A stretch of 42,478 bases of DNA from Guillardia theta CCMP2712 (lineage: Eukaryota > Protista > Cryptophyta), in contig NW_005434611.1 of the NCBI RefSeq assembly GCF_000315625.1, positions 382,046 to 424,523 on the forward strand. The letters are read 5' to 3'. The translations under genes were made by a program, and so were the position numbers. The notes under the pieces are model-generated. The model was not told where the DNA came from and did not search any database. It saw only the letters and a list, made by a program, of their open reading frames with translations. Positions 1 to 42,478 of this stretch are shown piece after piece (the stretch's first letter is position 1; each line of letters begins with the position of its first letter).

Positions 1-199
1 CTCCCCTCCCGACTTCCGCCTCGCCCTCCCTCTCCCCTACTCCCTCCTCGACTCCCCCCTCCCTCCTCCCTCCTCCCCTCCCCTCCCCCTCCCCTCCCCT
101 CCCCTCCCCTCCCCTCCCCTCCCCTCCCCTCCCCTCCTCTCTCTTCCTCTTCCATCTTCGCTCTCCTTGCCTCGTCCTCATGTCATCACCACCAGCAGC

Positions 200-1596
200 A
201 ACTCACCGTCCCATCCTCATCCGGGTGCCAACGGACGCAAATCACTTTAGCCTGCAGCCCTCGCCACAGCAGCTGACAATCGTGCGGCTCCCTGCTGTTG
301 GTCTGCCACGTCCGGATCGTCTGCTCGCGGCATGTCAGAGCCTCGACCCCTCCCTCCTCCTCCCCTCGCCTGGTCCCCCACTGCCAGCACGACCCTGGCG
401 GGGTCGGAGGGGCAGCGGTCGATGTCGTAGACGTACCTGGAGGGCGTCAGAGGGAGGGAGGAGGAGGAGGGTTAGCAGACCCGCCAAGGCAAGGGAGCAG
501 CCAGCGGCAGGTGAGACTGTCCTGCATGTCCCAAAGGGCGATGGTTCTGTCCATAGAGACGCAGACCATCTTGAGCTTCTCCTCCTCGTCCCCTGCGAGT
601 CTTCCCAAGGCAAAAGAGAAGACGGAACGGGAAGGAAGCTGCTTCCCCGTCCCCTTCTGCGCTCGTTTGCTCTTCACATTCCACCACCACACGTCCCCGT
701 TGCTTCCTCCTGATATCAGACTGTCCTTCTCCTGCGGATGCCACTTTGCACGCCAGCCATCCTCTGTTCTTCGCTTCACCAGGTGCTGCCTTGGGCTTGA
801 GGACCTGCTGCTTCCTCCTCCTCCTCCTCCTCCTCCTCCTCCTCCTCCTCCTCCTCCTCCTCTCGCTCCCTCCCTCCCTCCCTCCCTCCCTTACTTGCTT
901 GCTTGTCCCTACTCGCGCATTCCACACACGAATCGTCCTGTCACGCCCTGCACTGGCAAGTTCAGGCAGCTCCTCATGATCTGTACCTGATGGCTGGGCC
1001 TGAGCTGCTGCTGCTGCTGGAGGAGGAGGAGCCCAATCAAGGGACTGAACGTCACCATCATGACCGACGAGCTTGTGTAGGATGGAGATAGTGGTCACGT
1101 CCAGGAGGAGGATGACTCCGTTCGCATACCCCACGGCTGCTGTCCTCGCTCCCGTGCTCGCCATACAGGTCGCCGGCATCTTCATCGGACATGCCGAGCG
1201 AGAGGAGCTGCTGGCAAAGTCCCAGGCGACGAGGACACCACCCTTGTCGACCGAGAGGATGAGAGGACCCATGGCAGCAGAGGAAGCGACCGCGACTACC
1301 TCGAGCTGGTGCTGGTCCCTCAAGCAGCTCATGCAGGAGGAGCTTTCGCTGTCCCATGCTCGCACAGTCTTGTCCGCGCTCCCCGTCACGCACACATGGA
1401 GCCATGGCGGGGAGCGCACGAAGGTGAGGGTGGTGACCCGGTCGTCATGCCCCAGCAGCTCTCCCACGATCCTCCTCGTGCTGGGGTCCAGGAATCGAAC
1501 TGCGCTCTTAGCTGCATAGGCCACGAGGCCGCCGGCCGACCAGTCGCAGCAGGAGGAGGAATACCAGTTAGGCGACGGAGGAAGCTGCCGCGACAT
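200..1596 (-). CDS. GEMIN5: Gemin5-like WD40-repeat protein (5' part, multi-exon; continues past window start)
   Basis: N-terminus MSRQLPPSPNWY resembles the Gemin5 start motif LPPSPNWY. WD40 repeats (GHDDRVTTL...TGSADKTVRAWD; GHDGDVQSLDW...ASAGRDRTIRVWN). Later exons give SMDRTIALWD...WLLPCLGG and VICVRWHPDEDG. Introns are filled with (GGAG)n/(GAG)n. Confidence 0.8.
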
Positions 1597-1761
1597 GGCA
1601 GACTCTTACTAGGAAAAGAATCAGTTCCTGACAAGCTCCTTCCCCTCCCCTCCCCTTCCCCTCCTCCCCTTGTCCGTCCCTCCTCTCCCTCGCTTCCCTC
1701 GCTTCCTCTCCCCGTCTCCCCGCTCGTCCCCCCCCCCCCCCTCCTCCTCCTCGTCCTCCCG

Positions 1762-2189
1762 NNNNNNNNNNNNNNNNNNNNNNNNNNNNNNNNNNNNNNN
1801 NNNNNNNNNNNNNNNNNNNNNNNNNNNNNNNNNNNNNNNNNNNNNNNNNNNNNNNNNNNNNNNNNNNNNNNNNNNNNNNNNNNNNNNNNNNNNNNNNNNN
1901 NNNNNNNNNNNNNNNNNNNNNNNNNNNNNNNNNNNNNNNNNNNNNNNNNNNNNNNNNNNNNNNNNNNNNNNNNNNNNNNNNNNNNNNNNNNNNNNNNNNN
2001 NNNNNNNNNNNNNNNNNNNNNNNNNNNNNNNNNNNNNNNNNNNNNNNNNNNNNNNNNNNNNNNNNNNNNNNNNNNNNNNNNNNNNNNNNNNNNNNNNNNN
2101 NNNNNNNNNNNNNNNNNNNNNNNNNNNNNNNNNNNNNNNNNNNNNNNNNNNNNNNNNNNNNNNNNNNNNNNNNNNNNNNNNNNNNNNNN
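1762..2189. other. Assembly gap (N run)
   Basis: Run of N characters. Confidence 1.
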
Positions 2190-2499
2190 ACGATGGTGAT
2201 GATGATGATGATGATGATGATGATGACGACGACGACGATGGTGACGATGGTGCTGGTGGTGGTGATGATGATCATAGTGTTGATGATGACGATGGTGACA
2301 ATGGTGATGTGCTGGTGGTGGTGACGACGACGATGACAACTACGACGACACCGACAACGATGGAAATTAGGATGGAAATGATTGAGATAATCATCATTAT
2401 GTTGATAATGCTGCTGGTGGTGACAATCTTGGTGACAATGATGACGATGAGGAGGAGGAGGAGGAGGAGGAGGAGGAGGAGGAGGAGGAGGAGGAGGAG
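2190..2499. repeat. Imperfect (GAT/GAC/GGT)n followed by (GAG)n microsatellite, probably intronic
   Basis: Trinucleotide runs read directly, lying just upstream of the first visible Trm10 exon. Confidence 0.85.
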
Positions 2500-2518
2500 T
2501 GGCTGATCTGAAGTGTAG

Positions 2519-3889
2519 GGACCAGTGGAGAGAAAACCGGGAGAAGGAGAAGGAGAAGGAGAAGGATCAAATCAGGTGTAGAAACTGCCGCGAGGGAGAG
2601 GAAGTGATACAAGATGATACAGAACCAAGTTAGAGAATGCGCTACACAATGAGGAGCTGACCATTGCGGTGGACCTTTCCTTCGGGGAGGGAGATTACGA
2701 TAGGTGAGGAGCATGAAGGGAGGGGTGCAAGGGAGGTGGCTGGGGAGGGGAGAGGAGGAAGAGAAGGAGCTGTGCTTGACTTGTAGCGGTAGAGGACGTT
2801 CGAGCCTTTCAAAGCAGCTCTGCTACTGCTACAGCTACATGAAGGACTATGAGAAGCCTCCCAGCTTCCACCTCACCTCATACACTGGTTGCCTCCTCCT
2901 CCTCCTCCTCCTCCTGCTCCTTCTCCTCCTTCTCTCCCTCGCATCGCCACGTCATTTCGCTGAAACTGCAGCACAGCTGAGGTGCAACAGCATCTCTCCA
3001 AGCGAGGCAGCGACAAATGGATCATTCACCGACATCAAGAGGTTGGAAGTTTAAGAATCACTCTCCTCCTCCTCCTCCTCGGAGGGAGGGAGGAAGGGAG
3101 GGACGGAGGGACGGAGCCTGGAACCTTCCCTCCCTCCCTCCCTCCCTCCCTCCCTCGAAGCTTCTCGTCTCCTCTTCTTTCTCACTGGACCTCAGGACAT
3201 CCGAACTGTCTTCAAAGATCGCCTGCAGGACCTCATCTTCCTCTCTCCGGACTCCCCTAACGTCCTTGAAACCATTGAGCCGGGCAAGGTCAGCGCTCAA
3301 CCTACCTCTCTCTTCCTCTTCCAAAACCACCACCGCCACCTCCTCGTCCTCGTCCTGCCGCTCTCGCTTGACTTCCTTTCACCCTAGCACCTCACGCTTT
3401 ATCGCAGATCTACGTCATCGGGGGGATCGTGGATCGAACGGTGCAGAAAGGCATGTCGCTGACGAAGTGGGAGAAGCAAGCCACAGCGAGCGGAGAGGTG
3501 AAGCGAGCTGGAGATGAAGTCATTCGATCAGCCCGGCTGCCTATCAACGAGTATGTCTCGCGAGATGTGCAGGTGCTGTGACTGTCCTTCCCTCTCTTCT
3601 CTTTCCCTTCGCTTCTCGACCTCTCCCTCCTTGCCCTCCTTCTTCCTTGTCTGACCTCCTCCTAGGGCCGCGGACACGTTCTCAACATCAACGTCGTCTT
3701 CCATGTGCTGGTGGAATTCACAAGGACGCGAGACTGGAAGCAAACGCTCACGGAGGCGTTCGATAAACTTTATCCCATCCGGTGAGTGAGCAGGACGAGG
3801 CAGCAGCAGCTGACTTGACCTCCAGTACTGCGAGGAGCAAGAGGGAGAAATCTTCACCATCGTCCACGACCGACACCAGCGTTCTGTAG
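2519..3889 (+). CDS. TRM10: Trm10-family tRNA (guanine-9-N1) methyltransferase, multi-exon; 5' end probably in the gap
   Basis: Stitching GT-AG exons gives LTIAVDLSF...RSSLSKQLCYCYS...FHLTSY, KRGSDKWIIHRH, DLIFLSPDSPNVLETIEPGK, IYVIGGIVDRTVQKGMSL, SARLPINEYV and VLNINVVFHVL...DWKQTL, the Trm10 SPOUT motifs in the correct order. Stop TAG at 3887-3889. Confidence 0.88.
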
Positions 3890-4162
3890 AGCCAGCGATT
3901 AGCGTCATGCTGTCTTCCTGCCCACAACTTACAAACACGTCGCGGTCGATGCCCCAGTCCTGCGTCATGTGAATCAGGAATGGAAGAGAAAGAACATGAG
4001 GGAGAGGCAGCAAGTGGTGATGAGAGCCTAGTGATGTGATAGACAGGAAGCGAGGAATGCAACTTCAAGCCTGACGATGAGAAGGCGAGATGAGCAGGAG
4101 AAGAAGATCAGTGGGGGAAGGAGAGGAGCGAGAGAATGAAGAGAGGAGAAGGAGATAATTTT

Positions 4163-5082
4163 TCAGACCTCCCAAGCGGTTGAGATCGCGAGACCTTCAA
4201 GCCTATCAAGATCAATCTTTCCAGCCTGCCATTTGAGTCACTCGTCGCTCGCTCGTCCTCTCCACTCACGTCGAGGTCGTCGACGACCATGTCAGCTTCC
4301 GAGAAATCTTCATTGCGCGTGTAGGTCGACTTGGTGATGAGGCAGGACATGTCGGCAGCCTTGGCAGCCTCAAGCCCAATCCTGCTGTCCTCGATCACCA
4401 CACTGTCCTCGGGTCGCACGCGGAAGAAGTTCTTGGCAAGGTTGTAGATGTCCGGAGAAGGCTTCTTGCGTGGGACGCAGTCGCCAGCGAAGATAGAGAT
4501 CTCCTTGGCGCGGTCAGGGCCCATCATGTCGACGATCTGCTGCACAGCCTTCTCGTTGGAGGTCGAGCAAACCCCGATGTACACCCCCGCAGCCAGCGCC
4601 TCGTCGACGATGCGCGTCACACCAGGGCGAAGGGGAATCTTACCTGCCGCGATGAGCTCCTTGAAGATCTGCGTCTTCCTCTCGTGCAGCATCTTGGCCA
4701 ACTCCCAGTTCCCCTCCTGGAAGCCGATCGACTCCCAGTATCCCATCATCCTCTCCTTTCCTCCTCCGATCTCCACCAGCTTGCCGTACAGCTCTTCATC
4801 CCATTGCATGAGCTTGTCGCCATTCTTGAGACCCGCTTCTTCGAAGGCCAAGTTAAAGGCGATGCGATGACCGTCTCTCTCTGTGTCTGCCAGCACTCCG
4901 TCGCAGTCGAAGAACACGGCCTCAAGCTTCGCCTTGAGACCCGTCGCCTTCATGCTATGAGAGCGAGCTACTCTACCATGATGGGCTCTGAGAGGAGCTG
5001 AAGGAAGAAACCCGAGCGCACATGGAAATTCAGACGCGAGGGCACCGAATAGGAAGATGGCGAGAGGCGTGCAGGACCGCAT
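4163..5082 (-). CDS. cbbY: CbbY-like HAD-superfamily phosphatase with bipartite plastid-targeting leader
   Basis: Motif I FFDCDGVLADTERDGHRIAFN, GGGKERM, CSTSN, KKPSPDIY, VIEDS.IGL.AA. Hydrophobic signal then ALG|FLPSAP. One short intron near the 3' end gives AGKIDLDRLEGLAISTAWEV*. Confidence 0.9.
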
Positions 5083-5588
5083 GTCCAGCCTGTGAACGGT
5101 GGAGCGTAAGTTCGAACCCCAACTTCAACAGATGAACTTTGAGCCTGCTCCGCTCCTATCACCTTCGCTGTCATGCTTACTCTCTGTTCTTCTTAGGACA
5201 TTTCATACCTTCCCTCTTTCGCAAGACAACATAGCATGTCTGCTTGGCTGTGGCCTTGCCCCCTTTGACTTTGCTTTTCATTCCTCAACACTGACATGTC
5301 TGTTCCTGGCCTCTTATTTCTTCGTCCTCTTCTCCCATGATATAGCATACACGTGCTTCATATTCTGGTGCTGTCTGTATGTTCACACGCTTTCATCACT
5401 CTCTGATCCTCCTCCTCCCTCCTCCTCCTCCCCCTCTCTCCTTCATTCCCGACATTCAAGCGTCACGTGCCCTGCAACAGACCACGTGACATATCACATG
5501 CCGTAAAGTCACATGACCTCAACTTGCCTCCGGATGCAAAGGTGGACATTGTCCTACGAAGATTTTGATTTGTTTGACAAGCTTGGTC

Positions 5589-8521
5589 ATGGCAGCGACG
5601 AGGGTGCTGGTGCTGCTGCTGCTGCTCATGGCGGGGCCGCGAGGTCATGGCGGCGACGTGACTGAGCTGACGAGATCATGGGCCGAACAAGATGCGCTGG
5701 CCATGGCAGAGGAAGCGAAGGTGGCGGGGCCTGCAGATACGACTGAAGCTGACGCATGCTTGACAAGGGAGCAGGAAATCAGAGGGCATCGGGGACTCTC
5801 TTGCTGACGATGCTGATCAAGAACGAAGAGTTTCACCTACAGCGATCGCTTCCTCTATGGGCTCCCATCATCGACTTCTGGGTGATCGGGATAGGTGCAA
5901 CCGATGCTCTCCTCCGCTACGTGAGGGTGAGCTGACTTGAACACAGACAAGAACAACACGGACCGCAGCGACGTCATCGTCCACCACCATCTTAGTCACG
6001 TTCCTGGTGAGCTCATTGTCGTCGACTTCGATGGCATGGGCCCTACCTGGACCAAGGCATGCTCCCTCCTCCTCTGGCGCGATTGACCTGCCGCCCAGCT
6101 GGTGGAGCACGGGCTCAAGACCTTTCCTCAAGCAACGCACGGGATCCTCGCAGACGCTGACTTCACTCCTCTCCCTCAGACCCTCGACAAGGCCCAGCTC
6201 GACTCCTCCTGCTCCAAGCTGAGCTTCTCCATCCTAGAGGCTGACGGAGCGGGTGGGAGAGGCTGGGACAAGCAGGTTCTAACCGCATGTAGGCACGAGA
6301 GCCATCGACTGGATCTACAGGAACATCCCAGGGGTGCGAGTAGCTCGACGAACCCATCAAGTGCTGCTCCTCCCAAGATGATGATGAGATGATGATGATG
6401 ATGATGATGACGATGACGATGATGATGACGATGACGATGACGATGTGGTAATGGTGGTGATGATCATGAGCATGATGATGGTGGTAGTGAAGAGGTCGGG
6501 GAGCATCTCAATGACTCAACAGATTCTTCTTGTTCCAGCGCTTCCAAATCAGCAGCAATATCAGGTGACATGAATGATGCGACTGCGGAGATGATGAAGA
6601 TGCAGAGGCAAATCAGCTTCACTGTTCAAGAGTTTGCCGACGGCTATCAGGCGAGAGCAGCAGCTTGTCAAGGGTAGTGACGTCAGGTGCAGGACAGAGC
6701 GGGGAACAAGTCAGGGCGATACATCGAGTGGCTGCTCAAGGACCTGGAGGTTTTTGTTCGGTCGCTGTCAACCCTCAGCTCACGCCGCTCTCGACCTGCA
6801 GGAGCTGCCGGGAGACGCGAGGACGATCCACTACCTGGGGAAGGAGCACCTGAACCTGATAGGCGACTGCCCTCCTCCCTCCCTCCCCTAGTGATCCTCC
6901 AGCAGGACGCGACCCCGTCAAGGACCTCCGCAGCAACCCTCCTGGTCTGTCGCTCTAGAGCTCTCAAGGTGACTCATCCCCGCGCAGGGCCGGGAGCTTG
7001 GCATGTGCGTCAGTCATTGTACTACTACAAGTGGGTTGGGCAGAGAGGAGGAGGAAGAGGAAAGTGAGGAAGCTGATTGTGAGAGCTGGACAGGTGGCGG
7101 TCAAGGATTGGTAGAGAAGCGCCTCATCTCGCTTCTTGTAAGTTGGGATACTGCAGAACTTCCAGGCTTCGGTCCTGGACAGAACCTTGACGAGGAAAGG
7201 TGAGGAGAAGGAGAAGTAAAGTATTGTATGAGAAGGAAAGCAACTGAGTTTTCTATGGAGATACTGGGCGATGCTAAAGACTGCAGAGATCTGCGAAAGA
7301 TACTTGTTCGATTTTGATTGCGCACTGAAGTATTGGCACAAGGTGAGATCGAACGCAATAGCGTGGAGGAAGAAAGAAGGCGAAGGAGGGAGGGAGGAAG
7401 GAGGGAGCCGAAGGAAGACGGAAGGAGGAGGAGGAGGAGGAGGGAGGAAGGAGGAGGTGGTGGTGGAGGAGGAAGAGGTAACGCATTGATGTCGGTTGCC
7501 TTCAGGCTTGGGATCTTGATCCTCCTCGAGCAGACGCTGTCTTTTACATCGGTCAACATTACCGGCTGCAGCGAGACGGAGGGAGAGCCGTCAAGTACTT
7601 GAGAAAGACCATCAAGCTCCTCATGCCCAGGTTCCCCCCTCTTCCTCCCTGACGCTCCTTACCCGATCAGACGAGCGCATCACCAGTGGCCCTACCTCTA
7701 CTCCTGCCTCCGCCACCTCGAGCTCGTGCGAGCTGCGTCCTCCCTCACCCGGTACGACCTCCGTTCCCTCCGCTCCCCTCCCCCTCCTGTCTCTGTCTCC
7801 CTCCTTCCGTCTGACGAGCGTGCAGTGACTCTCATCTCTCCTCCAAGGCCTTTAGAGACGTTCAAGCCTCCTACTACGAGGCTCTGGTACCCCGAGATGC
7901 CTCCTCCTGCTCCTCCTTCTGCTCCTCCTCCTCCTCCTCCTCCTGCTCCTCCTCCTGCTCCTCCTCCTCCTGTTGTTCCCCTTCTCTCACCATCCTCCCA
8001 GCGACATTGCCCGGATGAAGATAAGGCAGGGCTCGAAGTTTTGTTCGCTCAAGTAAGTCCAGCATATGTGCCCTGACTCCTCCCCTCTCCTCCTTCTCCT
8101 CTCCCCTCTTCTCCTCTCCCCTCCTTCTCCTCTCCCCCCCTTGCGCTTCTCTTCTGACTCTGACAACTTCAAAAGGCCACAGATCGACGATTGAGAAGCA
8201 AACAGCGCAGGGATGCAAACAAGGAAAAGCCTCCTGCCTCCCCCCCTCCCCCTCCGCCTCCGCCTCCGCCTCCGCCCTCCCCCCCGCCCTCATCGTCCCG
8301 GACGATGGAGTTGTGATGAAGGCAAGGAGAAGAGAAGGACACGAGAGGATGCGATGAGTCTGTTCCACATGACCTCTTCTGTTCATGGACGAGGAGAAGA
8401 GATACGTGAGCTGCTGTCCGTCTCATTTCAGTTGGAAAGGTTCGGCGGGAGCTGCGCGGATAAGTTGGGGGAATCGCTTGCTCGCTCCTACGCCATCCGT
8501 GAATGGAAGAGGAGCAGATGA
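5589..8521 (+). CDS. Secretory-pathway GT2-like glycosyltransferase with TPR-like C-terminal region, multi-exon
   Basis: Signal peptide MAATRVLVLLLLLMAG. Exons read NEEFHLQRSLPLWAPIIDFWVIGI, DKNNTDRS, HGILADAD (DxD), RYIEWLLKDL, DARTIHYLGKEH and AWDLDPPRADAVFYIGQHYR, which follows the GT2+TPR pattern. 3' end approximate. Confidence 0.6.
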
Positions 8522-8849
8522 AGAAAAAGGGAGGGGAGGGAGAAGAGGAGGGAGCGGAGGAGACGGGGTGAGAGGGAGGGAAGAGAGCAGAACGAGAGCG
8601 GGTGAGGGGAGGAGAGGAAGAGAGGAAATACTCGATTCGCAAACAAGCTTTGGGCTTCTTCGATCTCATTGTCTGATACAAGAAAACAATCAAGACAAAA
8701 CAGAGAACCAAGCTTTCATAAGCACAAGAGCTTCAACTAACACAAGCTCACCTGACTTGTCTGGGATGCTGTCGAAGTGAATCTTTCCTGTGAGTTGCAA
8801 CCTGATCGCGAGGTCACTCCCCTCAGACCCCTCAGACCCCGCGAGCTCT

Positions 8850-10555
8850 TCACATCTCAGCCATGACGGTGTTGGGGTACAAGGCGACCAGCTCGTCCAC
8901 CACCTCTTCCGCAACTTCTTCGTCCTGCGGTTAGGGGGGGCTCACTTGCTCGTCTCTCCTCCTCCTCCTCCTCCTCCTCCTCCTCCTCCTCACCGTCATC
9001 AGCTCCTCGTCTTCGTAGTCCACGTGCACACTTCTCGTCTGCTCCTGTGGCAGCTTTGCCTGTTCCTCCACCTCAGCCGTGCCAGCGCATCTCGTCGCTC
9101 ACCCAGACAGGACCGAAGTGAGCGAGTCGTCGCGCTCGTTCCCGCAGGTACACCTCCTCGCTAGTCCTACACAGCCTTCACCTCCTGCCCACACGCCTCG
9201 GCCCTGACCTCTTCCTCTCGCACCCGCACCCCGACAGCCGGTAAGCGCCCCAGGCGAGCACGACCTGCGGTGAGGGTGAGAGGGGAGGGGAGACAGCGGA
9301 TGAGAGAACCTGGCCGGTGAGCATCAGGAGCGAGGAAGCGTTGAAGTAGATCCTGGGACTCTGAACCTGCAGGTACCGTCAACCCCCAAAATCAGGAGAG
9401 CAGAAGAAGGAAAGCAGGGAGGTGGAGGGAACAGGAGGTGGTCGAGGAGGAGGAGGAGATCTGACCTTGGCTCCTGGCGGCCACTTGTCTACAGAGGTGT
9501 TGACCATCACCAGGTAGATAAAGTCCGTGACGATGCCGAAGGCCTTCACTGAGCATGAGAGAAGAGGAGAAGAGAGGACAGGACAGGACAGGACAGGACA
9601 GGACAGGACAGGATAGGACAGGACAGGACAGGACAGGACAGGACAGGACAGGACAGGACAGGACAGGACAGGACAGGAGAGTAGCGACCTGGAAGGAGAA
9701 ATGAAGCCTCTTGTCGCAGCTACAAGGTCCAATTATGTTTGACAGCAGCAGAACAATCTGATGCAGCTCGATAAGACGAGAAACACGAGAGGGACAAGGT
9801 CAAGAAAGGGGAAGAGGAGGAGAGGAGAGGAGAGGAGGAGAGGAGGAGGAGAGGAGGAGGAGGAGAGGAGGAGGAGAAGAGGAGGCGGAGAAGAGGAGGA
9901 GAAGAGGAGGAGGACGAGGGATACCTGGAGGCATGTTAGCAGCCAAAAACTGATGAGGTAGTACTCCGGCGGTCCGTCCAGCAAAACTCTGAAGCAGCGG
10001 GAGAAAAATGAGTGGAGAAGTAAAAGAATGGGAGAGAGGATGAGGAGGAGGGAGGGAGGAGGGAAGCGATCGAGGAAGGAAAGAGGCAGGAGGAAGAGGT
10101 CGAGGGGGAGCAGAGAATCGGTGAAGAGGAAACGCAATGACATGAGGTCGTGGGTGAGGAGAGAATGGATATTCCCGAGAATCAAGAGAGAAATAAGAAG
10201 AGATGAGATAGCAAGCAGGTGAGATATGGGATAGCAGTGATAGCAGTGATAGCAGTGATTATGTGAGATGAGATGAGATGCGATAATGTGCATGCGATGT
10301 AATGTGATATGTAGTAAATCACATCATACACTCTTACGTATGCCCTCCCGCACTAACAGGAACTGAGTTCGGACCAAACTTTGTTCCATGGATCGCGATG
10401 AAGACAACTCCGAGAATGCTGCCGGTCAGAGGAAACAAGTACCCCACAATGATGTACACAGCTGCGGCAAACATGAGGAAGGAAAGCAATGGCTCGAGCT
10501 CGAGGTTACCCTGCTGTCTCCTGGTGAACTGACTGTTGCGATCTCTCGGTCGCAT
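8850..10555 (-). CDS. Hypothetical multi-pass membrane protein, multi-exon
   Basis: Hydrophobic exons (LLSFLMFAAAVYIIVGYLFPLTGSILGVVFIAI; PEYYLISFWLLTCLQ; AFGIVTDFIYLVMV) are separated by microsatellite introns. Final exons read EEVYLRERARRLAHFGPVW...DELVALYPNTVMAEM*. Confidence 0.55.
9576..9677. repeat. (GGACA)n pentanucleotide microsatellite
   Basis: About 20 tandem GGACA units. Confidence 0.95.
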
Positions 10556-11231
10556 CGTCTTCTCAGCCTTTTCCTTGTTCTTCTTGTTCTTCTCCTTCTT
10601 CTTGTTCTTGTTCTTCTTGTTCTTGTTCTTGTTCTTGTTCTTGTTGTTGCTCCTCTCTCGCTCTGATCGCTCGCCTAGTTGTTGTTGCGCTTCCTCCTCG
10701 AGTGAGTCGGTCGATCAACCTCACATGACACCACTGCAAGCTGACATGCAGCAGGTGGACGGAAAGCGCAAGCAGCGACAGGTAGCGGGGGAGTGGGAGG
10801 GATGGAAGAGGTGGGAGGGAGAGGGAGGAGGAGGGAGTCTAACGACTGCGGCTGCGCTGGGGCAGTGGGGGGAAGGGCGGGGGCAGGCGACGACAGCAGC
10901 GGGTGCGAGGTGGGCGAGGAGGGGGGAGGGCGAAATGGGGGAGGAAAAAGAGGCGGGTGAACAAGGCGGGTAATGGACGGCAGAATATAGCAGCAGCGAG
11001 TGAGGGGGGAGGCAGGGAGGGAGGGAAGCAGCGAGGGAGGGAGGGAGGGAGGGAGGGAGGGAGGGAGGGAGGGGAGGGAGGCGGAGGGAGGGAGGGAGGG
11101 AGGGAGGCGGAGGGAGGGGAGGGAGGCGGAGGGAGGGAGGGAGGGGAGGGAGGCGGAGGGGAGGGAGGGAGCGAGGAGATTCAAAGAGTGGGAGGGGAGG
11201 AGGGAAGAGGTGCAAGGTTGTTTCATTATTT

Positions 11232-13858
11232 CTACGCGTGTCTGCCATACAGCTTGGGGTACATGGTCACCGTCAACATCTTGATCGCCTCCACGCACTT
11301 GCGCCATGCGGCCGCCCACCTGGAAGCAGTGAGGGAGAGAAGAAGGAGAGGCACGTCACATGGGGAGCTGCTTCTTCTTGGAGACAGACAAAGCCTTGTC
11401 CATCGAGCTAAATAGAATCATCACCTGACCGCACGCTGTCAACGACCTCCACTCCTCCTCCTCCTCCTCCTCCTCCCAATTCACTGACTTGTTCGAGAGA
11501 CATATCTGCTTGGTCGAGGGGTTGCAGGACCTGCAAGCTTATGAGTCAGCGATACCAGAAGGAGGAGCGAGGGCAAGGAGGAGGAGGAAGGAAGAGGAGG
11601 AGGAGCGAGGGAGGCAAAAGGGGGGAAGGGGGAAGGAGGAGGACACGGGAGGGGAACCGGAGGAGGGGGACGAGGAGGAGAAGGGGAGGGGGACGAGAAG
11701 GAGCGAGAAGGAGAAGGTTGAGGGGAAAGAGAGGAAGAACAGAGGTCGGGGAGAGGAGGAGAAAGAGAGGAGGAGGGGGGAGGGAGGAGGAGAAGAGGGT
11801 GGGGGAGGGGGAGGAGGAGCGAGCCTTGTCGTTGAGGTCCACGAAAAGATCGCGAACTTCTCGCCATTCCTGGACACTTGATCACGTCGAGGGTCAAGGA
11901 GGTAGCCGCACTCACTTGCAGACCAGAGCCGATCTGAGCGATCGCCTTCATGATGCTGTTGAAGTTGGACTCCAACGCAGCCTATGCCCTCACACCTCAC
12001 AACTTTCTCCAGCTGCTCCCCACCAATCCTCCCATCCCCGTCCTCACCTCGTCAGCCTCCCTCTCCTTCTCTCCTCTCCTTCTCTCATCTCCTTCTCTCA
12101 TCTCCTCTCTTTCCCCGCAGCATCTCCTCTCACCATCATCTTTCTGGTCGTCTGCATGTGATGAGACCCGGTGCCGGTCCCGAGATGGATGCTTCCTCCT
12201 CCCCCTCCGCCTGACCAGGCGCCATCCAAGTCTGCGATAGTGCTCTGGCACATGACCGTAACTTGGAGGGGAGGAGCAGGAGGAGGACAGGAAAACCTTG
12301 AAGGAGGAGAGGATGTGCTTCCTAATGTCCGAGAACGTCTCCTTGTCCAGCAGAGCCTCCTTGGCTTGTCGCATCTGCCAGCTGGGCATCAGCAGGAGGC
12401 TCTTCATCGACTCCCCACCTGGTCGGTGAAGTGAAGGTCCAGCTCCTGACACAGACGTCAGCGAGCTAGTCAAGCGACGTGAAGGCCCACCAGCGACTTC
12501 TCGCTCCCCCACATCGCCATCACAACCCCCGAGAGAGAGTTCCACTCGCTGCATGCCCGCAAGTCAACCAAGGCAGAAGAAGATGACAAGTTGTTGAACT
12601 TGAAGTCAAGGAGGTTCAGACGCGACTTGAACGTCTCGATCTTGTTGAAACATAAGAAGATCTGAAGGCGGTCACTTGAGCTCCTACAGCTTGAGATAGA
12701 TGGATACCATGTGAAGGTACTGTGAAGCAAGTTCCATGGGAAGGCAAAAATCCTCCTGAAGCAGCTGGTGTGAGGGTTGACGGAGCTTTCAAGCAGAAAC
12801 CACCTGAATCATCTCCAGGATGGTCTTGGTGAGTAACCTTAAGAGCATCTCACAAGCAAGCGCAGCCATGCCCTCCATCACCTCCCTGACGCCCTCACAG
12901 CTTGAATCTCCTACACCACCTCGTGACATCCCGACTTCAACCCTCCACCCGCAACTCACCGTCTCCACGTGTTTCATGATTCTTTTGGTATTGTTGAATT
13001 GTCTCCTCACCGACCGAACCTCCTCGACTATCATCTCCATCGCCTCCTCCTCCCTCTGCCTTACCTGCACTCTCAACATCTCCGAGTTGTCCTCCACTTC
13101 CCTGCCGTCTCCCTGGCAAGTATGCTTCAGCTCGACCCTGGTGAGATTGCTCCCCTGCCTTGCTCAGAGCCTTTCCCAGCAACTCTCTCATCACAGTTTC
13201 GTCAAAGCTGGAAGCAAGTCAGGACAAGGAAGCGCTATGACTCGCGGCACCTGTAGTACTCTTGTATCATGAACGTCACGTCCCCTGAGCATCTGAGTCA
13301 GCCACTCGCGGGGGATCAGCGACCGTAAGGTTGCCTGGGTACAAGGTGTACAAGGATTGCGTCTAGAAGCAAGAGGTGATCAACACAGAGGAGACCGCAG
13401 ACCTAGATCTGTCTGTACCTGGAAGAGAGGAGGAGAGTTGAGCATCGGAGTCAGCCACTCGTAAAGCTGGAATTGCTCATTGCATTCCTGCCTGCTCGAG
13501 CGTGAGCGAACTAGTCAACGACACTTGTCATCGACTACCTGTTGATCCGTCGAGCAACGTTGATGCGCGAGTCATGCGGGTCCACTATGTTCATGTTGGT
13601 CAGGATGTTCTTCAAGAAGGCCTCTTTGTATCGAGCTGCTTCAGCTGCTGTATGCCCGCGAATCCAAACCTGATGAAGGAGGGAGAGCAGTGAGGAAGCG
13701 AGTCGAACAGCGAGAGGATGACTTGCCTTGAAGGCTGCCTCATCTATCTTGATCTTGTCAGTCACGAAGCACTCAAGCACCGTCTCTACTCCCGGGATCT
13801 CAGCCATCGCTACTTTCAAGTCGGTGCCAACCCACTGGCAAAGAGCTGGAGCTGACAA
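11232..13858 (-). CDS. Hypothetical helical protein, multi-exon; start uncertain
   Basis: Protein-like segments bounded by GT/AG: AEIPGVETVLECFVTDKIKIDEAAFK; RYKEAFLKNILTNM; MEMIVEEVRSVRRQFNNTKRIMKHVET; LLDKETFSDIRKHILSSFK; NFNSIMKAIAQIGSGLQ; WRKCVEAIKMLTVTMYPKLYGRHA*. No family recognised. Confidence 0.5.
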
Positions 13859-13877
13859 AGCGAAGACAAGCCGAGGC

Positions 13878-14250
13878 GATGAGAGGTGTGTCTACAACAG
13901 ATGATAGATGAGAAATGAGAAATGAGAGGTGTGTCTAGAACAGATGATAGATGATAGATGAGAAATGAGAGGTGTGTCTACAACAGATGATAGATGATAG
14001 ATGATAGATGAGAGGTGTGTCTAGAACAGATGATAGATGATAGATGATAGATGAGAGGTGTGTCTACAACAGATGATAGATGATAGATGAGAAATGAGAG
14101 GTGTGTCTAGAACAGATGATAGATGATAGATGATAGATGAGAGGTATGTCTACAACAGATGATAGATGATAGATGAGAGATGAGAGGTGTGTCTAGAACA
14201 GATGATAGATGATAGATGATAGATGAGAGGTATGTCTACAACAGATGAGA
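13878..14250. repeat. Compound minisatellite: 9 x GAGAGGT(G/A)TGTCTA(C/G)AACA separated by variable (GATGATA)n/GAGAAAT
   Basis: Units read directly. The C and G variants alternate. Confidence 0.95.
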
Positions 14251-14419
14251 GTTTTCTTTTCCCTGCCTTCCATTTCGCTCGTTCATCTTTCTCCTTGATC
14301 TTTTAGTTAAGTGGAGACAAGCAAGGAGCGAGCTAGCCTAGTAGGCAGGAAAGGAAAAGCATGAGTCCGCCTCGGCAAGAGACTAAAAGAAAGATTGTGG
14401 CAGCGAAACTCGGAAAACG

Positions 14420-14466
14420 CCCGCGGCCGCCGGGCCGGCCCGGGCCGGCCCGGGCCGGCCCGGCCT
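14420..14466. promoter_or_regulatory. GC-rich palindromic (CCGGGCCGGC)n box, possible promoter island
   Basis: gccgggccggcccgggccggcccgggccggcccggcc lies upstream of a minus-strand gene. Similar boxes occur at 28830, 35850-36065 and 41820-42260. Function is inferred only. Confidence 0.35.
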
Positions 14467-14604
14467 TCGACTCTCAGCCTTCGACGGGTCCGATAAGATT
14501 ACTCAAAGTTAACTGATAGTCCCCGGTAGTATTTTATTTAAGCATTTTATATAGTACTCTCCCAGCTGGAAACATTTCGGAAGTTTGAAACTCGGAGTGA
14601 CCAG

Positions 14605-15058
14605 TCGACACCACTAGCCTGATCCAGGCGCCGTGATCAAGCGCTACAGCTCCCTTGTTCCTGCTTGTTTTGCTTGAGGCACTTTTTACCTTCTGCCAGT
14701 AAATCTTCTCTACCCCTCTCTAGTAATCCTGCAGCTTTCAAGCTCTACTGCAAACACATACTCCAAGGCCCGGGTCCTCTCCAAGGGGTCCTCTCCAAGG
14801 GAGCTCATAAACCTGGTCTCCGGCCCACCGTTATCGGGTCCGCACACCGTCGACTCGCGACGAAGCTTGCTTTGGCAGCGATTCGCTCATTTCTTGACCA
14901 GCACTTCAACCCGGCGTCTGCGCTCCTGCCTCGACAAAGTGGCAACCCGAGGACGAGCTCGCGGTGATGAGGAGGACGTCGCGAACCCCACAGTGCTGGT
15001 GAGTTTGGATGCAAAGAACGCCTTCAACTCCCTCGACCGCCCGGCCAGGCTCTCTTCG
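14605..15058 (+). pseudogene. Degenerate, internally deleted RT fragment interrupted by a 3'-tip insert (about 14654-14705)
   Basis: Matches 20211-20740 with deletions (tcgacaccactagcctgatccaggcg ... LVSLDAKNAFNSLDR). Confidence 0.85.
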
Positions 15059-15074
15059 GCGGCGGGTCTGCTGA

Positions 15075-16225
15075 CAGTTGCCAGCAGTGCTGGTTACTTT
15101 TGGTCTTGTATTTTTGTGTGTGTTTGTGCCGCTTAGCTTCTCGCTGTGCGCTGTGTGCATGCGGCTGCTGAATGTTTACTCGCAGAAGGTAAAACTTGTG
15201 CCTCAAGCAAACGAAAGCACCAGCTATGAGGAGTTTTACTCGCATAAGGGAAAAAGTGCCTCAAGCAAAAGAAAGCATGAACAAGCTAACACCAGCGGAA
15301 TAGAGTTTAACACCATGCAGGTTTAGCTTGTTCCTGCTTTGTTTTGCTTAAGGCACTTTTTACCTTCTGCGAGTAAACATCGAAGCCTGAGTCATGTGAG
15401 TTTTACTCGCAGAAGGTAAAAAGTGCCTCAAGCAAAAGATTATATAGGATTTACTGGCAGAAGGTAAAAAAGTGCCTCAAGCAAAACAAAGCAGGAACAA
15501 GCTGAACCGTGGGAGACGGATTTACTGGCAGAAGGTAAAAAGTGCCTCAAGCAAAACAAAGCAGGAACAAGCTAAACCTGCTTGCACACAGCGCACAGCG
15601 AGAAGCTGCACAAACACACACAAAACACAAGCCCGAAAAGAACCAGCACTGCTGGCTCTTGTGTCCAGCCTCCCTCCGTCCGCTGCCCCAGGCGCCGACC
15701 CCCGGGCAACGCCGCCGCTCCTTGTCGGCGGCTGCCCTTTCTCCGTCCGCGGCCGCCCGCTTTGTGGCGGCAGCGGACGTCTCGACTGACAGTGGTCAGT
15801 CGGCTGCCTCCGGGTATCGCGTCTAAGGGATTTTATTCCTCCTGCTTGCTCCTGCTGCTTGTTGCTTGATTGCTTGACCCTTAGGCTGCTTGTCTGCGCG
15901 GCTTCGCGCTTGGGCTGGCGCTGCCGCGTCTGGAAGCCCATGATGGATTTACTGGCAGAAGGTAAAAAGTGCCTCAAGCAAAACAAAGAAGGAACAAGCT
16001 AAACCTCCTGGCACACAGCGCACAGCGAGAAGCTGCACAATCACACACAAAACACAAGCCCGAAAAGAACCAGCACTGCTGCGGACGTCCGATCTCGACT
16101 GACAGTGGTCAGTCGGCTGCCTCCGGGTATCGCGTCTAAGGGATTTTATTCCTCCTGCATGCTCCCGGTGCTGCTTGTTGCTTGATTGCTTGACCCTTAG
16201 GCTGCTTGTCTGCGCGGCTTCGCGC
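15075..16225. mobile_element. Stack of short 5'-truncated 3' ends and C-terminal fragments in both orientations
   Basis: Repeated tttact(gg/cg)cagaaggtaaaaagtgcctcaagcaaaa at about 15175, 15235, 15403, 15450, 15521 and 15948, with the reverse complement at about 15358. Plus-strand SGYRV*-UTR pieces at 15660-15932 and 16081-16225. Confidence 0.9.
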
Positions 16226-22464
<6,239 letters not shown>

Positions 22465-22564
22465 NNNNNNNNNNNNNNNNNNNNNNNNNNNNNNNNNNNN
22501 NNNNNNNNNNNNNNNNNNNNNNNNNNNNNNNNNNNNNNNNNNNNNNNNNNNNNNNNNNNNNNNN
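22465..22564. other. Assembly gap (100 N)
   Basis: N run inside the retroelement cluster. Confidence 1.
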
Positions 22565-23762
22565 GCGTCTGGGTGCCAGCAGTGCTGATTCTTTTCGGGC
22601 TTGTGTTTTGTGTGTGTTTGTGCAGCTTCTCGCTGTGGACTGTGTGCCTGCCGGTTCAGCTTGTTCATGCTTTGTTTTGCTTGAGGCACTTTTTACCTTC
22701 TGCCAGTAAATCCTATACCCCTCCATGCCGCACTTTTTACCTTCTGCCAGTAAATCCTATAGCAGCATGTTGCAGCGTCTGAGAAGATTCGCAAACATCG
22801 CGCTGCATATGCCATGACTACTCCTCCTCGAGCGTTCATCCCTCTTGCCATCTCGACGGACGGTATAGGATTTACTGGCAGAAGGTAAAACGGTACCCTG
22901 CATCCTGACACCCTCCGCTTCATCTGGTATCTCGCGGACATCATTGCTCAGCGCTCAATGCCTCTTGAGGATGCGGCGTTTGGTCGGCACTTCGTGCCTG
23001 ATGACGGACCTGCTGCTGAGGTCTTGGCTCGCAAACGCGCCGCCACCTATCAGCGCCTCACCATGCAGCTGACGCTGGAGGCGCTCTTGTCTGGTGCGAG
23101 GCGCATGACGCCCTTGCGGGCGCAAGCACTTCTCGAGCCAGAGGACAGCTCCTCCTCGGACTTTGTCGAGTCGCCCGAGGAGTCTTCGCCGGAGGTCTCC
23201 GACTCCGATGGGGGACACCCTTCGAGTGGCCCCGACGATCGGCGCGGAGCTGGCGAGGCGTCTCCGTCCCTCACTGTGACGTCGGGTGCCTCCGGAGAGC
23301 TCGACACCACTGGGGTGCTTGCTGCTGGTCCGAGCTCGCCTGCTTCCTCCCCGGCATCGGTCGGGTCACGCCGGTCCTTGGGCATTGCCGCGGCGTCGCC
23401 GCCGTCACGGGCGGCTACCACTGACTTGGCTACCGCTGACTCGGAGGCTAGCGAGGAGGACTACCTCGAGCGGTACCGTGTTCCTGCGTCCAGCCTCCCT
23501 CCGTCCGCTGCCCCAGGCGGACCCCCGGGCAACGCCGGCTCCTTGTCGGCGGCTGCCCTTTCTCCGTCCGCGGCCGCCCGCTTTGTGGCGGCAGCGGACG
23601 TCTCGACTGACAGTGGTCAGTCGGCTGCCTCCGGGTATCGCGTCTAAGGGATTTTCTTCCTCCTGCTTGCTCCTGCTGCTTGTTGCTTGATTGCTTGACC
23701 CTTAGGCTGCTTGTCGGTACGGTCTGCGCGGCTTCGCGCTTGGGCTGGCGCTGCCGCGTCTG
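22565..23762 (+). mobile_element. Two 3' ends (22565-22717, 22728-22765) plus an RLE/tail/partial-UTR segment carrying a 25-nt antisense tip insert
   Basis: Matches the reverse complement of 16411-17490. SGYRV* at 23647. The UTR breaks at GCGTCTG (23762). Confidence 0.9.
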
Positions 23763-23765
23763 AAG

Positions 23766-26638
23766 TATAGGATTTACTGGCAGAAGATAAAAAGTGCCTC
23801 AAGCAAAACAAAGAAGGAACAAGCTGAACCGGCAGGCACACAGTCCACAGCGAGAAGCTGCACAATCACACACAAAACACAAGCCCGAAAAGAACCAGCA
23901 CTGCTGGCACCCAGACGCGGCAGCGCCAGCCCAAGCGCGAAGCCGCGCAGACAAGCAGCCTAAGGGTCAAGCAATCAAGCAACAAGCAGCAGGAGCATGC
24001 AGGAGGAAGAAAATCCCTTAGACGCGATACCCGGAGGCAGCCGACTGACCACTGTCAGTCGAGACGTCCGCTGCCGCCACAAAGCGGGCGGCCGCGGACG
24101 GAGAAAGGGCAGCCGCCGACAAGGAGCCGGCGCTGCCCGGGTGTCCGCCTGGGGCAGCGGACGGAGGGAGGCTGGACACATGAACACGGTACCGCTCGAG
24201 GTAGTCCTCCTCGCTAGCCTCCGAGTCAGCGGTAGCCAAGTCAGTGGTAGCCGCCCGTGACAGCGGCGACGCCGCGGCAATGCCCAAGGACCGGCGTGAC
24301 CCGACCGATGCCGGGGAGGAAGCAGGCGAGCTCGGACCAGCAGCAAGCACCCCAGTGGTGTCGAGCTCTCCGGAGGCACCCGACGTCACAGTGAGGGACG
24401 GAGACGACGGAGACGCCTCGCCAGCTCCGCGCCGATCGTCGGGGCCACTCGAAGGGTGTCCCCCATCGGAGTCGGAGACTCCTCGGGCGACTCGACAAAG
24501 TCCGAGGAGGAGCTGTCCTCTGGCTCGAGAAGTGCTTGCGCCCGCAAGGGCGTCATGCCCGCAAGGGCGTCATGCGCCTCGCACCAGACAAGAGCGCTTC
24601 CAGCGTCAGCTGCATGGTGAGGCGCTGATAGGACCTCAGCAGCAGGGCCGTCATCAGGCACAAAGTGCCGACCAAACGCCGCATCCTCAAGAGGCATTGA
24701 GCGCTGAGCAATGATGTCCGCGAGATACCAGATGAAGCGGAGGGTGTCAGGATGCAGGGTACCGTCCGTCGAGATGGCAAGAGGGATGAACGCTCGAGGA
24801 GGAGTAGTCATGGCATATGCAGCGCGATGTTTGCGAATCTTCTCAGACGCTGCAAGGTTGACCTCCCCCCACTTGGTCAGGTCGGCAGAGCTACCAATGT
24901 AAGGTATAGGATGTAAGGGTGGACCAACGTCACGTCCGCCATCAAGCCCTCGTACTGCTCGGACCCTCGATCGCGGATTCCAGGAATGTGGATATCGCCC
25001 TTCATCTTGCGGCCATGAGGATGGGAGGGTACCTGCCGTCGAGAACGAGGATCCCCCACTGTATCGATGACGCTCTGAAGACCAGCTTCGTTCAGCATCG
25101 ACCGAATCGTACGAGTAAGGTTGTCATGCGCCGTGGGAAGCTTGGAGGATCGGCGTTTGCAGGTCTGGAGATGATGTGCAGCAACGGAGGGATCGAGCTC
25201 GCGCTGACATCCATCACATTTCGTCGGACACTGGCAGATCGGCATGCCATGGAGATAGCAGTCGAGCATCTGAGCATAGCGGTGCGGGAAGGCCTTGAGG
25301 GGGTAGTAGCTCGAGACTCGCATCGGAGAGTGGCTCAGGTCTCGCTCAGGAAAATGAGCGAAGATGGTAGACTGCAAGACCCTATCCTGCGACTTGAGCG
25401 AGTGTGTCCTGCGGCTGTGCAAGGTGAGGATATCACGCTGCTGATCGGTCAGCGCAGCGCGAGCATGCACATGGCGAGGGAAGACGCGCATGACAAGAGG
25501 AGTCACATTTCGCTGCGCAGGGGGAGGAATGAAGTGCTCATGAGACGAGTCGACGAGAGCGCGCAAACCAGGGATGTGTACCACAGATGCCGGGGGGCGT
25601 CCTGCGTCATCAGGCACAGCAGCCGGGGCAGGTGGGATCGCCGCGCCATCTGCAGCCGGTGCAGGAGCCTTGACACGACGGTAGAGGATCGCTCCAGCAT
25701 TATGAACGAAGTCGTGCGCCTCAACGAAGAAGGTCGCCAGAGGATGCTTCTGGGCACGGAGAGATCTCGAGCAGTGAACGTCCAGGCTATGAGGAGAGGG
25801 CAAGGTCCGGGACATGGGCTGGTCAGAGTACCAAGCGAGGAAGCGAGCGATAGCCGTATAGTAAACAGCGGGGTGTAGACCCTCAGAGGGCGTGAACTCG
25901 TCCCCTCCCCGACTATGCGGAAGCTCCCGCTTGAACCTCGCAAACTCTAGCAGGTCGGGATGCGCGGCGAGGTACTGCGAGGAAGGCCAGCGGTGGTATT
26001 TCTCAAGCGCCAGGTGGACAGAGAGGTCAAAGCGACGAATCTGTGATTGGACCCGCGGGAGAAACGGAGAAGACCCCTGGAGGAAGAAGCGCAGCTTCTG
26101 GAGATGGCTCGCCCTCACCAGCGTCTTGAACATGAAGCCATGCTGGACGAGCCCGAGCTTCGAGAGCTCTTCGTTGAGGGTAGAAACCTTCGCTCGGAGC
26201 TGACTAGCATGAAATCCATCCGTGCCGATAGGCAGGCCGCCAAGTGTAATCCCGCCAGTGACGACCTCGAAGTGAAGAAGTTGAGTCTTGAGACGGCGCT
26301 TAAGGCTCTTCTTCAGCTGCGAGAGATCAGGGTGTTGATGCCAGGAGCTTGTGTTTTGTGTGTGTTTGTGCAGCTTCTCTCTAGCTTCAGATCAGCTAAC
26401 ATGTACTTCTTCATAGCGGACGTAGCTGCAACGGCATCCTCGAGTGGACCGACAAGCACGACGTTGTCAGCATAGGCCAAGACTCGAACAGAGGGAAAAG
26501 CTCTGCGATATGGAGGAGCAGGGGGTGGATACTGTGGCAGAAAAATACGCTGGAGGGGACATCGCCCTGACAGACGCCCGAGGTACACTGAACGGAGGCT
26601 GACTGACTTTTGTGAAAGAGTCGAAGGTCAGCAGAGTC
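23766..26638 (-). mobile_element. 5'-truncated copy with a complete 3'UTR and several small indels and inserts
   Basis: Starts on the + strand with tataggatttactggcagaag. Full UTR 23766-24017, then tail, RLE, CCHC and RT thumb through YADN (about 26470). Confidence 0.92.
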
Positions 26639-28800
26639 TGTCTAAGGGATTTTATTCCTCCTGCATGCTCCTGCTGCTTGTTAATCCTATGACTGCTCGG
26701 ACCCTCGATCGCGGATGCCAGGGATGTGGATATCGCCCTTCATCTTTCGGCCATGAGGATGGGAGGGTACCTGCCGTCGAGAACGAGGATCCCCCACTGT
26801 ATCGATGACGCTCTGAAGACCAGCTTCGTTCAGCATCGACCGAATCGTACGAGTAAGGTTGTCATGCGCCGTGGGAAGCTTGGAGGATCGGCGTTTGCAG
26901 GTCTGGAGATGATGTGCAGCAACGGAGGGATCGAGCTCGCGCTGACATCCATCACATTTCGTCGGACACTGGCAGATCGGCATGCCATGGCTGAGATAGC
27001 AGTCGAGCATCTGAGCATAGCGGTGCGGGAAGGCCTTGAGGGGGTAGTAGCTCGAGACTCGCATCGGAGAGTGGCTCAGGTCACGCTCAGGAAAATGAGC
27101 GAAGATGGTAGACGCGAAGCCGCGCAGACAAGCAGCCGAAGGGTCAAGCAATCAAGCAACAAGCAGCAGGAGCATGCAGGAGGAAGAAAATCCCTTAGAC
27201 GCGATACCCGGAGGCAGCCGACTGACCACTGTCAGTCGAGACGTCCGCTGCAGTGCTGGTTCTTTTCGGGCTTGTGTTTTGTGTGTCTCGCTGTGCGCTG
27301 TGTGCCAGGAGGTTTAGCTTGTTCCTGCTTTGTTTTGCTTGAGGCACTTTTTACCTTCCTGGCACCAACACCCTGATCTCTCGCAGCTGAAGAAGAGCCT
27401 TAAGCGCCGTCTCAAGACTCAGCTTCTTCACTGACAGTGGTCAGTCGGATGCCTCCGGGTATCGCGTCTAAGGGGGTTTCATTTCGGACGTCCCCTCCTG
27501 CTGCTCAGCTGTTACCCCTCCTACAGACTGTTGCTTGACCCTCCCTGCTTGTCTGCGCGGCTTCGCGCGTACTACGGTAGGCTGGCTGTGCCGGATCTGC
27601 CAGCCTCGGCGTGCTGGTTACTTTTGGTCTTGTTTTGTGTGTGTGTTTGTGCAGCTTCTCGCTGTGCGCTGTGTGCATGCAGGTTTAGCTTGTTCCTGCT
27701 TGTTTTGCTTGAGGCACTTTTTACCTTCTGCGAGTAAACATTCCGATTCGAGTCACTTTAAGGTCGTGACTGTCGGGATTACACTTGGAGGCCTGCCCAT
27801 CGGCACCTACTGAGGTTTGCTCGCAGAAGGTAAAAAGTGTCTTTTTTAAGCAGAAGAAAGCAGCACCGATGGTTTTCATGCCAGTCAACTCCGAGCGGAG
27901 GTCTCCACTCTCAACGAAGAGCTCTCGGCACTGCGGCACTGTTTACCGTCTTATGCGAGTAAAACTCAGATAGGCCCGCGCTTCATCTGGTATCTGGCGG
28001 ACATCATCGCTCACGGCGCTCGTTGCCTCACTTCGTTCCTGATGATGGACCTGCTGCTGAGGTCTTGGCTCGCAAACCGCGGCACGGCCACCTAAGTGTG
28101 TGCTCTATGCCTGACGGTTTTGCTTGTTGCTGCTTTCTTCTGCTTGAGGCACTTTCAAGCCTTCTGCCAGTAAATCTTCCTGCTTGCGTAAAACTCTTGC
28201 GACTCCATGCAGCTGACGCTAGAGGCGCTCCAGGGCAGTGCTGAGTTTTACTCGCATAAGGTAAAAAGTGCCGTCTGGTGCGAGGCGCATGACTCCCTTG
28301 CGCGCGCAAGCGCTCCGAGGCTCGAGCCAGAGGACATCTGAGTTTTACTCGCACATGATAAGTTAGAAAAAGCTTCAATCCTGCGGCGGGCCGGGAAGCC
28401 ACCGTGATACCGGCACAGCAGGGGACCCGGTCGGACGTCCGAGCGTGTGACGCCCTCCCGGCGAGTCTGGACATCATGACATGAGAAGCACAGCAACATC
28501 CGATCATGATCGGATAAGGAGAGGCGACGGCGTCGGCTGCAAGCAAGACATATGGGAAACTCAGAGTTTTACTCGCATAAGGTAGAAAGTGCCTAAAGCA
28601 GAAGAAAGCAGCAACAAGCAGCAACAAAAGGGGCCCGGCGCGGGCGTTTGCAACACAGCAAACGTCACGGCGTGCCAAAAAAAAAAAAGCGGCGCAAACA
28701 CACAATACACAGAGTCTGAACGACTACAACATGCACATGAGTCACTGTGGAGCACTTTGACGCCACTGAATAACTTAACTGTCACTCAAGGGCGTCATGT
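26639..28800. mobile_element. Scrambled, progressively more diverged fragments and subfamily-B 3' tips
   Basis: CCHC/RLE piece at 26691-27112 (-), UTR pieces, and gagttttactcgca(t/g)aaggtaaaa-like tips at about 27720(+), 27816, 27942(+), 28247, 28344 and 28568. Confidence 0.8.
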
Positions 28801-29318
28801 ACTACGCGATCCTCAGTGCCACTGAGTACGGTCCCGGCGGGCCGGGCCCGGGCCGGGGTTCAACGTTTCTTGGCTTAGGATGGGAGGGCCTGCTGGGCTC
28901 AGAATGGTCTGGAGGGGGGTGGGGTACCCCCTAATACCTCTCGGGCCTTATCTTCAGTTGGGATTTGGGGTAGGGTGGGGTAGGTTGCATAAAAGGACCC
29001 TCATACCCCCTGGAAATCCTTGCAATGTGTGACTTGTAAGGGGGTGGGTCTTGTTGATTCAAATATTGTCCTAGTGACATTGCCTTGTTACCACCCGTTT
29101 TGTGTGTTTGTGTGTACCCCTTCTCTTGTGCGCCGTTTGTCTCTGCACCCCTACTTGACAGCAGCAACACATAGAGATACAGACGGTGGGGGTACTCACC
29201 CCAAACCCTCGACCACCCCACCTCCATGGGGTACTACGGTGAAGTTGGTGCCTTCTTCCTTTTCTTCTATGCGTTGCTCCTTCTCCTTCCTCCACTGCGT
29301 CCCCCCAGCCCGGACTTG

Positions 29319-29555
29319 ACTCCTCCTCCTCCTCCTCCTCCTCCTCCTCCTCCTCCTCCTCCTCCTCCTCCTCCTCCTCCTCCTCCTCCTGTCTCCTCCT
29401 GTCTCTTCCTCCTCCTCCTCCTTCTGCTGCTGCTGTGCCTCCTGTCTCCTCCTGTCTCCTCCTGTCTCCTCCTGTCTCCTCCTCCTGTCTCCTCCTTCTC
29501 CTCCTCCTTCTGCTGCTGCTGTGCCTCCTGTCTCCTCCTGTGCCTCCTGCCTCCT
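29319..29555. repeat. (CCT)n and CCTGTCT-type simple repeats
   Basis: Read directly. Confidence 0.9.
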
Positions 29556-29720
29556 ACCCTTGTCCTCTCGGCTCTTCCTCTGATCTCTCTACGTGTAGGG
29601 ATTATTCAACCTGTAGTCGTAGTTTTCTCTCCGTCAAAGTTCGCATCCTCTCCCCTCGTCGTGTTGGACAATCCTCAACGCGCTTGCTGACAGCACTGTG
29701 CGAGCAAGACTGAACCCCTA

Positions 29721-32009
29721 GTGCATGGAGAGGCAAGAGTTGTGAAATACCGGAGCCAGGTTTCAACCATGAGTGTTGGGTCTCTCAGTGTTCTTTCCGA
29801 CGGCTTTTCCAGCGCGTTAGCACAACCATTGAAGAAATCATTACCAACACAATCGTTCTATGCGCCAGGATATACCGGAAGCCCTCGAAAGTTCCTCAAC
29901 ACTTTGATCTATCACTCTTCAGAGCTGTCTTCATGTTCAATACAAGCAAAGCGAGATGGCACCGCCTGCTCGTACATGGCTTTTCTTCTGCTGATGGTCA
30001 TGATTGGAGGACTTGTCCCTGTTATCACTACCATCTATTGTTGCGGGTTCTGTATTGGAAGGTTCGGAGGCGAAAGAATGAAATGCTGCGGATCTGCATG
30101 CAAACAACCGAATTGCGGAGGAACGAAACCTTCTACCGAGTATGGAAAGAAGGAGACAAGATGCTGTGTCTTTGCTGTATTCTTCTTGTTTCTCGTGATT
30201 TTAACCACGGCTCTTCTGGGATTCCTAAGCACTTACCAGATGAGCGCAGACGTTCAATCCGTTATTGATGCCATTGACAGCAGTCTGTCACTTCCAACCT
30301 CGCTTTCGGGTCAGATCAATGCTTCTGTTGTCAACATCAGTTTCAGCCTTGGAGGCAGAGTTGAAGCCGTAAACCAGCAGCTGGTTTTCTCCAAGCCTCT
30401 TTTGTCTTCCAAACAAAGCTTAAAGTCGTCGCTGACGCAACTCAAGAACAACTTCTCTTCCATTCGATCTTACGTGGAGCACTCGGGACAATGTTCACTC
30501 ACGTTCAATTCAAGTTCAGTCACGTATGACAAGACGAGAATGACTTTCGTGTCATCAGACTCAAAGATAGTGATGCCGTTAAGCAATATCACCTGTTGCA
30601 CGTACCAAAGTCAGCACGATTGCCTCTTGCTCACAAGCACACAAGATTGCACATATGGCAACTATACCACAAAGTGTCCATGTTGTTGCACATGTCTCGT
30701 GCAAGACTATAAGATCGAAGCTGCAATCTCTCGATTGCCCACCGACACTTTCATAGAAGCATTGGATAGCGGGAGCACTATAGACAGCAGGCAGCTCAAC
30801 GGCTCAATCATGAATTTCACAACTTTTGTCTCGGGTGCGCTGGATCAATATTCTCAATATTTCGACTTGATAGACTCGTCTCTCAGACCCGTCAAGGGTA
30901 CTCTAGGGAATCAAGCTGGAGTGATTGCTGGTTCAGTCTCAATCTGGGCTTTCACAACGATAGCGGCAGCGCTGGCAGTCTGTGGCTTCTTGTTGTCAAG
31001 GTCAAGCTTGTGGTGGACAGCATACACGTGTGGATGGATCAGCAACTTTGTCTTCTTCGTCCTGTTTGGAGTCAGCTCTCTCATCGTCATGCCCTTCGGT
31101 GACATCTGCCAGGGGTTGCCGTTGACCACTCAAGATCCCGTCCCTTGGCTGGTGACCTTCACGCAAGACTTGAACCCAACAGAGATCAACCCCGTCCTCC
31201 TGCGGCTGAACCAAGATTGTCTCGTGCGATCAAACCCTAACGGCCAGCTGTGGGAGGTGGTGGGATACGGCAGGGAGAAGATGTATGCTGCCTTCTCGGG
31301 CTACAACTTCACCGGCAGGCTCAAGGACGACTTGAGTCAGCTCAGGTCCAGCTCGAGCCGCGACTACTCCCTGCATACAGGTGACACCGAGTCCCGCATC
31401 GCCGAGCATGGGATGCCGGAGGGCTACATGTCGGGGCTCAGCAGCAGCTCAGCTTATGGGACCTACGCTGAGACACTCTCTCAACAGTGGAACGAGACGC
31501 TAGCGTCGATGAAGAGCTTTCAACGATCTCAGGAGGCCTGGGAGCAGCAGGTGCAGGAAGCGCAGACGAAGCTCAAGGGTGCGAGCAGCTCCTTGCAGCT
31601 GCTGATCGGTTTCGTCGTAGACTCCTTGTCTGCAAGTGGCAATTGCACGATGATGAACAAGGCGTACATGGATGTACGAGAGCCGATTTGCGACAGGCTG
31701 TCCAAGTCGCTCGACTCCATGTGGGTGCTCTTCTTCATCATCGCGCTCGAGTGGTACCCGATGTTCATCATCATCTGCCGGGGTGTGAAGCACTCGCAAC
31801 AGCGACGAGGCGTGAGCAAAGTCGATCCGAGCACGCAGTTCATTCCATCGGACATCACAGGGGTAAAGGAAGAAACTAGCAAAGGAGACGAAGACGGGAC
31901 CAAAGAGTCTCTGCAGGTAGTGACTGAAGAAGCCCCTCGCAAGAAGAAGAAGAAGAAATCGAAAGAAGATGGCGACGAGGCGATGGCACGCAAGAGAGCC
32001 GCCAAGTGA
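29721..32009 (+). CDS. Prominin/Tweety-like five-transmembrane glycoprotein (long single exon; true start uncertain)
   Basis: 762-aa ORF: TM, Cys-rich CCGFC...CCG..C...CGG, TM, large NxS/T-rich loop, two TMs then GDIC, second loop, C..MNKAY....PICD.L...LDSMW, TM, and a charged tail. Confidence 0.65.
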   Translation: MHGEARVVKYRSQVSTMSVGSLSVLSDGFSSALAQPLKKSLPTQSFYAPGYTGSPRKFLNTLIYHSSELSSCSIQAKRDGTACSYMAFLLLMVMIGGLVPVITTIYCCGFCIGRFGGERMKCCGSACKQPNCGGTKPSTEYGKKETRCCVFAVFFLFLVILTTALLGFLSTYQMSADVQSVIDAIDSSLSLPTSLSGQINASVVNISFSLGGRVEAVNQQLVFSKPLLSSKQSLKSSLTQLKNNFSSIRSYVEHSGQCSLTFNSSSVTYDKTRMTFVSSDSKIVMPLSNITCCTYQSQHDCLLLTSTQDCTYGNYTTKCPCCCTCLVQDYKIEAAISRLPTDTFIEALDSGSTIDSRQLNGSIMNFTTFVSGALDQYSQYFDLIDSSLRPVKGTLGNQAGVIAGSVSIWAFTTIAAALAVCGFLLSRSSLWWTAYTCGWISNFVFFVLFGVSSLIVMPFGDICQGLPLTTQDPVPWLVTFTQDLNPTEINPVLLRLNQDCLVRSNPNGQLWEVVGYGREKMYAAFSGYNFTGRLKDDLSQLRSSSSRDYSLHTGDTESRIAEHGMPEGYMSGLSSSSAYGTYAETLSQQWNETLASMKSFQRSQEAWEQQVQEAQTKLKGASSSLQLLIGFVVDSLSASGNCTMMNKAYMDVREPICDRLSKSLDSMWVLFFIIALEWYPMFIIICRGVKHSQQRRGVSKVDPSTQFIPSDITGVKEETSKGDEDGTKESLQVVTEEAPRKKKKKKSKEDGDEAMARKRAAK

Positions 32010-32082
32010 GTGTGAGGGTCAGAGGTGGTTATGACTCAATGTGAAGCTTGTTGTATTGTATCCTTCCTTGACATTGGCTCTC

Positions 32083-35000
32083 CTACTGTGCGTTGCATCC
32101 CGACATGTTGGTTGCCCGCCAGGCAAAGATGAGCTGCATGACCTGCTTCCTCGTCAACTCTGCCTCTGCCTCTGCCCCCTCTCCTCTCATTTGCCTCCTC
32201 TCCTCTCCTCTCCACAGCCCCCCCCCCCCCGCCATTCCCCATCCTTTCTCGCTCCTCTACTCCTCTCCCCCCCTTTCTCTTCCACTTTTCCCTCACCTGG
32301 TATTGGTCCGGCATTTTGTCCCTCCAGTGTACGACTTCGGTTCCCCTGCATGCCCGTCATCTCGCGTCTCCTCGCCCTCATCAGCCGCATCGCGTCTCCT
32401 CGCCCTCACCGGTACAGTACGCCATCGTTGTTCCGCATCGACACGCCTCGCAACTCTTTGGTTCGCGGCGCCTCCAGCATAAGCGGCCACTCGCCGTCAG
32501 CCGGGGTGAGATCGAGCTGCGGCGAGTGAGGGAGCAACAGAGAGGCGAGGAGCGGGAGTAGAAGACCAAACGCGGAACAAGAAGAGGAGGGGAGGAGGGG
32601 AGGGGGGGGAGGATGGTAGGGGGGGAGGAGGAGAAGAGGAGAGGAGGGGACTGGGGGCAGGGGAGGGCAGGGAGGGGAGGAGGAAGGGGGGGGATTGTCC
32701 TTGCCTGCATTGTGAGGGAAATCTCGTTCTCCGGCACATCCAGATGCGGCCAGATGTGACCGCCTGAGACGTAGTGGACGGGAAACGCGTAGGTGGGGAC
32801 GATGTTCTCTCCGGTGATGCGCTGGACGAGGTCGGAGAGCTGGAGGTTGACGAGGTTGGCGATCGGCGCCTCCTCGAACTCCCAGCGCCGCGTCTTCTCT
32901 GCAAACCTGATCTTATACCTCGTCTCGATGATCCTCCGGTAGTAGCGCTGCAGCACCCGCACCGTCGCTTGCGGAAGAATATCCGCTAGGGCGACGTACC
33001 TGCCGGGCGGGTGAGGAGAGTTGAGTGAGTGAAGCGCCGGGAGGGATGAGGGGAGGAGGGTGAAGGGAGGGGAGGGGGGCAGGGAGGAGGCGGCGACCTC
33101 TCGTCTCTCATCTTCTTGAGGAGGGAGGGGGCGTAGGCCCTTTGCCAGGTCTCCTCCTCGAAGAAGCGGCAGAGGCCCATGGCAGACTCGTCAGCTGAGA
33201 CTCCTTGAAGACTCAGAAGCTCCTTCACCCTCCTGCAGATCTTCTCGTTGACCTCCTCCCCCCTCCCCCCCTTCAGCTCTCCCGTCCGATGCAGCACAAA
33301 CTGAAGCTGAATCAGCGCCTCCCAGTTGTCCGGCTGCAGCTGCTCTGCTAGTCAGCCTTGGCTAGAGAAGGAGGACGTGGGAGGAAGAGGAGGAGAAGAG
33401 GGAAGGAGAGCTGCGAGAGAGAAAAGCAGGAAGAGAAGAGGCAGAGACTGGGACCTTGAGGGTTTTCTCGAGGGCCTTGGATGCGCACTTGAATCGTCCT
33501 TGTCCTATGTAGATCTTCGCCAGCAAGTTGAAGCCGCTCGTCATGGAGGGGTCCAGCTTCACTGCCTTCCTGATCGACCTCGTCGCGTTGCTCGCGAGTC
33601 GGTTCCCGCAGAGCAAGTGACCATGGAGGAGGTAGAGGTGAGCAGTGCTCTGATGCAGCCGTGAGAGGTGCGGGAAGCAGCAAAGACAAACGACCTGAGG
33701 GACTGGATGAGGGCAGCGCGTGCCCTTCTGGCTCTCCCAATCCTCACAGAAGGACCTCTGGAGAGCATCGTAATCCCCCTGCAGGTTATCATCCCATCCC
33801 TCCTCCTCCTCCTCCTCCTCCTCCTCCTCCCCGTCCACCACCCTAGATTTCTCGTGATCCGCTGTCCTTCCATGAGACGTTTCCTCGTGCCTTGAAGTAG
33901 CTTGATGTCTCAGCTGCGGCTGCTCCTCAGGCTTTTTCTTCCCATTGGCGGCGATTCTTCGCTCCTTCACGCGAGACTTGACGAGCTCGAAGAACTCTCC
34001 GAGCTCCTCGGGGTCGAAGCTCGAGATGGAGGAGGCAACCAGGAGGACGCTGCTGCGGTCACCCAGCACTTGGATCCTTCCTTCCGTACTGCTCGTTACC
34101 GTCTTGATGTCCGCCAGCTTCACTGACACTGCGATCCCTCCGACGCGGCAGGAGAAGAGCGACTTGCTACCGACCGCCATCGCCCCATCCTTCCCGACGA
34201 TCAACCTCTCCAGCTTCTCCTTCATCGCTTCCAACAGCTTCGCTACTTCCCTCGTTTTCCTCACTCCTTTCGGCAGTTCTGGCTTTACAGGCTGACTCTC
34301 CTCCTCCTCCCCATCAACTGACCTCATAGCTTCGCGCGTCGCTCTCTCTGCTCTTCTCGTCTGCCCATCGGCCTCGCTATCCTCCCCTCCGCTTGCTCTT
34401 CCTCTGGCTTCCTCGAGCTTCACCTCACTCTTGCCTCTCCCTCCCTCTTCAGCTTTCATCCACGCGAAACTGCTCCCTGCCCCTGCCCCTCCTCCTGCTG
34501 CCCCTGCCCCTGCCCCTGCCCCTGCCCCTGCCCCTGCCCCTGCTCCTGCCCCTCCTGCTCCTGCTCCTCCTCCTCGGATAATCTTAAGGTAGTCATATAT
34601 GACCGAGTTGGCTGCTTGGTGACTTTTCTGCGGCTTGTCGTCAGACTGGCAGCTGGCGATGGGGGAGGAACGACCTGGAGAGCATCGCGAGCTTCGCGGA
34701 GGGACAGGGAAAGACGCTCGAGCTCGACGCTTTTCTGTTGCGTTTCCTGGGAAAAGATCACAACCAACCTCGTTCTCCTTCTTCTCAGTCGTAGTGCCCC
34801 CCCCCCTTCGGCTCTCCCCGCCCCCTCCTCCACTTGCCTCCATTAACATCGCTCTGTCGCGCTGAAGCTGAGCAGTAGTCTTGCGAGATTCCGAGAGCTT
34901 CCTTTCACTTTCCGCTGCGATACTTGAAGAGCATGAGGAGAAGGTGAGAGAAGCAGTACGAGACTACCTCGTCGCAGAAGCTAGTTTGCTTCGAAGCATT

Positions 35001-35211
35001 TCAATCTCCTTCCGCAGCTCTTCGCTCTCCGAGCAGCTCTCTGATCTCCTTGCATGCGACCCATCACGTCCATGCGAAGAGCCGTCGTTTCCTCTTGCTG
35101 GCTCCTCCTGTCGAGCTTCATCGATCGACTGAAAGATTCCCCACTTGTCGTCAAGAGCACCTACAGACAGCAACAAGACTGCCAACATGATTATCATTAG
35201 CAACAAACCCT

Positions 35212-35245
<34 letters not shown>

Positions 35246-35445
35246 ACCTGCCTGCCTGCCTGCCTTAACACGCTAAAGACAGAGTCCACGGCAATTCAAC
35301 AACTGTTCAGAAATAACTTCGTGCACGTTCCATCTGCTAATCTCAATTTCCTCCTCCTGGCTGGGCTTTCCTGCTGCTTTTCCTGCCAGACGTTGCTTCC
35401 CATACCCCCCTCGAAAACCCCAACTCATCCACCAACCCATCCTCC

Positions 35446-35511
<66 letters not shown>

Positions 35512-35586
35512 TTCGTCCTCGTCCTCGTCCTCGTCCTCCTTACCGAGGCTTGTCGCGACTAGCAGGATCGCCTGTACCCGCGCCAT
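32083..35586 (-). CDS. Signal-peptide protein with coiled/low-complexity region, TPR repeats and a C-terminal 2OG-Fe(II) oxygenase domain, multi-exon
   Basis: MARVQAILLVATSL|VLLLSVGA leader. TPR-like SIRKAVKLDP...NLLAKIYIGQGRFKCASKALEKTL. Oxygenase-like IVPTYAFPVHYVSGGHIWPHLD...EISLT, WPL, NNDGVLYR|GTEVVHWR and QLIFAW give the HxD...H triad. Confidence 0.7.
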
Positions 35587-36138
35587 GACCCAAACCGCCC
35601 CAACCCTACCTCGTCGTTCGATCCTGGCTAATACCTACCTACACATTTACCATTGAAACTTGGTAAGAAGAGGGGTAGTAACTCCACGCCACATCGCCCC
35701 ACCCACTGGAATTCTTCCGTGACGAGCTCAACCGAGACTACTAGCTAGTCGAACTCTGGTCAAACGGGAGTCCGATCTGGTCAAACTCTCTGGTCGCGAG
35801 TCGATCCGATCAGCGGCAGTATGAGACGGTTTGGTATGCCATGATGGTCGCTGCCCGGCCGCGGCGGTGCTCGGCCCTGCCTGCCAAGTGGGCCGCGCGC
35901 CGCCGGGCCCCCGACAGGCCCGGGACTGAGGCTCATGATCGGACTCGGGAGTGAGTGCCGCAGCCTGACTCGCCGTCGCTAAGCCTTTGCGACTCAAATT
36001 AATAAAAAATAGTACACACTCAGTGACGTCGTCAGACGGGGCCGGGCCCGGACGGGCCCGGCCAGCCTCTTACCCTCGGCTTGAAGCCTGAGGCTCGGAT
36101 TCGATACGCTCCGAGGCTGCCCAAGTCAAAAAGGAAGC

Positions 36139-36212
36139 TGCCTCTAGCGGGGCTCGAACACGCGACCTCACGCTTACTAAGCGTGCGCTCTGACCAACTG
36201 AGCTATAGAGGC
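36139..36212 (-). tRNA. tRNA-Thr (anticodon AGT)
   Basis: GCCTCTA TA GCTC AGTTGGTCA GAGC G CACGC TT-AGT-AA GCGTG AGGTC GCGTG TTCGAGC CCCGC TAGAGGC A forms a cloverleaf, with a TTTTT Pol III terminator just downstream. Confidence 0.93.
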
Positions 36213-37525
36213 GATACACGTGTTAAGCATACTAGCCTTTATGTACTGAGAACATGGAGGTTGACTTGCTTGTCCTTGATCTTGATCTTGATCTTGATCG
36301 TCATGGCCATCATCACAACCATTGTTGTTCTTGTTGTCCTCAGTCGTCGTTGCCGTTGTTAATATCTGCTGCTACTGCTGCTCGTGCTTGTTCCTGCTGT
36401 CTGCTCCTTCCCTCCCCTTTCTCCATCCTGCTCGAGCTACTGTACCAGCCTCTGTTCCGTCTCTTTTCACCCTGTTTGGTTTCGTCTGAACTGTGCCGCC
36501 GCCGCCAGCAGCAGCAGCAGCAGCAGCGACCGAAAGGGGTATGCGGTCTCCGGACCTAGCCGACAGCCAACCTCCCTGTCACCTTATGACTTTTGTCGTT
36601 CATTTTTCAGTTTGTCTGATTCATCGACTTTTGCCCGAACCTCTCTTCCACCTTCTCTCCGATCTCCACAATCAAGCTACACCCTTCCATCCTCCTTTTC
36701 TCTTCTCGCTCATTTTCTCTTGTTCGCCATGGCTTGACCCTGCACCATTCTCCTCTCTTCGTGCTCCTTCTACCCTCTCCCTTCTGCTCGAGTCCCTTTC
36801 TCGCCTCTTCTCCTAAATATCTGCCTTGCTGTCTCTGCTGCATCCTTGATGTACGGCACTCTTACCCCATCTGTTCTGGCACTTCCGATGGCTACGATGA
36901 GACAGCGATCTCAGTTCTTTCTTCCGAAACCGAGAAACATTCTTTATACACCAGCTTTATGCGCCCTCCTGATCATCGCAGCGTCTCATGCCGATGGATT
37001 CGTATGGCAAAAAAATGTGCCCCGAGTGTCGTGAATGATTGCTCTACAAAGTGGGGGTCAGAAACTTGAGGGTTGACTTGCTTTGTTTAAGAAAAACTGA
37101 AAATTCATTAGAGTCCAATCACATGAATCGCTCACGTAATATGACAACGTAATGAAGACTTGAGATACTTAGTTTGCAGCAACATGAGCCTCCATACTGC
37201 ACCATAGAAGAGCTGCGCTGACGAGAACATTTCAGGCAATAAGATCAAAACTTTGAGAATGTTCGGTCAGTGATTCCACTTGTTGCCTCCTTGACGCAAC
37301 AGAAACAATAATAGATGCCACAACAGCATGTTTGTACAACTTCAAAGCGCGCACTGGCACGTTCACTAGGATCCCCCGAATCGCGTACTTGCATTTGCTG
37401 TTGCCGCCCCACATAAGAAATATACAAATGATGTTACAGGAACTGGGTTGATGCCCAACCTCACGAGAGAACCAAACATAACAACAGAACCCAACTGCCA
37501 AAATCCATTCCATGTGTAGCGTTGG

Positions 37526-39337
37526 TTACCGTCTCGCTCCCGCACGAAGATTCATGGCCTCAGCAACTTGCTTGGCAAGTGCCGCTGATTCATCTGCTGA
37601 AGTTTGCTTCTGCTCGGATGACTTGGGAAGAACCAGATTGTTTCCATCAAAATACCTTTGAAACACTATAAGACACGAATTCACATCTCTCCAAAATGAA
37701 GTTCTCACCCGCTCTCACAAACTTTCAAATACCCTTGCTGAGGTCCAATAATACTCCCCGGACGAACAATTCTCAACCATCCTATGCATTGATTTGCTGT
37801 AAAACCTGCCAAGCCCCAAATCATAAAAACCAAGATTTCACAACACAAATCCAACCATAATTTTTCATTAACCAAAGCGCAATCAGAGTCCCAGTTCTTC
37901 CCAATCCAGCCTGTACAAATCGTGAATCGTTCGGTAGACATCAAAGTGTACTGTACCTTGCAATGCACAGCAAGGGCCCCCCGTTCTCGATCACAAATAT
38001 CAAGAAATTGACTGACTATGTTGGCTGGGGGAACGGTGCAGTCATCGAAGTAGAGATCATAGTGATTGATCCCATTCTTGCTGAATTCTTTTCCATCATA
38101 TGTATCCGGTTCGTTCAAGCGAACCACTGCTGTAACTCCCTTGTCCTTGAAAACTTCGATATAGTCCTTAGGCGTAAATGTATACACTCCAGGCGCAATT
38201 TTTTCTCGTTTTGCTGACGGACCTTTGAATGCTATAAATTTTGAAACGTTGGGACCCGCACATGGCATGACCCTAAAAGGAAAGCTCAGCACTTGATAGT
38301 CGAATGATATAAGGGTACATGTGAAGATCTCCATTCAAAGGATGATCCCAGAATTCGTAGTCCTCAACGTCAAACTCATCGTAATTGAAAAAATTGACCG
38401 TGATCGCCTGGCAACCATGAGATTCCATCCAATCTCAAAACGCACAATGTACCTTGTGCAAACTGGAAAAGCAATCCAGAAGAGTCAGAGGGTATTCCGA
38501 TGGCAAATATCTGTACGAGACTAATATTAGAAGGTTCTGTTTCTACATTGAATGACATACGTTGCATCTCGGAATGGCTTGAATGGTGATGGTTCAATCG
38601 CGGCAAATGGCAATGCTGCCTATTCACGGAGTTAACAATGTCAAAGATGCTTAGAGCCAAGTGACCTGTTCAGGACTCCAACCTTGTACACAGACCTAGG
38701 GGGATAATATGTCAGAAGGGCATAGAAGACTCTCCGTGATAGGTTGCACCAGGTAAGCCCCAAGGAGAAATGCTGTGTTTGTTCGAATAGGTGTATTTTC
38801 ATCCGTGTAGTAAACGAGATGACGCTGAAGCATACAGATTAGTATGTCAAAACAATTCAAAATAAAAATCCAGAATACATATACCTTAGCAAGTCGTTGA
38901 TCATTCATTCTCTCATTCATCAATGTACAGAAGCGGTGCACAACACCTAGATTTACAGGCCCAAAATCCGCACAGTATGGTTCATAGCGTTCTTGCAGGT
39001 CGGATCTGCCAAGAGTAAGTCACGTAATCCATGTGATTATTCAAATTTGCAAGGGAAGGTGATTGGAAGGCGATCAACAGCCATTGACAGAAATAGGAAG
39101 ACTCACGAGAAGAAAAATAATGCTGGCTGTCTTTTGATCTCTGTCAGCGTATGATCATCATTTCTGTGAGCAGTAAATGATAATCTCCCCGCAATAATCT
39201 ATCCAAGATATCAATGATTAGAAGCAAATCTTTGCAATTATCTCAATGATTCTTAGATAATGGCCTACCGGATATATTTTGCCCACTGCCCAAGGAGTCT
39301 TTTCTATCGTCATGTTGTGCTGGGATGGCGGACCCAT
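37526..39337 (-). CDS. CDC14: Cdc14 dual-specificity protein phosphatase, multi-exon
   Basis: YEPYCADFGPVNLG, RTNTAFLLGAYL, KFIAFKGP, VVRLNE, HYDLYFDDCTVPP, spliced catalytic motif AVHCK|AGLGRTG, IGWLRIVRPGSIIGPQQ. Stop at 37526. Start approximate. Confidence 0.92.
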
Positions 39338-40384
39338 CTGAGCTCGTCCTTGATGGGCCATATTGATTATCACCCCTTAAACCCCCACCTCAGCGCAGCC
39401 TCCAATCAACTGACTGTCAGGTGTAGTAGAAATTGACAAGGATTTTGACGTTGGTTTTTCGTTAATATTCACCAACAGTCTTCCCAAACACCTATCGACC
39501 GTACTTGTGCTACAAGCACAGTTTAGAGGAATATCGAATTTGTCCTGCAAAAAGCGCTCTCCCCTCGTCCAAGATTATTCTTTGCTCCAAGTCAATAGAG
39601 ATAGATAACGTTCAGAAGCTTGAGTGTGCAAGAAGCATATGAACATTAATAAGCAGTCATATTGCCTTAATGGATCATCCCCGATTGATGAAGCCTTCTG
39701 ACTTGACAGGTGATCAACCAGCTCTTAGACAATGTCATTTACACGCCTCCCTGTGTTATCCCTCTCTCCGTGTCCATAGCAGCAGACAACTTGAAATTCA
39801 GAATGACTGTTGTATTCTCTCAACCCAGTTGCTGCAGCTCGAGTTCCAACCACCACCTGCCCTAAAGCGTGAGAAACCAGAAAACAGAAACAGTCAATGT
39901 CAGGAAGATTGGTGCTGTAAGATTAATTGTAGGTTGATCACAGCCACCAGAAGATATATCTCACTATTCATAACAGTCATATTGAGTGTTGTAGGTCACA
40001 GGAAGGACACCCAAGGTTGAAAAACAAGTTATGTTCAACAGAAAACTATCAAATTGCCATATCAACACTTATTCAGAGCTGAAATGATATTAGAAACATG
40101 ATGGCTTGCATGTTCATTGTATGCGACTTGCAAGAATTGACTGTTTTCCACTCATAAAAGTGGCACGAAGAGCTGAAATCCATTGCTTCTCCTCGTAATG
40201 CCGCAATCAAGGACACAAATTGAGCACATCGCGATCGTGAAGTGCTATCATGCGTGTGCAATGCATACAAGGAAGCTGCTCAGACATCAAACAACGAGGC
40301 AGCCTGGACAAGGCAGTAGGGGGGGGAAGGGAAATAGTTGTTGGGAGATGCACGGGGGTGAGAGAGGTAGGCCTGGAAGGAGGG

Positions 40385-40675
40385 AGAGGAGAGGAGAGGA
40401 GAGGAGAGGAGAGGAGAGGAGAGGAGAGGAGAGGAGAGGAGAGGAGAGGAGATGAAAGGAGAGGAGATGAAAGGAGAGTAGAGTAGAGTAGAGTAGAGTA
40501 GAGGAGATGAGATGAGAGGAGAGGAGAGGAGAGGAGAGGAGATGAAAGGAGAGGAGATGAAAGGAGAGGAAAGGAGAGGAGATGAAAGGAGATGAAAGGA
40601 GAGGAGATGAAAGGAGAGGAAAGGAGAGGAGATGAAAGGAGAGGAAAGGAGAGGAAAGGAGAGATGATGAAAGGA
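40385..40675. repeat. (GAGGA)n/(GAGTA)n/GATGAAAGGA purine-rich satellite
   Basis: Read directly. Confidence 0.95.
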
Positions 40676-42364
40676 GGAGCATCAGGAGGAGCGAAGCGAA
40701 GATCTTGCATGACCATTATCACTCTGCAGTCATAGAGAGAAGAGCGGATGCAGCAGCCGAGGGCGGGAAAGAGGAAGGGTGTTTCCGCAACGGGCAGCTG
40801 ACCTCAGACTCCTCTGCGATATACCCCCTCTTCACTCCATCATCCTTGGTAGTAAATGTTTACTTACTATAAATAATCTCCTATAGATGGAGTAATTTTC
40901 CATATGAATTTACTTATCTACTACATAATTATCACCCACCACTGAAGGGAAGGACCCCCCATGTACCCTCCCTCATCTCCTTTCCTCGTGAGGCGACGAA
41001 ACCTTCTGATACCAAACACTTTCTCAACCCCACCCCACCCCCAAACAACCCCACCCTCAAGTTGGACTGCAGACTCCTCTGATTAGACCCCCTACCCATA
41101 ATTTTTGTCATCCACCCCTCTCATGAGCTGACAACCCTATTTTTCTCTCTGTACTACCCTTTAAAATTACTGGAAGCTAGAATGTACTTTAACCCCCTAC
41201 CCCCAAAAATCAACCTGGTACCCACGGCTTCATCAGCAATAATACATGACCTAACTAATCTCCACCCCACCCTACCTTTTTGAAACAGAATTACTGAATT
41301 ACCCCCTCACCCCATTCTTCCCATCAAACGACTCTTTCCGAGGGGGGTGGGGGTACTACTCATGTGAAGGATCTCAGAGGGTAGGGTACTCTACCTCTCA
41401 GAGGCCATCCTCCATACTGATCACCCGTCCTTTTACCCTTCAACAGACCCGTACTGGAGTACCCATCCACCCCATCCTTCTATTGGCTCTACACCAGTCA
41501 TAGGTGGCACGAAGTGTTTGTACCGATCAAAGACTACCCCCACTTTATCCCTTGATACCACCGGTACAGCTTGAAAGTTCGGACACCACTTTGCCCTCTT
41601 CCGACCTACCCTACCCCAAGACAAACTCAGTGACTGACCACCCCTGTCCGTCGTAAAGGATCACTACCCCCAACCCACTCAGCCCACCACCCTCTACCCT
41701 CATATTTCCATCTCACTACCCATCCAATCCCCATGGTCCACCCATATCGGATCTTGAGACAACAGGTACCCCTCCTGTCAATGATTCTTGTGCCTACCCC
41801 ACCCCTATCTTACACGGGCCAATCTGCCGGGTCCCTCAGTGCACAGCCGCCGGTGACCGCCGGCCAACTCAGACTCACCGTCGTGCTGAGTGAGAGTCGC
41901 GGCCCGGCTCAGGAAGGCCCGGCGCCGGGCCCGCGGTTGCGCCGTGACCATCGTGATTTTTAACTTAACTTTGAGTAAAGGGACTCCTTTTGCAGTGGAC
42001 TTTGAGTAAACGACTGCTCGGTGTTCACGGTTGACCGTTTCTAGTACCCGCACGAGCGGCCACGACTGAGCGGCTCGGAGCGGCTAATCGTTAAGCTGGG
42101 CCGGGGAGCCACACAGTTGCCGCCGCGCGGCGCCGCGCCGCGGCCCGCCGGACCGGGATTGACCCGCCGCACACTCAGTGACAGCGCCGGGCAACTTCCC
42201 GGGCCGGAGTCCGGCGGGGCCGCCCGGCCGCGGCCCGGCAGCTCTCAGCCTGGACCACTGGCTGAGCCTGAGTGAGTCACGGCTTGGGGTCACTTGAGAC
42301 GTTGACCGATCGGCCGTTACTGCGATGCCATGATGAGCGATGGCGAGCGAAGCGGAAGAGAGAC

Positions 42365-42470
42365 GAGGAGGGAGGGAGGGAGGGAGGGAGGGAGGGAGGG
42401 AGGGCCGGGGAGGGAGGGAGGGAGGGAGGGAGGGAGGGAGGGAGGGAGGGAGGGAGGGAGGGAGGAGGGA
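42365..42470. repeat. (GGGA)n microsatellite
   Basis: Read directly. Confidence 0.95.
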
Positions 42471-42478
42471 AGGAGGCG

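What the first reader, a model, noticed from the sequence alone, without database searches (positions are those of the whole stretch)
14605..28800. Self-targeting RLE non-LTR retrotransposon building a 14-kb bidirectional 'onion' array
Seen: the island has essentially no host sequence. It consists of one element family with more than 20 3' tips (by eye) nested into other copies in both orientations, and I saw no tip elsewhere in the window. Established: RT-CCHC-RLE elements of the CRE clade (CRE/SLACS/CZAR, Cnl1, MoTeR) usually target fixed host repeats (spliced-leader genes, telomeres) in one orientation, and Cnl1 forms nested subtelomeric arrays. Inference: this family uses its own sequence as the landing pad at an interstitial site and in both orientations, forming a self-made safe harbour or sink that may be heterochromatic or centromeric.
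Basis: partly seen in the sequence, partly recalled or inferred. Interest (0 to 1): 0.9.

Follow-up and report, generated by a model that had tools for sequence, protein, structure and literature searches.

The report
Self-nesting retrotransposon island in Guillardia
This 14-kb stretch of the alga Guillardia theta consists almost entirely of copies of one R2-like jumping gene inserted into each other, and because the family occupies only one small neighbourhood on each large scaffold, these islands are good but unproven candidates for the alga's unknown centromeres.

Summary
From 14605 to 28176, 97% of the read bases are fragments of one non-LTR retrotransposon family about 5.85 kb long. It carries 17-21 3' tips in both orientations, and no tip lies elsewhere in the window. 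The organism is Guillardia theta CCMP2712.

The nesting comes from real insertion. About 23 inserts, here and in 11 other islands, split a resident copy and carry target-site duplications, mostly 0-19 bp. The inserts are heavily 5'-truncated (24-2877 bp).

Genome-wide there are at least 607 tips on at least 97 contigs. 44 of the 60 largest scaffolds carry the family, each in one neighbourhood. Related families in the same genome are dispersed.

The protein is R2-like (RT, CCHC, restriction-like endonuclease fold). CRE-clade membership was not tested.

I found no target motif, so "own sequence as landing pad" is not shown. Regional, chromatin-directed targeting fits better. A centromere role is an inference.

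"Exactly one per scaffold" has exceptions: C1 has two patches, C2 and C4 have old relics 8-25 kb away, and C21 has a 300-bp stray.

The gap at 22465-22564 hides at least 0.27-1.1 kb, and frame across it cannot be known.

The scan already reported this phenomenon on other islands of this genome. It closely parallels Zepp clusters of green algae.

The parts
14605..15520 (.). Old left edge of the island. It holds diverged fragments (F2325-2847 on +) and about 7 short tip fragments in both orientations, including old-subfamily tips at 15233-15248 and 15400-15415.
   Evidence: Tiling. Best identity to copies in other islands is 89-95%. Old tips located.
15518..16401 (.). Pile of 3'-UTR pieces. There are three minus-strand U+tip units (15518-15656, 15945-16081, 16227-16401), separated by plus-strand 3'-UTR fragments (15657-15933 and 16093-16226).
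16227..19345 (-). Young 5'-truncated copy M1 (F2895 to tip). It has an internal 128-bp U+tip block at 17269-17396, followed by a repeat of F4758-4842. The 872-aa ORF (17277-19895) ends inside that internal tip, cutting the conserved endonuclease C-terminus after 'LAIS'.
   Evidence: The same junction is identical over more than 300 bp at C19:408798.
19346..19874 (+). CAG/GCN triplet repeat (poly-Q or poly-A, depending on frame). It belongs to the N-terminal part of the plus-strand copy and abuts the 5' end of M1 head to head.
19346..22717 (+). Young 5'-truncated copy P (F1437-4572, then the gap, then F5695-5847 with its tip at 22692-22717). It contains the 798-aa RT-CCHC ORF at 19997-22393.
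   Evidence: 99% identical to copies on C77 and C12.
22465..22564 (.). Assembly gap (100 N) inside copy P.
22730..22761 (+). 32-bp tip-only insert sitting just ahead of F4758.
22770..23762 (+). Copy P2 (F4758-5701). It is split at F4853/4848 by a 26-bp inverted tip at 22864-22889, with a 4-6 bp duplication (ACGG).
23766..26636 (-). Copy M3 (F2977-5847, 2871 bp) with an intact 3' end (x-B-U-tip). It is inserted in opposite orientation into P2 at F5701. I used it as reference R3.
26640..27251 (.). Short young fragments: F5590-5632 on +, and F4241-4659 and F5539-5676 on -.
27252..28620 (.). Old right edge. Diverged plus-strand copies (F3267-3452, F4874-5053) are each split by an old 5'-truncated insert (27430-27738 and 28108-28176). 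Old-subfamily tips lie at 27950, 28245, 28342 and 28566.
   Evidence: (87-95%).

Best explanation
The island is a nest of an R2-like non-LTR retrotransposon of Guillardia theta. The element has a single ORF of about 1500 aa with a reverse transcriptase, a CCHC knuckle and a restriction-like endonuclease. It is about 5.85 kb long, has no poly(A), and ends in ...CTTCTGCCAGTAAATCCTATA.

Shown: new copies enter by target-primed reverse transcription at nicks made inside resident copies. This splits the resident copies, and most new copies are severely 5'-truncated. The island grows from within, so its oldest copies sit at the edges.

Inferred: the target is chosen at the level of a chromosomal neighbourhood, not a DNA word. 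Most likely the element's RNP is tethered to a special chromatin state that exists once per chromosome. Centromeric chromatin is the leading candidate (my odds about 0.45) and another heterochromatic or positional mark is second. Within that neighbourhood the endonuclease nicks with only weak local preferences, which produces the hot spots.
For: Island content and tips:
- 97% of the island is one family.
- 86 of 88 usable tips in 18 islands have element sequence within 80 nt downstream.
- All 6 apparent singleton tips lie in dense element DNA.

Insertion is real:
- About 23 single inserts that end in a tip lie between collinear halves of a resident copy. Duplications are mostly 0-19 bp, and inserts are 24-2877 bp.
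- 48 of 65 3' junctions carry 1-9 extra nucleotides.
- Tip-to-internal joints occur in contigs of independent runs.

Regional targeting:
- At least 607 tips lie on at least 97 contigs.
- 44 of the 60 largest scaffolds carry the family, each in one neighbourhood.
- 19 of the 20 largest scaffolds have one. P(no scaffold with two distant islands | Poisson) is about 0.009.
- Sister RLE families (36-45% identical) are dispersed, with several loci per scaffold.
- There is no target motif (at most 0.13 bit).
- No zinc-finger, Myb or APE domain was found by Pfam in an intact 1511-aa relative.
- Old relics at C2:696 kb and C4:400-403 kb hold element sequence but only old fragments.

Age structure:
- Edges are 87-95% and the core 97-100% identical to copies elsewhere.
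- Old-subfamily tips flank young cores on C140, C84 and C72 as well as here.

Protein:
- The family profile hits R2 proteins best (9nl3, E = 2.6e-10).
- The CCHC+RLE model hits R2 first (4.4e-4, prob 1.0).
Against: - No chromatin, CENH3 or Hi-C data were available, so the tether and the centromere role are untested.
- None of the 20 largest scaffolds has telomere repeats at both ends, so 'one per chromosome' is not established.
- 16 of the 60 largest scaffolds show no island with my probes.
- C1 has two patches 24 kb apart, both with young tips.
- Same-orientation insertions dominate (46:19), and some sites are reused with different filler (F~4755, 6 times). A purely chromatin-guided, sequence-blind process does not predict either result.
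- The window's own junctions could not be confirmed one by one, because the runs are kept only as short contigs.
Confidence: 0.6

Rival explanations
1. Sequence-directed self-targeting. The endonuclease or RNP recognises features of the element's own DNA, or the element RNA pairs with homologous DNA. The family's sequence is then literally the landing pad.
For: - RLE elements are usually site-specific (established for R2, CRE and NeSL).
- Hot spots are reused independently: tip-to-F~4755 occurs 6 times on 5 contigs with 5 different fillers.
- F4853/4854, F5701/5704 and F5131/5132 are used on both strands, and F4981-83 on 3 contigs.
- There is an orientation bias of 46 same to 19 opposite.
Against: - No shared motif at 65 junctions (at most 0.13 bit per position).
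- Insertion points are spread over at least 3.8 kb of the element on both strands.
- No recognisable DNA-binding domain in the N-terminus.
- Relic patches of element sequence at C2:696 kb and C4:400-403 kb carry no young inserts in the stretches sampled. They are 78-95% diverged, so this is weak evidence.
Confidence: 0.22
2. No targeting at all. Insertions are random, are purged everywhere except one tolerant gene-poor spot, and the island is then enlarged by segmental duplication, unequal exchange or gene conversion.
For: - The genome is compact, so selection against insertions is strong.
- At least one composite junction is shared identically between two islands (window 17265-17300 and C19:408798), so units larger than one insert are copied.
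Against: - Sister families with the same enzyme set sit at many dispersed loci per scaffold, so such insertions are tolerated.
- The island is 97% one family rather than a mixed graveyard.
- About 23 split-target insertions carry their own duplications.
- Only one off-island stray (300 bp, C21:590 kb) turned up among about 97 contigs.
Confidence: 0.1
3. Assembly artefact. The nested junctions are chimeras made when a Sanger-era assembler collapsed a repeat.
For: - The islands are full of gaps.
- Bases next to the window's gap disagree with independent contigs.
- The window's own junctions were not individually confirmed.
Against: - The same kind of junction, with target duplications, recurs in 12 islands.
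- Tip-to-internal joints are present in contigs of independent runs of 2021 and 2023.
- An identical composite junction is assembled independently on two scaffolds.
Confidence: 0.03

Closest known systems
Zepp / Zepp-like LINE clusters of green algae (Chlorella, Coccomyxa subellipsoidea, Chlamydomonas ZeppL)
   Same: Both are clusters of nested, 5'-truncated copies of one LINE family. Both are GC-rich, 1.5-42 kb in size and interstitial. [quoted passage not shown]
   Different: Zepp is an L1-type element with an AP endonuclease and a poly(A) tail (my knowledge). This family has an R2-like restriction-like endonuclease and no poly(A). The host is a cryptophyte, so the origin is independent. Chromosome completeness is not shown here.
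R2 (28S rDNA-specific RLE retrotransposon)
   Same: R2 proteins are the best solved relatives of the RT by profile (9nl3, E = 2.6e-10). They are also the best match for the CCHC+RLE fold (9nl3/9dou/9nl2/8gh6). Both show TPRT-type junctions with extra nucleotides and 5' truncation.
   Different: R2 cuts one fixed 28S site and uses N-terminal zinc-finger/Myb domains. Here there is no fixed site, no motif and no such domain by Pfam. The RT motif is YADN instead of F/YADD.
CRE-clade elements: CRE1/2, SLACS, CZAR, Cnl1 (Cryptococcus), MoTeR (Magnaporthe)
   Same: They share the RT-CCHC-RLE architecture.
   Different: Those elements target spliced-leader genes or telomere repeats and sit at or near chromosome ends. 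This family is interstitial, 0.5-0.9 Mb from the telomeres of C3, C5, C7 and C12, and has no host target repeat. Phylogenetic placement was not tested.
DIRS-1 clusters of Dictyostelium and centromere-enriched retroelements (plant CRM, Drosophila G2/Jockey-3)
   Same: One retroelement family preferentially lands in its own clusters, and these mark or form the centromere of each chromosome (my knowledge).
   Different: The element classes differ (tyrosine-recombinase, LTR/chromodomain, APE LINE). In those cases centromere identity is shown experimentally, and here it is not.

Membership tests
RLE-bearing (R2-like) non-LTR retrotransposons | Non-LTR-type reverse transcriptase | tested here: met
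   Pfam RVT_1 is weak (28.2 bits against a cut-off of 29.6). A profile of 12 relatives hits R2 proteins best in the PDB (9nl3 2.6e-10, 9dou 4.7e-10).
RLE-bearing (R2-like) non-LTR retrotransposons | CCHC knuckle followed by a PD-(D/E)XK restriction-like endonuclease, C-terminal to the RT | tested here: met
   Invariant C19, C22, H35, C39, GD93-94, D114, HP119-120 and K146 in 5 relatives. The AF2 model has pLDDT 72. Foldseek's top hits are R2 proteins (9nl3, E = 4.4e-4, prob 1.0), followed by Prp8 and PD-(D/E)XK nucleases.
RLE-bearing (R2-like) non-LTR retrotransposons | No AP-endonuclease domain and no LTRs; TPRT footprints (5' truncation, variable target duplications) | tested here: met
   Pfam finds only RVT_1 in the intact 1511-aa relative P0190. 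Inserts of 24-2877 bp show duplications of mostly 0-19 bp.
RLE-bearing (R2-like) non-LTR retrotransposons | Insertion at one fixed host sequence (usual for the group, not strictly defining) | tested here: not met
   Junctions fall at many element positions, with no motif.
CRE clade (CRE/SLACS/CZAR/Cnl1/MoTeR) | RT phylogeny places the element inside the clade | not tested
   No CRE, NeSL, R4 or Hero reference sequences could be obtained by reference. Database relatives are unnamed metagenome or Guillardia proteins.
CRE clade (CRE/SLACS/CZAR/Cnl1/MoTeR) | Targets spliced-leader genes or telomere repeats | tested here: not met
   Flanks are element sequence in 86 of 88 tips. Islands are interstitial.
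Zepp-type centromere-associated LINE clusters | Nested clusters of one LINE family, one cluster per chromosome | tested here: inconclusive
   Nesting is met. The family occupies one neighbourhood on each of the 44 of the 60 largest scaffolds that carry it. However, the scaffolds are not shown to be whole chromosomes, and C1, C2, C4 and C21 have second patches.
Zepp-type centromere-associated LINE clusters | L1-like element with AP endonuclease | tested here: not met
   The endonuclease is R2-like RLE and no APE domain is found. This is an analogue, not a member.
Functional centromere | CENH3/kinetochore occupancy | not testable with these tools
   No chromatin data were available.

The most novel reading that the evidence does not exclude
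These islands are the functional regional centromeres of Guillardia theta, which would be the first centromeres defined in Cryptista. They would be built and renewed by an R2-like endonuclease retrotransposon whose RNP reads centromeric chromatin rather than a DNA site. The relic patches 8-25 kb away (C1, C2, C4) would record centromere drift.
Probability: 0.4. Interest if true: 0.75.

Novelty: new variant of a known kind. Interest (0 to 1): 0.6.

Why it matters
Centromeres of cryptophytes are undescribed in the papers I could search. These islands give about a hundred short, sequence-defined candidate sites that a single CENH3 ChIP or Hi-C experiment could confirm or dismiss.

The family would also show that a restriction-like-endonuclease LINE can adopt region-level targeting. 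That group is otherwise known for cutting one fixed DNA site. The result would be an independent reinvention of what L1-type Zepp elements do in green algae.

For annotation, the 'reverse transcriptase' gene models of G. theta (the GUITHDRAFT_* entries) are fragments of this element.

Tried and rejected
- Long open frames of 1920-2559 aa reported by the genome search are artefacts of N gaps.
- I first read 16403-19350(-) and 20776-23655(+) as arms of a local inverted duplication sharing one nested junction. I rejected this. The two tip-to-F4755 junctions differ in filler and by 2-3 nt. The U block of the plus copy reaches 25 bp further 5' than that of the minus copy. The 98-99% identity is simply the family level, since the same stretches are 99-100% identical to copies in other islands.
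- The '85-88-bp target duplication' at 17180-17482 is doubtful. The same U-tip/TA/F4756 junction with the same rare tip variant is identical over more than 300 bp on C19, where the U block is longer. A composite was therefore probably copied as a unit.
- Single-sequence searches against the PDB found nothing. Only the family profile reached R2.
- Word-based protein searches gave no named relatives outside Guillardia, so no clade phylogeny was built.
The second try gave only short contigs, so the strand, the level of any RNA and the window's own junctions remain open.
- Microhomology between tip and target is not used. Only 10 of 65 junctions allow any overlap, which is below chance.
- A KS test of island position within scaffolds against a uniform distribution is not significant (p = 0.19). 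The mid-scaffold excess (11 of 17 islands at 0.4-0.7 of scaffold length) was tested only after I had seen it.
Coordinates use two natural copies.
Full report
**Identity of the sequence.** The window is G000:C63:382046-424523 of an 87.1-Mb assembly in 669 contigs. Proteins 88-99% identical to the island's ORFs are named as hypothetical proteins of Guillardia theta CCMP2712, so the host is this cryptophyte alga.

**Observation.**
Its 16-mer core occurs 12 times. All hits lie between 14690 and 28176, and shuffles give none.
- An older tip variant (CTTATGCGAGTAAAAC) brings the count to 17 sites, and BLAST tiling adds about four degenerate ones.
- I used two natural copies as a ruler, with no consensus. 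R5 is a 5' part on C32. R3 is the reverse complement of window 23766-26636. Positions are written 'F', and the 3' tip is F5847.
- On this ruler, 13103 of 13472 read bases in 14605-28176 (97%) are fragments of this one family, in 40 pieces on both strands.
The element signal fades at about 28620, not 28800.

**The gap.** The left edge (22464) is F4572 and the right edge (22565) is F5695, on the same strand. The gap must hide between about 270 bp and about 1.1 kb, against the 100 N written. Contigs of two independent runs continue from the left edge into the normal element sequence (table 7). Continuity and frame cannot be known. Four single bases next to the gap (22385, 22392, 22418, 22421) are absent from independent contigs (table 4), so the stop that ends the 798-aa ORF at 22393 is suspect.

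**The element.**
- The two long ORFs (17277-19895 on -, 19997-22393 on +) hold a divergent reverse transcriptase (RVT_1, just under Pfam's cut-off) and then a CCHC knuckle.
- The minus-strand ORF alone continues into a GD...D.T..HP...K endonuclease motif.
- A natural intact relative, 70% identical and 1511 aa long (P0190, from another sample), shows the full single-ORF layout. It has no zinc-finger, Myb or AP-endonuclease domain by Pfam.
- A profile of 12 relatives hits R2 proteins best among all solved structures (9nl3, E = 2.6e-10).
- An AlphaFold model of the CCHC-endonuclease part (pLDDT 72) matches R2 proteins first (E = 4.4e-4, prob 1.0). Prp8 and PD-(D/E)XK nucleases follow.
- Membership in the R2-like, RLE-bearing non-LTR group is therefore supported.
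No named reference sequences were reachable.
- Neither of the two long ORFs is intact. Both copies are 5'-truncated, and the minus-strand ORF is cut inside the conserved endonuclease C-terminus (after 'LAIS') by an internal tip block.

**Is the nesting real insertion?**
- Across the window and 11 other islands, an automatic de-nesting step produced 43 candidate events. It removes each insert whose two flanks line up again.
- By my reading of the rows of that output, about 23 are clean. In these, a piece ending in the tip lies between two collinear halves of a resident copy.
- Duplications are mostly 0-19 bp, with a few deletions and two long apparent duplications. Inserts measure 24 to 2877 bp.
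- Window examples are 14654-14706, 22864-22889 (26 bp, ACGG duplicated), 23763-26639 (2.9 kb, opposite orientation), 27430-27752 and 28065-28204.
- 48 of 65 mapped 3' junctions carry 1-9 extra nucleotides, and microhomology is not used. These are footprints of target-primed reverse transcription.
- Contigs of an independent 2021 run also contain tip-to-internal joints (tables 5 and 5c), which argues against a pure assembly artefact.
- The window's own junctions could not be checked singly, because only short contigs are kept for these runs.

**Where tips lie in the genome.**
- There are 420 hits for the main tip within one mismatch, which already include 119 with the CTATG ending. There are 128 with CAYTR endings and 59 of the old subfamily. 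Backwards-read controls give 0.
- The total is at least 607 tips, on at least 97 contigs.
- Of 88 usable tips in 18 islands, 86 have element sequence within 80 nt downstream.
- Six tips that looked solitary all sit in dense element DNA.

**Distribution.**
- 44 of the 60 largest scaffolds carry the family, each in one neighbourhood. In 41 of those 44 the neighbourhood spans 21 kb or less.
- 19 of the 20 largest scaffolds (0.93-1.42 Mb) have one, and only C16 shows none.
- With 17 islands known at the time, the Poisson chance that no scaffold has two distant islands was 0.009.
- Islands are interstitial. On C3, C5, C7 and C12, which end in TTTAGGG repeats on one side, they lie 0.5-0.9 Mb from that end.
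- As an internal control, sister families 36-45% identical, some with intact 1350-aa frames, occur at several dispersed loci per scaffold and not in the islands.
- 'Exactly one' is too strong:
  - C1 has two patches 24 kb apart with ordinary DNA between them.
  - C2 and C4 have old relic patches 8-25 kb from the active island.
  - C21 has a 300-bp stray 58 kb away.
  - No top-20 scaffold has telomere repeats at both ends, so 'per chromosome' is not shown.

**Age structure.** The age measure needs no reference: it is the best identity to copies in other islands. It gives 87-95% at both edges (14.5-15.5 kb and 27.25-28.5 kb) and 97-100% in the core. Old-subfamily tips also flank young cores on C140, C84 and C72. 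Islands therefore persist and grow from within.

**How the target is chosen.**
- The 65 mapped junctions fall between F1993 and F5805 on both strands. No position from -10 to +10 carries more than 0.13 bit.
- Two features are not random. Same-orientation insertions outnumber opposite ones 46:19. Some sites recur. For example, the tip joins F~4755 six times on five contigs with five different fillers, and F4853/4, F5131/2 and F5701/4 are used on both strands.
- The relic patches on C2 and C4 contain element sequence, but only old fragments in the stretches sampled.
- Together with the missing DNA-binding domain, this favours a regional determinant, such as chromatin or position, with weak local nicking preferences. 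A sequence landing pad fits less well. The hot spots and the strand bias keep that rival alive at about 0.2.
- The centromere reading rests on the one-neighbourhood-per-scaffold pattern and on the parallel with Zepp clusters of Coccomyxa. [quoted passage not shown] I put it at about 0.4-0.45.

**Novelty.**
- I found no paper on Guillardia or cryptophyte centromeres, or on these elements, in the held library.
- The phenomenon itself is known from Zepp, DIRS-1 and centromeric retroelements.
- What differs is the enzyme class (R2-like RLE, normally site-specific) and the lineage.
- The scan's earlier follow-ups on other islands of this genome reached the same main reading.
- This report adds:
  - the dispersed sister-family control;
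  - the absence of a motif;
  - the strand bias and hot spots;
  - the fold evidence;
  - the exceptions to 'exactly one';
  - the relic patches.

Noticed in passing
window 21020-21045 (and all 12 aligned relatives): The RT catalytic motif reads YADN, not the usual F/YADD. The D-N pair is invariant across relatives only 23-37% identical (D346 and N347 of alignment A1), including multi-copy families that appear active.
   Followed up: partly
window 17265-17300 and G000:C19:408798-408834 (L076): The junction tip/TA/TGTTGCAGCG, with the rare TTTATC tip variant, is identical over more than 300 bp on two scaffolds, but the U block upstream is longer on C19. A nested composite seems to have been copied as a unit. 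The apparent 85-88-bp target duplication in the window may therefore not be one.
   Followed up: partly
window 22385, 22392, 22418, 22421: Single bases are present in the assembly but absent from contigs of independent runs. This is probably low-quality sequence at the gap edge. It creates the stop that ends the 798-aa ORF.
   Followed up: partly
window 14420-14466 and 28833-28860: Both flanks of the island carry runs of GC-rich palindromic words (GGCCGGGCCC-type). A 43-bp tandem repeat (8.6 copies, 13878-14248) lies just to the left.
   Followed up: no
L017 about 4105-4150 (G000:C12, about 877.1 kb): A tip inside the C12 island is followed by degenerate telomere-like repeats (CCTAAACC...AACCCTAAA), about 0.88 Mb from the scaffold's telomeric end.
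   Followed up: no
G000:C1:682-686 kb and 710-712 kb; C2:696 kb; C4:400-403 kb; C21:590 kb: These are second patches of the family near the main island. C1 has two patches, both with young tips. C2 and C4 have old relics only. C21 has a 300-bp stray holding a tip-to-F4478 junction.
   Followed up: partly
G000:C22:193553-197260, C31:85972-89679, C19:796730-800500: Two dispersed sister families of RLE retrotransposons (36-45% identical to this one) have open frames of 1350-1406 aa without stops. They are candidates for active elements with ordinary, non-island distribution.
   Followed up: no
L066 (Logan contig of SRR22388310), protein P0190: An intact 1511-aa ORF, 70% identical to the island family, lies on a 4961-bp contig from another sample. 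It lacks the CAG repeat and the contig ends in (GT)n. It probably belongs to a related cryptophyte.
   Followed up: partly
runs X2, X7, X8, X10-X12, X19: Lake-water, runoff and aquatic metagenomes hold 56-65% of the sampled 31-mers of this element. That is as much as the organism's own runs, which is odd for a marine alga. It could be a close freshwater relative, a feed culture or contamination.
   Followed up: no
window 19346-19874: A 529-bp CAG/GCN triplet repeat lies inside the element's N-terminal coding region. Its length and frame differ between copies (poly-Q, poly-A or poly-S), and it is absent from the 70% relative.
   Followed up: no

Follow-up and report, generated by a model that had tools for sequence, protein, structure and literature searches.

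Three very short inserts are present in nested copies of a retrotransposon of Guillardia theta CCMP2712 (contig NW_005434611.1). Extreme 5′ truncation during target-primed reverse transcription (TPRT) is textbook behaviour of non-LTR elements. The evidence presented below indicates, with a probability of about 80%, that the resident R2-like element generated the three inserts by retrotransposition, copying no more than the last 6–32 nt of its RNA. All coordinates are positions in the 42,478-nt stretch of DNA that was analysed (the window), and REF denotes a 3,756-nt mapping reference, which was built by joining copies from the window.

The inserts are located in two host copies of the element (Table 1). 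The 5′ part of host copy A contains an RVT_1 match, is 99% identical to P0001, and ends at a 100-N scaffold gap (22466–22565). The tail fragment that follows the gap was inserted into copy A at approximately REF 2635/2636. The first micro-insert lies about 160–200 nt from the gap and 9 nt downstream of another tail junction. Elsewhere in the window, an 88-nt repeat is present at 17180–17482, and a patch at 26348–26377 consists of an internal tail fragment that is not anchored at the tip and replaces host sequence; its two ends show microhomology, and no duplication accompanies it.

Table 1. Host copies, tail fragment and micro-inserts in the window.
Feature	Position	Strand	Remarks
Host copy A, 5′ part	20000..22464	+	REF 1–2461; reverse transcriptase to start of nuclease region
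3′ tail fragment, at least 153 nt	22565..22717	+	5′ part lost in gap; ends ...CCTATA
Copy A remnant, 9 nt	22719..22727	+	REF 2636–2644; sits between two tail insertions; holds first CATG (22724–22727)
Micro-insert 1	22728..22765	+	Junction unique in genome; orientation as host copy A
Host copy A, 3′ part	22766..23762	+	REF 2641–3610; tip of copy B at 23766 cuts its 3′ UTR
Micro-insert 2	22864..22890	-	27-nt tip, antisense to host copy A; junction unique in genome
Host copy B	23766..26636	-	REF 3756 to 864; tail-to-tail insertion in copy A 3′ UTR
Micro-insert 3	24905..24910	-	CCTATA on - strand; orientation as host copy B; junction unique in genome

In micro-insert 1, the first CATG and a second CATG (22766–22769) flank 38 nt, which consist of CC, a perfect match to the 3′-terminal 32 nt of the element (22730–22761), and GCAG. 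Micro-insert 2 can be read as 25 nt between two copies of CGGTA (22861–22865 and 22891–22895), or as the 27-nt antisense tip listed in Table 1, the terminal TA being assignable to either the tip or the target; it introduces a stop codon into the host ORF. Micro-insert 3 consists of TATAGG between two copies of ATGTAAGG (24897–24904 and 24911–24918), and can alternatively be parsed as 8 nt of the tip (ATCCTATA on the minus strand, with AT counted) accompanied by a 6-nt duplication. [quoted passage not shown] The tip portions comprise 6–8, 27, and 32 nt, and can be inserted in either orientation, with 0–4 extra bases at either junction and flanking duplications of 3–8 nt.

Alignment with sister copies from the window and from four other contigs (C3, C6, C10, and C14) revealed net insertions of 42, 30, and 14 nt for inserts 1, 2, and 3, respectively, in otherwise identical sequence. 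In the 87-Mb genome, all three junction strings are single-copy, and the corresponding uninterrupted sites occur 136, 147, and 118 times, which confirms the earlier claim that the inserts interrupt sequence that is intact in sister copies. No matches to a 21-nt tip are expected in shuffled sequences, so a chance origin is negligible for inserts 1 and 2. For insert 3, the chance expectation among the approximately 47 catalogued insertions of 4–14 nt is about 0.02 for a 6-mer that matches the tip in one or the other orientation, and far lower for the 8-mer reading. Insert 3 is nevertheless less well supported than the other two, because most insertions shorter than 15 nt in the nests are not assignable to the tip. 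Metagenome scans yielded no match to the exact junction of insert 2 or to the 21-nt tip.

A single long ORF in the host element encodes a reverse transcriptase and a restriction-like nuclease of the PD..D..K type, together with a CCHC motif. The element lands almost exclusively in nests of its own copies, with about one nest per chromosome or scaffold, and the copies share their 3′ end, show every degree of 5′ truncation, and carry no terminal repeats. The RVT_1 match (E = 1.5e-6 to 1.9e-6) falls just below the Pfam cut-off. A profile of 12 homologues (23–34% identity) found its best matches in R2 proteins (9nl3, 1.2e-13; 9dou; 8gh6), whereas the same profile reached an E of only ~0.2 against L1 ORF2p. 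Residues C763, C766, H778, C782, G836-D837, and D857 show little or no variation among the 12 homologues, and the C-terminal block is colinear, albeit weakly (conditional E 6e-7, independent E 0.11), with residues 988–1130 of avian R2, which contain the CCHC and nuclease motifs. An APE endonuclease was sought as an Exo_endo_phos match, and none was found in any of the 12 aligned homologues. A Pfam search of the N-terminal 200 residues for zinc-finger or Myb domains gave no domain match, a single-sequence PDB search gave no matches, and NCBIfam returned only a chance-level match to a group II RT. The element is an R2-like non-LTR retrotransposon, with nuclease and reverse transcriptase activities predicted from its sequence. 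R2 proper was considered and rejected, since the insertions, instead of occupying one position of the 28S rRNA gene, are spread over at least 40 positions within copies of the element itself and occur in both orientations. The target consensus shows only a weak pyrimidine bias, at duplication positions 2–3. A literature search found no paper on nuclear retrotransposons of Guillardia.

An unbiased catalogue of insertions was compiled from 13 nests (~250 kb). Against the possibility that short inserts come from random positions in the element, 36 of the 42 insertions of 15–300 nt proved to be tail fragments anchored at the tip. The tail core lies 2–15 nt from the 3′ boundary in 34 of them, and the other two are tails from a diverged subfamily; this core would be included in fewer than 8% of fragments drawn at random from the element. 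The 34 clean events are divided equally between the two orientations (17:17), and their target-site duplications have a median length of 5 nt (range 0–12, mostly 2–9 nt). Tail lengths form a continuous series (8, 9, 13, 15, 19, 27, 29, 29, 30, 31, 31, 32, 32, 39, 50 ... 1,217 nt), and a further tail of 11 nt is accompanied by a 4-nt duplication. When all tip variants were included, 128 tail fragments of 15 to more than 1,200 nt, with one common end core and a median length of about 65 nt, were obtained; approximately 27% of these measure 39 nt or less, in keeping with the proposal that abortive TPRT "routinely" gives micro-insertions. Across the genome, 850 tails of at least 17 nt were counted, and in as many as 187 of them the following 20 nt are missing. 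Start points at REF 3725–3731, at or just past a T5 run 27–32 nt from the tip, account for 14 of the 128 fragments, and fragments of 22–25 nt are absent from this set. Most other insertions of 4–14 nt in the nests are not tip-like. The lengths of the 5′-truncated products grade continuously, with the micro-inserts at the lower extreme, and such truncation is already well known for non-LTR elements.

Several target sites were used more than once. The site at REF 2737–2743 carries a 613-nt insertion on contig C13 and the 27 nt of insert 2 in the window, in the same orientation, and that at REF 2440–2447 carries insertions of 33 and 773 nt. At REF 2583–2591, insertions of 30 nt (C10), about 12 nt (C9), and the 6–8 nt of insert 3 were found in matching orientation. 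In other nests, two of the three micro-insert sites, and possibly the third as well, have received insertions ranging from 30 nt to at least 153 nt, and therefore the same machinery is likely to have made both kinds of insertion. Since only the 3′ half of the element is present in most target copies, this recurrence is suggestive but not strongly significant. The TPRT signature recognized by the initial annotation is supported by the anchoring at the tip, the short target duplications, and the more than 100 intact sister copies.

From the anchoring at the tip, it appears that cDNA synthesis would be primed by the nicked target strand on the 3′ end of the RNA. Synthesis would stop almost immediately, often just past a U5 tract located 27–32 nt from the RNA end. 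The short cDNA would then be joined to the far side of a staggered second nick, either via 1–3 nt of microhomology or after non-templated addition, and subsequent gap filling would give rise to the target duplication. The stop at the U5 tract is proposed as a post hoc reading of the 13 nests. The last 152 nt of the RNA fold no better than shuffled sequences (z = +0.86), and an alignment of 18 tails gave a weak consensus fold (-10.75 kcal/mol) with one compensatory pair; RNA folding thus provided no supported structure that would account for a stop at ~30 nt. It is conceivable, if doubtful, that the nests are a natural record of failed TPRT starts, as might be read from the discrete class ending just past U5 and the tandem runs of two or three micro-tips. 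If so, either an R2-like enzyme would stutter or meet an inbuilt early checkpoint upon initiation, or ~30-nt 3′-terminal RNA fragments would regularly serve as templates. Neither has been described for an R2-like element in vivo in the literature searched.

TPRT might also have acted on a template that was already short, namely a 3′-terminal RNA of ~15–35 nt left by processing or degradation, with the enzyme running off the 5′ end of that RNA. Consistent with this, several 5′ junctions carry extra, apparently non-templated bases, such as CC in insert 1 and TTT on C7; the R2 polymerase was reported to add bases of this kind when running off its template (PMC2718515). Tandem short tails that lie a few bases apart (window 22717/22761; C2, C3, and C12) resemble end-to-end template jumps; three consecutive micro-tips are present at L046:8290–8330, and tandem short tails also occur on the metagenome contig L051. 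The discrete 27–32-nt class points in the same direction, and a truncated RNA has been suggested as the source of short human retropseudogenes (PMC2831318). However, the 2-nt target microhomology at other 5′ junctions (C10, C12, and C14) fits the annealing of an unfinished cDNA equally well, and we regard a short template as an unlikely origin of the inserts. It is far less probable that no RNA was involved, and that breaks were patched from neighbouring tail DNA by microhomology-mediated or polymerase-theta-type templated insertion. Tails are available within a few hundred bases of every site, many insertions of 4–14 nt are of unassigned origin, and the patch at 26348–26377 has the features of such repair, which shows that not every short patch in the window fits the TPRT model. 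Copying from DNA would not favour any one end, whereas 36 of the 42 inserts of 15–300 nt stop within a few bases of the 3′ terminus of the element; moreover, the staggered duplications of 4–8 nt, and the use of some of the same sites by long insertions, indicate nicking by the element itself.

Two further explanations concern the history of the inserts and the quality of the assembly. The inserts might formerly have been long and later trimmed by internal deletion, and deletions do occur in element copies, as in the 15 nt missing from copy B (REF 2630–2644) and the 160-nt target deletion on L051. Trimming would, however, need one end of the deletion to fall exactly at the boundary of the 5′ duplication in dozens of independent events. 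For insert 3, a plain 8-nt tandem duplication with random filler would suffice, and small duplications with unassignable filler exist in the nests; yet this insert matches the tip over 6–8 nt, and shares its site and orientation with the tip insertions on C10 and C9. Both versions are most improbable. An assembly or sequencing artefact is extremely unlikely. Near-identical nested repeats assemble poorly, and the scaffold gap lies in this very nest with insert 1 nearby, but chimeric joins do not produce target duplications, more than 30 analogous clean events were found in 12 other nests, and short tail fragments are also present on an independent Illumina metagenome contig whose element is 99% identical.

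Incomplete copying of the RNA end by TPRT, the reading that we prefer, is a known process, seen here at an unusually fine scale, and its novelty is modest. Retrotransposition products shorter than about 40 nt are usually invisible, as nothing flags them as insertions. Since this element inserts into its own copies, a reference sequence is available for every landing, and therefore events of 8–30 nt can be read base by base. The nests constitute a cheap natural dataset on the nick positions, the stop positions, and the sealing of 5′ junctions of an R2-like enzyme, questions that are timely in view of the development of R2 enzymes for gene insertion. Such elements can also seed frame-breaking micro-insertions, which annotation would call ordinary indels.

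Among known systems, the Zepp/ZeppL LINE nests at green-algal centromeres (PMC9940879; bioRxiv 10.1101/2025.03.28.645958) are similar in the nest pattern, with about one nest per chromosome or scaffold; ZeppL is, by the titles of these reports, an L1-type element, whereas the Guillardia element is R2-like and resides in a cryptophyte. In the RTE clade, genomic copies that consist of the 3′ end only, between duplications of 6–12 nt, were attributed to interrupted reverse transcription (PMC2887409), as is proposed here, but RTE elements use an APE nuclease, their copies are dispersed, and no such tiny products were reported. Truncated human L1 copies and short retropseudogenes are also tail-anchored products between duplications, enriched in short lengths, and were ascribed either to reverse transcription that was not completed or to a shortened template (PMC2831318). 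L1, however, relies on an APE nuclease, ends in a poly(A) tail, and makes duplications of ~15 nt, whereas the Guillardia element has no poly(A) tail; the published short class extends to 300 nt rather than covering 6–40 nt, and it is the self-nesting in Guillardia that makes products below 40 nt detectable. There are also close parallels with the R2 and R1 elements of arthropod rDNA (PMC2718515, PMC4370867), namely a single ORF that combines a reverse transcriptase with a CCHC motif and restriction-like nuclease at the C terminus, a shared 3′ end, 5′ truncation, and extra bases at some 3′ junctions; microhomologies of 1–5 nt or non-templated bases are documented at their 5′-truncated junctions (PMC2718515), as in Guillardia. 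Unlike R2, the Guillardia element is not targeted to 28S genes, but enters many sites in its own copies with a weak pyrimidine preference, and generates duplications of 2–9 nt, in contrast to the small deletions or duplications of R2 at one fixed site. Its protein is very diverged, with an RVT_1 match below the Pfam cut-off, and its length spectrum is far more skewed than those of R2 and R1, the median being ~65 nt and the element itself exceeding 3.7 kb.

Three ultra-short insertions in the window each carry the extreme 3′ end (the tip) of a repeated element, and interrupt resident copies of that same element: copy A, on the plus strand, holds inserts 1 and 2, and copy B, on the minus strand, holds insert 3. 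The initial annotation had described them as retrotransposition products, and the three strings that it reported were matched exactly, in place, in the window sequence. Alignment of copies from the window and from four other contigs of the genome (C3, C6, C10, and C14) revealed that the surrounding sequence is identical and unbroken in the sister copies. The junction strings of all three inserts are unique genome-wide, and intact versions of the three sites occur more than a hundred times each; thus, each micro-insertion arose in place in a resident copy, rather than being inherited from a marked source element.

Micro-inserts in the window, with net insertion relative to sister copies and genomic occurrences of the intact site
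Insert	Window position	Strand or orientation	Inserted sequence	Flanking repeats	Net insertion (nt)	Intact sites
1	22728-22765		CC + element's last 32 nt + GCAG	two CATG	42	136
2	22864-22890	antisense	element's last 27 nt	CGG(TA)	30	147
3		minus strand	CCTATA (or ATCCTATA)	8-nt (or 6-nt)	14	118

Window 14.6-28.3 kb is a patchwork of pieces from a single repeat in both orientations, which were joined to build a 3,756-nt mapping reference (REF). REF contains a single ORF (>1,164 codons) and a ~264-nt 3′ UTR, and its sequence ends in ...CTTCTGCCAGTAAATCCTATA without a poly(A) tail. Across the 87-Mb Guillardia theta CCMP2712 genome (669 contigs), 420 matches to the 21-nt tip fall in about one cluster per contig, forming nests of 5-30 kb (e.g., C5 692-706 kb and C10 557-571 kb). 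Across all nests, the bases following ...GTAAATC vary by subfamily (CTATA 42, CTATG 23, CATTG 11, CATTA 4, CACTA 3). The preceding ~45 nt (GCTTGAGGCACTTTTTACCTTCTGC-AGTAAA) are almost invariant, even in tails that are only 80-88% identical, and likely represent an enzyme recognition segment. The 5′ region contains several hundred nt of (GCA/GCT)n, reading as poly-alanine (window 19259-19996; L051:100-345); because this repeat is also present in L051, a metagenome contig carrying a 99%-identical element, it is part of the element and not flank.

All insertions relative to REF with both flanks contiguous in the target were catalogued in 13 nests (~250 kb). Micro-inserts from random element positions, named in the initial annotation as evidence against its reading, were not the pattern observed: among 42 independent inserts sized 15-300 nt, 34 have the tail core GTAAATC 2-15 nt from their 3′ boundary, and two others are tails of a diverged subfamily. 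A random element fragment would be expected to contain the core <8% of the time. The orientation relative to the host copy was 17:17, and the target duplications had a median of 5 nt (range 0-12). Support for the 6-nt insert 3 is weaker than for inserts 1 and 2, since only ~4 of 47 insertions of 4-14 nt appear tip-derived.

Short and long insertions occupy common sites. Insert 2 and a 613-nt insertion on C13 have the same site (REF 2737-2743), orientation, and 3′ junction, and REF 2440-2447 holds a 33-nt insertion on C7 and a 773-nt insertion on C9. Insert 3, a 30-nt tip insertion on C10, and one of ~12 nt on C9 lie in one orientation at REF 2583-2591, and the insert 1 site (REF 2630-2645) also received an 89-nt tail on C6 and another tail, ≥153 nt long, at window 22565-22717. 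In copy B, a 15-nt deletion (catggagggcgtcga; window ~24855, REF 2630-2644) falls exactly at the hot spot holding the two tail insertions of copy A. The target consensus is weak, with pyrimidines at duplication positions 2-3. The micro-inserts and the long insertions were probably made by the same machinery.

Fragments ending in CCTATA form a length continuum of 8, 9, 13, 15, 19, 27, 29, 29, 30, 31, 31, 32, 32, 39, 50 ... 1,217 nt; pooling all tip variants (n = 128) gives a median of ~65 nt, with 27% of the fragments no longer than 39 nt. Clean examples include one of 11 nt with a 4-nt duplication, and others of 15 and 19 nt (C3), 29 nt (C14), 31 nt (C7), and 32 nt (C12). In the genome as a whole, ≥17 nt of the tip are present in 850 tails, of which only 663 reach 37 nt, which bounds the 17-36-nt class at ~190, or perhaps ~100 once small indels are allowed for. 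Of the 128 start points, 14 cluster within REF 3725-3731, on or immediately after a T5 run, and none of the fragments is 22-25 nt long. This clustering, spotted after the fact and with no supported cause from RNA folding, suggests a possible early-stop hot spot.

These features fit target-primed reverse transcription (TPRT) limited to the 3′ end of the RNA, in which only the last few to few dozen bases of the element RNA would be copied. The TPRT interpretation of the initial annotation is supported by the tip anchoring, the target duplications, and the sites common to long insertions. Microhomology of 2 nt at several 5′ junctions (C10, C12, and C14) leans towards an enzyme that stops early on a full RNA; other 5′ junctions contain additional nucleotides (CC in insert 1, TTT on C7), and 3′ junctions often have 3-10 extra bases (GCAG, ACT, TCCA, (TA)5). 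Tandem micro-tips lean towards an enzyme that reaches the end of a short RNA fragment and then jumps templates. A short tip often lies 6-24 nt downstream of another tail (window 22717/22761; C2, C3, C12; L051:3280-3368, the last with a 160-nt target deletion). Three consecutive micro-tips (CCAGTAAATCC-gat, CAGTAAATC-ggg, TGCCAGTAAATCC-gac) at the join of two copy fragments on C10 (L046:8290-8330) resemble the outcome of a single event with several aborted initiations or template jumps. A 102-nt insertion in the C5 cluster (19539-19640; L038:9539-9640), consisting of a ~30-nt antisense tip and a ~57-nt sense tail with 5-nt duplications, resembles twin priming with both ends begun on the RNA 3′ end.

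Templated repair at the DNA level is disfavored as the source of the inserts by their anchoring at the tip, but may also occur. At window 26348-26377 in copy B, a 30-nt antisense segment of the 3′ UTR interior (REF ~3638-3670) stands in place of ~30 nt of ORF, with few-base microhomology at both ends and neither tip anchoring nor duplication; this patch looks like templated repair rather than TPRT. Metagenome scans for the exact junction of insert 2 and for the 21-nt tip returned no match. An assembly artefact is nevertheless unlikely: the duplications argue against one, as the initial annotation had stated, other nests hold >30 comparable events, and the independent metagenome contig also carries short tail fragments.

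Pfam matched only RVT_1, below threshold, and PDB searches with single sequences gave no match. Among 757 relatives recovered by exhaustive protein searching, twelve, chosen for matching through to the C-terminal region, were aligned, revealing a conserved CxxC...H...C motif, a GD...DVT block, and a K..KH / F.PL....G block. The best matches of the twelve-relative profile were avian and silkworm R2 proteins (1.2e-13 to 3.6e-4), whereas L1 ORF2p reached only E ~0.2. Because of these matches, the colinearity of the C-terminal block with the CCHC and nuclease region of R2, and the lack of an APE domain in all twelve, the element is classified from sequence as an R2-like non-LTR element with a predicted restriction-like endonuclease.

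The element is new and undescribed, but the novelty is modest, as 5′ truncation itself is ordinary; self-nesting exposes its extreme short end. Short L1-made pseudogenes are known in humans (PMC2831318), and tail-only copies between duplications were given the same reading in RTE elements (PMC2887409). The one-nest-per-contig pattern appears similar to that of green-algal centromere-associated LINE nests. Assignment to R2 proper was rejected, since R2 targets the 28S gene, unlike the G. theta element; the microhomologies and extra bases at its junctions agree with those described for R2 and R1 (PMC2718515).
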